A stretch of DNA of 63,222 bases, the filler included, from Deltaproteobacteria bacterium (GTDB lineage: Bacteria; JACQOV01): the NCBI GenBank assembly GCA_016202395.1. It is 3 parts of 3 records of this genome, joined end to end, with 100 filler letters (N's around TTAATTAATTAA, not from the genome) between each part and the next. Parts side by side here need not be neighbours in the genome. Positions count along the whole stretch, not along the records: positions 1 to 26,003 come from JACQOV010000078.1; 2 more parts are not named here. One strand, given 5' to 3'. The first letter of the stretch is position 1. Every line of letters starts with the position of its first letter. This document shows, piece after piece, positions 1 through 63,222 of the stretch. A program made the position numbers and the translations under genes. The notes beneath the pieces are model-generated. The model ran no database searches. It worked only from the letters and a program-made list of their open reading frames with translations, and was not told the origin of the DNA.

Positions 1-119
1 GATATGGATTCTCTGCTCATCTTTCATAGTGATTTTCATCCTTTCCTCCTGTTTGAAAACAGGATTATCAGGACAAAATCACTGATCTGTTAACAGGACA
101 TTTTCATTGGTCTACCACA
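1..119 (-). mobile_element. Probable left end of an IS1202/ISNCY-like insertion sequence, with the first 13 codons of its transposase (truncated by window edge)
   Basis: Minus strand begins 5'-TGTGGTAGACCAATGAAAATGTCC at 119. Two sub-terminal direct repeats 25 nt apart (caggacaaaatcactg 69-84; caggacattttcattg 94-109). AGGAGG precedes ATG at 39, giving MKITMKDEQRIHI, which resembles the ISNCY transposase N-terminus. Confidence 0.55.
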
Positions 120-191
120 AACCCTTATCTTCCGTGTTGCGGAGTTGAAACCATTTCAGTATACTGCGATTTTTCTTTACGGAGTGAACGG

Positions 192-1037
192 ATGGTTCAT
201 ATTATTGATGGGAAAAAGATCGCTCAAGAGATCCGAAACGAGATCGCTCAAGCCGTCAAGAAGCTGAAAGATCAAAAAGGAATTGTTCCCGGATTGGCTG
301 CGGTTTTGGTCGGAGATAACCCTGCTTCTCAGGTTTATGTCCGAACGAAAAGAAAGGCGTGTGAAGAGGCAGGGATCTATTCAGAAGAGCATCGGCTCTC
401 TGCCATCGTTACTGAAAAAGAGCTTCTAAAGCGGATCGATGATCTCAATGCCAACCCCAAAATTCACGGGATCTTGGTTCAATTGCCTCTCCCCTCTTCT
501 ATTTCTGAAAAAATAATTCTGGAACGGGTGAATCCTAGAAAAGATGTCGATGGCTTTCATCCCCTTAATTTAGGAAAACTTTTCGCAGGAGAGCCCATTT
601 TCGAACCGTGCACTCCTTTAGGAATCATTCGGCTTCTTGAACATGAAAAGGTAGCGATTCAAGGGAAAGAGGCCGTTATCGTGGGACGAAGCACGATCGT
701 GGGGAAACCGGTGGCTGCCATGCTTCTGCAACGCCATGCCACCGTAACCATTTGCCATTCGCGAACCCAGGATCTTCCTTCTGTGACTCGACGCGCTGAC
801 ATCTTAGTGGTTGCGATTGGGAAGGCATCTCTGGTAAAAGGGAATTGGATTAAATCTGGAGCTACGGTGATTGATGTAGGAATCAATCGTTTGGAAGATA
901 AAACTTTAACGGGCGATGTGGAATTCGAAACAGCCAAAGAGCGCGCCGGAGCTATCACCCCAGTCCCTGGAGGAGTGGGTCCTATGACGGTGGCGATGCT
1001 CCTTCACAACACTCTGAAAGCAGCCCAATACCCATGA
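192..1037 (+). CDS. folD: Bifunctional methylenetetrahydrofolate dehydrogenase/cyclohydrolase
   Basis: Motifs [36 protein letters not shown]. Confidence 0.97.
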
Positions 1038-1906
1038 AGCGATTACGCGAAGAATTAAGTTCCGGAAAATTTGTCATCACCTGCGAATTCAGCCCTCCCA
1101 AGGGGACTGATTTAGGTCCGACCTTAGAAAAAGTAAAAAAACTTAAAAACAAAATCGTTGCCATCAACATGACCGACAACAATCGGGCGGTGATGAGGAT
1201 GAGCCCTTTAGGGGCTTGTGTCGCTCTGCTCCAGGAAAGGGTCGATCCGATTATGCAGATTACCTGCCGAGATCGAAACCGGATGGCAATCCAATCGGAT
1301 CTGTTGGCCGCCTCCGCTTTAGGGATTAAAAATATCCTCACTCTTTGGGGAGATCCTATTAAAAATGGAGATCATCCCGATGGAAAAGAGGTCTATGATT
1401 TAAACTCGGCCGGAGATCTTCTGAACGTCATTGCGAAGCTCAACTCCGGGAAAGACTTGATGGGAAATGCCTTAGAAGGCAAGACCGACCTCTTCCCAGG
1501 GGCTGCGGCCGATCCAGGCGCTCCCCTAGACAAACATATTCCAGGGATGGAGAAAAAGATTGAGGCAGGAGCTCGATTTTTCCAAACGCAGGCTTTTTAT
1601 CAATTCGACAAATTTGAACGATTCATGGAGAAAGCGGCTCCTTTAAAAGTGCCGATTATCGGAGGGATCATTCTTCTTAAATCGGTAAAAATGGCAAACT
1701 TTATCAACCAAAATCTTCCTGGAGTGAAAGTTCCAGAGGCTTTAATAAAAGAGCTGGAGGGCGCAACCGATCCCTTGCGAAAAGGGATGGAAATCGCGGC
1801 TCGGCAAATCCAATTCTTAAAAGGGCTCTGTCAAGGAGCTCACCTCATGACGATTGGACGTGAAGATTTGGTTGGAGAAATTCTCACCATTGCGGAATCT
1901 CTATGA
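1034..1906 (+). CDS. metF: 5,10-methylenetetrahydrofolate reductase
   Basis: [32 protein letters not shown] motifs; ATGA overlap with folD. Confidence 0.9.
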
Positions 1907-3012
1907 CGGAAGTGGCATTAAAAAGAACGCCTCTCTTTGAAGCTCATCAAAAATTGGGAGCCAAGTTAGTGGGGTTTGCAGGTTGGGAGATGCCGGTTCG
2001 TTATGAAGGAACCCTTGCGGAGCATCAGGCTGTGCGCGAGGCTGCAGGCCTCTTCGATGTAAGCCACATGGGGGAGATCTTTGTCACGGGAGAAAATTCT
2101 CTGGAGGCTCTGCAAAGACTCATCCCTAACGATGCCTCTCGGCTGAAAGAAGGGGAGGTTCTCTACACCCCCCTCTGCCGTGAATCCGGGGGAGTTGTGG
2201 ACGATGTCCTTCTTCACCGGATCGCTCTAGATGAATGGTTTTTTTGTGTGAACGCCTCCAATATTGAAAAAGATTTCGAGTGGATCCAATCCAAAATCGG
2301 GGATCGAGCGGAGGTTTTGAACGAAAGCCCCAACTGGGTACAACTGGCGCTTCAAGGACCTCGCTCTGTGGCAATTCTTCAACCCTTAACCCCATTTCTG
2401 CTCAACAACCTTTATTACTACCAATTTGCGCAATGCCGTGTCACCGACGTTCCTGTTATTCTTGCGCGAACCGGCTACACCGGAGAAGACGGTTTTGAAC
2501 TCTACATCCCTAAGGAGAAAGGGCTTTCCCTTTGGAATGCGCTGCTAGAGGCCGGCCAAAAGGAGGGTCTAAAACCGGTGGGACTTGCCGCAAGGGATAC
2601 TCTTCGGTTAGAAATGGGGTATCCCCTTTACGGACACGAGTTGAGTGATACCATTACCCCTCTAGAGGCTGGTGTGGGCTGGACGATCGCTTGGGACAAA
2701 GGCGCATTTATTGGAAAAGAGGCCTTGGAGAAACAGAAAGCGGAGGGGATTGCTCGGAAGCTCATCGGGCTGGAAACAACGGAGGGGATCCCTCGAGAAG
2801 GTTACTCGATTCTGATGGGGGAACAGAAAGTGGGGGAGATCACGAGTGGCACTCACTCCCCTTCCCTTAAAAAAGGGATTGCATTAGGATGGGCGCGGAG
2901 TGAATTTTTGAAGGGGGAGAAGGAGTTTTCGATTGGAATTCGAAACCGACCGGTGGCAGCCAAAAGGGTAAAACCCCCTTTCTGGCCCACCCACGTCCGA
3001 AAAAAAACTTAA
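1903..3012 (+). CDS. gcvT: Glycine cleavage system aminomethyltransferase T
   Basis: FAGWEMP, GLFDVSHMG, RTGYTGEDGFE, ARDTLRLE motifs. Confidence 0.97.
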   Translation: MTEVALKRTPLFEAHQKLGAKLVGFAGWEMPVRYEGTLAEHQAVREAAGLFDVSHMGEIFVTGENSLEALQRLIPNDASRLKEGEVLYTPLCRESGGVVDDVLLHRIALDEWFFCVNASNIEKDFEWIQSKIGDRAEVLNESPNWVQLALQGPRSVAILQPLTPFLLNNLYYYQFAQCRVTDVPVILARTGYTGEDGFELYIPKEKGLSLWNALLEAGQKEGLKPVGLAARDTLRLEMGYPLYGHELSDTITPLEAGVGWTIAWDKGAFIGKEALEKQKAEGIARKLIGLETTEGIPREGYSILMGEQKVGEITSGTHSPSLKKGIALGWARSEFLKGEKEFSIGIRNRPVAAKRVKPPFWPTHVRKKT

Positions 3013-3054
3013 TTTCCTTCTCCCCTTTGGGGAGAAGGTCAGGATGAGGGGGAT
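3011..3054. repeat. Left inverted repeat of the DUF559 cassette, with internal hairpin
   Basis: aatttCCTTCTCCCC-ttt-GGGGAGAAGGtcaggatgagggggat; near reverse complement of 3397-3439. Confidence 0.85.
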
Positions 3055-3412
3055 GATTAGGAAAAATACTAAGTTGAGTAGACTTCTCCGCATAAACCAA
3101 ACCGATGCCGAGAAAAAGCTTTGGTTCATTCTAAGAAATCGACAATTTGAAGGAATAAAATTTAGAAGGCAATTTCCAGTTGGGGATTTTGTAATCGATT
3201 TTTATTCTCCGGCATATAAATTAGGCATCGAAGCCGACGGAGGACAACATTACAACGAGGAAAACCAAGCATTAGATATAAAAAGAACAGAACTCTTGTC
3301 AAAAAATGGAATTAAACTATTAAGATTTAGTAATCATGAAATTTTTACAAATTTTGAAGGGGTAAAACAAACAATCTACGATACATTGAATGAAAAATCC
3401 CCCTCACCTTAA
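3053..3412 (+). CDS. DUF559 (Vsr-like / PD-(D/E)XK) endonuclease domain protein
   Basis: LRxNQTDAExxLWxxLR, KFRRQ, FVIDF, IEADGGQH, D-x2-R, LRFSN motifs; visibly AT-rich; ATG 3053 follows GAGGGGG (alternative start 3044). Confidence 0.9.
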   Translation: MIRKNTKLSRLLRINQTDAEKKLWFILRNRQFEGIKFRRQFPVGDFVIDFYSPAYKLGIEADGGQHYNEENQALDIKRTELLSKNGIKLLRFSNHEIFTNFEGVKQTIYDTLNEKSPSP

Positions 3413-3439
3413 TCCTCTCCCCAAAGGGGAGAGGAAATT
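3397..3439. repeat. Right inverted repeat of the DUF559 cassette, with internal hairpin
   Basis: atccccctcaccttaaTCCTCTCCCC-aaa-GGGGAGAGGAaatt; contains the DUF559 stop codon (3410-3412). Confidence 0.85.
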
Positions 3440-3454
3440 GCTCTGGAGGCGAAA

Positions 3455-3844
3455 ATGAATGTGCAAGCAGACTTAAAATACACCAAAGACCATGAATGGA
3501 TCCGGCTCGAAGGGAAACAGGGGACGATCGGGATCACCGATCACGCCCAGGAAGAGCTTGGCGACATCGTCTACGTAGAGCTCCCCGCGGTGGGACAACA
3601 GATCCAAAAATCCAAATCGCTCGGCGTTGTGGAATCGGTGAAAGCGGTCTCGGAGATCCTGGCTCCGGTGAATGGGAAGGTGGTCGAGGTGAATTCTGCT
3701 CTCAACGGAAAACCGGAGCAGATCAATCAAGATCCCTATGGAAAGGCGTGGATGGTGAAGATGGAGGTTGCCAACCCTTCGGATCTTGACGATCTGATGA
3801 ATGTAGAGGATTACAAAAAATACGTTCAAGAGGAGAAGGCCTAA
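3455..3844 (+). CDS. gcvH: Glycine cleavage system H protein
   Basis: YTKDHEW, GITDHAQ, VESVKA (lipoyl-Lys), INQDPYG. Confidence 0.97.
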   Translation: MNVQADLKYTKDHEWIRLEGKQGTIGITDHAQEELGDIVYVELPAVGQQIQKSKSLGVVESVKAVSEILAPVNGKVVEVNSALNGKPEQINQDPYGKAWMVKMEVANPSDLDDLMNVEDYKKYVQEEKA

Positions 3845-3845
3845 G

Positions 3846-5201
3846 ATGCGCTATCTCCCGCATACTTCTGAAGAGATCGATCGAATGCTCAAAACGTTAG
3901 GGCTCTCGAAGCTGGAAGATCTTTTTAAGGAGATCCCTCCTCCCCTTCTCGAAAAAGGGGCGCTCCAGATCCCGGAAGCGATCTCGGAACCGGAGCTTCT
4001 TGAAACGATGAAAAAGATGGAGGCTCAAAATGGATCGACCGATCGCTACGCCCTCTTCTTAGGAGCCGGGGCTTACTCGCATTATATTCCCAGCCACATC
4101 TCGCAGCTCTTACTCCGATCCGAATTTATGACGGCCTACACCCCTTACCAACCGGAGGTGAGCCAAGGGACTCTCCAAGCCATCTTTGAATTTCAAACTT
4201 TAATCTGCCAACTCTTTGGGATGGAGATCGCTAACGCCTCGATGTATGACGGCGCCTCTGCCACAGCAGAAGCGGCGCTCATGGCCATGAGAATCCAACA
4301 AATTCCAAGAGTCCTCGTCGCCAAATCGTTGCACCCGCAATATCGCGAAACCCTCCAGACATACACAACCCATCTAGGGACTGAGCTTGTGGAAATCGGA
4401 TGGGACCGATCCGGAGCCCTCGACGAAGAGGAATTGAAGGCAGCCACAAGAGAACCTGCCAGCGCGTTGATCGTCCAATACCCCAACTTCTTCGGCGTGG
4501 TGGAACCGTTAGATCGATGGGCAAAAATAGCCCATGAATCGAATATGCTCTTTATCGTTGCGGTGACAGAGCCGACTTCGTTGGGCCTTTTGAAACCGCC
4601 GGGGGCCTTTGATGCCGACATTGTCACGGGAGAGGGCCAAGCCTTTGGAATCCCGTTGAGCTTCGGGGGGCCTTACTTAGGATTGTTCGCCAGTAAAAAA
4701 TCTTTTGTCCGACAGATACCGGGGCGTCTGGTCGGTGAAACGATCGATCGAGAGGGAAATCGCGCCTTTGTAGTCACGCTGGCCACTCGCGAGCAACACA
4801 TTCGCCGCGCGAAGGCCACCTCGAACATCTGCACGAATCAAGGGCTGTTCGCTCTGGCCGCGACAATCTATCTTGCAACGCTGGGGAAAAATGGGCTGCG
4901 GGATCTAGCGTTCTTAAATCTTCAGAGGGCCTCGGCCTTCCGAAAAGAGTTGGAAGAACTGCCAGGAATTGAGTTTCCATTTTCAGGCTCCACCTTTAAT
5001 GAATTCGTCATCCGAATCGATTCCGATGTTGACCGCTTGCTCCAACGACTTCTTGAAAAGCGGATTGTAGGAGGTCTCGACCTCGGCCGATTCTATCCGC
5101 AGTTTCAAAACCACCTTTTAGTGACCGTGACCGAAACAACCCCTAAAGAGGCATGGAAAAATTGGAAAGAAACGTATCTACAAGGAGCTCGTCATGCCTG
5201 A
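3846..5201 (+). CDS. gcvPA: Glycine dehydrogenase subunit 1
   Basis: MRYLPHT, AYTPYQPE, NASMYDG, REQHIRRAKATSNICTN. Confidence 0.96.
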   Translation: MRYLPHTSEEIDRMLKTLGLSKLEDLFKEIPPPLLEKGALQIPEAISEPELLETMKKMEAQNGSTDRYALFLGAGAYSHYIPSHISQLLLRSEFMTAYTPYQPEVSQGTLQAIFEFQTLICQLFGMEIANASMYDGASATAEAALMAMRIQQIPRVLVAKSLHPQYRETLQTYTTHLGTELVEIGWDRSGALDEEELKAATREPASALIVQYPNFFGVVEPLDRWAKIAHESNMLFIVAVTEPTSLGLLKPPGAFDADIVTGEGQAFGIPLSFGGPYLGLFASKKSFVRQIPGRLVGETIDREGNRAFVVTLATREQHIRRAKATSNICTNQGLFALAATIYLATLGKNGLRDLAFLNLQRASAFRKELEELPGIEFPFSGSTFNEFVIRIDSDVDRLLQRLLEKRIVGGLDLGRFYPQFQNHLLVTVTETTPKEAWKNWKETYLQGARHA

Positions 5202-6759
5202 GCTGACCCCTTCACTGACATCCTTTAAGGAAAGAGTCCACCCTATGTCAAAACCGGAAGAAAAAACCAAAGAGAAAAAAGTGGGTCCTGGACGTTCAGG
5301 GCTTCAATTAGAGGAACCGCTCCTTTTTGAACAGAGCCAGAAAGGACGTCGGGCCGATTCCCTGCCGAAGCTGGATGTGGAGGCTCAACCGATCGAGCGA
5401 TGGATCCCTTCCGCCTACCTTCGCCAAGAGATCGAAGGGTTTCCAGAGCTAAGCGAACCTCAGGTGATCCGGCATTTCACTCGCATGTCACAATGGAACT
5501 ATGGGATTGATCTTGGAGCTTATCCCCTCGGATCGTGCACGATGAAATACAACCCCCGATTGAACGAAGAGATCGCCCGCCTCGCTGGATTTGCCCACCT
5601 CCATCCCCTCGTTCCAGAAACACTCGCTCAAGGCGCGCTTCAACTGATGTGGGAGTTAGAAGGTTTTCTCTCTGAGATTACCGGAATGGAGGCCGTCTCT
5701 CTCCAACCCTCCGCAGGGGCTCAAGGGGAGTTGACGGGATTAAAGATTATTCGACGCTATCATGAGCAAAAGGGGAATCCCAGAAAAAAGGTGATCGTTC
5801 CCGATTCTGCGCATGGGACCAACCCCGCAAGTTGCGCGTTAGCCGGCTACGAAGTCATGGAAGAATTTATCGGCAAGAAGGGGATCCTCGAAGCGAAAAC
5901 GGTGGCCGAACGGATGAACGAAGAAGTGGCTGCCGTCATGCTCACCAACCCTAACACGCTGGGGCTTTTTGAGAAAGAGATTCTCGAAATCTCGGAGATC
6001 GTGCACCGCAAAGGAGGGCTGGTTTACTGCGACGGAGCCAATCTGAACGCCATGCTCGGGGTCTGCAAACCTGGGAAAATGGGAGTCGATGTGATTCAAC
6101 TCAATCTGCACAAAACCTTCTCTACCCCGCATGGGGGAGGAGGCCCCGGTTCTGGCCCCGTGGCTGTGAAAAAAGGGCTCGAGCCGTTTTTACCCATTCC
6201 ACGCATTGTAAAAAAGGGGACCGGTTTCGCGCTGAATTTCGATCGGCCACAATCCATCGGCCGCGTTCGCTCCTTCTTCGGAAACTTTGGGATGATGGTT
6301 CGGGCCTATGCCTACATTCGGACTCTTGGATGCGAAGGCCTAGCCCAAGTGGGGCCTCTCGCTGTGCTCAATGCGAATTACATTCGAGAACGGCTCCGCC
6401 CCTATTACCATCTCCCTTATGATCATGAACCTTGCATGCACGAGTGTGTTTTCACCGATAAAAACCAGGAAACCTATGGAATAACGACGCTCGATATCGC
6501 CAAGCGGCTTCTCGATTATGGGTTTCATCCTCCAACGATCTATTTTCCTCTGGTGGTGAGTGGAGCTTTAATGATTGAGCCAACCGAAACGGAATCCCCT
6601 GAAAGTGTAGAGGAATTTGTCCAAGCTATGATCGCTATCGCCAAGGAAGCTGAAACCAACCCACAGCTTTTGAAAGACGCCCCCCACCGTACCAAGGTTC
6701 GCCGCCTCGATGAGGTCAAAGCCGCCCGCGAGCTCAAACTCCGCTGGCAGTCGACTTAA
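5194..6759 (+). CDS. gcvPB: Glycine dehydrogenase subunit 2
   Basis: PLGSCTMKYN, SAHGTNPAS, LNLHKTFSTPHGGGGPG, MIEPTETE. Confidence 0.96.
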   Translation: MPELTPSLTSFKERVHPMSKPEEKTKEKKVGPGRSGLQLEEPLLFEQSQKGRRADSLPKLDVEAQPIERWIPSAYLRQEIEGFPELSEPQVIRHFTRMSQWNYGIDLGAYPLGSCTMKYNPRLNEEIARLAGFAHLHPLVPETLAQGALQLMWELEGFLSEITGMEAVSLQPSAGAQGELTGLKIIRRYHEQKGNPRKKVIVPDSAHGTNPASCALAGYEVMEEFIGKKGILEAKTVAERMNEEVAAVMLTNPNTLGLFEKEILEISEIVHRKGGLVYCDGANLNAMLGVCKPGKMGVDVIQLNLHKTFSTPHGGGGPGSGPVAVKKGLEPFLPIPRIVKKGTGFALNFDRPQSIGRVRSFFGNFGMMVRAYAYIRTLGCEGLAQVGPLAVLNANYIRERLRPYYHLPYDHEPCMHECVFTDKNQETYGITTLDIAKRLLDYGFHPPTIYFPLVVSGALMIEPTETESPESVEEFVQAMIAIAKEAETNPQLLKDAPHRTKVRRLDEVKAARELKLRWQST

Positions 6760-7343
6760 CGAATTGAAACAACAAACGAGATCGTATGAGGCGTATTCGC
6801 ATAACGAGTGGGTGGAACAGGGAACGGGGCTGCTTTCTCCGTGGCTTGGAGCGCCGCTTGATCGAGCGATTCATGGCCTGAGCTTTGAAGTAATTTTAAT
6901 TCTAATAAGCGACCCTCCTCTCCAAGGGTCAATTCTAAACGAACCGTCCCTTCCTCCCCCCTTCTCCACGAAAGACGTGGATACACAAAAGCCGCATTAA
7001 TTCGGTCGTAAACTTCTGTCAGATACGGATCTCCTAAAGGATCTCCAGGTTTCCCTGAAATTCCATGGCTGAGGGATGAAGCCGTAGAAGCGCCTAAATG
7101 TTGCGCCTCTGGAGAGACGGAAAGAAAACGCTGCAAAGGTTGCTGACTCAAGGTAACATCATGAAACTCTGAGGTCCCCTCCTCTTCTCCTAAAAGGAGA
7201 TAAGAAAGCCCTTCCCCTCCGTTCCCATGGCTCCCTTGAGGTAAAGTATTGGAATCTTTCCATCCTAATAATCCTATCAAACTGAGGTGGAGCAGCAAAG
7301 AAAAAGCCACAAAACCCCATAACCGATTTTTGTAGATATCCAT
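6756..7343 (-). CDS. TonB family energy transducer
   Basis: N-terminal TM with SLLLH; C-terminal YPxxxxRxGEEGTV and SSGxxxLDxAA...APFP. Confidence 0.85.
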   Translation of the reverse strand: MDIYKNRLWGFVAFSLLLHLSLIGLLGWKDSNTLPQGSHGNGGEGLSYLLLGEEEGTSEFHDVTLSQQPLQRFLSVSPEAQHLGASTASSLSHGISGKPGDPLGDPYLTEVYDRINAAFVYPRLSWRRGEEGTVRLELTLGEEGRLLELKLLQSSGHESLDQAALQATEKAAPFPVPPTRYANTPHTISFVVSIR

Positions 7344-7366
7344 GTTAGACTGGGATTATAAACAGG

Positions 7367-7403
7367 TTGACATCCCCTCCACAAGTTGAATAGACTCCGA
7401 CCT
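7367..7403 (+). promoter_or_regulatory. Putative sigma70 promoter giving a leaderless transcript
   Basis: TTGACA-18-TAGACT, then 7 nt to ATG 7404; no SD. Confidence 0.45.
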
Positions 7404-7826
7404 ATGAAAGACCCCGTTTGTGGAATGGAAAGTCCGGAAAGAGGCCTATCCTTGAGGTACGATTATCGTGGGGGGCACTATGAGTTTTGTTCCGAAGGGT
7501 GCCAGCGTGCTTTTGTTAGAGAACCAGAGCAATTTTTGATCGCAAACACCTTCAATTACCATGAAATTGACCCAATCGATGCTTTCCTGCGGAAAATTGT
7601 CCACCAAATTGATCCGGAGACCTATCCCTTCATGACGTATCGTCCCCGAGAAAAAGAGGTACGGCTTATCGTGGATAAAGGGGGGCAATGCCGCTCCATT
7701 CGTCTAAAAAAAGAGGAGGTCGACAAGGCAAAATGGGATGCTAATAGCCGAGAAGAATTAGAGAAAAAGGTTCGACGACTCGTCAAAAAAGTGACTCATC
7801 CCTGGTCCATGACTAGAAAACAGTAG
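7404..7826 (+). CDS. YHS domain protein
   Basis: MKDPVCGM...YxGxxYEFCSxGCxxxFxxEPxxF plus an ~90-aa C-terminal extension. Confidence 0.75.
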   Translation: MKDPVCGMESPERGLSLRYDYRGGHYEFCSEGCQRAFVREPEQFLIANTFNYHEIDPIDAFLRKIVHQIDPETYPFMTYRPREKEVRLIVDKGGQCRSIRLKKEEVDKAKWDANSREELEKKVRRLVKKVTHPWSMTRKQ

Positions 7827-8032
7827 AACGCAAATGTGAAGGAGCCTTCACTTGAACCTGTTAAAGAAAATTAACAGTCAAAAAACCTTTTTCTAACATG
7901 GAATTATGATCTAAAAAGCTTGAAAGGGGTGTAAAAAAACTTGGCAGATCGTTTTGCAAAAACAAAAAACCTCTTTAAAAAAAGCATTTATATTTCCAAT
8001 GGTTAGATGGTTACTGTCATGGATTCAAAAAC

Positions 8033-8048
8033 TGGCACGGTTCTTGCA
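8033..8048 (+). promoter_or_regulatory. Sigma54 (-24/-12) promoter
   Basis: TGGCAC-GGTTC-TTGCA (GG-N10-GC), ~60 nt upstream of ATG 8111, with an AT-rich upstream region. Confidence 0.8.
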
Positions 8049-8110
8049 ACATTGGGTCTGGAATTTTCTAAAAAGTAGGGTTCACTCTAAATACGAGGGA
8101 GGATAAGGTA

Positions 8111-10678
8111 ATGAAAAAGTTGATAACGGGAAGAAACGTTTTTAGATTGTTTTCTTTGGTTTTACCCTTAAGCTTGAGCTTAGGGCTTTCCGCATGCGGA
8201 GGCAACGATGAGGTTAATCCTGAGCCCTCCGCTCCCGCAGCAGACACCGATGGAGATGGCATTCTAGATCTGGAAGACAATTGCGTTAACACATCCAATA
8301 CCAATCAGTTAGATACCGATGGTGACGGTTTAGGAGACGTTTGTGATCCGGATCGAGATGGAGATGGGATTGTCAATGAAACAGATAATTGTGCCGATAC
8401 TCCTAACACGGACCAAACAGATTCCGATGCCAATGGTATTGGCAATGTGTGCGATAACGTTCCTCCCGCCGTGGACTCGGATGGCGATGATGTCTCCGAT
8501 GAACAGGATAATTGCCCCAACGATCCCAATTCTAACCAGGCCGATGCCGATGGCGACGGAATGGGTGATGTCTGTGACACCGACAAAGACGGGGATGGTG
8601 TTGCTAACGACATCGATAATTGCGCAGATCTTTCCAACAGCGATCAAATCGATTCCGATAATGATGGTTTAGGCGACGCCTGCGATGACGATGACGACAA
8701 CGACGGGATTGTCGATACTTCCGACAACTGTCCGTTTACAGCGAACAGTGATCAAACCGATTCCGATAGCGATGGAGTTGGTGATGTTTGTGACAATGAC
8801 TTCGACAACGACGGCATTGCGGATGACGACGATAATTGTCCTTCTACACCTAACAGCGATCAAACCGATGCCGATGGTGATGGCTTAGGGGATGCCTGCG
8901 ATGATGATCGGGACGGAGATGGCGTTGCCGATAGTGACGACAACTGCCCCGACGTCGCCAATGATCAGACCGATACCGATGGAGATGGCTTAGGGGATGC
9001 CTGTGATGATGATCGAGATGGCGATGGTGTTGCCGATAGTGATGACAACTGCCCCGACGTCGCCAACGATCAGACCGATACCGATGGAGATGGCTTAGGG
9101 GATGCCTGCGATGATGATCGGGACGGAGATGGTGTTGCCGATAGTGATGACAACTGCCCCGACGTCGCCAATGATCAGACCGATACCGATGGAGATGGCT
9201 TAGGGGATGCTTGCGATCCTGACGATGATGCTGATGGCGTTGAAGATTTGGCCGATAACTGCCCCACCGTTGCAAATGCGGATCAAGCCAACAACGATGG
9301 TGATGAAGAAGGGGATGCTTGTGACACTGATGATGATAACGATGGTGTCACGGATGCCTCTGACAACTGTCCGTTTACAGCGAACAGTGATCAGGTCGAC
9401 TCGGATGGAGATGGAATCGGTGATCCCTGCGATGGAGATCGGGACGGAGATGGTGTGGCCGATGAACTCGATAATTGCCCCACCCTTCCCAATGAGGATC
9501 AATCCGATGCGGACGGAGATGGTGTTGGAAATGTTTGCGACGACGATCGAGATGGAGACGGAGTTGCCGACGATACGGATAACTGCCCCGATGTCGTCAA
9601 CACCGATCAGACCGATACCGATGGAGATGGCTTAGGGGATCTTTGCGACGACGATCGGGACGGAGATGGTGTTGCCAATAGTGATGACAACTGCCCCGAT
9701 GTCGCCAACGATCAGACCGATACCGATGGAGATGGCTTAGGGGATGCCTGTGATGATGACGACGATGATGACACGGTGCTTGACGGAGACGATAACTGTC
9801 CGACCGTCAAAAATAAAAATCAAAAAGACAAGGACGGCGACGGTGTCGGAGATCGTTGCGACGATGATCTTGATGGAGATGGGGTTGCCAACGACATCGA
9901 CAACTGCTTGTACGTTCCTAATCCGAATCAAACCAACACCGATGTCGGATTCAGTGTGGGCATACCTACCTTCAACGGTGTTTACAAGGTCTTTGTCGGC
10001 ATAGATAGGACCCAAGGTCGAGGATCAATCGAGGATGCCAGAGAGGTTGCTCAACGTTTTCTCGGAGGAGCCGCCGATTTCGACCTCGATGACACGGAAA
10101 TCACTTTAGTCCCTCTAGGAACGGTGGACGGCGCCACAAAAGCCTCTATCAGAGTTCGTAGGACCCATGGTCTCGGCTCCATCGATGACGCTAAAGCTGT
10201 CGTAGCAAACATCATAAAAGACTTGGGGAATATTCACGTGGAAGACACTGACCATGGAATCACCCTTTTCCCCATTAAAACTTTTGACGGCATGGCTCAA
10301 GTGTTCGTTGGAATTGAGAGGATCCATGGCAGTGGTTCTATCGACGATGCAAAGACGGCAGCCGCCGAAATCTTCAACCGATTGGGAATAGGAAATCTTT
10401 CTGTGGATAGCAAAGGGACCGCAATGGTTCTCTTCTCTACGGCTTCAGAGCTTCCTTCCGTGAGTGACATCTTCGTCAGCAAAGAAGGGGATTCTAGAGG
10501 AGATGCTTGTGACGATGACGACGACAACGACGGCATCGCCGATGGTGAGGACAACTGCCCTCTCGTAGAAAATCCTTTCCAAGAAGATCAGGATGAAGAT
10601 GGAATCGGAGATGCCTGCGATACCGTGGTCAATGGCAAGCCTGCGAAGCCAGAAGTTTCGCTCGTCTCCTTCCCTTAG
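8111..10678 (+). CDS. Thrombospondin type-3 repeat lipoprotein (Ca-binding surface protein)
   Basis: Lipobox LSAC; many DxDGDGxxDxxDNCP..NxDQxDxDGDGxGDACD units; GGAGG RBS. Confidence 0.9.
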   Translation: MKKLITGRNVFRLFSLVLPLSLSLGLSACGGNDEVNPEPSAPAADTDGDGILDLEDNCVNTSNTNQLDTDGDGLGDVCDPDRDGDGIVNETDNCADTPNTDQTDSDANGIGNVCDNVPPAVDSDGDDVSDEQDNCPNDPNSNQADADGDGMGDVCDTDKDGDGVANDIDNCADLSNSDQIDSDNDGLGDACDDDDDNDGIVDTSDNCPFTANSDQTDSDSDGVGDVCDNDFDNDGIADDDDNCPSTPNSDQTDADGDGLGDACDDDRDGDGVADSDDNCPDVANDQTDTDGDGLGDACDDDRDGDGVADSDDNCPDVANDQTDTDGDGLGDACDDDRDGDGVADSDDNCPDVANDQTDTDGDGLGDACDPDDDADGVEDLADNCPTVANADQANNDGDEEGDACDTDDDNDGVTDASDNCPFTANSDQVDSDGDGIGDPCDGDRDGDGVADELDNCPTLPNEDQSDADGDGVGNVCDDDRDGDGVADDTDNCPDVVNTDQTDTDGDGLGDLCDDDRDGDGVANSDDNCPDVANDQTDTDGDGLGDACDDDDDDDTVLDGDDNCPTVKNKNQKDKDGDGVGDRCDDDLDGDGVANDIDNCLYVPNPNQTNTDVGFSVGIPTFNGVYKVFVGIDRTQGRGSIEDAREVAQRFLGGAADFDLDDTEITLVPLGTVDGATKASIRVRRTHGLGSIDDAKAVVANIIKDLGNIHVEDTDHGITLFPIKTFDGMAQVFVGIERIHGSGSIDDAKTAAAEIFNRLGIGNLSVDSKGTAMVLFSTASELPSVSDIFVSKEGDSRGDACDDDDDNDGIADGEDNCPLVENPFQEDQDEDGIGDACDTVVNGKPAKPEVSLVSFP
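8858..9217 (+). repeat. Near-identical 105-bp tandem repeat (~3.4 units; further copy at ~9605-9758)
   Basis: gatca(a/g)accgat unit starts at 8858, 8963, 9068, 9173, and again at 9605 and 9710. Confidence 0.9.
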
Positions 10679-10696
10679 CCAAAATTTAGACGAAGA

Positions 10697-11854
10697 TTAA
10701 TAGCGAGGCACCGAAGGATCGACATCGGCCGACCAAGCGTCGATTCCACCTTGAAGACTGCGAACATCTTTGAAGCCCAGCTTTTTAAGGATCTCAAGCC
10801 CTTTGAGGCTCCGCATCCCGTGGTGACAATGAGTGACGATCTGAGCATTTTTATGGAGCTCCTGCTCCGCCCTCATTGCCAATTGACTCAGTGGAATAAG
10901 CGTAGCTCCGGGAATCTTGCAGATCTCGTACTCATGCGGCTCACGAACATCGACCAGCACAAAGTTATTCCGCGGACTCTCCAAAAGCGCTTTTAACTCT
11001 TTAGCGGTAATCTCAACTCCACCGCTGGGCTCTGGCGCTGGAGCCTCTTGACCTCGTCCGATGCCACAGAATTCCTCATAGTCAATTAGTTTCGTGATCG
11101 TTCGGTTTTTTCCACAAATGGGGCAATTCGGGTCTTTCCGAAGCTTGAGCTCCCGAATCTCCATATCCAAAACATTCAACACCAAAAGTCGACCGATCAA
11201 CGGCTCCCCTTTGCCAAGGATTAGCTTAATCGCTTCGGCCGCTTGCAAAGTCCCAACAATACCGGGAAGTATTCCCAACACTCCTCCTTCGGCACAGCTC
11301 GGAACTAAACCGGGCGGAGGTGGCTCTGGATACAAACAACGATAACAAGGCCCTCGATGGGCGTCGAAAACCGAGACCTGCCCCTCAAAGCGAAAGATAC
11401 TCCCATAGACATTCGGTTTGCCTAACAAGACGCAAGCATCATTCACAAGATAGCGTGTCGCAAAATTATCGGTTCCATCAATGATAATATCGTAATTTTT
11501 GAAGATCTCCATCGCATTTTCAGACGTCAACCGTTCCTGATAGGTTTCGACCTTCACATCCGAGTTGATGGAGTTAATCCGCTCTTTGGCCGACTCCACC
11601 TTGGGGCGATTGAGATCGGCCTCTCGATGGATGATCTGACGCTGAAGATTGCTAAAATCGACCACATCGTGATCCACAATGCCGATACGCCCCACTCCCG
11701 CTGCCGCCAAATAAAGAGCCAGTGGCGAACCTAATCCTCCAGCGCCAATGGTTAAAACGGAGGCCGAAAGGAGTCTCTTCTGCCCCTCGGGGCCCACCTC
11801 CGGCATAATCAGATGCCGGCTATAGCGGGCGATTTGATCTTTAGTCAGTTCCAT
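10697..11854 (-). CDS. moeB: MoeB/ThiF adenylyltransferase with C-terminal rhodanese domain (MoeZ-type)
   Basis: RYSRH, GAGGLG, SNLQRQ, CYRC/CPIC zinc motifs, rhodanese CHHGMRS; start moved to MELTKDQ. Confidence 0.92.
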   Translation of the reverse strand: MELTKDQIARYSRHLIMPEVGPEGQKRLLSASVLTIGAGGLGSPLALYLAAAGVGRIGIVDHDVVDFSNLQRQIIHREADLNRPKVESAKERINSINSDVKVETYQERLTSENAMEIFKNYDIIIDGTDNFATRYLVNDACVLLGKPNVYGSIFRFEGQVSVFDAHRGPCYRCLYPEPPPPGLVPSCAEGGVLGILPGIVGTLQAAEAIKLILGKGEPLIGRLLVLNVLDMEIRELKLRKDPNCPICGKNRTITKLIDYEEFCGIGRGQEAPAPEPSGGVEITAKELKALLESPRNNFVLVDVREPHEYEICKIPGATLIPLSQLAMRAEQELHKNAQIVTHCHHGMRSLKGLEILKKLGFKDVRSLQGGIDAWSADVDPSVPRY

Positions 11855-11949
11855 GAAGGTTAATATAACGCCTCGCACCATCCCTGACAAGAGAGTATGC
11901 CCCCTCCATTTGCTCGAATTTCATGAACTGTGTTATGGTCATTATACCT

Positions 11950-12459
11950 ATGGGACATCAAGCCATTTCACGTAGACAGTTTTTAAAACGAATAGGAGTA
12001 GGAACTGCAAGTGTGAGCCTTGTTTCTCTCACCTTTCCAACAGGCTGCCACCCTTCCATGCAGGAGACACCTCCCCTTGAAGTCTTGAGCCCCACACAGT
12101 ATCGAACCATGGAGGCATTTGCGGAACGGTTCTTCCCTAAAGAAAGCCCCATCGGAATCTCGGCTCGCGAGGTCCACGTGACTCAAGGAGTAGATCGGGC
12201 CGCAAAACGACTCCCCGCACTCAAGCGTTGGATGATTGGAGCGGCTCTATGGCTCTTTGAAACGCTCCCACGGCTCACTTACGGAAAACGGTTTACTCAC
12301 CTCTCTTCGGAACAACAGTTGGAATACATGAAGAATTGGGAAGCAAGCACCTGGAGTCTTAAAAGAGGGGGATTCCTTATGATGAAAGGGGTGGTCTGCC
12401 TCGCTTACTACCGTCACCCCAAGGTGCGCGAGAGAATTGGCTTTTATAGAACTTGTTAA
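11950..12459 (+). CDS. Gluconate 2-dehydrogenase subunit 3-like protein, Tat-exported
   Basis: SRRQFLK twin-arginine signal; RFTxLS...YYxHP...IGF C-terminal pattern. Confidence 0.7.
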
Positions 12460-12476
12460 AAAATAGGAGAATCCCC

Positions 12477-13814
12477 ATGAGACTCGTGAAAAAAATCTCT
12501 CCTGCAATAGAAAATACGTCCATAGATCTCTTTGAAGACACCATCCAGAATCTAGACCTTGCCCTGAAATACGCCAACATCGATCCCGAAGCGGTGGAAA
12601 TTCTCAAACACCCCAAAGCGATCTTGCAAGTCTCTATTCCCGTTCGAATGGATGATGGAAGCCTTCATGTTTTCGAAGGCTACCGTGTGCAACACAACGA
12701 CACGCGGGGCCCCACCAAGGGAGGGATCCGCTATCATCCTAATGTGAACCTGAGCGAAATCAAAGCGCTCGCTTTTTGGATGACTTGCAAATGCGCTGTG
12801 ACAGGACTCCCTTTCGGCGGAGCCAAAGGGGGAGTAATTGTCAGCCCAAAAGATCTCTCTCTTTTAGAACTGGAAAGATTGAGCCGAGGATTTATTCATG
12901 AGATTGCCGACTTTATCGGCCCTGAGATCGACATTCCGGCCCCCGATGTTTACACCAACGCCATGATCATGGGTTGGATGATGGATGAATATTCCAAAAT
13001 TCGCCGGCAAAGGGTCCCTGCTGTGATTACAGGGAAGCCTATCCCGCTGGGAGGAAGTCTCGGCCGCGATGAAGCAACGGGGCGCGGGGTTTACTACTGT
13101 GTCAAGGAACTCGAGAAAATTCGGAAGTGGAACCCTCAAAAGATTCGAGTGGCGGTTCAGGGGTTCGGCAATGTAGGGCAAGCGGTGGCTAAACTTCTCC
13201 ATGCGGATGGCTATAAGATTGTCGCTGTGAGCGACTCTAAAGGAGGAATCTATAGTGACAAAGGGTTTGATATCCCAAGCCTCCTCTATTCCAAAAACGA
13301 AACTCGCCAACTCAAAGCAATCTATTGCAAAGGAACGGTGTGTGAAATGGTCGATGCGGATTTCATTTCCAATGAACAACTTTTAGAGCTCGATGTGGAT
13401 TTATTGATCCCCGCCGCCTTAGAAAACCAGATCACCCTCAGAAATGTGAACCAGATTCAAGCTCCTGTCATTATTGAAGCTGCCAATGGGCCTATCTCCA
13501 GCGACGCTTTCGAGATCCTTTACAAGAAAGGAACCCTCACCGTTCCCGATATTTTGGCCAACGCTGGAGGAGTGACCGTCAGCTACTTCGAATGGGTGCA
13601 AAATAAAACCGGCTACTACTGGCCTTTGGAAGAGATTCACCAAAAACTCCAAACCATTATGGGGCGTGAGTTTCACGCCGTTTATCGATTAAAGGAAGAA
13701 AAGCAGATCGACATGAGAATCGCTGCCTACACTCATGCCTTAACCCGCATTGGTGAGGCGATTGAATCTCAAGGGACGCAGAAATACTTTTCACGCGGGA
13801 TGCTCCAACAATGA
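12477..13814 (+). CDS. gdhA: Glu/Leu/Phe/Val dehydrogenase (glutamate dehydrogenase)
   Basis: [46 protein letters not shown]. Confidence 0.92.
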
Positions 13815-15316
13815 TTTTTAAAGCCAGTGATATCCAGTCCGACCGGAAAGAGACAGCCGATGTTTGCGTCATAGGCTCAGGGGCGGGAGGCGCGGTCGTC
13901 GCCAAAGAAGTCGCCCTCGCGGGACGTTCTGTCATTGTTTTTGAAGAAGGCCCCTACGTTCAAACCCACGAGTTCACGCAAGACCAACTCACCGCGGCGG
14001 AACGATACTACCAAGAAGGAGGAACACTCGGTGTTATCGATCGAGCCTTTATCACCATTATCCAAGGAAAATGTTTGGGCGGTTCCACTACGGTAAATTC
14101 TGGGATCTGTTTTAGACTCCCCGATCGAAAAAGGACCGAGTGGATCGAGCAGTTCGGCTGGAAGGAACTTGCGGATTCCAAGTGGGATCGCGCCATGGAA
14201 ACTCTGGAAAAAGATCTCTCCATTCAACCGAGCCTGCCGTTTGCGCTCGGGAAGAATAATCTTCTCTTCGAAAAAGGGGCAAAGGCCTTGGGCATGAACC
14301 CTAAGCTGATTCGGCGAAACGCCAAAGGCTGCATCGGTTGTGGTGTGTGTCACACCGGCTGCCCAAGCGGCGCTAAGATGAGCATGGAAAAAACCTATAT
14401 TCCGCTTGCCTCCGAAAAAGGGGCCTCCGTTTACACCGAATGCCGCGCGGAAGAGATTTTGGTGGAAAATGGGATTGCGAAAGGGATTCGCGCCAGCGTT
14501 CTCGATTCAAAAACAAAGCAACCCATTCATACCGTGGAGGTTCGCTCCAAAGTGACCGTGCTCGCAGGGAGCGCGGTGGGAACTCCGATGCTTCTCAAAA
14601 AAAACAGGCTCCTGAAAAGCAAACAGGTCGGAGAGAATCTTCATCTTCACCCCGCCGTTGGAACCATTGGGATCTATGAGGAGCCCGTTCACCTTTGGAA
14701 AGGGGTTCCCCAAGGAGCCGAGGTTTCTGACTTTTATGGCGAGGGGATTGTTCTAGAAACGGCAACGGTTGCCCCCGAGATCATGGCCTTGCAGATCCCT
14801 TTTATCGGTGTCCCCCACACCGAGTTGATGCAACAGCTCCCCAACATGGCGAGCTGGGGAGGGCTCGTGGAAGATTCGAGCCGTGGATTTGTTCGCGTGG
14901 GCCCGGATGGACGCCCCTTTCTGGGCTATCGTCTGAATGAGATCGATATCGCCCGATTAAAAAGAATTATTAAAATGACCTCCGACATTCACTTCGCCGC
15001 TGGAGCCCGAAAGGTGTTAAGTAATCTGCCTGGACTCGAGGTGATCGAGAACGCTAAAGATACTGAAAAGATTATCCGTCATCCCGTTGCGGGGAATCAG
15101 CTGGTGCTTGTGGGAAACCATCCTCAAGGAACCTGTCGAATGGGGACCGATCCCCACACCTCGGTTGTTGGAACCACGTGCGAAACCCATGAGGTGAAAA
15201 ACCTCTTTATCTGCGATGGAAGCGTGATGCCATCGGCCGTGAGCGTCAATCCTCAAATCACGATCATGGGCGTTGCCATGCAAACGGCGGGCCACATTCT
15301 TTCCCGTTTTTCGTAG
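13811..15316 (+). CDS. GMC family FAD oxidoreductase
   Basis: [14 protein letters not shown], CxGCGxCxxGC, [26 protein letters not shown]. Confidence 0.92.
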
Positions 15317-15353
15317 ATTGATAACCCCCTCTATCTCCCTCTTACGAATCCAC

Positions 15354-16478
15354 TTAAAATTTAAAGTTCATATCGATTTCAAGTCTCTCATAATCTTTCT
15401 CATTTTGCCCAGGCGCGATATTCTTCTCAGCATCGATATAGGCGATCGCTGGCGTGACGTTTTTCGTTACGTCATAAGAGAGCGAAAATTTATGCCCTTT
15501 TCCGTTGGTCCCCCCTCCAATGAAATCGGAATCACTAAAAGCCCCTACGACGGCATCTGTTTCGATCCTGCGGTAGTTGTATCCGAACTTCCATTTCCGT
15601 TCCGCAAGAAGACCGCTCAGATTCAATCCCAGCATCCACGCTTCGTTATTGATGTCTCGATCCTGGTTCGTCACGAAGTCATAGAAGAGGGCCGTGTCGA
15701 TCCCCCCTAATGGATACCCCAACTCTAAGAATGCCTCTAATAAATTGTAATCGAAGCTGTAAAGAAGGGTTGTACCACTCGTCGTCGTTGTGTTCCCAAA
15801 CGATTTCGTCGCATCCACACCGAAGATAGGCTTATTCTGCGCGTTCGCATAATCGAAGTAGCTGAGCCCCGCAAGAACATAGGCCTTGTCCGGAATCACC
15901 TTGGCCTTTGCCCCTCCTTGAAAAGCCCACAGAGCGGAGTCAGCATCGGCAGCATTCTCCTGGATCGAGAATCCAGAGAGTTTCAAGAAGGGCTCTATCA
16001 TCCCGTAGCGCGTGTAACCCACCGTTAATCCCTCTGGATTAAGATCAAAATCCCAGATCAGATCGGAACTCGAAAGAGTGATCATCGGATTTCTAATCTT
16101 TCCGCCGGAAACCCGAAACCCTTCCAAAACCCCTGGACGATAATCGAAGTAGGCCAAATCGATCCGAACCGTCTTTCCTGAAAAGGAGCCTGTTAAAGTT
16201 TGGTTCGTAGAAACCGGATCCTGATTCGCCTCACCACTGGCGAACTGTATTCCTACCTCCAGTTCCTCTGACAATGTGCCGAGGATCCCTAATCGAGCTC
16301 GATACCTCTCGCGATCCCGTTGAGCCTTATCTTGCTCAGCGATCATCTCATGCCGAAGGCGAAAATCCCCTTTGATCTTTAATTTATCGGCCCAAGACTC
16401 GGCTTGCGCCGTCCCTTGGCTCAACAACCCACATACAGCAAGAAATAAGCCTGCGCGTTTCATTGTCTTCTTGTCCAC
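15354..16478 (-). CDS. Putative outer-membrane porin
   Basis: Signal peptide (AQA); KGDFRLRHE, RxRxRARLG, DPVSTNQT, WDxDLNPEG motifs; terminal Phe; GTG start after AGGAG. Confidence 0.8.
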   Translation of the reverse strand: MDKKTMKRAGLFLAVCGLLSQGTAQAESWADKLKIKGDFRLRHEMIAEQDKAQRDRERYRARLGILGTLSEELEVGIQFASGEANQDPVSTNQTLTGSFSGKTVRIDLAYFDYRPGVLEGFRVSGGKIRNPMITLSSSDLIWDFDLNPEGLTVGYTRYGMIEPFLKLSGFSIQENAADADSALWAFQGGAKAKVIPDKAYVLAGLSYFDYANAQNKPIFGVDATKSFGNTTTTSGTTLLYSFDYNLLEAFLELGYPLGGIDTALFYDFVTNQDRDINNEAWMLGLNLSGLLAERKWKFGYNYRRIETDAVVGAFSDSDFIGGGTNGKGHKFSLSYDVTKNVTPAIAYIDAEKNIAPGQNEKDYERLEIDMNFKF

Positions 16479-16491
16479 AATTATTCTCCTT

Positions 16492-17820
16492 TTAAGCGAC
16501 CCATTCTCGAACAAGATCGTAAAACAGATGAACTCCCCACAGAAACGAATCGACGGGGATCCGCTCGTTGTGCCCGTGGTAAAGATCCGAGAAAACAAGA
16601 TCGGGTGGAAGTTTCATCGGCATGAAACCGTAAGTTGTGACGCCGATCTCAGACAAGGGCTTGGCATCGGTGTAGCCTACCGTCAAATAAGGAACCAGCG
16701 TCCCTTGAGGATCGTACTTTTGAATCATTCGAGTCACGAGATCCACAAAAGGACCCGAAGAAGAGAAAGTGAGAGGAGGCCCCTGCCGGATCACCTCAAA
16801 CTCGATTCCATCTCCTACTATTTTTTTAAGTTCTTGCAGAAATTGAGAGTGGGTTGTTCCAGGAAGTGTGCGCCCATCGAGATAAGCCTCGGCTTTCGAG
16901 GGGATTACGTTAATCTTCGATCCCGCTTCCAGCATTGTTGGAGTCGCTGTATTGTGAAGGGCCGCTAAAAAGAACTTTTTTCGCTCCGCCGGGAGCCATC
17001 GACGGATGACTTCGCTGGTCGCCGGTTTTAAAAGCCCGTGAATCAGAATAGACAACGGAAAAGGAAGAAACCTCGACATGTCTTTAATAAAACTTCGAAC
17101 AGGCGCAGTCACATGGAGTGGGAGCGGATTCCGATCGATCTTGTCAATGGCGCGAGCTAAGCGAGCCACCGCATTCTCTTCATGAGGCATGGAGCCATGT
17201 CCTGGCTTCCCTTTAGCCCTCATCTTGAGCCAGGCAACCCCTTTCTCCGCAACCTGCAAGGTGTAGATCCGCCTCTTTCCCATGGTAATGCTAAATCCGC
17301 CCACTTCGTTGAGCGCGTACTCCGCCCGAACGAGCTCAGGCCGATTCTCACAGATCCACTTCATCCCCCAGTCCATCCCTGCCTCCTCATCGGCAACCGC
17401 AGCCAAGATCACATCTCGCTTGAGTTTTGCGCCACTCCTCTTGAGCTGAAGAAAGGCCATCAATTCAAAAACCGTCATGCTCTTCATATCGACCGCTCCT
17501 CGCCCCCAGACACACCCCTCTTGAATCTCGCCACCGAAAGGATCATAGCGCCATTCGGAACGCTCGACCGGAACCACATCCAGATGAGAGGTTAGAAGAA
17601 GGGGGGGAAGAGAGCCATCTCCTTGAAGTCGAGCCACAATACTTCCACGGTTTGGCTGGGGTTCCAGGATTTCATAGGGAATTCCTTCTCGATCCAAAAG
17701 GGAGGCCAGATAATGGACTGCCTCCATCTCATTGCCAGGAGGGTTTGTGGTATTGACGCGAAGGAGGGCGCGAAAATGTCCTAGAGCCTCTTTTTCAAAA
17801 ACCTCTTGGCCTAATGACAT
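16492..17820 (-). CDS. M20/M25/M40 family metallopeptidase
   Basis: HLDVV, WGRGAVDMK, DEE, GHGS, HGHNERI. Confidence 0.92.
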   Translation of the reverse strand: MSLGQEVFEKEALGHFRALLRVNTTNPPGNEMEAVHYLASLLDREGIPYEILEPQPNRGSIVARLQGDGSLPPLLLTSHLDVVPVERSEWRYDPFGGEIQEGCVWGRGAVDMKSMTVFELMAFLQLKRSGAKLKRDVILAAVADEEAGMDWGMKWICENRPELVRAEYALNEVGGFSITMGKRRIYTLQVAEKGVAWLKMRAKGKPGHGSMPHEENAVARLARAIDKIDRNPLPLHVTAPVRSFIKDMSRFLPFPLSILIHGLLKPATSEVIRRWLPAERKKFFLAALHNTATPTMLEAGSKINVIPSKAEAYLDGRTLPGTTHSQFLQELKKIVGDGIEFEVIRQGPPLTFSSSGPFVDLVTRMIQKYDPQGTLVPYLTVGYTDAKPLSEIGVTTYGFMPMKLPPDLVFSDLYHGHNERIPVDSFLWGVHLFYDLVREWVA

Positions 17821-17888
17821 GGCCCGATAGTATCTGATTCAAAAACCTTTGACAATTGACACCGATCTATGCCATGGTGAAAAAGGCC

Positions 17889-18917
17889 ATGACACACCTT
17901 TTGCGGTTTGCCTTCATTCTTCTCTTGCTCTCCACGAATCTGCTGGCAGAACCTAGCCGCAGTTCTAAGTACGTCATAAAGATTGCCACTCTAGCGCCAG
18001 AGGGATCGAGTTGGCTTCAAGTCTGGACCCGCATGCGTCAGGAAATCGAAGAAAAAACCGAGGGCCAAATCACAAGCCAGATGTATGCCGGAGGGGTGAT
18101 GGGGGATGATCCCGACATGGTGCGCAAACTGCGCCTGGGCCAACTCGACGTGGTGGCTGTCACCTCGCTAGGAGCAAAACTTCTGGTGCAGGAACTGGCC
18201 GTGTTCGATCTCCCCTTCCTCTTTGAAGACTGGGAGGAAGCGGAGTACGTGCGAAATCAACTCCGTCCTGAATTCGAGAAGCGCTTTGAAGAAAAAGGGC
18301 TTTATTTGATCGACTGGGTTCATCAAGGCTTCGTTCACATTAACAGTCAGATGCCGATTCGAACTCCGGAGAAACTGAGCCGGCAGAAGGTTTGGGCATG
18401 GGCAGGAGAGGAGGTTTCCATTGCAACTTTGGAAGCTCTGGGAGTTAAACCGATTACAACCCCTGTTCCCGAAGCCCTTTCCGCTCTTCAAACAGGACTG
18501 GTTACCGTTATTCCGACAGGAGTTCTTCCCCTCTTAGCTCTGCAGTGGTTTAACGAGGTAAACTATATCACCCCTCTGAACATGCGTTATGAATTGGCGG
18601 TTGTAGCCGCAAACAAAAAGAATTGGGATCAGATCGAGCCGGATAGTGTCCGTGTGATAAACCAGACCTTCGCCAATCATCGTGGGGAAATCTCAACCCA
18701 GGTTCAAAAAGACAGCGACATCGCGTTGGAAGAGATGTTTCGACAAGGAATAAAAAAAATAGAGTTAACTCCCTCCGAGCGAGAGGTTTTCGCGCAAAAA
18801 ACGAGACCGGTGTGGGACCAATTCGCGGGGAAACTCTATCCACGCTCCCTCCTCGATCGCGTGCTGGAGGAAAGAGAGATCTACCGGGAAAAAAAGCAAT
18901 CTCTTTCAACACGTTGA
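17889..18917 (+). CDS. TRAP transporter substrate-binding protein (DctP family)
   Basis: Signal peptide; IKIATLAPEGS, GGVMGD, LRLGQLD, LPFLF, SALQTG. Confidence 0.85.
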   Translation: MTHLLRFAFILLLLSTNLLAEPSRSSKYVIKIATLAPEGSSWLQVWTRMRQEIEEKTEGQITSQMYAGGVMGDDPDMVRKLRLGQLDVVAVTSLGAKLLVQELAVFDLPFLFEDWEEAEYVRNQLRPEFEKRFEEKGLYLIDWVHQGFVHINSQMPIRTPEKLSRQKVWAWAGEEVSIATLEALGVKPITTPVPEALSALQTGLVTVIPTGVLPLLALQWFNEVNYITPLNMRYELAVVAANKKNWDQIEPDSVRVINQTFANHRGEISTQVQKDSDIALEEMFRQGIKKIELTPSEREVFAQKTRPVWDQFAGKLYPRSLLDRVLEEREIYREKKQSLSTR

Positions 18918-18973
18918 CGCGACTTTTTCTGTTGCTTCTTGACAAAAATGGCGCACCGTGTTAATGAATAGCC

Positions 18974-19603
18974 ATGATCAAGGAGAAAGTCGTCAAGCGG
19001 TACCAAAATCGAAAGCTCTATGACACGGATGAGAGCCGCTACGTGACGCTCAATGACATCGCCCGCATGATCCAAGAAGGGTACGATGTCAAAGTGGTTA
19101 ACGCAAAAACCAGTGAAGATCTAACCGCTCTCACCCTCACCCAAATTATCTTTGAAGAAGAGAAACGGAAAAAGAGCATCCTTCCCATCCAAGCTCTGAG
19201 AAAAATTATCCGATCGGGTGGGGAATCGGTGCAGGAGTTGATGGAGAAGTTTTTTGTTTCTACAGATCATACCGTCCATCATGCCAGAGAGCAAATCGAA
19301 AAATATCTGCAAAAGTTGGTCCGAGGAGGAACGCTTTCCGTCGATCAGGGTTCCGGTCTCATCCAAGAACTCTGGAATAATTACCAGCACACCTTTTCCG
19401 AGTGGCAAAAAAAAGTGGACCAGCACTTGACGCAGGCCCTCGATAAAGTGACGAAGGCTCCTATCATTCGCTCGGAAATCCGCACACTCGAAGATAAGAT
19501 CGCCAAGCTGGAAGAAGAGCTGGCGAAGGTTCGCTCTGAACGAGAGTCTCAAGAAGAAGTCGAACAAGAACCCTACAATGATAAAAAATCTGCCGCCGAG
19601 TGA
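18974..19603 (+). CDS. PhaR-like (PHA accumulation regulator DNA-binding domain) protein with coiled-coil C-terminus
   Basis: KRYxNRKLYDTxxSRYVTLxDI...EDLTxxTLxQII. Confidence 0.85.
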   Translation: MIKEKVVKRYQNRKLYDTDESRYVTLNDIARMIQEGYDVKVVNAKTSEDLTALTLTQIIFEEEKRKKSILPIQALRKIIRSGGESVQELMEKFFVSTDHTVHHAREQIEKYLQKLVRGGTLSVDQGSGLIQELWNNYQHTFSEWQKKVDQHLTQALDKVTKAPIIRSEIRTLEDKIAKLEEELAKVRSERESQEEVEQEPYNDKKSAAE

Positions 19604-20822
19604 TCTCAAAAGCGAGATCGACTCCAAGAAAAAGGTGGCCCTGATTTGCGCCGGCGGAGGCGTGACCGGCGGGGTTTATGAAATCGGATGCCTGAAGGCG
19701 CTCGATGGGATGCTGGTTAATCGGCGAGTCAACGATTTCGATATTTTTGTCGGAACGAGCGCGGGTTCGGTTGTGGCATCGGCTTTGGCTTTTGGGGTCA
19801 CCCCCGAGGAACTTTTCAAGGCCTCCATTGGAGCGGCTTCCAATTTTGGCGCATTCAATCGATCGAGCATCTTCAAACTCAACACCGTTGAACTTTTTGA
19901 GAAGCTGCTGCTCGCTCCCAAAACGGTCTACCAAATTTTTGACGCCTTCTGGAAGAACCGAGGAGACATCTCTCTCTACGATTCCATGCTCCAATTGAAT
20001 CACTTGATTCCCTCTGGAATCTTCGACAATGGCAGCCTTGAAAAATTCATTCGGGAGAATTTTTCCAGAATGGGAAAAGAAGACAGTTTTCGATCCCTTC
20101 CAAAGAATAAAGAGCTCTATCTCATTGCAACCGACCTCGACACGGGGGAACGCATGATTTTTGGAGAGGCCAGCGCTAAAGATGTCCCTATCTCTAAAGC
20201 AGTAACAGCCTCCTGCGCATTGCCACTGCTCTACAAACCAGTCCGCATCAAGGGAAGAGATTACATCGATGGCTCGATTTTAAAAACCGTCCACATGGAT
20301 GTTCCCATGCACCATGGAGCGGACCTTATCATCTGCATTAATCCTCTCGTTCCTGTCTTTAATAATCCAGAAGCCCCCCATCACACACTCTCGGCGGATG
20401 CCCCTCGGCATCTGAGCCAACGTGGGCTTCTCACAATCCTCGACCAGGTTTTTCGGATTGCTCTTCATTCTCGGCTTCAATATGGAATCGAGCAATTTAG
20501 CGAAAAATTCCCCGAAGTGGACATCATCTTAATTGAACCGGAACGAACCGATTACGTGATGTTCTTTTACAACATCATGCGATACTCGGCCCGGATTCTC
20601 ATCGCGGAACACGGCTTCAAGAAAACTCGGGAGAAACTGGAAGAGCGCTTCTCTCATTATCGAGAGATTTTTCTACGACACGGAATCCGAATCTCTCGTC
20701 GGATTATCGATGAAGAGTATGAAGAGATGAAAAAAGACCAATTTTCGGTTAGCACCATCGTGCGGGTTCTCGCAAGTCTTACTGGAAATAACAAGGAAAG
20801 CAAATTACGAAAAAGCAGTTAA
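19578..20822 (+). CDS. Patatin-like phospholipase / possible PHA depolymerase
   Basis: GGGxxG, GTSAG nucleophile, ATDLDTG, YIDG. Confidence 0.88.
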   Translation: MIKNLPPSDLKSEIDSKKKVALICAGGGVTGGVYEIGCLKALDGMLVNRRVNDFDIFVGTSAGSVVASALAFGVTPEELFKASIGAASNFGAFNRSSIFKLNTVELFEKLLLAPKTVYQIFDAFWKNRGDISLYDSMLQLNHLIPSGIFDNGSLEKFIRENFSRMGKEDSFRSLPKNKELYLIATDLDTGERMIFGEASAKDVPISKAVTASCALPLLYKPVRIKGRDYIDGSILKTVHMDVPMHHGADLIICINPLVPVFNNPEAPHHTLSADAPRHLSQRGLLTILDQVFRIALHSRLQYGIEQFSEKFPEVDIILIEPERTDYVMFFYNIMRYSARILIAEHGFKKTREKLEERFSHYREIFLRHGIRISRRIIDEEYEEMKKDQFSVSTIVRVLASLTGNNKESKLRKSS

Positions 20823-21629
20823 CAGGGTGGGCCGCTCCATTTTGTTGAGCGCTTGTTCTCGAGGCGCTCCAACAGAGGCAATTTCTTCAGCCACCTCCGC
20901 TAAAGTTTGAGCTCCCGAAGAACCCGGACTATACTCCCAGATGGTCAAACCATGGCTTTGAGCCTCGTCGATTTTCACGTTGTAACCCAAGATCGCTTTT
21001 GAAATTTTCCCCCCCATATGCTCCTTGAGCTTCTCCAACACCGCATTGGCCATTCGGGTATTTCGGTAAAGAGTGGGGACGACAAGGGACACTTCGAGAG
21101 CATCGTAATGGAAATTAGTTCTGATCTGATGGACCGTGTCCAAGATTTCGGCGCACCCATCCAAAGCAAAATAGGTCAATGACACGGGGATAACAATCTC
21201 TTGAACCGCAAGAAGGATGTTCAATGTGATCAACCCCAGCGAGGGAGGAGAATCAAAGAGGATGTAATCATAACCTTGAATGGTATCTATTTTCGATTTG
21301 AGCCGCACATGTCGATCCTCGCTATTGGCGATAATCAAAGGGAAATCGGCGAGGGTTTTGTTCGAAATAATAAGATCCAGACCCGGGATCCTTGAAGAGA
21401 GGATCATCTCAGAAGGGTCCAAATCGGGATTGGCTAAAACGTTATAAATGCTTTTATCCATGGTCCGAACATCGATCCCCAATGACTTACCCACCTGTCC
21501 TTGCGGATCCATATCGACGATAAGGACCTTTTTCCTCTGCGTCAAAGCGAAATACGCCCCCACATTGACTGTCAGGGTCGTCTTGCAGCTTCCCCCTTTC
21601 TCGTTAACGAACGCAATCCGTCGTGTCAT
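20805..21629 (-). CDS. ParA/Soj family ATPase (no adjacent parB)
   Basis: NEKGGSCKTT, DMDPQG, DSPPSLG. Confidence 0.9.
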   Translation of the reverse strand: MTRRIAFVNEKGGSCKTTLTVNVGAYFALTQRKKVLIVDMDPQGQVGKSLGIDVRTMDKSIYNVLANPDLDPSEMILSSRIPGLDLIISNKTLADFPLIIANSEDRHVRLKSKIDTIQGYDYILFDSPPSLGLITLNILLAVQEIVIPVSLTYFALDGCAEILDTVHQIRTNFHYDALEVSLVVPTLYRNTRMANAVLEKLKEHMGGKISKAILGYNVKIDEAQSHGLTIWEYSPGSSGAQTLAEVAEEIASVGAPREQALNKMERPTLLTAFS

Positions 21630-21729
21630 AGATCTTTTGAGGATAATCCTTTTGCCTCGGAAGTCAAGGCATCTTCAACCCCAGAGGCTCTCCCAATTTT
21701 TCTCATAGGCGCTGAACCCGTGCACCCAC

Positions 21730-21758
21730 TTGACAGCCCCGACGCGGCGCATTAGTAT
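21730..21758 (+). promoter_or_regulatory. Sigma70-type promoter
   Basis: TTGACA-17-TAGTAT upstream of the small lipoprotein gene. Confidence 0.65.
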
Positions 21759-21792
21759 GAGCCTTGGGTTTTTACCCAAGGAGGTTAGCTTA

Positions 21793-22029
21793 ATGAACAA
21801 AGTGATGATGTTGATTGTTTGCAGTGTACTCGCTCTCGGGGTTTTTGGTTGCAGTAAAAAGGCATCCGAAGAGACCCAGATGAGCGAAACGGCAACGGCT
21901 GTGGAACCAGCCCAAGAAGCGGCTCCGACAGCTCCTGCGGAGGGAACTCCAACGGAAGGGACGACTCAAGAGGCAGCGCCCGTTCAGCCAGCTGAGCAGC
22001 AACAGCAAGCAGCTCCAGCGACAGAGTAA
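21793..22029 (+). CDS. Small acidic Ala/Pro/Glu/Gln-rich lipoprotein
   Basis: AAGGAGG RBS; MNK + hydrophobic stretch + VFGC lipobox; low-complexity tail. Confidence 0.75.
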   Translation: MNKVMMLIVCSVLALGVFGCSKKASEETQMSETATAVEPAQEAAPTAPAEGTPTEGTTQEAAPVQPAEQQQQAAPATE

Positions 22030-22053
22030 GTTTTATCACTGCAAAAAATGGAA

Positions 22054-22094
22054 ACCACCACAGAGGGGAGAGAGTTCTCCCCTCTCGTCGTGGT
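22054..22094. terminator. Hairpin between convergent genes, probable terminator
   Basis: AGAGGGGAGA-gagt-TCTCCCCTCT with an accac/gtggt extension. Confidence 0.55.
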
Positions 22095-22121
22095 GTTATA
22101 TTACAAGCGTACACCTCTGAA

Positions 22122-22853
22122 TTACTCGATGCGAAGGATGCTGCCATGGGGTAAATTTTCTTGGAGATACCGGACAGCCCTCTGGACAGAACCCTCATCC
22201 TTCGATTCGACGGTCACGAGCACTTGATACTCCGGTTGGTCCCATCGTGGGTAAGAACCCACCTTGATCGTAGGGATCCTCTCAATGGCCTGTTCCAGAA
22301 TTGCCGCAATCTCAACCTCACCCACCGTGAGATAAACTTTATTCAGAAAGTAAGGGGCTGCGCGGAATCGCTCTTTCACGGCTTCAAATTTCCTTCGAAA
22401 AATCTGAGGGACCCCCGGGAAAATATATAGATTGCGAAAGGTAATTAACGGAAAAAGCAGTGAGTCTCCCCATAAAAGCTTCGCTCCCTCGGGAACCTCT
22501 GTCATTTTTAAGGCGGCCTCTGGAATGTTATTTCCAAAATGTTTTCTTAACGGCTTCTCCAACTCTGCCAATCGCACCACCGGAACCCCAAAACCGTTGG
22601 CAATCCCTTCGATCGTTACATCGTCATGCGTGGGCCCTACCCCTCCGGATGTAAAAACATAATCGAACTGCCTAGAAAAATGGGCGGCCCCTTCTCCAAT
22701 GACCGAAACCACATCCGGCAGGACCGAAAGACGTTGGACATCGACTCCCAATTGACGAAGCTCCCGACAGAGATAAGGAGAGTTCTGATCCTCCACCTTT
22801 CCTGAAAGCACTTCATCTCCAATGATGAGAATCCCCGCGGTACGATGAGTCAT
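22122..22853 (-). CDS. CinA-like molybdopterin-binding domain protein
   Basis: IIGDEVLSGKVEDQN, TSGGVGPTHDDVT, FPGVP, VGSYP. Confidence 0.85.
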   Translation of the reverse strand: MTHRTAGILIIGDEVLSGKVEDQNSPYLCRELRQLGVDVQRLSVLPDVVSVIGEGAAHFSRQFDYVFTSGGVGPTHDDVTIEGIANGFGVPVVRLAELEKPLRKHFGNNIPEAALKMTEVPEGAKLLWGDSLLFPLITFRNLYIFPGVPQIFRRKFEAVKERFRAAPYFLNKVYLTVGEVEIAAILEQAIERIPTIKVGSYPRWDQPEYQVLVTVESKDEGSVQRAVRYLQENLPHGSILRIE

Positions 22854-22858
22854 CCAAA

Positions 22859-23668
22859 TTAGCCTTTCTCTGCGGCGATGCGATCTCGATACCGGATGCT
22901 TAAGAAATCGACCCATCCTGGCGCGATCTCGTTAAATAGTCCTAACCAACGGGAGGGATATAACGGATAAACCCTGGGCTTAGGCCGAATTGCGCAACGA
23001 ATAATCGACTGAGCTACCGTCTGCGCGGACTGCACCATCCCCACCGGCCTAAAAGTTCTGCCGCTTAAACGCGAGGCCGTCTCGAAAAATTCGGTTTCTG
23101 TGGCTGCTGGGAGAACGATACTCACCTGAATTCCCGTTCCATGAAGTTCCATCCGAAGGGCATCGTTTAAAGCAAGCAAAGCAAATTTCGAAGCGCAATA
23201 ACCACTATAAAACGGAAACGAAACCTTGGACCCCACCGTAGCCACATTGATAATGTGGCCCTGGCCTTGACGTCGCATGTGCGGCAGAACCGCTTGAATC
23301 CCGTAGAAAGGACCAAAGAGATTGACCTCCATTAACTGATGAAGATTCTCCGAGGTCATCTCCTCCACACGAGCCGACAGTCCAAAGCCTGCGTTGTTGA
23401 TAAGCAAATCGATGTGCCCCCACTTCTGAAGAACCTTCTCCACCCCCTCCCGCACTTTATCAGAGAGGGTCACATCGAGGGGCAAGATCCAGGCCTCACC
23501 CCCCTTTTTTTGGATCTCTTGAGCCACCTCCTGGAGTCGATCCTCTCGACGCGCCATTAAAGCGACCTTGGCCCCCTCCTCCGCTAAACCGATGGCTGTG
23601 GCCCGACCAATACCGCTGGAAGCCCCTGTGACAACTGCGATTTTTTCGAATAATCTACCCTTCTTCAT
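22859..23668 (-). CDS. Short-chain dehydrogenase/reductase
   Basis: TGASSGIG, NNAG, YCASK. Confidence 0.92.
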   Translation of the reverse strand: MKKGRLFEKIAVVTGASSGIGRATAIGLAEEGAKVALMARREDRLQEVAQEIQKKGGEAWILPLDVTLSDKVREGVEKVLQKWGHIDLLINNAGFGLSARVEEMTSENLHQLMEVNLFGPFYGIQAVLPHMRRQGQGHIINVATVGSKVSFPFYSGYCASKFALLALNDALRMELHGTGIQVSIVLPAATETEFFETASRLSGRTFRPVGMVQSAQTVAQSIIRCAIRPKPRVYPLYPSRWLGLFNEIAPGWVDFLSIRYRDRIAAEKG

Positions 23669-23754
23669 GGCCTACTCCTCTCCCTCCCCTGCTTCAAATT
23701 AACACACCCCAACCCTAGGAGACAAGGAAGATTTTAAATGATACACTTCTCCCT

Positions 23755-25116
23755 ATGTTTTTTCGCTGCATCGCCATCGCCTTGACTCTACTGACCATCG
23801 ATTGCATGGCTTGGAGACTTCCGGAATCGCCACGACGTCGGGTGGAGATCGAAAAAGAGATCGGCAATGACTTTGCCGTTCGCGCGGCTCAGACCTTCCA
23901 ATTTGTGGAGGAAGATGAGGTGGTAGAGTTTGTTCGAACCATGGGGACCCACATCGTCCAAACGGTGGGGCGAAGCCCTTATAGCTACCGGTTTTCCATC
24001 GTGGTTGAACCCAGCATTAATGCCTTCGCCGTCCCGGGCGGATATGTTTATATCCACACCGGCTTGATCGCAGAGGTTTCAAGCCCCGATGAATTGGCAG
24101 GAGTGCTCGCTCACGAAATCGGGCACGTTGAGGCCAATCATTTCCTGCGACGCTATGAAAAATCAGGGCAAACGAACATCGCATCCATCGCGGCCTCAGC
24201 GCTTGCCTTAATCTTCCTCCCTCCAAAAGAGGGGATCGCGGTAGCAACCGCGGCGCAAGCCACGAACATCGCCAAACAGCTTCAATATACTCGAGAGATG
24301 GAATCGGAGGCCGATCTGCTCGCGCTCAAGTATCTTTCCAAAGCCCACTACGATCCCGAAGGGCTCACCCAATTCCTAGAAAAATTGAAATCCCCTGTGG
24401 AAATCCCTCGATACCTTTTAACACACCCTTTAAGTCAAGAGCGAATTGGAGCCATTTATCAAAATCTCCCTAATTTCCCTTACGAGCCTCATCGAGAAAC
24501 CGATTTATTAGCCTTTCACAAAATCCAAGCCATTGTCCGGGCTCAATCTCAACCAATCACCCAAGTTTTGCCCGCTTACGAGAAAAGAGCAAAGAACGCA
24601 GAAGGGCATTTTTTACTGGGCATCGTTCAAAAATGGACCGGCTCCCCTCTGGATGCGCAAAGGTCGTTTGAAAAGGCGATCTCGCTGGACCCCAAGCCTC
24701 CGGAGTTCTATCTGGAACTGGCCTCTGTCCTCTCCACACTCGGGAGTGAAAAAGCGGCTCAGGAGAGAATAAAACAGGCCCAAGAGATTGCCCCGGAAAA
24801 CCCGGCTGTTTTAAATATTGTCACTCAAATTCATGAACAAAGAGAGGAATGGGATCAAGCCATTCCTCTCTTAACAAAACTCTTAAGCCTACGCGCCTAC
24901 TCCTCCCAAATTCATTATCGTTTGGGCATTGCCTATGGAAGGAATGGGGATCCCGCAGCAGGTCACTTCCATTTAGGGGAAAGCTACCTCATTCAATGGG
25001 ACTTCGTGCGAGCTCGACAACATTTCTCAAAGGCCTCTGAGCTTTATGGGAAAGAGACAGAGCTGGGTCAAAAAGCCCTCAAAAAACTCAAAGAGATCGA
25101 CGCCCTGGAGTCCTAA
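23755..25116 (+). CDS. M48 metalloprotease with TPR repeats (BepA/YfgC-like)
   Basis: INAFAVPGG, HEIGH, ExEAD, YLLTHP, C-terminal TPRs. Confidence 0.9.
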   Translation: MFFRCIAIALTLLTIDCMAWRLPESPRRRVEIEKEIGNDFAVRAAQTFQFVEEDEVVEFVRTMGTHIVQTVGRSPYSYRFSIVVEPSINAFAVPGGYVYIHTGLIAEVSSPDELAGVLAHEIGHVEANHFLRRYEKSGQTNIASIAASALALIFLPPKEGIAVATAAQATNIAKQLQYTREMESEADLLALKYLSKAHYDPEGLTQFLEKLKSPVEIPRYLLTHPLSQERIGAIYQNLPNFPYEPHRETDLLAFHKIQAIVRAQSQPITQVLPAYEKRAKNAEGHFLLGIVQKWTGSPLDAQRSFEKAISLDPKPPEFYLELASVLSTLGSEKAAQERIKQAQEIAPENPAVLNIVTQIHEQREEWDQAIPLLTKLLSLRAYSSQIHYRLGIAYGRNGDPAAGHFHLGESYLIQWDFVRARQHFSKASELYGKETELGQKALKKLKEIDALES

Positions 25117-25125
25117 TTTCTAACT

Positions 25126-26003
25126 ATGCAAAATTTTATTAAACGTGTCATTACGCGTGTATTGAAGACGGAGAGGTTTCAAAAATGGATCGCGGCGTGG
25201 GTGGTTCTCCTCCTGCTCGCTTTTGTGGCGGTATCGCTCTATCGGGAGTTCCGGAAAACGGAAGAGATCGAGCTTCTTCAGATGGAAGAGCGCAAGCCTC
25301 CCCAGGCCTTTTTCCATCTGGGGGATTCCCTTGGTTCTTCGCAGGTAGTGGTTGACGGTTCGGGATTGGTGGTGCAGGTGAACAGCTATTCTCCGTATGG
25401 GGAGATTCTTTCAGAACCGCATAAGGAACAATCGATCGATCATCTCTACACAGGACAGGAGCTCGATCGATCAACAGGGCTTTATAACTATGGCGCACGG
25501 GCTTATGATTCCGCAACATCGCGTTTTCTCAGTGTTGACCGCGTTCATCAATCGCCAAGTCCCTACACCTATTCGGGAAACAGCCCTGTTCAATATTTGG
25601 ATCCTGACGGGAATAGCTATAAGGAATCAGACGGTTCTTCCCTTCAACCGATAATGACGGCTGATTTAAGGACAATCGACATCGGAAGTATCAAGAGATT
25701 GCATCCTTGGGATCCGACAGTCGATCTTAAAACTTTGCCGCCTCATGTGGAGCTACGAGCTATTTCCCATTCGAATGGATCAAAAACTTATTTTCTAAGG
25801 GAGCGTCCGATGGTGATAATGGATCCGGATATATCTGTTCGTTTTTTTGGTCGTTCGCTCCAAAGAGAGAAACCGTCCCCAGAAAAAACAAAATTGCCAG
25901 AGGAATTTGTAGTTTTTGTAAAGGGATTTCTCGAGGAAGAAATTCAGGAGCAGGGACGTGGGCCAACAGAATTTATCTCTTGGAACCTTTTTAATGATAA
26001 GAA
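25126..26003 (+). CDS. RHS repeat-associated core domain protein with N-terminal TM anchor (3' truncated at contig end)
   Basis: DSLGS, YSPYG, YTGQELDxxTGLYNYGARAYD, RFLSVD, YTYSGNSPVxxLDPDG; hydrophobic residues 21-39. Confidence 0.85.
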
Positions 26004-26103
26004 NNNNNNNNNNNNNNNNNNNNNNNNNNNNNNNNNNNNNNNNNNNNTTAATTAATTAANNNNNNNNNNNNNNNNNNNNNNNNNNNNNNNNNNNNNNNNN
26101 NNN
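26004..26103. other. Artificial contig linker
   Basis: N-run with TTAATTAATTAA (stops in all six frames) in the middle. Confidence 0.97.
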
Positions 26104-26116
26104 AAAGGGCGATGTC

Positions 26117-27430
<1,314 letters not shown>

Positions 27431-29014
27431 TTAGAGGGTCACCTGTGTGGCAGAGATAATATTGGGCAATTTCCGGACCTGTTCAAGCAACTCTTTATTC
27501 AACGACTGATCAATATTGAGAAGAGAAATCGCTCGGCCGCCCGGAGTTTCACGCCCAATCTGCATCCGCGCCACGTTAATTCCGTTGCTGCCAAGAATCG
27601 TTCCGATGTCCCCGATCACGCCCGGTTTGTCCCAGTTTTCCAAAAACAAAATATTGCCATGAGGAATGGCCTCTAAGAAAAATCCATCCACTCGAACAAT
27701 GCGAGGCTCTTTATGCCCAAACATCGCCCCCGCGATTCTCCGCTCCCCCTTAGAAGTTTTAATGGTAATGGTAATCAAACTCGCAAAGTCTTTAGGTTGA
27801 GAGGCCTTGGATTCGACCACCCGAATTCCGCGTTCTTTAGCCATGACCGGGGCATTCACGTAGTTTACAAAATCAGAGATGGGCGTGAGGAGCCCTTTCA
27901 ATGCGGCCATGGTGAGAGGGCGAGTGTCGTACTCCGCCACATCGCCACTGAATTCGATGACAACCTCTTGAATGGGACCCGGAGCCAGCTGCGTTTGAAG
28001 AGACCCCATCTTTTCAGCCAGCACGGAATAAGGCTGAAGGGTTTTTGCGGCTTCCGGAGACATCGTCGGAAAATTCACGGCATTTTTAATCGTGCCGTAT
28101 TTGAAAAACTCGACCATCTGTTGGGCGACATCCATCGCGACATTGAGCTGTGCCTCCGCGGTTGCCGCCCCCAAGTGAGGCGTGACCACCACCTGATCCA
28201 TGGTGATTAAAGGATTCTCTTTGGGCGGCTCTTCCGAAAAGACATCGAGCGCCGCTCCAGCAATGCGATTCGATTTGAGCGCCTCATAAAGAGCCGCTTC
28301 ATCGACAATCCCTCCACGCGCACAATTAATAATGATCGCCTTGGGCTTCATCTTCGCAAAAGCGGTCTTGCCGACCAAACCTTTTGTTTCCGGCGTAAGC
28401 GGCGCGTGAACGGTAATAAAATCAGAGCGTTCATAGAGGGCATCGAGAGAAACAAGCTCAATCTTCATCTTTTGAGCTTTCTCTTCGGTCACAAACGGAT
28501 CACAGGCGATTACTTTCATCCCTAACCCTTGAGCTCGGTTCGCCACAATTCCGCCAATATTCCCAACTCCGATGACCCCCAAAGTTTTGTTGCAAACCTC
28601 CACTCCTGTAAATTTGCTCTTCTCCCATTTTCCTTGGCGCATCGAGAGAGTGGCCTGAGGAATCTTTCGAGCGGTCGCCATCAACATGGCAATGGCATGT
28701 TCAGCTGTCGTGGTCATATTGCCGGTCGGGGTGTTCATGACAATAACCCCATGGCGGCTTGCTGCGGGGACATCGATATTATCCACCCCAATTCCTGCGC
28801 GACCGATCACTTTGAGACTCTTGGCAGCCTCCAAAACAGTGGCGGTGACGGTGGTGCTGCTTCGAACCACGAGCCCCTCATAATTCCCAATGATGGCGCA
28901 AAGCTCCTGTTCAGAGAGCCCCGTTTTCACATCGGTTTGGATGAGCCCCGATTCTCTCTCGAGAATGGCTAATCCTTCTGACGAAAGTTTGTCCGATACT
29001 AAAACGCGAGTCAT
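27431..29014 (-). CDS. serA: D-3-phosphoglycerate dehydrogenase (long form with ACT domain)
   Basis: RAGIGVDNID, INCARGG, TPHLGA, C-terminal DKPGVIG ACT domain. Confidence 0.96.
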   Translation of the reverse strand: MTRVLVSDKLSSEGLAILERESGLIQTDVKTGLSEQELCAIIGNYEGLVVRSSTTVTATVLEAAKSLKVIGRAGIGVDNIDVPAASRHGVIVMNTPTGNMTTTAEHAIAMLMATARKIPQATLSMRQGKWEKSKFTGVEVCNKTLGVIGVGNIGGIVANRAQGLGMKVIACDPFVTEEKAQKMKIELVSLDALYERSDFITVHAPLTPETKGLVGKTAFAKMKPKAIIINCARGGIVDEAALYEALKSNRIAGAALDVFSEEPPKENPLITMDQVVVTPHLGAATAEAQLNVAMDVAQQMVEFFKYGTIKNAVNFPTMSPEAAKTLQPYSVLAEKMGSLQTQLAPGPIQEVVIEFSGDVAEYDTRPLTMAALKGLLTPISDFVNYVNAPVMAKERGIRVVESKASQPKDFASLITITIKTSKGERRIAGAMFGHKEPRIVRVDGFFLEAIPHGNILFLENWDKPGVIGDIGTILGSNGINVARMQIGRETPGGRAISLLNIDQSLNKELLEQVRKLPNIISATQVTL

Positions 29015-29023
29015 GGTTTCTCC

Positions 29024-30190
29024 TTAAGCAACCGCGGCTTTCGCCATTGCCGGTTGAGTCATAAATTCAGCTTCGGCGGCGGCTACCGCTCTGCCCAACT
29101 CCACAGAAAATCCAAGATCATTTAGCGCCATCTCCAAAGCGGACAACGAAACAATAATATCAAATCGATCGTAGTAACCGAGATGGGCGATTCGGAAGAT
29201 CTTGCCCTTCGCATCCCCCTGCCCCCCCGCAATAGTCACATGATAATGATTTTTCAAGCGCTTCACAATCTCCTGCGCATCTAATCCTGCAGGAGATTTG
29301 ACCGAGGTCACCGCCGCGCTGGGACTATGAGGAGCATAAAGCTCTAGCCCAATCGCCTGAGCCCCTGCGCGCGTGGCTCGCGCGAGCTTGTCGTGGCGCT
29401 CAAAAATGGCGGGCAACCCCTCTTTCTGCATCATCTGGAGCGACTTTTGCAAACCAATAACGAGCGAAACAGCTGGCGTATAAGCAGTCTGATTCGTCAA
29501 ATGATTCTTCTTCTCTTTTTTCACATTAAAATAAAATTTCGGCAGATCCGATTTTTCGGCCGCCTTCCAAGCCTTCTCACTCAAAGCGATGAAAGCAAGC
29601 CCTGGCGGAAGCATTAATGCCTTCTGAGATCCCGTTACCACTACATCGAGCCCCCATAAATCCATCGGAAGGTCCACAACCCCCAAGGCCGTAATGGCAT
29701 CGACGACTAAAAGGATGTCCGTGTTGCGAGTGATTTCCGAAATCTCTTTTATTGGATGGGACGCGCCAGTAGAAGTCTCGCTTGCCTGAACAAAAACGGC
29801 TTTGATGTCGGGACTCCTCTTTAAAGCCTCTCGAATTTGATTCGGATCAACCGCCTCCCCCCAGGTTACATCGATGTTCGTGGTTTTTACTCCGTAGGCT
29901 TTGCAGATCTCGGCCCAGCGTTCCCCAAATTTCCCGCCACGCACTACCAAAGCGTGATCCCCTTTGCACAAAGTGTTCGTCACCGCCGCTTCCATGGCCC
30001 CGGTTCCAGACGAGGCAAAGATTAAAACCTCTTCTTTGGTCTGATAAAGCCATTTTAAACCTTTGCGAACCTCTTCAAAAAGAGGAATAAAATCGGCCGC
30101 CCGATGGTGAATGATCGGTTTGGCCATGGCTAGAAGAACTTCTTCAGGGACGGGGGTGGGCCCCGGTGTCAGCAGATATCGCTTATTCAT
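29024..30190 (-). CDS. Class V PLP aminotransferase (alanine-glyoxylate / serine-pyruvate family)
   Basis: [38 protein letters not shown]. Confidence 0.9.
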
Positions 30191-31407
30191 TGTTTCTTTC
30201 CTTTCTGATCCCGCAACGCACGAATACGCAATCGCAGCGCTTGAAGTTTAATAAAACCTTCCGCATCTTTTTGGTTATAGACCGTGTCTTTTTCAAAAGT
30301 GGCAAGGTCGGATCGGAACAAGGAGTTCGGTGATTTTCGCCCCACCACCGTTGCAGAGCCTTTGTAAAGTTTGATCCGAGCCACCCCCACCACATCCTTT
30401 TGCGCATGATCGATAGCCGCTTGGAGAAATTCCCGCTCCGGAGAAAACCAAAAACCGTTGTAAACCAACTCCGCATACTTTGGAATGAGCGAGTCACGCA
30501 AGTGTAAAACCTCGCGATCTAAAGTAAGCGACTCCACAGCGCGATGAGCCTGGTGCAAAACCGTCACACCCGGAGTTTCATAAACGCCACGAGATTTCAT
30601 CCCCACAAACCGATTTTCTACAAGATCCGCTCGCCCCACTCCATGTTTTCCAGCAATTTCATTCAATTGTTCTAAAAGAGCCACCGAATCCAATCTCTTT
30701 CCATTGAGCGAAACGGGATTTCCGTTTTCATAACCGATCTCGACATGCCCCGGCGGATCGGGAGCCTTCGCGGGATCTGTCGTGAGTCGAAACATGTCGG
30801 CTGGGGGCTCCGCCCAAGGGTCTTCCAAGATTCCTCCTTCATAGCTGATGTGAACGATGTTCCGGTCCATGCTGTAAGGCTTTTTCACCGTCGCTGTGAC
30901 CGGAATTTTATATTTTTTGGCGTATTCGATGAGATCGGTTCGAGATTTGAACTCCCATTCCCGCCACGGAGCAATCACCTGAATGTTGGGATCCATCCCA
31001 TAACAAGTAAGCTCAAATCGGACTTGATCGTTTCCTTTCCCTGTGGCGCCGTGAGCCACGGCGTCCGCGCCCACCTCTTGAACAATCTCCATTTGCCCTT
31101 TGGCAATGATCGGTCGAGCAATCGAGGTTCCTAGAAGATAGTTTCCTTCGTAGACCGCATTGGCCCGAAGCATAGGAAAAACAAAATCTTGGACAAACTC
31201 TTTGCGCAAATCCTTGACGTAAAAAGCGCTCGCCCCCGTTTTTAAGGCCTTCTCTTCAAGCGCGTGGAGTTCTTCCCCCCCTTGCCCCACATCAGCAACG
31301 TAGGCCACCACCTCACATTGGTAATGCTCTTTCAACCAACGGATGATCACAGAGGTGTCTAATCCACCGGAGTATGCCACCACCACTTTTTTAATCTTAT
31401 TTTTCAT
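30187..31407 (-). CDS. argG: Argininosuccinate synthase
   Basis: [33 protein letters not shown]. Confidence 0.98.
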
Positions 31408-32320
31408 CGGCCAGCAACTTCTCCATCAACGCCTTCTGCACATGCAACCGATTCTCCGCCTGTTCAAAAATCAAAGCGCTATGCTTCTCAAAAACATCCA
31501 TGCTGATCTCTTCGCCACGATGGGCCGGCAAACAGTGCATAACTTTTACATTAGGAGCTGCGTGTTTCAACAACTCTCCATTGACCTGAAAATACTCTAA
31601 AGCTCGCAGTTTTTTAAGCTCGGCCTCTTGCCCCATACTCACCCAAACGTCGGTGTAAACGATCTTGGCCCCCCGCACGGCTTCCACCGCATCGTCCAAG
31701 AGGGTTGGAACATACCCTGTGGTTTTTCGAACTCGTTCCAAAAGGCGAGAACTGGGACCATAATTCTTCGGGCAGGCAATCTGGAGTGGAACCCCTAAAT
31801 GGGCCGCAGCCATAATCCAGGAGTGGCAAACGTTATTTCCATCCCCTACGTAAACAAGAGGCATTTTCTTAAAATCGCCAAACTGCTCTTGAATGGTAAA
31901 GAGATCGGCCAAAGCCTGGCAAGGATGCAATAGGTCGGTTAAGGCATTAATGACTGGAATCGTTGCAAATTGAGCCAGTGTCTCTACAGCTTCGTGCGAA
32001 TAGGTTCGAATAACAATCCCATCGACATAACGAGAAAGAATACGGGCAGTATCTTCGATCGGCTCCCCCCGCCCCAAGTGAGAATCCCCCGCGCTCAGGA
32101 AAATCGCGTGACCGCCGAGCTGCTCCATCCCCACCTCGAAGGAAACACGGGTGCGCGTGCTCGGTTTCTCAAAGATTAAAGCGAGGTTTTTCCCTTTTAA
32201 AGTTTGCTCCAGCTTTTGTCCTGCGTGGAACTTTTTCTTAAGCTCTTTGGCCCGCTTAAAAAGGGCAAAAATCTCTTTGGACGTCAAATCGGAAATCGCT
32301 AAAAAATCACGCTCTTTCAC
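31397..32320 (-). CDS. argF: Ornithine carbamoyltransferase
   Basis: [24 protein letters not shown]. Confidence 0.96.
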
Positions 32321-33522
32321 TGAATTTCCTCCTTCAAAACCCGATTGAGAATCGAGATCCCTTCATTGATTTGGCTTTTCTCAATAACAAGTGGCGGCAA
32401 AAATCGCAATGTTTTTTCGCAGGTGGCATTCAAGAGCAATCCTTCCCGTAAGCAACGCTCCACAATGGAGCGCACAGGGCGACTGAAGTCGATGGCCCAG
32501 ATCATGCCTCGACCCCGAATTTCAGTGATCGTGGAGTGGCATTTCTTCAGCTCATTCAGTTTCTTTTGGAAATACTCCCCCGCCGTTCGAACCCGCTTCA
32601 AGAAAGACGGGCTCGAAAGCCTCCGAAAAGCGGCAATTCCGACAGCCGTAGCAAGGGGGTTTCCACCGAATGTGCAACCATGGGTGCCAGGCCCCATGCT
32701 TTGGGCCACCTCTTCACGCGCTAAAACCGCGCCGATAGAAACTCCTCCCGCCAGTGATTTGGCCAGGGTGGCAATATCTGGCGTCACCCCCTCCTGTTCG
32801 TGAGCCATCAACTCTCCCGTTCGACTCAAGCCCACCTGAACCTCATCGAAAATCAAAAGAATCTTGTTCTCATCGCAGATTTTTCGGAGCCCCTTGAGAT
32901 AACCATTGCTTGGAACATAAACTCCCCCTTCCCCTTGGATCGGTTCCACAAAGAGGGCGCAGGTTTTTTCATCCACGGCCTTGGCGGTAGCCTCCAGATC
33001 GTCAAATGGCACATAGCGAAAACCGGAAGGCATTGGCTCAAACCCTTTCTGGACCTTCTCTTGCCCTGTGGCCGCAATCATGGCCAAGGTGCGACCATGG
33101 AAAGAGCCTTTGGCGGTGATCACCTCAAACCGCTCTGGACGCCCTTGATCCTTGCTAAATTTACGAGCGAGCTTCACCGCGGTTTCATTCGCCTCCGCTC
33201 CGCTGTTGCAAAAGAAAACTCGATCGGCGAACGTTTTTTCAACCAAGAGCTTTGCCAGTTCAATTTGCGAAGGGATAAAGAGATCGTTCGTCACATGAAG
33301 AAGACGGGAAGCCTGTTTTTTGATGGCTGAAACAATCCGGGGATTGGCATGTCCCAGATTTGCAGTTCCTCGTCCCCCAATCCAATCCAGGTAACGCTTT
33401 CCTTCCACATCCCAAAGGTAGCATCCCTTTCCACGAGCGACAGCCATGGGAAGTTGCCCTCCGTAATTTTGAAAGAGATACCGCTGCGCCATCTCCACGT
33501 AATATTTGTTATTCTTAGCCAC
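32317..33522 (-). CDS. argD: Acetylornithine aminotransferase
   Basis: NSGAEANE, FHGRT, EPIQGEGG, DEVQ, AKSLAGG, HGCTFGGNPL; position within arg operon. Confidence 0.93.
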   Translation of the reverse strand: MAKNNKYYVEMAQRYLFQNYGGQLPMAVARGKGCYLWDVEGKRYLDWIGGRGTANLGHANPRIVSAIKKQASRLLHVTNDLFIPSQIELAKLLVEKTFADRVFFCNSGAEANETAVKLARKFSKDQGRPERFEVITAKGSFHGRTLAMIAATGQEKVQKGFEPMPSGFRYVPFDDLEATAKAVDEKTCALFVEPIQGEGGVYVPSNGYLKGLRKICDENKILLIFDEVQVGLSRTGELMAHEQEGVTPDIATLAKSLAGGVSIGAVLAREEVAQSMGPGTHGCTFGGNPLATAVGIAAFRRLSSPSFLKRVRTAGEYFQKKLNELKKCHSTITEIRGRGMIWAIDFSRPVRSIVERCLREGLLLNATCEKTLRFLPPLVIEKSQINEGISILNRVLKEEIQ

Positions 33523-33523
33523 T

Positions 33524-35922
<2,399 letters not shown>

Positions 35923-35925
35923 AGA

Positions 35926-36456
35926 CTAAATCTCCTCAACGACAATATTTTCGTTCGTGTAAACGCAAATCTGAGCCGCTATCTTCATCGCTTCCTTGAC
36001 AATCGAGGTGGTATCGAGATTCGAGAAACGCACCAACGCTCGCGCGGCGGCCACCGCATAACTTCCACCCGAGCCAATGGCGGCAACGTTATCATCGGGT
36101 TCGATGATGTCGCCATTGCCCGAGATGACCAACATATTTTCCTGATTGGCCACTAACAACAAAGCCTCCAACTTTCGAAGGGCTCGATCTAAACGCCAAT
36201 CTTTTGCTAACTCCACCGCAGCTCGAATTAAATTCCCATTGTACTCCTCGAGCCGCTTCTCAAATCGTTCAAATAGAGTGAAGGCATCGGCGGAGGCCCC
36301 AGCGAATCCGGCCATGACACGATCTTGGTAGAGCTTTCGGACCTTCCTGGCCGAATGCTTCATCACCTGATCCCCTAGACTCACTTGACCATCCCCCGCC
36401 ATCACCACTTTCCCTTGGTGACGAATCGCTAACACCGTTGTTGATCGAATGTTCAT
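35926..36456 (-). CDS. hslV: ATP-dependent protease peptidase subunit
   Basis: STTVL, AGDGQV, GFAG, IGSGG, ICVYTN. Confidence 0.97.
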
Positions 36457-36515
36457 GTTTCCTCCTTGCTAAAGTCACCTCTGTGGGGACAGTTAGCAAA
36501 GCCAAACTGTCCCCA

Positions 36516-37421
36516 TCACCGACCCGCTCGTGGATGAGCTTTATCGTAGACCTCCAAAATTCTTCCTAAACTCACATGAGTGTATCTCTGTGTCGTCCCC
36601 AATTGAGCATGCCCCAGTAGCTCTTGGATCGATCGTAAATCGGCTCCCGCATCCAGTAAATGTGTTGCAAAACTGTGTCGCAACCCATGAGGCCCAATCT
36701 TTTTCCCAATACCACTGACTCGAAGGCAACAATCCAAAATCCTTCGGACAGAGCGTTCCGTTAAACGCCCTCCGCGCTGGTTGATGAAAAGGGCTTGACG
36801 ATCTCGTAACACCGATTGCTGATTCTCTAGCCACTTCTCTCGAACCGGCAAATACCCTTTCAATACCCCTATAGCCCGCAAATGGATCGGAACCATCCTC
36901 TCCTTTTTCCCTTTCCCTAACACACGGAGCGCTCGCCCTTCCCAATCAATATCCTCTAAATCAATTCCTGCCATCTCCCCCACTCGAATCCCGGTCGCAT
37001 AGAGAAGCTCCAGGATGGCCGCATCCCGAAGGCCCGGCTCCGTCTTCGTATCGGGGGCTTCCAGCAACGCATAGATCTCATCCACGGTTAAATACCGTGG
37101 AAGTTTTTGAATCTTCTTGGGATGCCGGAGATTCTCCGCCGGACTACTCTCAATCCCCTTGCGGTCCTTTAAGAACTGAAAAAAACTTTTAAGGCTCGCC
37201 AAAGCTCGCGAGACCGTCGCACCGCTTTTTTTCTGATACAGAGATCCCAAATAGCCCCGCAATGTCGTTGCTTCTCGCCAGTCCTCCTCTTTCCCCTCCA
37301 CATAACTCTCGAACTGCTCTAGATCTTGAAGATATCCCCGCACGGTATGCTCAGAGGCCTTCTGCTCCTGCGCCAAATACTCCCCAAACTCACGAATTGC
37401 CTCAGAGAGGTGGATCGCCAA
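36516..37421 (-). CDS. xerC: Tyrosine recombinase
   Basis: LYATGIRV, GKGKKER, HGLRHSFATH, LGH, TQRY, KAHPRA; TTG start after GGAGG; upstream of hslV. Confidence 0.9.
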   Translation of the reverse strand: MAIHLSEAIREFGEYLAQEQKASEHTVRGYLQDLEQFESYVEGKEEDWREATTLRGYLGSLYQKKSGATVSRALASLKSFFQFLKDRKGIESSPAENLRHPKKIQKLPRYLTVDEIYALLEAPDTKTEPGLRDAAILELLYATGIRVGEMAGIDLEDIDWEGRALRVLGKGKKERMVPIHLRAIGVLKGYLPVREKWLENQQSVLRDRQALFINQRGGRLTERSVRRILDCCLRVSGIGKKIGPHGLRHSFATHLLDAGADLRSIQELLGHAQLGTTQRYTHVSLGRILEVYDKAHPRAGR

Positions 37422-37495
37422 ACCTCCTCCTTTGAAGTTTCGGAATATAGCATAATTTTTGCGGAGTTTAAAGCAATTGACGCTCTGTGACAAGT

Positions 37496-38446
37496 CTACC
37501 AACGAGCCGGGACCCCTCTAACATCCACGTGCACAAACGGCCCATGATGTTCAGTCGAGTTGTATTGGGCCAGCCCTCCAACAAAGGGGGAATACCAAGG
37601 CTCTTCGTACAAACGATCGATCAGGTCAAAGAGAACTGCGGCATCCGCCGGATCACTCTTTCCATCGCGGTCAAGATCGTCCATGATATTATCGTTGTTG
37701 GCATCCACAAAAATATCGGCCGCATCCCCCCAGGTGTGGCGGCTATAGGTCGTTTCATTGCCGATCGCTTGATTGTAGTAAGGGGTGCGATAGCCGCTCA
37801 TGACAAACAGGCTCTCTGCGGGAAAACCAGCCTTGTTCACCTCCTCTAAAACCAACTCCAGATTCAGGAGCAGACGCTCGCGCAAAACGATGTACTTGGG
37901 ATAGGCGCTCTCTTGTTTGGCAACAAATTGCCTCAATCGGAAATGAGGGGTGAGAAAAAGATCTTCATTTTCGGGGGTGACTTCCACAAACCCTTTGGGC
38001 AGATTATAGATCGGAAGATTGTTGAGAGGGGTTGAAGGATAAGAGCCGATCCGATAACCGTTGAGATATCCCTGTTTCAATCGAGCGAATGGGATCATCA
38101 CAAAGACCTGGAGCGTCATGGAACCGTTTTCTGGACCGAGGATTTCCAAGGCGTAAACCCCTTTTTTTGAAGGGGCTTGAACCTCCCACCGATTACGCCC
38201 GGATTTTGAATAGGTCAACGAAGTTTGGAGATCGTATGCCCCTTTATGAAGAATCTCCACGGGAAATTTCTCTCCTGGAAGGACAAACAGACTCATCACC
38301 CGATAGGAAGAGGTCTCCTCCTTCAATTTAACCGTAAACCCCACTTTATCGGTCGAGATCTCCACCGGCACGTTCACAAAACCGGCCTGAGAAACCAATA
38401 AAACCACCAGTAAGGCAGCTGCTTTTATACCATTTTGTCTCATCAT
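37496..38446 (-). CDS. Peptidase M15 family (YcbK/MepK-like) secreted protein
   Basis: Signal peptide; SGYRT..YN, SRHxxGDAAD, FVHVD zinc-ligand pattern. Confidence 0.82.
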   Translation of the reverse strand: MMRQNGIKAAALLVVLLVSQAGFVNVPVEISTDKVGFTVKLKEETSSYRVMSLFVLPGEKFPVEILHKGAYDLQTSLTYSKSGRNRWEVQAPSKKGVYALEILGPENGSMTLQVFVMIPFARLKQGYLNGYRIGSYPSTPLNNLPIYNLPKGFVEVTPENEDLFLTPHFRLRQFVAKQESAYPKYIVLRERLLLNLELVLEEVNKAGFPAESLFVMSGYRTPYYNQAIGNETTYSRHTWGDAADIFVDANNDNIMDDLDRDGKSDPADAAVLFDLIDRLYEEPWYSPFVGGLAQYNSTEHHGPFVHVDVRGVPARW

Positions 38447-38549
38447 TACCCTAATTACCCTAAAAACCCTAAGAAGAATTTATCTCGAACCAACCCTATT
38501 CGCTTGTTTTTATAGCATATTCCTTCAAAAAAAGAAATCAAAACGTCGT

Positions 38550-39005
38550 TTAGCCAAGGATCCCATATTTTTGAGGGTTTTGGAGAACTGGCTTAATTGC
38601 TTTAAGGAAAATTTCAAAATCTTGGAGATGATTTTGCAAGAGATTGTAGAGTTCCTCCGAAGTGACTTCCGCATAAAAATGAACTAATCGATTTCTATAG
38701 CCAGCCATGTGAGTTAAAGTGGAGTTGGCAAATTGGGGATCAAGAATGCCGACCTCTCCTAATTTTCGAGCAATCGCTTTGTATTCCGTCGCTTGCCCCC
38801 CTGGAATGCGAGAAAGAATGTGGGTGCTAATATGAAAAACCCCCTCTAGCGCTCTGTGGAGATGGAACTGAGCCAATTTATAACCAACCCCCTCTGAAAA
38901 ATCTTTCAGGGAAAACCTAGCAAGCTTTTCCAATTCTCGGAGCTCTTCCTGAATGCCGTTCATCCGACGCAAAACAGTCTCACGATCTAAAGGGATTGGG
39001 GTCAT
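38550..39005 (-). CDS. HEPN (HepT/DUF86) RNase toxin
   Basis: RNRLVHFY matches RX4HXY; overlaps the upstream MNT gene. Confidence 0.9.
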   Translation of the reverse strand: MTPIPLDRETVLRRMNGIQEELRELEKLARFSLKDFSEGVGYKLAQFHLHRALEGVFHISTHILSRIPGGQATEYKAIARKLGEVGILDPQFANSTLTHMAGYRNRLVHFYAEVTSEELYNLLQNHLQDFEIFLKAIKPVLQNPQKYGILG

Positions 39006-39406
39006 ATTCGTCCTAAGATGGATTCATGGAAAATTTTTCGATGGGGAGCAAAGTCGGCGTAAAACTCGATTGTCCGTTCGATGAAATCTGAAACAATCGA
39101 GGCATCCCCTAAGTAAAGAAGATTCCCAGAAGAAACCACGTGATACTGAAGCTGAAGATCGGCCGATTGCAAGAAAACAATATCGATGTTCACTAACTTT
39201 TGAATTTGGGAAGAAAAAAGGTCATAAAGCCGGTCGTAAATAGAATTTTTTTGCGATGTATCTGAAAGAACCTTATAATCTTTAATTAAAATTCCGAAAT
39301 CATAATCACTGGTTTCTCGAGCCAATCCTTGCGCCTGAGATCCAAAAAGGAAAACACCGGCAATCCCCAATCTCTCCATCTCCCCTCTTGGAAATTGAAA
39401 ATCCAT
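39002..39406 (-). CDS. Minimal nucleotidyltransferase (MntA-like antitoxin)
   Basis: LFGS-x10-DYD, IDIVFL. Confidence 0.9.
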   Translation of the reverse strand: MDFQFPRGEMERLGIAGVFLFGSQAQGLARETSDYDFGILIKDYKVLSDTSQKNSIYDRLYDLFSSQIQKLVNIDIVFLQSADLQLQYHVVSSGNLLYLGDASIVSDFIERTIEFYADFAPHRKIFHESILGRI

Positions 39407-39439
39407 AGGTTTTGATAATCGCAATTTTAACCGATCCTG

Positions 39440-41050
39440 TCAATGGATCTGAAGAGTGAGGGCGAGGTCGCGGTCGCGGCCGTAAAGATCGTTGCGGAAT
39501 TGAACGGCGCCATCGGAATCGACCCAGGCAGTCCAATAAAGGAGATGGATTGATACCGGCTCCGGAAGCCGAACGGTTTGCTCGGTTCCACGGTCAATCG
39601 CTGTCTGCAATTTTGCAGGGTTCCATCGGGAATCGCCACGCAGGAGATACTCCGCAAGTTCCAGAGGCTTTTCCACACGGATGCAACCGGAACTGAAATT
39701 TCGCACGGTTCTCTCAAAAAGCTCTTGAGAGGGGGTGTCGTGAAGGTAGACATCATATGGGTTGGGGAACATGAATTTGATTCGTCCCAAAGCATTGTTC
39801 GCTCCAGGATCCTGCTGCAGCCGATAGCGAAAATTAGAGGGTGTGACCTGGGTCCAATCGATTGTGGCCAAATCTACTTCGCGAATCTCTCCTTCATTCC
39901 CTTCGTAAACGCGGATCTTTTTCCGTTGCAACACGCTAGGATCTTGCTGGATCTCAGGGAGGAGGTCATTCACCGCGATCATCCTGGGCACATACCAATG
40001 AGGATTCAAAACAAGGTAGCGGATCTTGTCACTAAAGACAGGGGTTTGACGATACGATCTCCCCACGATCACTCGCATCTTGATGACGGATTCTTCTTTT
40101 TCCAAAACCTCGAGTTCGAAACTGGCGATGTTGACCTGAACACGGCGTTTTCCCAAATCCTCCGGCATCCAACGCCAACGCTCCATGTTGAGTTCAATCT
40201 GGTGAATCCGATCCTCCACAGAAACATTCAGCGCTTCTAAAGTGGAGTTTCCTACAACCCCATCGGGCTCCAACCCATGACGACGCTGAAATAGTTGAAT
40301 CTCCTCTTCCAAGATATCATCAAACACCTCTTCCGGAAGCGGCTTGGGAAACGAGACCCCCTCGGCTTCCAATCGACGCCGCAATGCGATAACCGCTTCT
40401 CCTGTATCCCCTTTTTTCAACGGCGGTTGAACCGCCACCGAAAACCATCCCCCTTGCTCGCCAATCTCTCGATACCGAGCCAAGGCATGGCGGAGCCGCG
40501 CATAGGCAGAATGAACGGGCAAAAGACGCTCCAAGGTTTTGGAAATCTCTTTTTCATTAAGCGCCTTCTCTAAAAGGGCCACGGAATCCATCTCTTTTTC
40601 CGAACGAACGCGCCCTTGAAAGAGATGTTTCGCATAGGTGAGAAAAGCATCTGTGAGAAGCAGATCGAGAACGGCTCGGGCCTCAGGATCAACGGCCCTC
40701 TGATCCCAACTGGCCTGCCGCAGTTGCGATACAATCCTCTCAAGGGTCACTAAGTGATATTCTTCAGGATAAAGCCCCTCTTCGTTGGCTTTATGAAGGG
40801 ATCGAATAAGATCCCCCGCTTCGCGAAGAAGACCTTTTTTGTGACTCCAAGCGGGTTGATAAACGCGACGTTGATAAAAGGAGACTAAATTCTCCGGAGA
40901 ATCGATCGATTCCCCCTCCACAACCAACTCTACCGGAACGGGAGCTGCCTCAAGGCGGCTGCGAAGCTCTTCTGCCACAGGATCGGGCAAAACCTGGGCT
41001 TGGACAGAGGCAACGCAAAGAAGAAGTGGAATGAGGATTCTACTCAACAC
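39440..41050 (-). CDS. L,D-transpeptidase (YcbB/LdtD-like) with PG-binding domain
   Basis: FQxRHGLxxDG, LNMERWRW, NALGRIKFMFPN, YLHDTP, SSGCIR. Confidence 0.92.
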   Translation of the reverse strand: MLSRILIPLLLCVASVQAQVLPDPVAEELRSRLEAAPVPVELVVEGESIDSPENLVSFYQRRVYQPAWSHKKGLLREAGDLIRSLHKANEEGLYPEEYHLVTLERIVSQLRQASWDQRAVDPEARAVLDLLLTDAFLTYAKHLFQGRVRSEKEMDSVALLEKALNEKEISKTLERLLPVHSAYARLRHALARYREIGEQGGWFSVAVQPPLKKGDTGEAVIALRRRLEAEGVSFPKPLPEEVFDDILEEEIQLFQRRHGLEPDGVVGNSTLEALNVSVEDRIHQIELNMERWRWMPEDLGKRRVQVNIASFELEVLEKEESVIKMRVIVGRSYRQTPVFSDKIRYLVLNPHWYVPRMIAVNDLLPEIQQDPSVLQRKKIRVYEGNEGEIREVDLATIDWTQVTPSNFRYRLQQDPGANNALGRIKFMFPNPYDVYLHDTPSQELFERTVRNFSSGCIRVEKPLELAEYLLRGDSRWNPAKLQTAIDRGTEQTVRLPEPVSIHLLYWTAWVDSDGAVQFRNDLYGRDRDLALTLQIH

Positions 41051-41052
41051 TT

Positions 41053-42501
41053 TTAGCTGAGATGCTTTGTGACAAACTGAATAACCTTCTGGAGTTGGGG
41101 CTTATAGGGAGGATAAAAAAGCCGAAGCATATCGATCGACCCCTGCCTTAGAACCGCTCGCTCGTGAGAGAGAGCCCGAAAACCAAAGATGCCGTGGTAG
41201 TTCCCCATGCCACTCTGACCCACACCGCCAAAGGGGAGACTACTATTTCCAAGATGAATCACAGCGGCGTTCACGCAGCTTCCACCCGAGGTGGTGTGAC
41301 TCAAAACCTTCTCGACGGTCTTAGAGTTTTCAGAAAAAACATACAAGGCCAATGGCTTCTCCTTGGAACGAATCAGCTCGATCGCCTCATCCATAGAACG
41401 AAAAGTGAGGATCGGCAAAATCGGGCCAAAGATCTCCTCTTTCATAATGGGCGAATCGGGCGTCACTTGAGAAAGGAGGGTCGGAGAAAGATAACGCTCT
41501 CCGGGATTGGCGTATCCTCCAAACTCGATTTTTGCCCCTCGCGCAACCGACTCCTCGAGAATCCCCTTCAATCCTTGAAGATGCTGAGGGCTCACCAGGC
41601 GGCAAAAGTAGGGGCTTTTCTCAATCTCTTCGGGCGTCTTCCCGTAGCGAGAAGCGAGAACCTCTCTGGATCTCGAAACGAAATCCGAGGCACGGCTTTC
41701 GTGGATGAGTAAATAATCGGGAGCGACACAGGTTTGCCCCGAGTTGATAAACTTTCCCCACACAATCCGCTCTGCCGCTTTTTGGATATCCGCCGTCTCA
41801 TCCACAATCGCGGGAGATTTTCCACCCAACTCCAAAGTGACGGGGGTCAAATGTTTCGCAGCCGCCGTCATCACCTTCTTCCCAATCGGAGGGCTACCCG
41901 TGAAAAAGATGTGATCGAAACGAAGCTCCAGGAGAGCATCGGCAACGGAGGAATCCCCCTCAAAAACAGCAACCTCCTCCTCATCGAAAACTTCGGCAAG
42001 GAACTCTTTTAAGAATCGAGCCGTGTGTGGAACCTTGCTGGAAGGTTTCAAAATTACGCAATTCCCCGCAGAAATCGCTGTAACGACCGGCACCATCGAC
42101 AGTTGGAATGGATAGTTCCACGGGGAAAGGATCAACACAAGCCCCTTCGGCTCAAAGCGAACCTCACTTTGAGTTCCAAAAAGAGCAATGGGGGTTTCTA
42201 CTTTTTGAGGCTTCATCCAGCCTTTTAGATGATGAATTGTGTGCTTAATATCGGCAGCCGTGGGATGAATCTCTGTAATGTCTGTTTCTGAAGGATGTTT
42301 TCGATAATCGTTGTAAATGGCTTGCTGGAGTTTTTCTCGGTTAGCAAAGATCGCGTCGTTCAACTTCCGAAGTTTTGCGATCCGCTCCTCCGCTGAAGTG
42401 AGAGCGATCTTCCAACGATTCGCTCGCTGCTTCTCATAGACCCTGAAAATCTCGTCCATGAGAGGATTTTCGACTTGAGGCTGCGCGATAGCTACAGGCA
42501 T
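41053..42501 (-). CDS. Aldehyde dehydrogenase (class 3-like)
   Basis: PWNYP, FTGS, LELGGKSP, GQTCVAPDY, EEIFGP, PFGGVG. Confidence 0.94.
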   Translation of the reverse strand: MPVAIAQPQVENPLMDEIFRVYEKQRANRWKIALTSAEERIAKLRKLNDAIFANREKLQQAIYNDYRKHPSETDITEIHPTAADIKHTIHHLKGWMKPQKVETPIALFGTQSEVRFEPKGLVLILSPWNYPFQLSMVPVVTAISAGNCVILKPSSKVPHTARFLKEFLAEVFDEEEVAVFEGDSSVADALLELRFDHIFFTGSPPIGKKVMTAAAKHLTPVTLELGGKSPAIVDETADIQKAAERIVWGKFINSGQTCVAPDYLLIHESRASDFVSRSREVLASRYGKTPEEIEKSPYFCRLVSPQHLQGLKGILEESVARGAKIEFGGYANPGERYLSPTLLSQVTPDSPIMKEEIFGPILPILTFRSMDEAIELIRSKEKPLALYVFSENSKTVEKVLSHTTSGGSCVNAAVIHLGNSSLPFGGVGQSGMGNYHGIFGFRALSHERAVLRQGSIDMLRLFYPPYKPQLQKVIQFVTKHLS

Positions 42502-42524
42502 GTGTCTCTTCTACCACCAACTCT

Positions 42525-43025
42525 TTAATAAATCAACCGAAAGCTAGCTAAAAAAGCGGGGAGGGTTCGCAAGCGAAAATGGGTCACGGAGCGGGAAATA
42601 ACCCGCCCGGAGGCCTTCTCCGTTAGGACTCCGTAACAGGTCGTGTGAGAGATTAAAAGATTCCAAGGGCGGATGTTCACTTTCTCTCCCTCAAAATGAT
42701 AATCGACGCCATTGCATTGAAAATCAAAGAGATAGCGAATCTTGTGTTCCTTAAAATACCTTAATTCCAATCGTCCTTTGCAAGGAGTTTTTTCACAAAG
42801 CTCTCCCACGGTCACCTCTCCTTCAAGATCGTTCGTCATGAATCTTTCGCTGGAAGGACGAATCCACTCTTTCAAGCGGGTTGCCCCCCACCTCACACGA
42901 AATTCGAAAGGGAGGCGCCCAACAGGTCCTTGATTCGGCTCGAATTGGTGCTCCCCTGTCATGATCTCATCGATCCGAAACCCCAAGGAACCTGCCTTAT
43001 TTAAGAGATTAGAGAGAGGGATCAT
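42525..43025 (-). CDS. Hypothetical protein, probably beta-rich
   Basis: Overlaps the SDR stop codon and is co-oriented with SDR and ALDH; normal composition. Confidence 0.7.
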   Translation of the reverse strand: MIPLSNLLNKAGSLGFRIDEIMTGEHQFEPNQGPVGRLPFEFRVRWGATRLKEWIRPSSERFMTNDLEGEVTVGELCEKTPCKGRLELRYFKEHKIRYLFDFQCNGVDYHFEGEKVNIRPWNLLISHTTCYGVLTEKASGRVISRSVTHFRLRTLPAFLASFRLIY

Positions 43026-43881
43026 GGGATTTTTTCCTTCTACCCGAAAGGATGAGCTGACGGAGCTTCTCCGGTTTCTTGCCTAAGAAGGCAACCGTGG
43101 CATGCCCCGCCACGTGAGGAATTTGGGGGACAACACGGAAGAGGCTGGCGAGTCGATTGAAGAAACTCACCATCTCAATCCCCTTTTTCTTCTTCACAGC
43201 ATTGAAGAGAATATGGGCTACTTTTTCGGGGGCCATCGAATAATAGGGCTGAAGCTTCATCGAAAGCCTCTGCACAAATGTCTCGCCGGGAATTTTTTTG
43301 TAGAAGCCGGTATTCACCATAAAGGGATAAAAAGTAGTGACATCGACGTTGAACTTCTTCAGCTCAAAATGGAGAATCTCGGAAAACGCTCCCATCGCGA
43401 GTTTCACGGTCGCATAGGCCCCCCAGGTGGGGAGTCGAAAGAAAGCCTGTCCCGAAGAGACGTTTACAATGTGCCCCTGCCCCTGTTGGATCATCGAAGG
43501 AAGAAAAGCATACACATAATAGAGAGGCCCCCAAAAGTTAATATCCAAAAGCCTCTTCCACGTTTCAAGAGAGGTCTCTACAAGTTCCCCAGAGTGACCA
43601 ATCCCTGCGTTATTGATGAGGACATCCATCCCCCCTAATGTCTTTAAAACCCATTGAGCTGATTCTTCCACCTGGTCTCTCTGTGAAACATCGACGACCT
43701 GGGTGTAAACCGCTCCATTAAACTTCTGTCGAAGCTCCTCGGCTGTTTTTTCTAAAGAATCCTTGTTGATATCGGATAAGATGAGAATGGAGCCGGCCTT
43801 AGCAAATTCCTCGGCGGTGCATCGACCGATGCCACTGGCCCCCCCTGTAATCAACACCCTTTTCCCCTTGAGATCCACCAC
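43009..43881 (-). CDS. Short-chain dehydrogenase/reductase
   Basis: TGGASGIG, NNAG, YATVK. Confidence 0.9.
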   Translation of the reverse strand: MVDLKGKRVLITGGASGIGRCTAEEFAKAGSILILSDINKDSLEKTAEELRQKFNGAVYTQVVDVSQRDQVEESAQWVLKTLGGMDVLINNAGIGHSGELVETSLETWKRLLDINFWGPLYYVYAFLPSMIQQGQGHIVNVSSGQAFFRLPTWGAYATVKLAMGAFSEILHFELKKFNVDVTTFYPFMVNTGFYKKIPGETFVQRLSMKLQPYYSMAPEKVAHILFNAVKKKKGIEMVSFFNRLASLFRVVPQIPHVAGHATVAFLGKKPEKLRQLILSGRRKKSHDPSL

Positions 43882-43967
43882 GTTTCAGGGATACGAAATC
43901 CCTATTCCTCTGTCAATGGGAAGGTGGATCTTCTATTTAAACCTCAAAGGTGGACGATTTACATCCG

Positions 43968-44188
43968 AAAAGTGGACTGGATTCGGGGTTCACTTAGCAA
44001 TTCTCACCTAGCAACTGTAGGCTTCGCAAAGCAGCTACGTCCCCCAATTTCACCCTTCGAGAACGCGCGCAGAAAGGATAGGCTTTGCAGATCGACACCA
44101 ATTGTGAGCAACCCACTCCGCTGCTTTGCGGAGCCAACAGTTGCACGGTTCGAATTGAATCGTTCACGCCGAATCCAGTCCACTTTTC
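43968..44188 (+). repeat. Long hairpin element A, copy 1 (structured repeat / MITE or ncRNA candidate)
   Basis: Perfect 20-bp terminal IR GAAAAGTGGACTGGATTCGG / CCGAATCCAGTCCACTTTTC; inner stem GCAACTGTAGGCTTCGCAAAGCAGC / GCTGCTTTGCGGAGCCAACAGTTGC; homologous copy at 54829-55004. Confidence 0.8.
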
Positions 44189-44212
44189 AGAGTTTGCTAA
44201 CAGGGCTCAATG

Positions 44213-44480
44213 ACTTGCCCACCCTCAGTTTTTAAGTTTTAGGATGGGACAAGAAATTCTTTGAGCGAACTTCAAGAAATTTTGGGGGAACCCGCCTAGG
44301 CGAAGAAAAGCGTTCCAGCGCCACTTTGCTAAGCAAAGTGGCGCTGGACGATTTCTGCTGTTTGAGCCCGTAGGGCGAGTTCAGAAATCGAGCGACCGAG
44401 CCGTAGACGGGTCCAAAATTTCTTGCGTGAGCGAGAAGAACTTCTTGTCCCTCCTTAAAAACCGAGGGTGGGCAAGTACT
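44213..44480. repeat. Long hairpin element B, copy 1
   Basis: Terminal IR ACTTGCCCACCCTCAGTTTTTAAG / CTTAAAAACCGAGGGTGGGCAAGT; nested stems; internal hairpin CCAGCGCCACTTTGCT-a-AGCAAAGTGGCGCTGG; homolog at 54481-54600 on the opposite strand. Confidence 0.8.
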
Positions 44481-44498
44481 GCTGTTTATGGCAAAGAT

Positions 44499-46829
44499 CT
44501 AAGAAACCTGGGAAGGGTCTTTGGGTTCTTCGGTGGAGACAGAGGGTTTTTCCCAAGTGGCGTATTGACAGTCGGGGTAGCGGCTGCAGCCATAGAAAAC
44601 GCGGCGACCTTTAGCGCTCTTTTCGACCAACGGCGAGTCACAATCTGGGCAGTTGACTCCAATAGGAAAAGGTTGCGCCTCTTTACACTTCGGATAATTA
44701 TCACAGGCAATAAATCTCTGCCCCGCTCGGGCCCGTTTAACGAGCATTTTCCCGCCACACTGAGGGCAAGGGGGCGCCCCTTCCATCACTTTTTGTTCCC
44801 CTTCATCATGAATCGCCCGAGTATTTTTACAGTCGGGGTATCCCGTGCAAGCCAAAAACTGCCCATAGCGCCCTCGACGAATCGCCATCGGTTTCCCACA
44901 TTTTGCGCAAACCTCGGTGGTGGTGGGGGCCTCCTTCACCGTGATCTTCCCGTTCTCGTCCTTTGCGAATTCTTTAATATTTTTGCATTCCGGATAGGTG
45001 GAGCAGGAAAGAAACTCCCCGTGCCTCCCCCAACGGATCACCATAGGACTCTTACAACGGTCGCAAACGATATCGGTGGGGATCGATTGACGCCGAACAT
45101 CGCGCATCTTGACCTTGGCGGTCTTCACCTGCTTCTCAAAGGGCTTCCAAAAATCTCGAAGGAGCTCTAACCAATTCATCTCCCCTTCTTCCACCTGATC
45201 GAGCTGATTCTCCATCCCAGCCGTAAACTCCACATCCATAATCCGAGGGAAACTTTTAATCAAAAGATCGGTGACCAGCTCTCCGAGATCGCTTGGACTA
45301 AAAACCCCTTTCTCTTTGTGAACATACCCTTTCTGCTGGATGGTGCTCAAAATACTGGCGTAGGTTGAAGGGCGTCCAATCCCTTTCTCCTCCAACTCCT
45401 TGACCAAACTGCTCTCACGAAATCGAGGAGGAGGTTTGGTAAAATGTTGCTCGGGTTTAAGCTCCTGAAGTTTTAGAATCTGCCCTTTTTTAAGTGGCGG
45501 GAGCGTTCCCTCCTCGGACTCCTCCTCAGCCGCTTTCTCATCCTCCCCTTCAACATAGAGCTGGATAAACCCCGCGAATTTTAAAATGGACCCCGTGGCT
45601 CGGAACCGATACTCTCCTGCTTGAATATCGACCGTGGTAACGTCATAGAGGGCTGCCGCCATTTGGCACGCGATAAACCGATTCCAAATTAGCTCATAGA
45701 GCCGGTAAAGATCCTTCTCAAGATACGGCTTCACTTTGTCAGGTTCATACTCCACCGAGGTCGGTCGAACCGCTTCGTGCGCCTCCTGAGCCTGTTTGCG
45801 ATTCTTATAAATATTGGGGCTCTCAGGGACAAACTCTTTTCCAAACCGCCCCACAATGTAGCTCCTCACACTCGCAACCGCTTCATTGGCAAGGTGGGTC
45901 GAATCGGTTCTCATGTAGGTGATTAAACCGACGCTCCCCTCAGAACCCAGCTCCACCCCTTCGTAGAGTTGTTGGGCGAGCATCATCGTTCTCTTGGCTG
46001 TGAAATGGAGTTTTCGAGCTGCCTCTTGCTGCAACGTGCTTGTGATGAAAGGGGGAGCTGGAGATCGTCTCCGCTCTTTGCTCTCAATCTCCACCACCTG
46101 AAACTTCGCGCCTCGAACTTTTTCAGTAATTGCCTCTGTCTCTGCCTGATTTTTAAGTTCAAGTTTTTCTTCCCCCTTTTTCTGGAGACGCGCTTTGAAA
46201 GGAGGGGGCCGATCCCCTTCGAGAAGGGCATCGAGCGACCAATATTCCTGAGGAACAAAGCTGCGGATCTCTCGCTCCCGCTCTACGACTAAGCGGACGG
46301 CCACCGACTGAACGCGGCCCGCGCTTAAGCCCCGTTTCACCTTTTCCCAAAGAACGGGACTGATTTGATATCCGACGAGTCGATCGAGGATGCGGCGGGC
46401 CTGTTGGGCGTTGAATTTTTTCTCATCGAGAGAACTAGGATGATCAATGGCCCAACGGACGGCATTTTGGGTGATCTCATGAAACGTGGCTCGATAGAGG
46501 CTGTCCCGCTTTTTCTTTTTCTTCGAAAGAATGGCTTGGGCCACATGCCAGGCAATGGCCTCCCCCTCCCGATCGGGATCCGGGGCAAGATAGATCTTCT
46601 CCGATTTTGCAGCCGCCTCCGTGATCTCCTTTAAAACCTCTTGTCTCCCTCGAAGGGTCACATAGCTCGGCTTGAAATCTTTTTCGACATCCACGCCCAG
46701 CTCTTTCGTCGGAAGATCGACGACATGCCCCAAGGTCGCCTTGATCTGAAAATCATCTCCAAGGTACTTCTTTAAGGTCTTCGCCTTCGCTGGCGACTCT
46801 ACAATGACAAGATATTTAGAGCTAGCCAT
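44499..46829 (-). CDS. topA: DNA topoisomerase I
   Basis: IVESPAKAKT, DPDREGE, SAGRVQ, ITYMRTDS, GIGRPSTYA, C4 zinc ribbons. Confidence 0.98.
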   Translation of the reverse strand: MASSKYLVIVESPAKAKTLKKYLGDDFQIKATLGHVVDLPTKELGVDVEKDFKPSYVTLRGRQEVLKEITEAAAKSEKIYLAPDPDREGEAIAWHVAQAILSKKKKKRDSLYRATFHEITQNAVRWAIDHPSSLDEKKFNAQQARRILDRLVGYQISPVLWEKVKRGLSAGRVQSVAVRLVVEREREIRSFVPQEYWSLDALLEGDRPPPFKARLQKKGEEKLELKNQAETEAITEKVRGAKFQVVEIESKERRRSPAPPFITSTLQQEAARKLHFTAKRTMMLAQQLYEGVELGSEGSVGLITYMRTDSTHLANEAVASVRSYIVGRFGKEFVPESPNIYKNRKQAQEAHEAVRPTSVEYEPDKVKPYLEKDLYRLYELIWNRFIACQMAAALYDVTTVDIQAGEYRFRATGSILKFAGFIQLYVEGEDEKAAEEESEEGTLPPLKKGQILKLQELKPEQHFTKPPPRFRESSLVKELEEKGIGRPSTYASILSTIQQKGYVHKEKGVFSPSDLGELVTDLLIKSFPRIMDVEFTAGMENQLDQVEEGEMNWLELLRDFWKPFEKQVKTAKVKMRDVRRQSIPTDIVCDRCKSPMVIRWGRHGEFLSCSTYPECKNIKEFAKDENGKITVKEAPTTTEVCAKCGKPMAIRRGRYGQFLACTGYPDCKNTRAIHDEGEQKVMEGAPPCPQCGGKMLVKRARAGQRFIACDNYPKCKEAQPFPIGVNCPDCDSPLVEKSAKGRRVFYGCSRYPDCQYATWEKPSVSTEEPKDPSQVS

Positions 46830-47955
46830 GGACACCTGTGAGGCTGTAACGCTGCCCTGGAAGCTGCTCCACCCAACCGGACAACTCCAGATTGAGAAGA
46901 AGAGGGGAAAGTCTCCCCACGGTCAGTTGAATCTGATTCATCAACTCATCCATCGATAGAGAACCCGATTGGAGCGCCTGAAGAACCCTCTCCCCTCCTT
47001 CGGGCAGATCCTCCAGAGTGGAGGCCAACGTAGAGGCCAACGTGGAGGGAAGACGAGGAAAAGTCATGGAAGGGGTACCTTGAGCAAAATTAGGAAATTC
47101 TTCCAAAATGTCTTGAACCTGGGTTACCAGTTTGGCCCCTCCTTGAATCAAACGATGGGTTCCCGTTGAACGGACCGACCTAGCTAACCCCGGGACGGCA
47201 AACACCTCTCTCCCTTGCTCCAAGGCGAGCCGCGCTGTAATCAAACTTCCGCTTCGGGCAGCCGCCTCCACCACCACCACACCACGACTCAACCCACTGA
47301 TGATCCGATTACGACGTGGAAACTGACCCGGAACGGGCGGAGTTCCGATAGGAAACTCTGAAAGGATTGCCCCTTTTCCGCTCTCGATGACTCTTTTGCA
47401 CAACCGGCGATTCGACGGAGGGTACACAATATCAAGACCACAACCGAATACCGCAATCGTTCCCGCTCCTCCCTCGAGAGCCCCTTCATGAGCCGCGGCA
47501 TCAATCCCCATTGCAAAACCACTCACCACAACAACCCCTCGCTGAGAAAGACCTAAAGCCAGCTCGCGCGCCATCTCCATCCCATAGGGGCTTGGGACAC
47601 GGGAACCGACCACCGCAATGCTGTTCAAGCTGAGAAGAGAGGGATCCCCTTTCACGTACAAAACCAAAGGGGGATCTGCAATCTCTTTTAAGAGAGCGGG
47701 ATAGCGACTGTCGGCAAAGTGGAGGAGCTCAATCCCTAGCTTTTGAGCCTTCTCCATCTCACGATCAACCTCCTCCCACTCCTTAAAACGGGCAATCTCA
47801 AGGGCAACCGAGGGATGCAATCCTGCTCTCTGCTCAAGTTCTTCTTTCGAGATCCCAAAGAGGTCGGAAGGATCGGGGATCTGTTTGAGGAGCTCTCTGG
47901 CTCCCAACAATCCCAAACGCGGAATCCAACTGAGGGCTAAAAATTCACGAATCAT
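46822..47955 (-). CDS. dprA: DNA processing protein A
   Basis: VVGSR, VSGFAMGID, FPRRNRIISG, SGSLITA, VFAVPG. Confidence 0.95.
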   Translation of the reverse strand: MIREFLALSWIPRLGLLGARELLKQIPDPSDLFGISKEELEQRAGLHPSVALEIARFKEWEEVDREMEKAQKLGIELLHFADSRYPALLKEIADPPLVLYVKGDPSLLSLNSIAVVGSRVPSPYGMEMARELALGLSQRGVVVVSGFAMGIDAAAHEGALEGGAGTIAVFGCGLDIVYPPSNRRLCKRVIESGKGAILSEFPIGTPPVPGQFPRRNRIISGLSRGVVVVEAAARSGSLITARLALEQGREVFAVPGLARSVRSTGTHRLIQGGAKLVTQVQDILEEFPNFAQGTPSMTFPRLPSTLASTLASTLEDLPEGGERVLQALQSGSLSMDELMNQIQLTVGRLSPLLLNLELSGWVEQLPGQRYSLTGVHG

Positions 47956-47957
47956 AA

Positions 47958-49016
47958 TTATTCTCTGGGGGAAGCCACAGGAGTCCCAACCCTGAGTTCC
48001 TCAATACTTTTTAAGACGTAGGCCGAAGAGGTTTTCTTCCCCACATCGACAACCACCAGGTACCCCAAGGGGATCATGGGAGGAGGAGGGGCCCCTTTGA
48101 CAAGTTTTTTCTCCACATTATAGTTCGACATCACATCTAAAACGTGCCCCACCTTAATCCCCTTCTCGGAGCCGATATCAATGACCACGAGATCTCCCTG
48201 CCCTAAAATCTCCAATCCTGAAGCAGCGCTCACAATCAACCCCAAAAGCCCCGCAGGGGCCGGCCGGAGCTCCAGTTCCGACGGAATAGAAGAAGCAGGA
48301 TAAAGGAGATCGTTTTCATCCACCGGCTCTAGGAATTGCAACACCTCCACATAGGAACGCTTTCGACCTATCTCTTGCAACTTCACTTCTCCCACTTTTC
48401 TCATCTGAAATCCAAGAACATCATGGGTTTCAGGATGACGAACCTTTTCAATCTGACGATAGACTCCATAGATTTCGCCCGGTTGCGCCTCCGACTCCTT
48501 CGGAAGTTTCACGACCATCACATCCCCCTCCAGAGCAACGGCTCTTCTGGAATCTAAAGCGGCTACTATCTTTATCCCTTTCCTATGATTCTTCCCCTTT
48601 TCAACAAACAAACTGAGAGGAGGCCCCTCGTAGAGCCATGGAACCCCGATCGGCTCCGCTTCTTGAGATTCGGCAACGGGCGAGGGCTCTTCAATAAGAG
48701 CCACTGGAGATCCGGTCTCCACTTCCGGCGCTGCCAAAGGCGGCCCTACCTTCACCATAAAAGATTCGCCGGAAAACTCTCCTAACAAGATCCGATCTCC
48801 CGGATAGATCCGATGGGGATTCTGAATCTCTTTATTCTGTTTCCAGAGCTCTGGCCATCGATAAGGATCTTTGAGAAATTTTTCCGCGATATCCCAAAGG
48901 GTATCCCCTCTCTCAACCACATAAACTTGCAGGCGCCCGGAGGGTCCGGCCTCTTCCGCTATCGAACCCGTGATGGCCGAGGATAAAATCAAACAAGCTA
49001 AAATCGCACGATTCAT
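47958..49016 (-). CDS. LysM peptidoglycan-binding protein (TsaP-like)
   Basis: Signal peptide; YVVERGDTLWDIA..WPELW..NPHRIYPG; upstream of dprA. Confidence 0.85.
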   Translation of the reverse strand: MNRAILACLILSSAITGSIAEEAGPSGRLQVYVVERGDTLWDIAEKFLKDPYRWPELWKQNKEIQNPHRIYPGDRILLGEFSGESFMVKVGPPLAAPEVETGSPVALIEEPSPVAESQEAEPIGVPWLYEGPPLSLFVEKGKNHRKGIKIVAALDSRRAVALEGDVMVVKLPKESEAQPGEIYGVYRQIEKVRHPETHDVLGFQMRKVGEVKLQEIGRKRSYVEVLQFLEPVDENDLLYPASSIPSELELRPAPAGLLGLIVSAASGLEILGQGDLVVIDIGSEKGIKVGHVLDVMSNYNVEKKLVKGAPPPPMIPLGYLVVVDVGKKTSSAYVLKSIEELRVGTPVASPRE

Positions 49017-49023
49017 TGTTTTT

Positions 49024-49602
49024 TTACTCCGGTTTAAATAGAAGTTCAGCTCGCCCCATGCTACTGGTAACAATGAGCTTCAAAGAATCTGTAGTCGCAA
49101 TCTTAGGAAAATAAACGTCGTAAAAACGACTCCATTGAGAAACGTAAGGGTAAAAAGCCTGGATATGCTGAAAAGGTTCATCCACGATCTCGATCCGGAT
49201 CGGTTTGTAGCGCTCCCCCGAGCTATCTTCCAGATAAATTTTCCAAAAAGGGTCCGCCGCTTCCAAATCGTTCAGATGGAGATCCGGGGTAAAAACCTCC
49301 AAGAAAAACTCCTCTGTCCGCTCGGAGGCCTGTCGATGCCGATCCCAAAGAGCCTCTCTCTGTTCCGGTTCCAGAAGATAAAGGTCGGTGTAATAATCCA
49401 CAAAAGCCTGCCGATACTCCGCCGATTTGAATGTGGCTCGAGCGAGGATTCGGGTTTGAAAAAGCTCGTAAACTCGGTCCTCTTGAGTCCAACGATGGAC
49501 CTCTTTTTTGTACGGGGCCTCGGAGGCTCCCCCTCCGTTAGGCGTTGAAGCGCAACTCGAAATTCCAAGAAGGAGGATGAGAACAAACCATCCTTGTTTC
49601 AT
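49024..49602 (-). CDS. Hypothetical lipoprotein
   Basis: GGAGG RBS; ISSC lipobox. Confidence 0.75.
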   Translation of the reverse strand: MKQGWFVLILLLGISSCASTPNGGGASEAPYKKEVHRWTQEDRVYELFQTRILARATFKSAEYRQAFVDYYTDLYLLEPEQREALWDRHRQASERTEEFFLEVFTPDLHLNDLEAADPFWKIYLEDSSGERYKPIRIEIVDEPFQHIQAFYPYVSQWSRFYDVYFPKIATTDSLKLIVTSSMGRAELLFKPE

Positions 49603-49614
49603 AACGTTTACCTC

Positions 49615-50160
49615 CTAAAAAAACTCCGAGGCTTTAAAAATAGCCTCCACTCGATACCCTTTCGAACCAATTCGCTCCATTCCCCCTTCCCCGCGATCCA
49701 CAAGGGCCATCGCCCCCGCAACAACAAAACCGGCCTCCTCCACCGCCTCGATCGCCTCTAGGCAGGATCCTCCCGTAGTGAAAACGTCTTCGACCACACA
49801 GACCCGGGCCCCAGGCGCTAAGTTTTTGATCCCCTCAATCCGTTGACGCGCCCCATACTCCTTGGCCTTCTTTCTCACCAAGAAGCCTGGGATAGGATCC
49901 CCCAATTCCCGACTTCGCAAAGAGACAGCGGTCACAATGGGATCGGCCCCCAATGTCGGCCCTCCAATGGCTTGAACGATCGGGTACCATGTTCGAAGTC
50001 TCTCATAAACCAGATGCCCCACACACCAAGCCCCTTCCGGTGAAAGGGTTGCCTGCCGACAGTCTAAATAATAATCGCTTTCTTTTCCAGAGGAAAGCGT
50101 TACTTTTCGCTTCTCAAATGATTTTTCTTTTAAAAGTTGAAAGAGTTTACTTCGAATCAT
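49615..50160 (-). CDS. pyrE: Orotate phosphoribosyltransferase
   Basis: TLSSG..YxDCR, RKKAKEYG, VEDVFTTGGS. Confidence 0.94.
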   Translation of the reverse strand: MIRSKLFQLLKEKSFEKRKVTLSSGKESDYYLDCRQATLSPEGAWCVGHLVYERLRTWYPIVQAIGGPTLGADPIVTAVSLRSRELGDPIPGFLVRKKAKEYGARQRIEGIKNLAPGARVCVVEDVFTTGGSCLEAIEAVEEAGFVVAGAMALVDRGEGGMERIGSKGYRVEAIFKASEFF

Positions 50161-51567
50161 CTATCGCATCCGCTCGAATAAAGGGAGCTCCAACCGCTCG
50201 TTCATTCCAGGGAACTCAATGGGATACTCTCCACTAAAACAGGCCGTGCAAAAATTCTGACGATTCTCTTGAACGACGGAAAGCATCCCATCGAGACTCA
50301 AATAGCCTAAACTGTCGGAGGTAATGTAGCGCCGGATCTCCTCAACCGAATGGGAAGAGGCAATCAGCTCTTGACGAGTGGGCATGTCGATCCCGTAAAA
50401 ACAGGGATGGGTAATGGGAGGGGAGCTAATCCGCAGATGAACCTCTTTGGCTCCAGCATCTCGGAGCATCTTGACGATCTTTCGACTCGTGGTGCCACGA
50501 ACAATGGAGTCGTCGATGAGGGCCACTCGCTTTCCAGCAACAACCTTCCGGACGGCGTTCAACTTGATTTTAACTCCAAAGTGTCGAATGGATTGAGCCG
50601 GCTCAATGAAGGTTCGCCCCACGTAGTGGTTTCGGATCATGCCCCATTCTAACGGAATCCCCGATTCCTGAGAATACCCAATCGCCGCAGGAACCCCCGA
50701 GTCCGGAACCGGAACGATCATATCGACATCGGCTGGCTGCTCTTGAGCGAGCCTGCGCCCCAACGATTTTCTCACCTCACCCACGTTGTAACTAAAGAGG
50801 TCGCTATCCGGGCGCGCAAAGTAGACCAGCTCAAAGATACAGGATCGTTTTGGACTCGTAGAAAAGGGATGAAGTGAGGTCAAGCCCGATTCATTAAAAA
50901 GGATCATCTCCCCCGGCTCGATCTCCCGCAAGAATTCGGCCTCAATGAGATCAAAAACACAGCTCTCAGAGGCAACAACATAGGCGTCTTTCAGCTTCCC
51001 CAACGCCAAGGGACGAAACCCCATCGGGTCCCGCACCGCTATCATCTGCCGCTCCGTTAGGAAAACGAGGGAATAAGCCCCTTGAACCTGAGAGAGGGCA
51101 TCGACCAATCGGTCGACAAACCCCTCTTTTTCGGATCGGGCAAAGAGATGAATAATCACCTCGGTATCGCTGGTCGATTGAAAGATGGACCCCTTTCTTT
51201 CGAGATCGGTGCGAATCATCTCAGAGTTAATGAGATTTCCGTTGTGAGCCACAGCGATCCTTCCCTGAAGATACTTCAACACGAAGGGCTGGGCATTCTG
51301 AATGGCGCTAGAACCGCTGGTCGAATAACGGACATGACCAATGGCATTGGAGCCCGGAAGCTTTTGAAGCGCTGCCTCCGTAAAGATATCGGAGACGAGC
51401 CCCATCTCTCGGTGGCTGTAGAGATGTTCTCCATCGGATGAAACAATCCCTGCGCTCTCTTGCCCTCGATGCTGTAAGGCATAGAGACCCAGATAGGCTA
51501 AATTGGCGGCCTCGGGATGACCATAAATCCCGAAGACTCCGCATTTGTCGTGCGCACGATCTGCCAC
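50161..51567 (-). CDS. purF: Amidophosphoribosyltransferase
   Basis: CGVFG after short propeptide; [23 protein letters not shown]. Confidence 0.97.
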
Positions 51568-51578
51568 GTACTCTCCTT

Positions 51579-53771
51579 CTAAAAAATCTCTTCGAAGCCT
51601 TTTCCCCATACCTCGACTAACTGAGAGAGGGGAAGATCAATCCAAGACTCCATGCTATAACGATCCCCACCGAGGGTTCCAGAAGCTAACACGTTGATTT
51701 TACTATTTTTTGCAAGACTTAACAAGGATCTCTCCTCCCCCGCTTTATAGCTTACAATCACGATGTCCGGGGATTCTCCAAAAAGCCAAAGGTCGGGCCG
51801 CAGATCGGTCTCAACTCGATCGATCTGAACGCCGATCCCATTCGAAAAACAACATTCGGCCAAGGCCACAGCGATCCCCCCTTTGGAGACATCGTGCACC
51901 GAATGAGCGAAACCGGATCGAACCACCTCTCGACAAAACTGAAGGAGCTGTTTCTGCTCCTCAAGATCCATCGGCGGAATTTTTCCAACCTTCTGTCGAT
52001 GGAGGAGCCTCAGATACTCCGAGCCCCCAAATCCCTGTGTGGCTCGCCCAAATATCGCCACCCGGTCTCCCTCCTTTTGAAAAGAAGAAGAAGGAACGGC
52101 TTGAAGATCCTCAATCAGTCCTACCGTGGCAATCACAGGAGTGGGATCAATCCCTTTTCCAGAGGTTTCGTTGTAGAAACTTACGTTTCCGCTGACCACA
52201 GGGATCCCTAAGGCTCGGCAGGCCTCCCCCATCCCAAGGACGCTCTGTTCAAACTCCCACATCACCTCCGGGCGCTGTGGGTTCCCAAAGTTCAAGCAAT
52301 TGGTGATCCCAATCGGCTCCGCCCCCACACAACCCAAATTCCGAACCCCCTCGGCTACGATATGCATCGCCCCTAAATAAGGATCCAGGTAAGAGTAGCT
52401 CCTGTTACTATCCACCGTGAGAGCAATCCCTTTTTTCGTCCCTTTTAATCGCAACACCGCTGCGTCCGCCCCCGGCCCTACCACCGTGTTAGTCTGAACC
52501 GTATGATCGTACTGCTCAAAAACCCAATGCTTGGAGGCTAAAACAGGAGAACCGATGAGTTGAGTCAAAGAACGTCCCAAATCTTTGGGAGTGGGAATCT
52601 CTGAAATCGGAATATCTTTTCCTCTGGGCGCAGGGGCTTTCCTTTGGCGTTGGTACGCTGGGGCCTCGTCGGTCAAAGCGACCACGGGAACCTCTCCAAC
52701 AACCTCTTCCCCTTCGCAAACCCGCAAAACTGGCCTTTCGATCACTTTCCCCACCACGGCTACATCCAGGCCCCATTTTTGAAGGACCTGAGAAACCTCC
52801 TTCTCTCTCCCCTTCTCAGCCACTAGAAGCATCCGCTCTTGAGATTCAGAAAGGAGAACCTCGTAGGGGGTCATCCCGGTCTCTCGGCGGGGAACCTGAG
52901 AAAGATCGAGTTCAATCCCAACGCCGCCTCGCGAGGCCATCTCAGAGGAGGAAGAGGTGAGCCCCGCCGCCCCCATGTCCTGGATCGCCACAATCTTCCC
53001 TTCCTGCATGAGCTCCAAACAAGCCTCTAGAAGGAGCTTCTCTGTAAAAGGATCCCCCACCTGCACTTGTGGACGTCGCTCTTTTGAGCCCACCTCAAAG
53101 GCGTCCGAGGCCATGGTCGCGCCATGGATCCCATCCCTCCCCGTTTTGGAACCGACATAGATCACCGGGTTTCCAATCCCTTGGGCCTTGGCGCGAAAGA
53201 TCTTATCGTGCTCCACTAACCCCAAACAGAAGGCATTGACCAAGATATTGCCGTTGTAGCAGGGATCGAAGTGAACCTCTCCCCCCACGGTGGGAACTCC
53301 GATACAGTTTCCGTAATCGCCAATTCCCGCAACGACTCGCTCTAAAAGATAGGGGGTGCGAGGATGATCGACCGCTCCAAAGTGAAGAGAATTTAAATTG
53401 GCGATGGGACGAGCCCCCATCGTAAAGATATCGCGCAAAATTCCACCCACGCCGGTTGCAGCCCCTTGATAGGGTTCAATAAAAGAAGGGTGATTATGAC
53501 TTTCAATTTTGAAAACAACGGCAAGTCCCTCTCCAATATCGATGATCCCCGCGTTTTCTCCAGGGCCTTGGAGAACCCTTTTCCCTCGGGTTGGCAAATT
53601 CTTCAAGAAGAATCGGGAGCTCTTGTAACTGCAGTGCTCACTCCACATGACAGAGAAAAGTCCAAGCTCCACAAGGTTCGGTTCTCGTCCTAAAAATTGA
53701 ACGATCCGATCATATTCCTCGGGGCTCAATCCATGTTGTTCAATAATCTCTGAAGTACAAGCCTCTGTCAT
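51579..53771 (-). CDS. purL: FGAM synthase subunit PurL (small type)
   Basis: [38 protein letters not shown]. Confidence 0.97.
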
Positions 53772-54463
53772 CGTTGTCTAAACCATTCCACCACTGATTC
53801 AAAAAGAATCCGTCCCTCTTCTGAGCCCAAGATGGACTCACTGCACCGCTCCGGATGAGGCATCATGCCTAAAACATTTCGCTCTCGATTGCAAATTCCG
53901 GCAATCGCTTCTATGGAGCCATTCGGATTCCATTCCTCTAAAATCTCTCCTTCTGGAGAACAGTAACGAAACAGAATCTGCTGATTTTTTTGGAGTTCCG
54001 AGAGATTCTTGGAATCGATAAAAAAGTTGCCGTCCCCATGGGCCACAGGAATCCGCAGCGCTTGCCCAGATTGATATCGATTCGTCCAAGGGGTCTCTGT
54101 GCTTTCGACCCGAATCGTCACCGACTTGCAAATGAATTTGAGAGAACGATTCCGCATCAGCACACCTGGAAGGAGCCCAGCCTCTGTTAAAATCTGAAAA
54201 CCGTTGCAGATGCCAAGAACCAAGCCCCCGCCCTGGGCAAACTCGGCTACAGCGCTCATCACAGGCGAGAATCGAGCGACAGCCCCCACGCGCAGATAAT
54301 CCCCATAGGAAAATCCACCGGGCAAAACAACGGCATCGAGCCCTTGCAAAGAGCTTTCTTGATGCCACACGAACCGACAATCTTGACGCAAGACATTTCG
54401 GATCACGTGATAGCAATCGCGATCACAATTCGAGCCCGGAAATACAACGACCCCAAACCTCAT
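53768..54463 (-). CDS. purQ: FGAM synthase glutaminase subunit
   Basis: [28 protein letters not shown]. Confidence 0.97.
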
Positions 54464-54480
54464 TTCAACCTTCTTTTAAA

Positions 54481-54719
54481 AGTACTTTGTTTTTGGTCTG
54501 GAATGTTTTTTCGCTTCACTCACGAGATTTTTGACCCGTCTACGGCTTGAGTCGCTCGGCTTGTGAACTCGCCCTTCGGGCTCAAACAGCACAAGCTGCC
54601 TCGGATGGAGTTGCGGGTGGCATGGGGTGGGGGCCCCCCAGGCGCGCCCGCCAGCAACGCTTGCAGCGTAGCTGCTGCGGGCTGGCGGACCGTGGAGCAC
54701 GCCTGGGGGAAACCCCATG
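54481..54719 (-). repeat. Long hairpin element B, copy 2 (truncated at contig end, with a GC-rich inner module)
   Basis: Reverse complement reads GCTGTTTGAGCCCGAAGGGCGAGTTCA...GAGCGAC..AGCCGTAGACGGGTC.AAAAT, matching 44349-44449; both copies end in AAGTACT. Confidence 0.78.
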
Positions 54720-54819
54720 NNNNNNNNNNNNNNNNNNNNNNNNNNNNNNNNNNNNNNNNNNNNTTAATTAATTAANNNNNNNNNNNNNNNNNNNNNNNNN
54801 NNNNNNNNNNNNNNNNNNN
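54720..54819. other. Artificial contig linker
   Basis: N-run with TTAATTAATTAA. Confidence 0.97.
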
Positions 54820-55034
54820 TGAACTCGCTAGCATTTCTCGCCTAGCCACTGTAGGCTTCGCAAAGCAGCTACGTCCCCCCATTTCAACTTGGGAGACGCT
54901 CGTAGGAAAGGATAGGCTTTGCGGATCGACACCGATTGTGGGCCATCCGCTCCGCTGCTTTGCGGAGCCAACAGTGGCACGGCTCGAAATGAACCGCTCG
55001 TTCAGAGACCTACCTCCCTTAGAGGTGCCCTAAA
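54820..55034 (+). repeat. Long hairpin element A, copy 2 (5' part lost in the gap)
   Basis: Aligns with 43995-44166 over ~170 nt; different outer end TTAGAGGTGCCCTA. Confidence 0.8.
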
Positions 55035-55046
55035 CTGAGGGCTGGC

Positions 55047-56417
55047 TTACTTTGCGCCGTGGAAGAGATTGGAGCGGAGATTTTCAACGACCTGATGGAT
55101 GCGTTGGATTCGGTTCTCGAATCCCAAACCATCTCCTCCCTCTGGACCGAGATAGTAGGCGTTCCGGAAAGGGGTTTTCCCAATTTTTCGAGTCCTTTTG
55201 GGCGACCAAAGGACCGATGGTGATGATAATCCTTCTGCGTTGCCCGGGAGATAAAGGTCGATGTGTTGCTCTAAGAATGGGAAGATCTCTTTAAGGAGTG
55301 TAAACATCTCCTTCTCTTTAGAGGAGGTCAGCGTCGTGGGCGTCTCTGGATTGAGAAGCTCATGCATCTCTACCGTGAGGATCCTTTTCCCTGCGGGGGC
55401 ATAGGAACTTTCCTCTTCAGGACTTAGGGTGAGAACTAAGTACCGATTGGAATTCGAGATCAAGAGCGCGCGCGGGCCGAGCCCCACAGGAACCCCTTCC
55501 GATTTTAGGCCAAAGTAGAGTCGGTGAGTGATCATCGCGGAGGGTTGAGAAAGGCGTTTGACCCATCGCCGGAGTCGAAACCCCTCGGGGCAAAGGCCAA
55601 AAAAGTCGGCTCCTTTCCCAATCCGAACAACGTATCGGCATCGAACAGCCCGTGGGTTCCGATCGAGCTCCAAGGTTCGAATCTCTCGGTGTTCCACATG
55701 GATTTTCTCGATCTTGGCTTCGGGGAGGCACTCTCCTCCATAAAACTTGAGCTGTCGGCGGAAGAGATCTCGAAGCGCCGCCTTCCCTCCACGGTAATAA
55801 TAAGCGTCTCCTAGATAACCTAATGCCAGATAAAGCCTTTGCGCCGAAGAGAGGGTATGGACGGAGTAGGAAGAGAAGCTTTGAGCCATCGGCGCGAGGA
55901 ATGGCGCTAAAACTTCCTTCGATTTGAGATTTTCTAGAGGGGCAATGGGTTCTTCTTTTTTAGATTTTTTGAGCCAGACCTTCCACCAGGGGAGGGGAGG
56001 CTGTTCGAAAATAAACTGCTCAAGCCATTCATGGAGATCCGTTCGGAACTGGAGAAGTTCATTGGCGTTTTCAGGGCATTCACGCGTGAGCTCTTTTTTC
56101 AGGTCTTTGAGCTGCGAAGGGATGGAGAGCCTCATTCGGGGTTTTAAGATTTGAAGAGTGGGTTCAAGAAGCTGGAATCGTTTTTGCTCTTCGTAAGAGA
56201 GATTGAGGTTCTTTAGAATCTTTTGAAAAAGGCCATTGGTTCCGAGACGAGTGAAAGGGGAGGGATCGATATCGAATCGATAGGGGCCTCTTTCAACGTA
56301 AGGGCTGTAATGGTCCAGAACGAGAACGCGAGCCCCGCCCTTGGCCAACATCGAGCCGGCGATCAGCCCCTCGAGGCTATGAGATGAGATGAGGACATCG
56401 TAATATTGGTAACTCAT
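55047..56417 (-). CDS. Phytoene desaturase / FAD oxidoreductase-fold protein with a degenerate dinucleotide-binding motif
   Basis: YDVLI...GLIAGSMLAKGGARVLVLD start; GGxxxLxxLF motif; SxAPxGK; FRNAY. Confidence 0.65.
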   Translation of the reverse strand: MSYQYYDVLISSHSLEGLIAGSMLAKGGARVLVLDHYSPYVERGPYRFDIDPSPFTRLGTNGLFQKILKNLNLSYEEQKRFQLLEPTLQILKPRMRLSIPSQLKDLKKELTRECPENANELLQFRTDLHEWLEQFIFEQPPLPWWKVWLKKSKKEEPIAPLENLKSKEVLAPFLAPMAQSFSSYSVHTLSSAQRLYLALGYLGDAYYYRGGKAALRDLFRRQLKFYGGECLPEAKIEKIHVEHREIRTLELDRNPRAVRCRYVVRIGKGADFFGLCPEGFRLRRWVKRLSQPSAMITHRLYFGLKSEGVPVGLGPRALLISNSNRYLVLTLSPEEESSYAPAGKRILTVEMHELLNPETPTTLTSSKEKEMFTLLKEIFPFLEQHIDLYLPGNAEGLSSPSVLWSPKRTRKIGKTPFRNAYYLGPEGGDGLGFENRIQRIHQVVENLRSNLFHGAK

Positions 56418-56431
56418 ACTTTAGGGCGCCT

Positions 56432-57085
56432 TTAATCCAATGGAGGATTGGTGAGAGATCCTTCATCTCGCTTTCTAATGCCAGCGATTGTCACCTTTCG
56501 TCCTTCAATTTTCACGCGTCCCTTCGCAATCCATTGCACTGCTCGAGGGAGAATCTGGTGTTCTTTTTTTAAAATTCGAGCCGCAAGGGTCTCCTCGGTA
56601 TCCTCCGGTTCGAGGGGAACCACCGCTTGAATAATAATGGGGCCCCCATCGACACTTTCATCCACAAAGTGAACGGTGCATCCTGAGAAACGAACTCCAT
56701 GTTCGATCGCTTTTCTTTGAACATGAAGTCCAGGAAACGAAGGGAGGAGCGCGGGATGAATATTAATAATTCTTTGGGGAAAAGCTCGGATGATTGTGGA
56801 AGAGAGAATCTTCATAAAGCCAGCCAGGATCACCAGATCGACTTTGCGGTTTTGAAGCTCTTGCACGATCGCCTCTTCAAACGCTGGGGTGTTAGGATAC
56901 GCGCGAGGGTCTATCCCCTTTGTCGGAATTTGTTGCTTTTGGGCTCTCTCTAAAGCGGGAGCTTTAGGATTGTTGCTAATCACCACAGCGATCTCGGCCG
57001 AAAGAACCCCCTTCTTCGAGGCATTGATCAACGCTTGAAGGTTGGTTCCTCGACCTGAGACTAAGACTCCCACTCGGAATGCCAT
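56432..57085 (-). CDS. purN: Phosphoribosylglycinamide formyltransferase
   Basis: SGRGTNLQA, LAGFMKIL, NIHPALLP, GCTVHFV. Confidence 0.97.
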   Translation of the reverse strand: MAFRVGVLVSGRGTNLQALINASKKGVLSAEIAVVISNNPKAPALERAQKQQIPTKGIDPRAYPNTPAFEEAIVQELQNRKVDLVILAGFMKILSSTIIRAFPQRIINIHPALLPSFPGLHVQRKAIEHGVRFSGCTVHFVDESVDGGPIIIQAVVPLEPEDTEETLAARILKKEHQILPRAVQWIAKGRVKIEGRKVTIAGIRKRDEGSLTNPPLD

Positions 57086-57096
57086 ATTTTAATGCC

Positions 57097-58140
57097 TTAT
57101 GCGATCTTTACTTGAGGGGCGCCACTCCCTTTTTCAATCTTCCCAATCCGATAAGCTTTTTCTTTTGAGGCTTGAATCTGGATCAAGATGTCTTCCGCCT
57201 GCTTTTCGGAAACAACAAGGATCATTCCGATCCCCATATTGAAGGTTCTCCACATCTCTTCTTCCGCAATGTGCCCGCCGGATTGGATCATCTCAAAAAT
57301 GGGAGGAAGAGGCCAGGTCCCTTTATCGATAACGGCTTGGCATCCCTTTGGGAGAACGCGTGGGAGGTTTTCAATGATTCCTCCCCCCGTAATGTGGGCA
57401 ATCCCCTTGATGTTATAATTTCGAATCAGGCTTAGAATCAGTTTGACATAGATCTTTGTCGGCCTCAAAAGCTCTTCGCCGATCGTCCAGTCTACGTTGG
57501 GAAAAGGATCGGTGACTTTCAGTTTCATCTCATCGAAGATTACACGACGAATGAGAGAGTAACCGTTGCTATGAAGGCCACTGGAGGCGACACCAATTAA
57601 AGAATCCCCAATGGAGACCGTGGATCCATCGATGACCTTGTCTCGGTCCACCACGCCTACAGCAAAACCCGCTAAATCGTATTCGCCCGGCGCATAGAAA
57701 GAGGGAAGCTCCGCCGTCTCTCCGCCGAGCAGAGAGCACCCGGCCTCTTTGCACCCTTTGACGATCCCTTGCATCACCCCCTCGGCGATCTTGAGATCCA
57801 GTTTCCCTGTGGCGAAGTAATCGAGAAAAAAGAGAGGTTCTGCTCCTTGTACAATGACGTCATTGACCGACATGGCGACGAGGTCGATCCCGATCGTGTC
57901 GTGTTGATTCATTAAGAAGGCGATCTTGAGTTTGGTCCCTACACCGTCGGTGGAGGCGACCAGGACCGGTTCTTTGTAACGGGCGGAGTTGAGGCCAAAG
58001 AGCCCTCCGAATCCTCCGATATCGCTAATGACCTCAGAGCGGCGGGTCGCTTTGACCGATTTCTTGATCCGTTCGATAAACGTATCGGCCTTGTCAATAT
58101 CCACCCCCGCTTCTTTGTAGGTTATCCCTTTAGGTTCCAT
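57097..58140 (-). CDS. purM: AIR synthase
   Basis: YKEAGVDI, TDGVGTK, GGETAE, SSGLHSNG, HITGGG, FNMGIG. Confidence 0.97.
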   Translation of the reverse strand: MEPKGITYKEAGVDIDKADTFIERIKKSVKATRRSEVISDIGGFGGLFGLNSARYKEPVLVASTDGVGTKLKIAFLMNQHDTIGIDLVAMSVNDVIVQGAEPLFFLDYFATGKLDLKIAEGVMQGIVKGCKEAGCSLLGGETAELPSFYAPGEYDLAGFAVGVVDRDKVIDGSTVSIGDSLIGVASSGLHSNGYSLIRRVIFDEMKLKVTDPFPNVDWTIGEELLRPTKIYVKLILSLIRNYNIKGIAHITGGGIIENLPRVLPKGCQAVIDKGTWPLPPIFEMIQSGGHIAEEEMWRTFNMGIGMILVVSEKQAEDILIQIQASKEKAYRIGKIEKGSGAPQVKIA

Positions 58141-58248
58141 TTCTATGTCTTTGGAAAGCAAAACATTTCTAACTTAAGGGTCCCCAAAAGTCAACTCATT
58201 GTGCTCTTGAAATTCTGAAGCTTTCCGTGTTTAATGCCAAGGTAAACA

Positions 58249-59499
58249 ATGAAACTTACGGCACAAGATCTTTTCGCGCTGGAGAGGCGAGGGATTGAAC
58301 GAGGGCTGTCGCGGATTGAGAAGCTTTTGGAGGCTTTAGGGCATCCGGAGCGGGCCTATCCGTCTGTTCATGTTACTGGAACTAATGGCAAGGGATCCAC
58401 TTGCGCCATGATAACTCAGATCCTTCGAGAAGCAGGCTACCATGTGGGGCTTTACACCTCCCCTCATTTAGAGCGATGGACGGAACGGATCCAGATCGAT
58501 GGTGTGGAGACTTCAGAAGATGCCTTGTTAGAGACAGCGGAGGAGATTTGGCCCACGGTTGAAAGGGAAGGGGCTACTTTTTACGAAGTCACAACGGCCT
58601 TAGCTTTGGCGGAATTTGCAAGGCAATCGGTTGAGATCGCGGTGGTCGAGGTGGGGCTTGGAGGGCGATGGGACGCGACCAATATCATTCATCCTCTAGT
58701 GACGATTATCACTCACGTTGCACTCGACCATATGGAATATTTAGGGGGATCTCGTTTAGAGATCGCAACCGAGAAAGCTGGAATTCTCAAAGGGGGCATT
58801 CCCTTGGTTACCGCAGAAACCGATCCTGAGATTTTGGCTCTCTTCCAACAAAAGGTGGAGGAACTCGGTGTGCCAGTTCGGGTTCGTGGGGTTGATTTTG
58901 ATACCCAAGGGGCCAGCCCTCAGGATTTTGAATTTAGAGGAAAGCGCTGGTCTCTAAAAGACCTTTCCGTAAATTTGAGGGGGGGGCATCAACTGGAAAA
59001 CGCCTCTGTGGCCCTTGCTGCGTGTGAAATTCTAGATGAAAAGGGCTTTCCACTTTCAGAATCCGATGTTCAAAACGGATTGCTCCATACCGCTTGGCCA
59101 GGGCGTTTTGAGATTTTTAAGGGATCTCCATCGGTGGTGATCGATGCGGCTCACAATCCGGATGGCATGGAGACTTTGTTGCGCGCTTTAGAAGAGGAAT
59201 TTTCGAAGAAGCCGATCGTGTTTGTTTTTGGCGTCTCGAGTGACAAACCGGCAGCTCAGATGCTTTCCCTGCTTCGAGAGCGATCTTCAAAAATTATTTT
59301 GACTCGGGCTAAAAATCCAAGGGCTACCGATCCAGCAATCCTTAAAACCTACTATTTGCGAGGAATTGTGGAAGAGAATGCGGGAGAGGCTTTAAAGAAA
59401 GCATTCGAGGTCTGTAGCCCCGAAGGGGTTGTTTGTGTGTGTGGCTCGATTTTTCTTATCGGAGAGATCCGTGGTTTACTATTGTCATCCGAGCGGTAA
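58249..59499 (+). CDS. folC: Folylpolyglutamate / dihydrofolate synthase
   Basis: VTGTNGKGS, YTSPHL, EVGLGGRWDATN, WPGRFE, DAAHN. Confidence 0.96.
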   Translation: MKLTAQDLFALERRGIERGLSRIEKLLEALGHPERAYPSVHVTGTNGKGSTCAMITQILREAGYHVGLYTSPHLERWTERIQIDGVETSEDALLETAEEIWPTVEREGATFYEVTTALALAEFARQSVEIAVVEVGLGGRWDATNIIHPLVTIITHVALDHMEYLGGSRLEIATEKAGILKGGIPLVTAETDPEILALFQQKVEELGVPVRVRGVDFDTQGASPQDFEFRGKRWSLKDLSVNLRGGHQLENASVALAACEILDEKGFPLSESDVQNGLLHTAWPGRFEIFKGSPSVVIDAAHNPDGMETLLRALEEEFSKKPIVFVFGVSSDKPAAQMLSLLRERSSKIILTRAKNPRATDPAILKTYYLRGIVEENAGEALKKAFEVCSPEGVVCVCGSIFLIGEIRGLLLSSER

Positions 59500-59501
59500 A
59501 C

Positions 59502-59557
59502 GTCATCCCCGCGAAAGCGGGGATCCAGAACTAGATTCCCGTTTATACGGGAATGAC
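59502..59557. repeat. REP-like inverted doublet
   Basis: GTCATCCCCGCGAAAGCGGGGATCCA ... GATTCCCGTTTATACGGGAATGAC. Confidence 0.8.
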
Positions 59558-59567
59558 AGTAAAAAAG

Positions 59568-60545
59568 ATGAAAAACACAATTAAGGCCATTGGGATTGAT
59601 GTTGGGGGAACTCACATTCGTTGGGCATTAGTTTCTCGCGAGGGAGAGGTATTGCGCCAAGATATTCTCTGTCATCGGGAAGAGAATAGGGATTTCCAAT
59701 CGGTTCATCGATTGAGCAAAGAATTTTCTTTGTTGCTTCGGGAGCAGCCGGATGTGCGAGGAATTGGCATTGGACTCCCTGGCTCCATCGATCCTAAGAC
59801 GGGGGTTTTGCTTAAAGCTCCGAATCTTCCATCTTGGGTTGGGACCTCTATTTCAGGAATCTTTCAAAGGCAATTGGGAAATTCTCTCACGATCCTTACA
59901 ACGAATGACGCGAATCTTTACGCCTTGGGTGAAGGGTGGCAAGGAGCCGCCCAAGGGGTCCCTCATTTTCTCTGTGTTACGTTAGGAACCGGTGTGGGCG
60001 GAGGATTGGTTCTCAACGGAAAACTTTGGGAGGGAAAGTGGGACAGTGTTGCAGAGGTGGGACACATGGGTGTGGTGGTGGAGGGGCGCCCTTGCGCGTG
60101 TGGTCGGAGGGGATGCCTTGAGGCGTATGTTTCTTGCTCTGCTTTTGTAGAGCAAGCCCGAGAGATTCTAGAGTGGGAGGGAGCCAGCCCTGCCCTAAGG
60201 AGATTTTTTTCTGAATCCTTTATGCCAGGGTCGAAAGAATTGGCTCAGTTGGCAGAGACAAAGGAGGCTCCGGAGATTCAAGAGCTTTTATCAAACATGG
60301 GAAAATATCTCGGAATTGCTTTAGGTGGGATCGTAAATCTGCTAGGATTAGAGGCCGTAGTGATCGGAGGGGGATTGAGCGGAAGTTTTCATCTCTTTAA
60401 GGATGGCCTCGTTAAGCATCTGAAAGAGCAGGTTTTTTCAGAGAAGGCTCAAAACGTGGCGATTTTGAAGGCGGCGCTAGGACAATTTGCGGGGCCGATT
60501 GGAGGGGCCAAATGGGTTTTTGATCATTTTGGAGGATTGGATTGA
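59568..60545 (+). CDS. ROK family kinase (glucokinase-like)
   Basis: GIDVGGT, NDAN, TLGTGVGGG, EVGH, CACGRRGCLE. Confidence 0.92.
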   Translation: MKNTIKAIGIDVGGTHIRWALVSREGEVLRQDILCHREENRDFQSVHRLSKEFSLLLREQPDVRGIGIGLPGSIDPKTGVLLKAPNLPSWVGTSISGIFQRQLGNSLTILTTNDANLYALGEGWQGAAQGVPHFLCVTLGTGVGGGLVLNGKLWEGKWDSVAEVGHMGVVVEGRPCACGRRGCLEAYVSCSAFVEQAREILEWEGASPALRRFFSESFMPGSKELAQLAETKEAPEIQELLSNMGKYLGIALGGIVNLLGLEAVVIGGGLSGSFHLFKDGLVKHLKEQVFSEKAQNVAILKAALGQFAGPIGGAKWVFDHFGGLD

Positions 60546-61507
60546 AGGAACAAAAAATACTGGAACAAATGCTAAAAGGGGATGTTCTTGCCCTTTCGAA
60601 ATTAATTTCGTTGGTGGAGGATCGCTCGGCGGATGTGCTTAAGATCATGGCGAAACTTTACCCTAAAACAGGACGTGCTCAAGTGGTAGGTGTTACAGGC
60701 CCTCCCGGAGCTGGGAAAAGCACTTTGGTGGATCGGTTAACGGAGTTGTTTCGCAAGGAAGGGAAAAAGGTTGGGATTCTGGCGGTGGATCCCTCAAGCC
60801 CTTTTTCGGGGGGAGCCATCCTTGGGGATCGGATCCGGATGCAGAGACACAATGCCGATGCTGGCGTTTTTATCCGAAGTATGAGTACGCGAGGCTCCCA
60901 TGGGGGGCTCTCTCGAGCCACTAAAGAGGTGGTCCATCTTTTAGATGCCTTTGGATTTGATGTCGTTTTGATTGAAACGGTTGGTGTGGGACAAACGGAA
61001 CTCGATGTGATCGATTTGGCTCATACCGTAGTGGTTGTTTTGGTGCCAGAATCGGGAGATTCAGTTCAAACGATGAAGGCAGGTTTGATGGAGATTGCCG
61101 ATGTTTTTGTTGTTAACAAAGCGGATCGGGAAGGAGCCGCTCGTTTGGCGGCGGATCTCCACGTTTTGCTTGGGCTCGTTGAAACGAAGCCGGAATGGAA
61201 AGTTCCTGTTTTACTGACAGAGGCCGAGCCTCAAAAAGGGATTCAGGAGCTTTATCAAAAGATTCTCGAACACCTCTCTTTTATCAAAGACCGCGAGCCT
61301 CGCGAAGAACGGAGGCGACAATATCGTCGAAGAGAGCTTGTCGAAATCCTCATCGATATCTTTCGAGAGCGGTTACTTTTGGAGAATGGAAATAGCCTCT
61401 TTGGAAAATTGATACGTGAAGTTGAAGCAGGGAAGAGAAATCCCTATGATGCTGTCATCAAGATTTTGTCGGATCGAGAAAGTTTAGCGCAAATTTTTGG
61501 AAAATGA
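60542..61507 (+). CDS. meaB: Methylmalonyl-CoA mutase-associated GTPase
   Basis: GPPGAGKST, VDPSSPFSGGAILGDRIRM, ETVGVGQ, NKAD. Confidence 0.92.
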   Translation: MKEQKILEQMLKGDVLALSKLISLVEDRSADVLKIMAKLYPKTGRAQVVGVTGPPGAGKSTLVDRLTELFRKEGKKVGILAVDPSSPFSGGAILGDRIRMQRHNADAGVFIRSMSTRGSHGGLSRATKEVVHLLDAFGFDVVLIETVGVGQTELDVIDLAHTVVVVLVPESGDSVQTMKAGLMEIADVFVVNKADREGAARLAADLHVLLGLVETKPEWKVPVLLTEAEPQKGIQELYQKILEHLSFIKDREPREERRRQYRRRELVEILIDIFRERLLLENGNSLFGKLIREVEAGKRNPYDAVIKILSDRESLAQIFGK

Positions 61508-61986
61508 GCAATTTTAAAAAATCGACTCGGGCCATTGAGATGCTACTCGGAGAGCGAGAATGTTATTTCTTAACCCTAGAGGCGGTTGGAGGGGCTAGAA
61601 TCTTTGAAAATTTTAGGCTCGCGGGAGTGATCACCGACACTTTTCTTGAATTTCGCGGGCGCAATCGCCTCTTTATCTATGCTTTCGTGGTGATGCCGGA
61701 TCATGCCCATCTCCTTTTTTCGCCGATTGGGAAGCGAACCCACTCCGGACTTGTGGAGTTGCTAGTTCAAGAGATTGAGCGTCGGCTTTCCGAGGCGGTT
61801 CCTTCCTCTTTGCTGGCTCCCATGGAGCCGAAACTGCGTCCCATCACAACGGCGGAATATTTTGAGGCCTGTCGTCGTTATATTGAAGAAGATCCAGTCG
61901 ATGAGGGCCTAGCCACTGCCCCCGAGAGTTATCCTTTTACCTCTCGCAACGGGAAATTTCCGTGTGATTTTTATGAGGAAGTTTAA
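61504..61986 (+). CDS. RAYT-like Y1 HUH transposase/nuclease (IS200/IS605 Y1 fold)
   Basis: YFLT, AFVVMPDHAHLL (HUH), RYIEEDPVxxGL..PESYPFTS. Confidence 0.75.
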   Translation: MSNFKKSTRAIEMLLGERECYFLTLEAVGGARIFENFRLAGVITDTFLEFRGRNRLFIYAFVVMPDHAHLLFSPIGKRTHSGLVELLVQEIERRLSEAVPSSLLAPMEPKLRPITTAEYFEACRRYIEEDPVDEGLATAPESYPFTSRNGKFPCDFYEEV

Positions 61987-63043
61987 ACTCGTTATCAGCG
62001 ATTTTCATGTTGGGGATGGTCCTTTTGATGAAAAAGGGGCCATCAACATTGCTGAAGAGTTTCGGGATGACCGGAAGTTTGAAGAGTTTTTAAAATATTA
62101 TTGTGGAAAGGAGTACGATTCCGACGAGATAGAGCTTGTCATCAACGGCGATTTTTTTAACATGCTCGAGGTGAAGGTCGACGGAAAACTTCACGATGTG
62201 ATTACGGAAGCAATCGCTGTTGCCAAGATGGAGAAGATCATCGCGGGGCACCCGATCCTTTTTAGCGGATTTCAACATTTCGCCCATTTTCCTCATCGGT
62301 CGATCACCTTTGTGATAGGGAACCATGATCAGCCATTGCTCTTTAAAGGGGTTCAAAATCTTTTAATAAAAAGAATTCAGGCCTCGATCATGTTCTATTC
62401 TCTCTCCTACTATTTCAAGGGGGTTTATATTGAGCATGGCCATCAATATTCTCCTTCGAATGCCTTCGAGACGAAGCGGTTTTTCTTAACGCGCAAACTG
62501 AAAGAGCCGATCTTAAATCTTCCATGGGGGAGCCTTTTTGTGGTGAAGATTGTGGGGGATCTCAAACAGGAGCGTCCTTTTATCGACAAGGTCAAGCCAT
62601 TCCGATGGTATCTTTTTTGGGGACTTCGTCACGATTTTGTCTTTTCCGTAAAGTTTCTGAGGCGAGTGGTCGCGTTCTTTTTTAAAACCCGATTTACTAA
62701 AAGTCGTTGGCGTCGGTCCCGTTTTCGAGACACCCTCGGGATGATGCTCGAAGGATTTTATCAACCTAAAATTGAGCGGTTTGCCAAACAGATTCTTGAA
62801 AGTGGAGAATGCCATACCGTTATTTTTGGGCACACCCATCATTATAGCTTTCAACGATATGGCGAGGGGAAAGAGTATTTTAATACCGGAACATGGGATG
62901 ATGTGATTAGCCTTCATGTGGCCTCATTAGGACGCCAGAATCGATGCACCTACGTTCTTTTGGAGGAGGTCGACGGACGATGGCGGGGGAAGTTGAGGGA
63001 GTGGAGGGGGCATCCGCGTGTCGACGAAGACGTCCTTTACTAA
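61973..63043 (+). CDS. Calcineurin-like metallophosphoesterase
   Basis: SDFH, NGD, GNHD, EHGH, FGHTH, NTGTW. Confidence 0.88.
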   Translation: MRKFKLVISDFHVGDGPFDEKGAINIAEEFRDDRKFEEFLKYYCGKEYDSDEIELVINGDFFNMLEVKVDGKLHDVITEAIAVAKMEKIIAGHPILFSGFQHFAHFPHRSITFVIGNHDQPLLFKGVQNLLIKRIQASIMFYSLSYYFKGVYIEHGHQYSPSNAFETKRFFLTRKLKEPILNLPWGSLFVVKIVGDLKQERPFIDKVKPFRWYLFWGLRHDFVFSVKFLRRVVAFFFKTRFTKSRWRRSRFRDTLGMMLEGFYQPKIERFAKQILESGECHTVIFGHTHHYSFQRYGEGKEYFNTGTWDDVISLHVASLGRQNRCTYVLLEEVDGRWRGKLREWRGHPRVDEDVLY

Positions 63044-63074
63044 TACAAGCGCTTTTCTTATATTTATAATCCAT

Positions 63075-63147
63075 TGAGGAGTGGGCTAATTGGCAAGCCA
63101 CCTGACTCTGAATCAGGCGATTGAAGGTTCGAGTCCTTCCTCCTCAG
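63075..63147 (+). tRNA. tRNA-Gln (anticodon CTG), CCA not encoded
   Basis: Cloverleaf: acceptor TGAGGAG/CTCCTCA, D stem GGCT/AGCC, anticodon stem CCTGA-CTCTGAA-TCAGG, T arm GAAGG-TTCGAGT-CCTTC, discriminator G. Confidence 0.96.
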
Positions 63148-63160
63148 CTTTCACTAGGAG

Positions 63161-63212
63161 ATAGCAGATAGCGTTTAGCGTATAGTTTTTCTTGCCTAAA
63201 CGCTATACGCTA
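63161..63212. repeat. Inverted heptamer-repeat array
   Basis: ATAGCAG ATAGCGT TTAGCGT ATAG ... CTAAACG CTATACG CTA. Confidence 0.7.
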
Positions 63213-63222
63213 ACAAGATGAA

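Follow-up and report, generated by a model that had tools for sequence, protein, structure and literature searches.

A gene for a small nuclease of the DUF559 family lies between gcvT and gcvH in a deltaproteobacterial genome (GCA_016202395.1), bracketed by inverted copies of a BoxC repeat with about 50 dispersed sites in the same genome, and this arrangement suggests that the DUF559 family is the missing partner of the BoxC repeats. We give an even chance to the reading that nuclease and repeats form one selfish module, an analogue of the REP-RAYT systems built on a hydrolytic nuclease. More tentative, and in our estimate somewhat unlikely, is the wider proposal of a previously unrecognised class of mobile elements across bacterial phyla, in which a Vsr-like nuclease of ~120 aa would recognise hairpin or triplex ends and spread itself and the BoxC/TMECO repeats, possibly via an intermediate that is circular or has its ends abutted; this would account for the origin of repeats that have been known since the 1990s with neither a known function nor a mobilising enzyme. 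Small "endonuclease domain-containing" proteins of the DUF559 family are very widespread and have no assigned function, and if they and BoxC are indeed partners, two puzzles would be solved at once and a second, mechanistically different gene-plus-repeat symbiosis of the REP-RAYT type would be recognised. The gcvT-gcvH cassette is a particularly clean case, with one gene, exact ends, an obvious insertion in an operon spacer and a small genome that contains ~50 gene-less repeats.

Results

Profile searches of the window, the whole 63,222-nt stretch of DNA analysed, confirmed the DUF559 gene that a sequence-only reading had placed between the two gcv genes: gcvT, encoding aminomethyltransferase (1903–3012, plus strand; Pfam PF01571, E 8.5e-96, and PF08669, E 2.6e-20), is followed on the same strand by a gene for a 122-aa DUF559/Vsr-like PD-(D/E)XK nuclease (3044–3412; PF04480, E 1.7e-33) and by gcvH (3455–3844; PF01597, E 5.4e-47). 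The left cassette end (3011–3054, H-R layout), identified by inverted-repeat search, folding and consensus match, shares its opening bases with the gcvT stop codon TAA (3010–3012) and consists of a hairpin at 3016–3038 (CCTTCTCCCC-TTT-GGGGAGAAGG), a 3-nt spacer and a G-rich third block (GGATGAGGGGG, 3042–3052). The right end (3397–3439, L-H layout), identified by inverted-repeat search and folding, is the reverse complement of the H-R motif, with a C-rich block (CCCCCTCACC, 3399–3408), a 4-nt spacer and a hairpin at 3413–3435 (TCCTCTCCCC-AAA-GGGGAGAGGA). The start codon (3044) and stop codon (3410–3412) of the DUF559 gene lie inside the left and right repeat, respectively, and the repeat arms encode its N-terminal codons MRGM and C-terminal codons KSPSP*, while the GGAGG ribosome-binding motif of gcvH (3444–3448) is intact just beyond the right repeat.

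The AT-rich character noted from the sequence was borne out by a GC content of 0.305–0.375 over 3000–3499, compared with ~0.53 in the flanks and 0.493 in the whole genome. The imperfect inverted repeats likewise proved real, with arms at 3014–3054 and 3397–3437 (41 nt, 83% complementary, 342 nt apart) that reach outward to 3011–3031/3419–3439, as did the claim of one fully paired 10-bp hairpin in each repeat despite different stems (CCTTCTCCCC vs TCCTCTCCCC): both stems (3016–3025/3029–3038 and 3413–3422/3426–3435) are 10 nt long, 100% complementary and closed by a 3-nt loop. Folded as single-stranded DNA with ViennaRNA, which predicts only the hairpin for each end, they reached −10.9 (left) and −11.0 kcal/mol (right), with z values of −2.35 and −3.34 that were equalled by 4/200 and 1/200 shuffles. 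For the whole cassette as single-stranded DNA, pairing of the ends into a panhandle was predicted at −58.8 kcal/mol, compared with −40.6 ± 4.65 for shuffled sequences, none of 100 of which matched it. The motif YCTCCCCNNNGGGGAGR occurs twice in the window against 0.14 expected, a count reached in 1/100 shuffles, and only 10 of 200,000 random 369-nt intervals of the whole genome had a repeat hairpin no more than 60 nt away from each end; the DUF559 gene is the only one with such a bracket.

An inverted-repeat pair around a gene could also be the substrate of a programmed inversion switch that flips the enclosed segment, and excerpts of Milman et al. 2023 (PMC9881135) report DUF559 as enriched among the targets predicted for programmed inversion (with an odds ratio of 14.3); flanking inverted repeats, however, would yield such enrichment in any screen of this kind. 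We consider a switch extremely unlikely at this locus, where the neighbours are gcv genes with no recombinase gene nearby and the arms are just 41 nt long and 83% matched. The contigs of four groundwater-metagenome runs, a weak test in this respect, also contained no strand-changing joints.

The gap between gcvT and gcvH at this locus is 442 nt. In 19 of 80 metagenome loci with a GcvH relative, the gene directly upstream of gcvH on the same strand was gcvT, with gaps of −30 to +193 nt (median −4); since many of the remaining 61 loci are short or differently arranged, the assumption that the two genes are normally adjacent holds in so far as adjacency is common, and fails as a universal rule. 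A role of the hairpins as terminator or attenuator was dropped on the basis of an Rfam scan, in which nothing came near any gathering score, and of a promoter/terminator consensus scan, which returned no promoter-like site and a single terminator-like site on the minus strand inside the DUF559 ORF that did not rise above shuffled sequences.

The encoded protein matched the DUF559 profile with 115.2 bits (cut-off 20.6) over profile positions 2–108 of 109, and its only other Pfam match was MTES_1575. It is not a YcjD equivalog, as it scored 86.4 bits against the 218-bit cut-off of NCBIfam NF007294. The sequence also matched PDB 3hrl (E 1.1e-17), which was the best Foldseek match of the AlphaFold2 model as well (pLDDT 86.6, pTM 0.79; E 1e-8, TM 0.69/0.89), followed by the homing endonuclease I-Bth0305I (3r3p_B; E 9.4e-5, TM 0.60/0.72); the predicted fold is thus restriction-endonuclease-like. 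E63, D65, R42 and Q43 are invariant in 22 homologues and D52 and H69 are conserved in at least 90%, all six being present in the cassette protein, whose active site therefore appears intact from its sequence; a catalytic role of the conserved acidic and histidine residues is assumed here by analogy. Our literature search returned no published nuclease assay for the DUF559 family.

The Vsr structures 1vsr and 1cw0_A (TM 0.59–0.63) belong to the same fold superfamily, and the protein could on that ground be an ordinary Vsr-type enzyme of very-short-patch repair acting with a cytosine methyltransferase, the hairpins being incidental or regulatory. We regard this as very improbable: Vsr (E 0.2) ranked below I-Bth0305I in the fold search, the protein has no match to Pfam Vsr (PF03852), no methyltransferase gene is adjacent, and none of the five Vsr loci in our genome panel has flanks of the cassette type.

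By their sequence, the cassette repeats are best classed as BoxC/PIT/TMECO triplex-motif elements, an already known element whose identity had gone unnoticed in the sequence-only reading. According to the accessible part of Holder 2015 (PMC4666352), the single detailed study of BoxC, this element is an intrastrand-triplex motif of three blocks, triplex formation was demonstrated in vitro with E. coli oligonucleotides, the E. coli copies are always intergenic with no linked gene or mobility function, and five inverted pairs in E. coli each combine two sub-types. In the 1.9-Mb host genome, the two-G-block pattern GGGAGAGGN{2,9}GGTGAGGG gave 71 strand matches (reversed control, 0) and the published three-block consensus CCCTCNCCC-N3-6-GGGNGAGGG-N3-GGGNGAGGG gave 17 exact strand matches. 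The left end of the cassette matches the consensus in slightly relaxed form, with two block mismatches, and the right end has a second spacer of 5 nt instead of 3 nt. Our literature search, which did not cover subscription journals, returned nothing that connects palindromic repeats, BoxC/PIT/TMECO or others, to DUF559 or YcjD.

The motif count upheld the expectation of a dispersed, genome-wide repeat family, with 50 hairpin sites and a single DUF559 gene. Of the 50 sites, 28 are full nested palindromes in which arms flank the hairpin on either side, and 14 lie in frame inside RHS-type paralogues, so that gene duplication rather than insertion accounts for a share of the copies. The left end represents a rare sub-type, with further copies on contigs C82 (90% over 49 nt) and C95 (95% over 37 nt), and the right end an abundant one, which gene-less copies on C108 and C46 match at 97% identity over 38 nt. 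On C95, a gene-less copy of both cassette ends is directly joined (right end 44/47, left end 38/42), and C92 carries a similar L-H~H-R doublet. The host also has two RAYT-like Y1_Tnp genes (PF01797) at other locations, both flanked by different inverted repeats and with no BoxC copy within 1.5 kb of either, in agreement with the proposed independence of the cassette from RAYT enzymes.

Analysis of further genomes revealed that such ends accompany DUF559 genes well beyond this host. Using a motif detector that was built after the first flanks had been seen, and is thus post hoc, we examined 21 loci with a stand-alone DUF559 gene, drawn from 12 genomes that belong to different families; related loci among them are not independent. 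The hairpin plus G-block motif was present upstream in 15 loci and, in inverted orientation, downstream in 13; 10 loci had it on both sides and 18 on at least one. Its density near DUF559 gene ends was 6.02/kb compared with 0.18/kb elsewhere in those loci, and a separate set picked by tblastn gave at least one motif in 9/15 loci (2.46/kb vs 0.15/kb). Measured at ORF ends in one genome panel, the motif accompanied 17/21 DUF559 genes, 2/29 HNH genes and 0/5 Vsr genes, and in the gcvH control it occurred at the gene ends of 1/80 metagenome loci; the enrichment around DUF559 genes that the sequence-only reading had proposed to look for was thereby found. The motifs have a set orientation, their G-blocks pointing towards the gene from either side, and within a locus the upstream flank and the reverse-complemented downstream flank scored above the 95th percentile of between-locus comparisons in 20/36 loci.

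The end sequences go with the cassette. One end motif of G010 had seven matches in that genome and none in four others, the six matches of one G002 end motif all lay beside DUF559 copies with none elsewhere, and two or three distinct end types coexist in each of G010, G034, G002, G039 and G003. Over 22 loci, similarity of the proteins correlated with similarity of their end motifs (Spearman r 0.36), a value reached in 3/5000 permutations, so that the suspected co-variation was also recovered. A gene-less spread of the end motif was not observed in G002. In the cassettes of G004, an L-H~H-R doublet lies wholly 5' of the ORF, which corresponds to a circular permutation of the layout at 3011–3439.

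At the level of whole genomes, DUF559 was present in 4/6 genomes with at least nine BoxC matches and in 8/35 of the others (41 genomes, exact pattern), a mild association; as other cassettes use other end sequences, we gave preference to the flank tests over this comparison. Two BoxC-rich genomes have no stand-alone DUF559 gene, namely G028 (15 matches, 97% completeness) and G013 (11 matches), whose sole DUF559 match is weak and sits inside a 1319-aa frame. These two genomes, like the inability of PD-(D/E)XK nucleases to join strands, had not been mentioned in the sequence-only reading.

Such genomes would be expected if there were no functional link, BoxC being an independent REP-like family, spread by a different factor of the host or of another kind, that gathers around small foreign genes through insertion or retention there, and DUF559 an unrelated accessory nuclease of repair, restriction or defence. 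In line with this are the gene-less copies beside other genes, such as one on C82 in the 5' leader of a gene for a metal-binding protein, and inside RHS-type genes, as well as weak PADLOC matches of the protein to nuclease domains of the restriction and Dpd kinds (E 4e-6 and 7e-6) and the statement, in the part of Holder 2015 (PMC4666352) available, that transposase or integrase remnants are never seen around E. coli TMECO sites. The enrichment, however, is specific to DUF559 in comparison with HNH, Vsr and gcvH, the repeats are oriented towards the gene from both sides, and the end types track the cassette rather than the host, coexisting in five genomes and co-varying with the protein, which together leave the absence of any link unlikely.

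Evidence for movement was sought at the junction itself. None of 40 panel genomes, related to the host at the level of domain only, aligned across gcvT, cassette and gcvH; a metagenome scan with GcvH, in which the closest relative was 59% identical, contained no empty junction; and the contigs of the four groundwater-metagenome runs, all from one study, contained the filled allele only, with no cassette-free gcvT-gcvH join. The collections searched contained no second cassette copy or excision product of the source organism, and a family-level search around a G039 cassette gave three relatives with synteny limited to one gene. Two weak joints in the run contigs (3050->3400 with 14 other letters between, and 3053->3398; sides of 21 and 31 letters) resemble gene-less H-R/L-H doublets that come from another place or organism and were not counted as excision. 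The very high depth over both repeats in these contigs merely mirrors the copy number of the repeats in the community. The earlier view of gene and repeats as a minimal mobile or selfish unit thus gains from the dispersed family, the cross-genome enrichment and the co-variation, while the search for a relative with an empty junction gave it no support.

Discussion

Taken as one selfish module, nuclease and repeats would operate as follows. The 429-bp cassette at 3011–3439 would have been inserted in a gcvT-gcvH spacer of otherwise ~15 nt; the nuclease would recognise folded ends, be it local hairpins, triplexes or the panhandle of paired ends, and cut there, after which host repair or replication may copy the cassette or a repeat into the break. 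This would amount to homing-like gene conversion with the repeats as homology, as opposed to strand transfer by a transposase. To our knowledge, PD-(D/E)XK enzymes hydrolyse DNA with no covalent intermediate and no strand joining, and spread would consequently depend on host repair or replication. Insertion is not explained by a hydrolytic nuclease alone.

The inside-out ends on C95 and the permuted cassettes of G004 hint at a circular or abutted-end intermediate. Along with the ratio of one gene to many repeats in the host genome and the similar doublet on C92, they also fit a strict analogue of a REPtron, in which the DUF559 protein itself would act on the cassette and, in trans, on the gene-less repeats, excising and re-inserting them, possibly through such an intermediate. 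TnsA of Tn7, a PD-(D/E)XK protein that acts in transposition, offers a precedent, although TnsA requires TnsB and enzymes of this fold join no strands. A table in the accessible portion of PMC3424549 enters TnsA as "Transposase". We nevertheless judge a transposase-like mode quite unlikely, given that inspection of the sequence outside 3011/3439 revealed no direct repeat of at least 3 nt as a target-site duplication, that the contigs of the four runs showed no circle junctions, and that the abutted-end copy is represented only once or twice in the host genome. Homing-like copying by a selfish nuclease-repeat module is the reading we prefer.

Among known systems, integron attC sites occur at one cassette end only and have a different core, and this comparison was dropped. 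MITEs and small insertion sequences share with the cassette terminal inverted repeats (here 41 nt, 83%), small size and gene-less derivatives, but the cassette lacks a recognised transposase, shows no target-site duplication and has stable hairpins as its ends.

Known members of the DUF559 family include NGO0050 of Neisseria gonorrhoeae (3hrl) and E. coli YcjD. The E. coli gene is a single-copy accessory gene, present in 3378 of 5426 complete genomes and absent from 2048. It is a non-canonical model of the cassette: its BoxC copy lies 168 nt downstream in H-R rather than L-H layout, following a duplicated piece of the 3' end of ycjD, and its 5' side carries a different, 16-bp hairpin. In other E. 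coli phylogroups, the ycjD site is occupied by the eefRABCD operon, as stated in an excerpt of PMC12817139 and also seen in our own genome comparison.

The homing endonuclease I-Bth0305I (EDxHD, PDB 3r3p; Taylor et al. 2011, as cited in the accessible parts of PMC9403480 and PMC3424549) resembles the cassette enzyme as its second-best structural match and as a selfish nuclease gene at a conserved housekeeping locus. It belongs, however, to a group I intron of a phage and possesses additional DNA-binding regions, whereas the 122-aa cassette gene resides in neither intron nor intein and is free-standing between gcvT and gcvH; the cassette furthermore has inverted repeats with hairpins, for which homing endonuclease genes have no need.

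With BoxC/PIT/TMECO elements the cassette shares the three-block layout and the pairing of two end sub-types. It differs in that a nuclease gene has two of the copies as its ends, the E. coli copies being described in the available part of Holder 2015 (PMC4666352) as always intergenic and geneless, and in that most gene-less copies of this host are full nested palindromes, with some in frame in RHS-type genes.

A further comparison is with the REP/REPIN-RAYT systems, or REPtrons. The cassette enzyme is a Vsr-like PD-(D/E)XK protein instead of an HUH Y1 transposase (PF01797), and the cassette repeat contains a third, G-rich block. REP repeats have a head motif of the GTAG/CGTC type, none of which was seen in the cassette repeat. 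Common to both are a single-copy nuclease-type gene between inverted hairpin repeats that are also dispersed in gene-less form, and a repeat type that goes with the gene copy.

Anatomy of the DUF559 cassette

The cassette is located on contig C58 of the window's own genome (G000); N runs at 26004-26103 and 54720-54819 separate the three contigs joined in the window, so that features across these runs are not necessarily genome neighbours. ORF calling, repeat search, folding and GC analysis confirmed each element that the sequence-only reading had described, namely an AT-rich DUF559 gene in the gcvT-gcvH gap bracketed by inverted repeats with their own hairpins. A DUF559 ORF of 122 aa (3044-3412; PF04480, E 1.7e-33) lies in the same orientation as the GcvT ORF (1903-3012) and the GcvH ORF (3455-3844), and the gene and its two repeats occupy the 442-nt gap almost exactly. 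The inverted repeat arms (3014-3054 and 3397-3437, 41 nt) are 83% complementary and each encloses a hairpin whose 10-bp stem is perfectly paired around a 3-nt loop, folding as ssDNA at about -11 kcal/mol (z -2.4 and -3.3). The GC content of the cassette is 0.31-0.38, compared with about 0.53 in the flanks and 0.49 genome-wide. The left repeat shares its first bases with the gcvT stop codon, the GGAGG motif of gcvH directly follows the right repeat, and a spacer of ~15 nt is left if 3011-3439 is subtracted; in 19 of 80 metagenome loci of GcvH relatives, gcvT was the immediate upstream gene, the two genes lying -30 to +193 nt apart (median -4). A signal scan of 2800-3700 detected neither promoter-like sites nor a credible terminator, and as the DUF559 gene is on the same strand as the gcv operon, read-through from gcvT is the simplest assumption for its expression.

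The left end reads CCTTCTCCCC-TTT-GGGGAGAAGG-TCA-GGATGAGGGGG and the right end carries a motif of the same three-block type in reverse complement, the block order per end being C-rich arm, loop, G-rich arm, short spacer and second G-rich block. The literature knows this layout as BoxC, PIT element or TMECO, for which Holder et al. 2015 (PMC4666352) give the consensus CCCTCNCCC-N3-6-GGGNGAGGG-N3-GGGNGAGGG. With L denoting the C-rich outer arm, H the hairpin and R the G-rich outer arm, the cassette is ordered H-R, gene, L-H, the outer blocks pointing toward the gene on either side; the DUF559 start codon (ATGAGGGGGATG) lies within R of the left end, and the final codons plus stop (TCC CCC TCA CCT TAA) within L of the right end. 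The right end shares 97% identity over 38 nt with gene-less copies on contigs C108 and C46, and the left end 90% over 49 nt with a copy on C82 and 95% over 37 nt with one on C95. The two ends belong to different sub-types of the repeat, which accounts for two hairpins that are unlike in sequence yet each fully paired. On C82 (11245-11290, outside the window), a solo element in H-R form, of the rare sub-type found at the left end, sits directly 5' of a start codon, that of a periplasmic metal-binding (ZnuA/TroA-like) gene, and its context ...GGATGAGGGG-TTATC-ATG is identical to the DUF559 start context.

The closest solved structure to the window protein by sequence is 3hrl (E 1.1e-17), also the best fold match (E 1e-8) of its AlphaFold2 model (pLDDT 86.6, pTM 0.79). 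The catalytic domain of the homing endonuclease I-Bth0305I ranked second (3r3p_B, E 9.4e-5, TM 0.60/0.72), followed by mitoribosomal proteins and then Vsr at E 0.2-0.34. Across 22 aligned homologues, E63, D65, R42, Q43 and eight other positions were invariant, while D52 and H69 were at least 90% conserved. The PADLOC matches were partial and weak throughout, involving restriction and Dpd nuclease domains. PD-(D/E)XK surveys place VSR, DUF559 and DUF2726 together with 1cw0, 3hrl and 3r3p (PMC3424549).

A dispersed repeat family with a single DUF559 gene

Counts in the G000 assembly (1.9 Mb, 108 contigs, 89% complete) revealed 39 sites of YCTCCCCNNNGGGGAGR, 28 full nested palindromes CCCTCAYC...GRTGAGGG, 71 strand hits of GGGAGAGGN{2,9}GGTGAGGG (reversed control 0) and 17 strand hits fitting the strict published consensus. 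A broader pattern gave 50 hairpin sites (L-H-R 28, L-H 7, H-R 10, H alone 5), establishing the dispersed family that the sequence-only reading had proposed to look for. Fourteen of these 50 sites lie in frame within RHS/YD-type paralogues, always preceded by PYGEI and followed by YLYTGQ, and translate as ...SPQRGEERGEGAT... / ...TPHLSSSPQRGEERGEGAT... (outside the window: C59 1497, 2627; C28 20378, 22714, 42705, 49408, 50758; C43 1548, 2786; further sites: C5 1484; C26 14885; C104 5956; C106 14718; C73 4208), so that part of the repeat count reflects gene-family duplication. The repeat sub-type varies between these paralogues, and the position represents either an old insertion passed down in the gene family or a hot spot.

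DUF559 was matched only once in G000. Among 200,000 random 369-nt intervals of this genome, a repeat hairpin fell within 60 nt of one end in 1168 and of both ends in 10. Y1_Tnp (PF01797) is represented by two genes of 323-324 aa (C28:14371-14700, minus strand; C57:8315-8644, plus strand), each bracketed by its own inverted repeat of the GGGGTCAGACC... type (GGGGTCAGACCTAACTAT / ATAGTTAGGTCTGACCCC and a GGGGTCAG variant), and no BoxC motif was found within 1.5 kb of either. This suggests a separate RAYT-like system, and since the Y1_Tnp genes carry other repeats, the earlier label "RAYT-independent" is fair for the BoxC family in G000.

Hairpin motifs at DUF559 gene ends across genomes

The panel comprised 40 genomes besides G000, each from a different family and hence a broad sample; with G000 counted in, DUF559 was matched in 20 of 41. 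Of 30 returned loci, 21 were used, leaving out L049, with its match 3 nt from a contig end, and eight weak matches (E 1.9e-10 or worse), five of them in open frames >1000 aa. By eye, nearly all loci show an upstream hairpin followed by a G-block and the mirror image downstream, with sequences varying by locus. A motif detector that looked for a C-rich/G-rich hairpin of 6 perfectly paired bp closing a 3-14 nt loop and, 2-11 nt beyond, a G-rich 6-mer, post hoc in that it was written after the panel flanks had been inspected, found the motif in the 21 loci (12 genomes) upstream in 15, inverted downstream in 13, on both sides in 10 and on either side in 18. Its density was 6.02/kb at gene ends (48 in 7,980 nt) versus 0.18/kb elsewhere in the loci (10 in 55,630 nt).

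The enrichment around DUF559 genes that the sequence-only reading had proposed to test was borne out against other genes. With the same loci scored by ORF ends, 17/21 carried the motif (4.43/kb at ends, 0.41/kb elsewhere), compared with 2/29 HNH genes (0.28 and 0.03/kb) and 0/5 true Vsr genes (0 and 0) of the same panel, and 1/80 gcvH metagenome loci (0.03 and 0.01/kb). An independent set, obtained by tblastn of species genomes with the window's DUF559 protein (15 of 16 loci used, one 670-nt contig dropped), gave 9/15, four of them on both sides (2.46/kb at ends, 0.15/kb elsewhere), and obvious paired hairpins at L137, L139, L140 and L142 were missed by the detector. Best identities in this set were only 39-46%, and the hosts included Xanthobacteraceae, Hyphomicrobiales, Elusimicrobia, Hymenobacter and Clostridia. 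Two BoxC-flanked DUF559 domains lie in open frames of 1310 aa (L044, G006:C20) and 534 aa (L043, G034:C97) and may represent in-frame cassette insertions within larger genes.

End sequences follow the cassette

In 20 of 36 loci, the upstream flank matched the locus's own downstream flank (reverse-complemented) with a score above the 95th percentile for pairs of different loci. Genomes with multiple cassettes (G010, G034, G002, G039 and G003) carry several end types. The end motif AAGAGGGGNNAGGGGAGTTA occurs seven times in G010, two copies flanking a DUF559 gene and one adjoining a gene fragment, and is absent from four other genomes; an end motif of G002 has six hits, all adjoining three DUF559 copies, and likewise none in four other genomes, and a third, BoxC-like motif is common to several genomes. 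Protein similarity correlated with end similarity across 36 loci (r 0.318, reached by 0/2000 permutations), a value inflated by coding flank and near-identical loci. Restricted to hairpin and G-block segments in 22 loci, with 4 near-duplicates removed, the correlation was r 0.36 (reached by 3/5000 permutations). The co-variation that the sequence-only reading had proposed to test was found, and as related sequences are not independent it is supportive, not decisive, of end sequences that go with the cassette and not with the host. In G002, three copies of one DUF559 cassette (L150, L151, L046) are homologous for ~150 nt past the hairpin ends on both sides, including more short inverted repeats (GGTAATCA...), so that cassette boundaries differ between lineages.

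Genome by genome, the link between the exact BoxC pattern and the DUF559 gene is only loose, which weighs against a simple gene-repeat partnership. A stand-alone DUF559 gene was present in 4/6 genomes with at least 9 BoxC hits versus 8/35 other genomes; G028 (15 hits, 97% complete) had no stand-alone DUF559, and in G013 (11 hits) the sole match was weak and lay in a 1319-aa frame. The ycjD locus of E. coli K-12 (L022, 1351204-1351830) is also not canonical. Its 3' side carries a degenerate C/G-rich stretch, a duplicated 50-nt fragment of the gene's own 3' end and, 168 nt from the ycjD stop, TMECO #9 in H-R orientation, while on the 5' side an unrelated perfect 16-bp hairpin (CACCTCATTCTGACAA...TTGTCAGAATGAGGTG) overlaps the start. 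ycjD is present in 3378/5426 complete E. coli genomes; in O157:H7 and ST131, the site beside fabI holds a TetR-RND segment and no BoxC, a segment described as the eefRABCD operon (PMC12817139).

Possible mechanism and comparison with known systems

Folding of the entire cassette as ssDNA gives a panhandle in which the two ends pair over about 40 nt, at -58.8 kcal/mol compared with -40.6 +/- 4.65 for shuffles (0/100 folding as well). We infer that the DUF559 nuclease acts on its own cassette ends, where it could recognise the panhandle, the local end hairpin or a triplex. Spread would proceed by break-and-copy of the homing or gene-conversion type, the repeats serving as homology; this is favoured over transposase chemistry because this fold is associated with DNA hydrolysis and is not known to carry out strand joining. 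Triplex formation by the E. coli motif has been demonstrated in vitro (Holder 2015, PMC4666352).

Gene-less inside-out copies were also observed. On C95 of G000 (34031-34140, outside the window), the cassette right end (44/47 identical) abuts the left end (38/42), and a similar doublet lies on C92 (1047-1118, outside the window). In G004, L045 and L051 have this same L-H~H-R doublet (86 nt) placed entirely before the DUF559 ORF and lack any repeat 3' of it, and their homology (74%) begins exactly at outer arm L and ends at the stop codon; this layout is a circular permutation of that in the window. In insertion-sequence biology, abutted ends are the expected leftover of a circular or tandem intermediate, and the C95 and G004 layouts, at one or two per genome, hint at such an intermediate as a lead only.

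The idea of a mobile or selfish gene-repeat unit is supported in part: the anatomy, association and co-variation of gene and repeats are shown, and its mobility and mechanism are putative. A search of the main texts of openly accessible articles turned up none that ties DUF559 or YcjD to BoxC/PIT/TMECO or other palindromes. The cassette cleanly exemplifies a recurrent and, it appears, so far undescribed association between a Vsr-like nuclease gene and repeats of the BoxC type. Holder et al. report never having found mobility functions near TMECO sites (PMC4666352). The nearest published hint, in Milman et al. 2023 (PMC9881135), is an enrichment of DUF559 proteins among targets predicted to undergo programmed inversion (odds ratio 14.3), exactly what flanking inverted repeats would produce. 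A parallel comes from E. coli K-12, where the five inverted TMECO pairs that Holder et al. 2015 (PMC4666352) describe always join type A with type B, as the cassette joins two sub-types.
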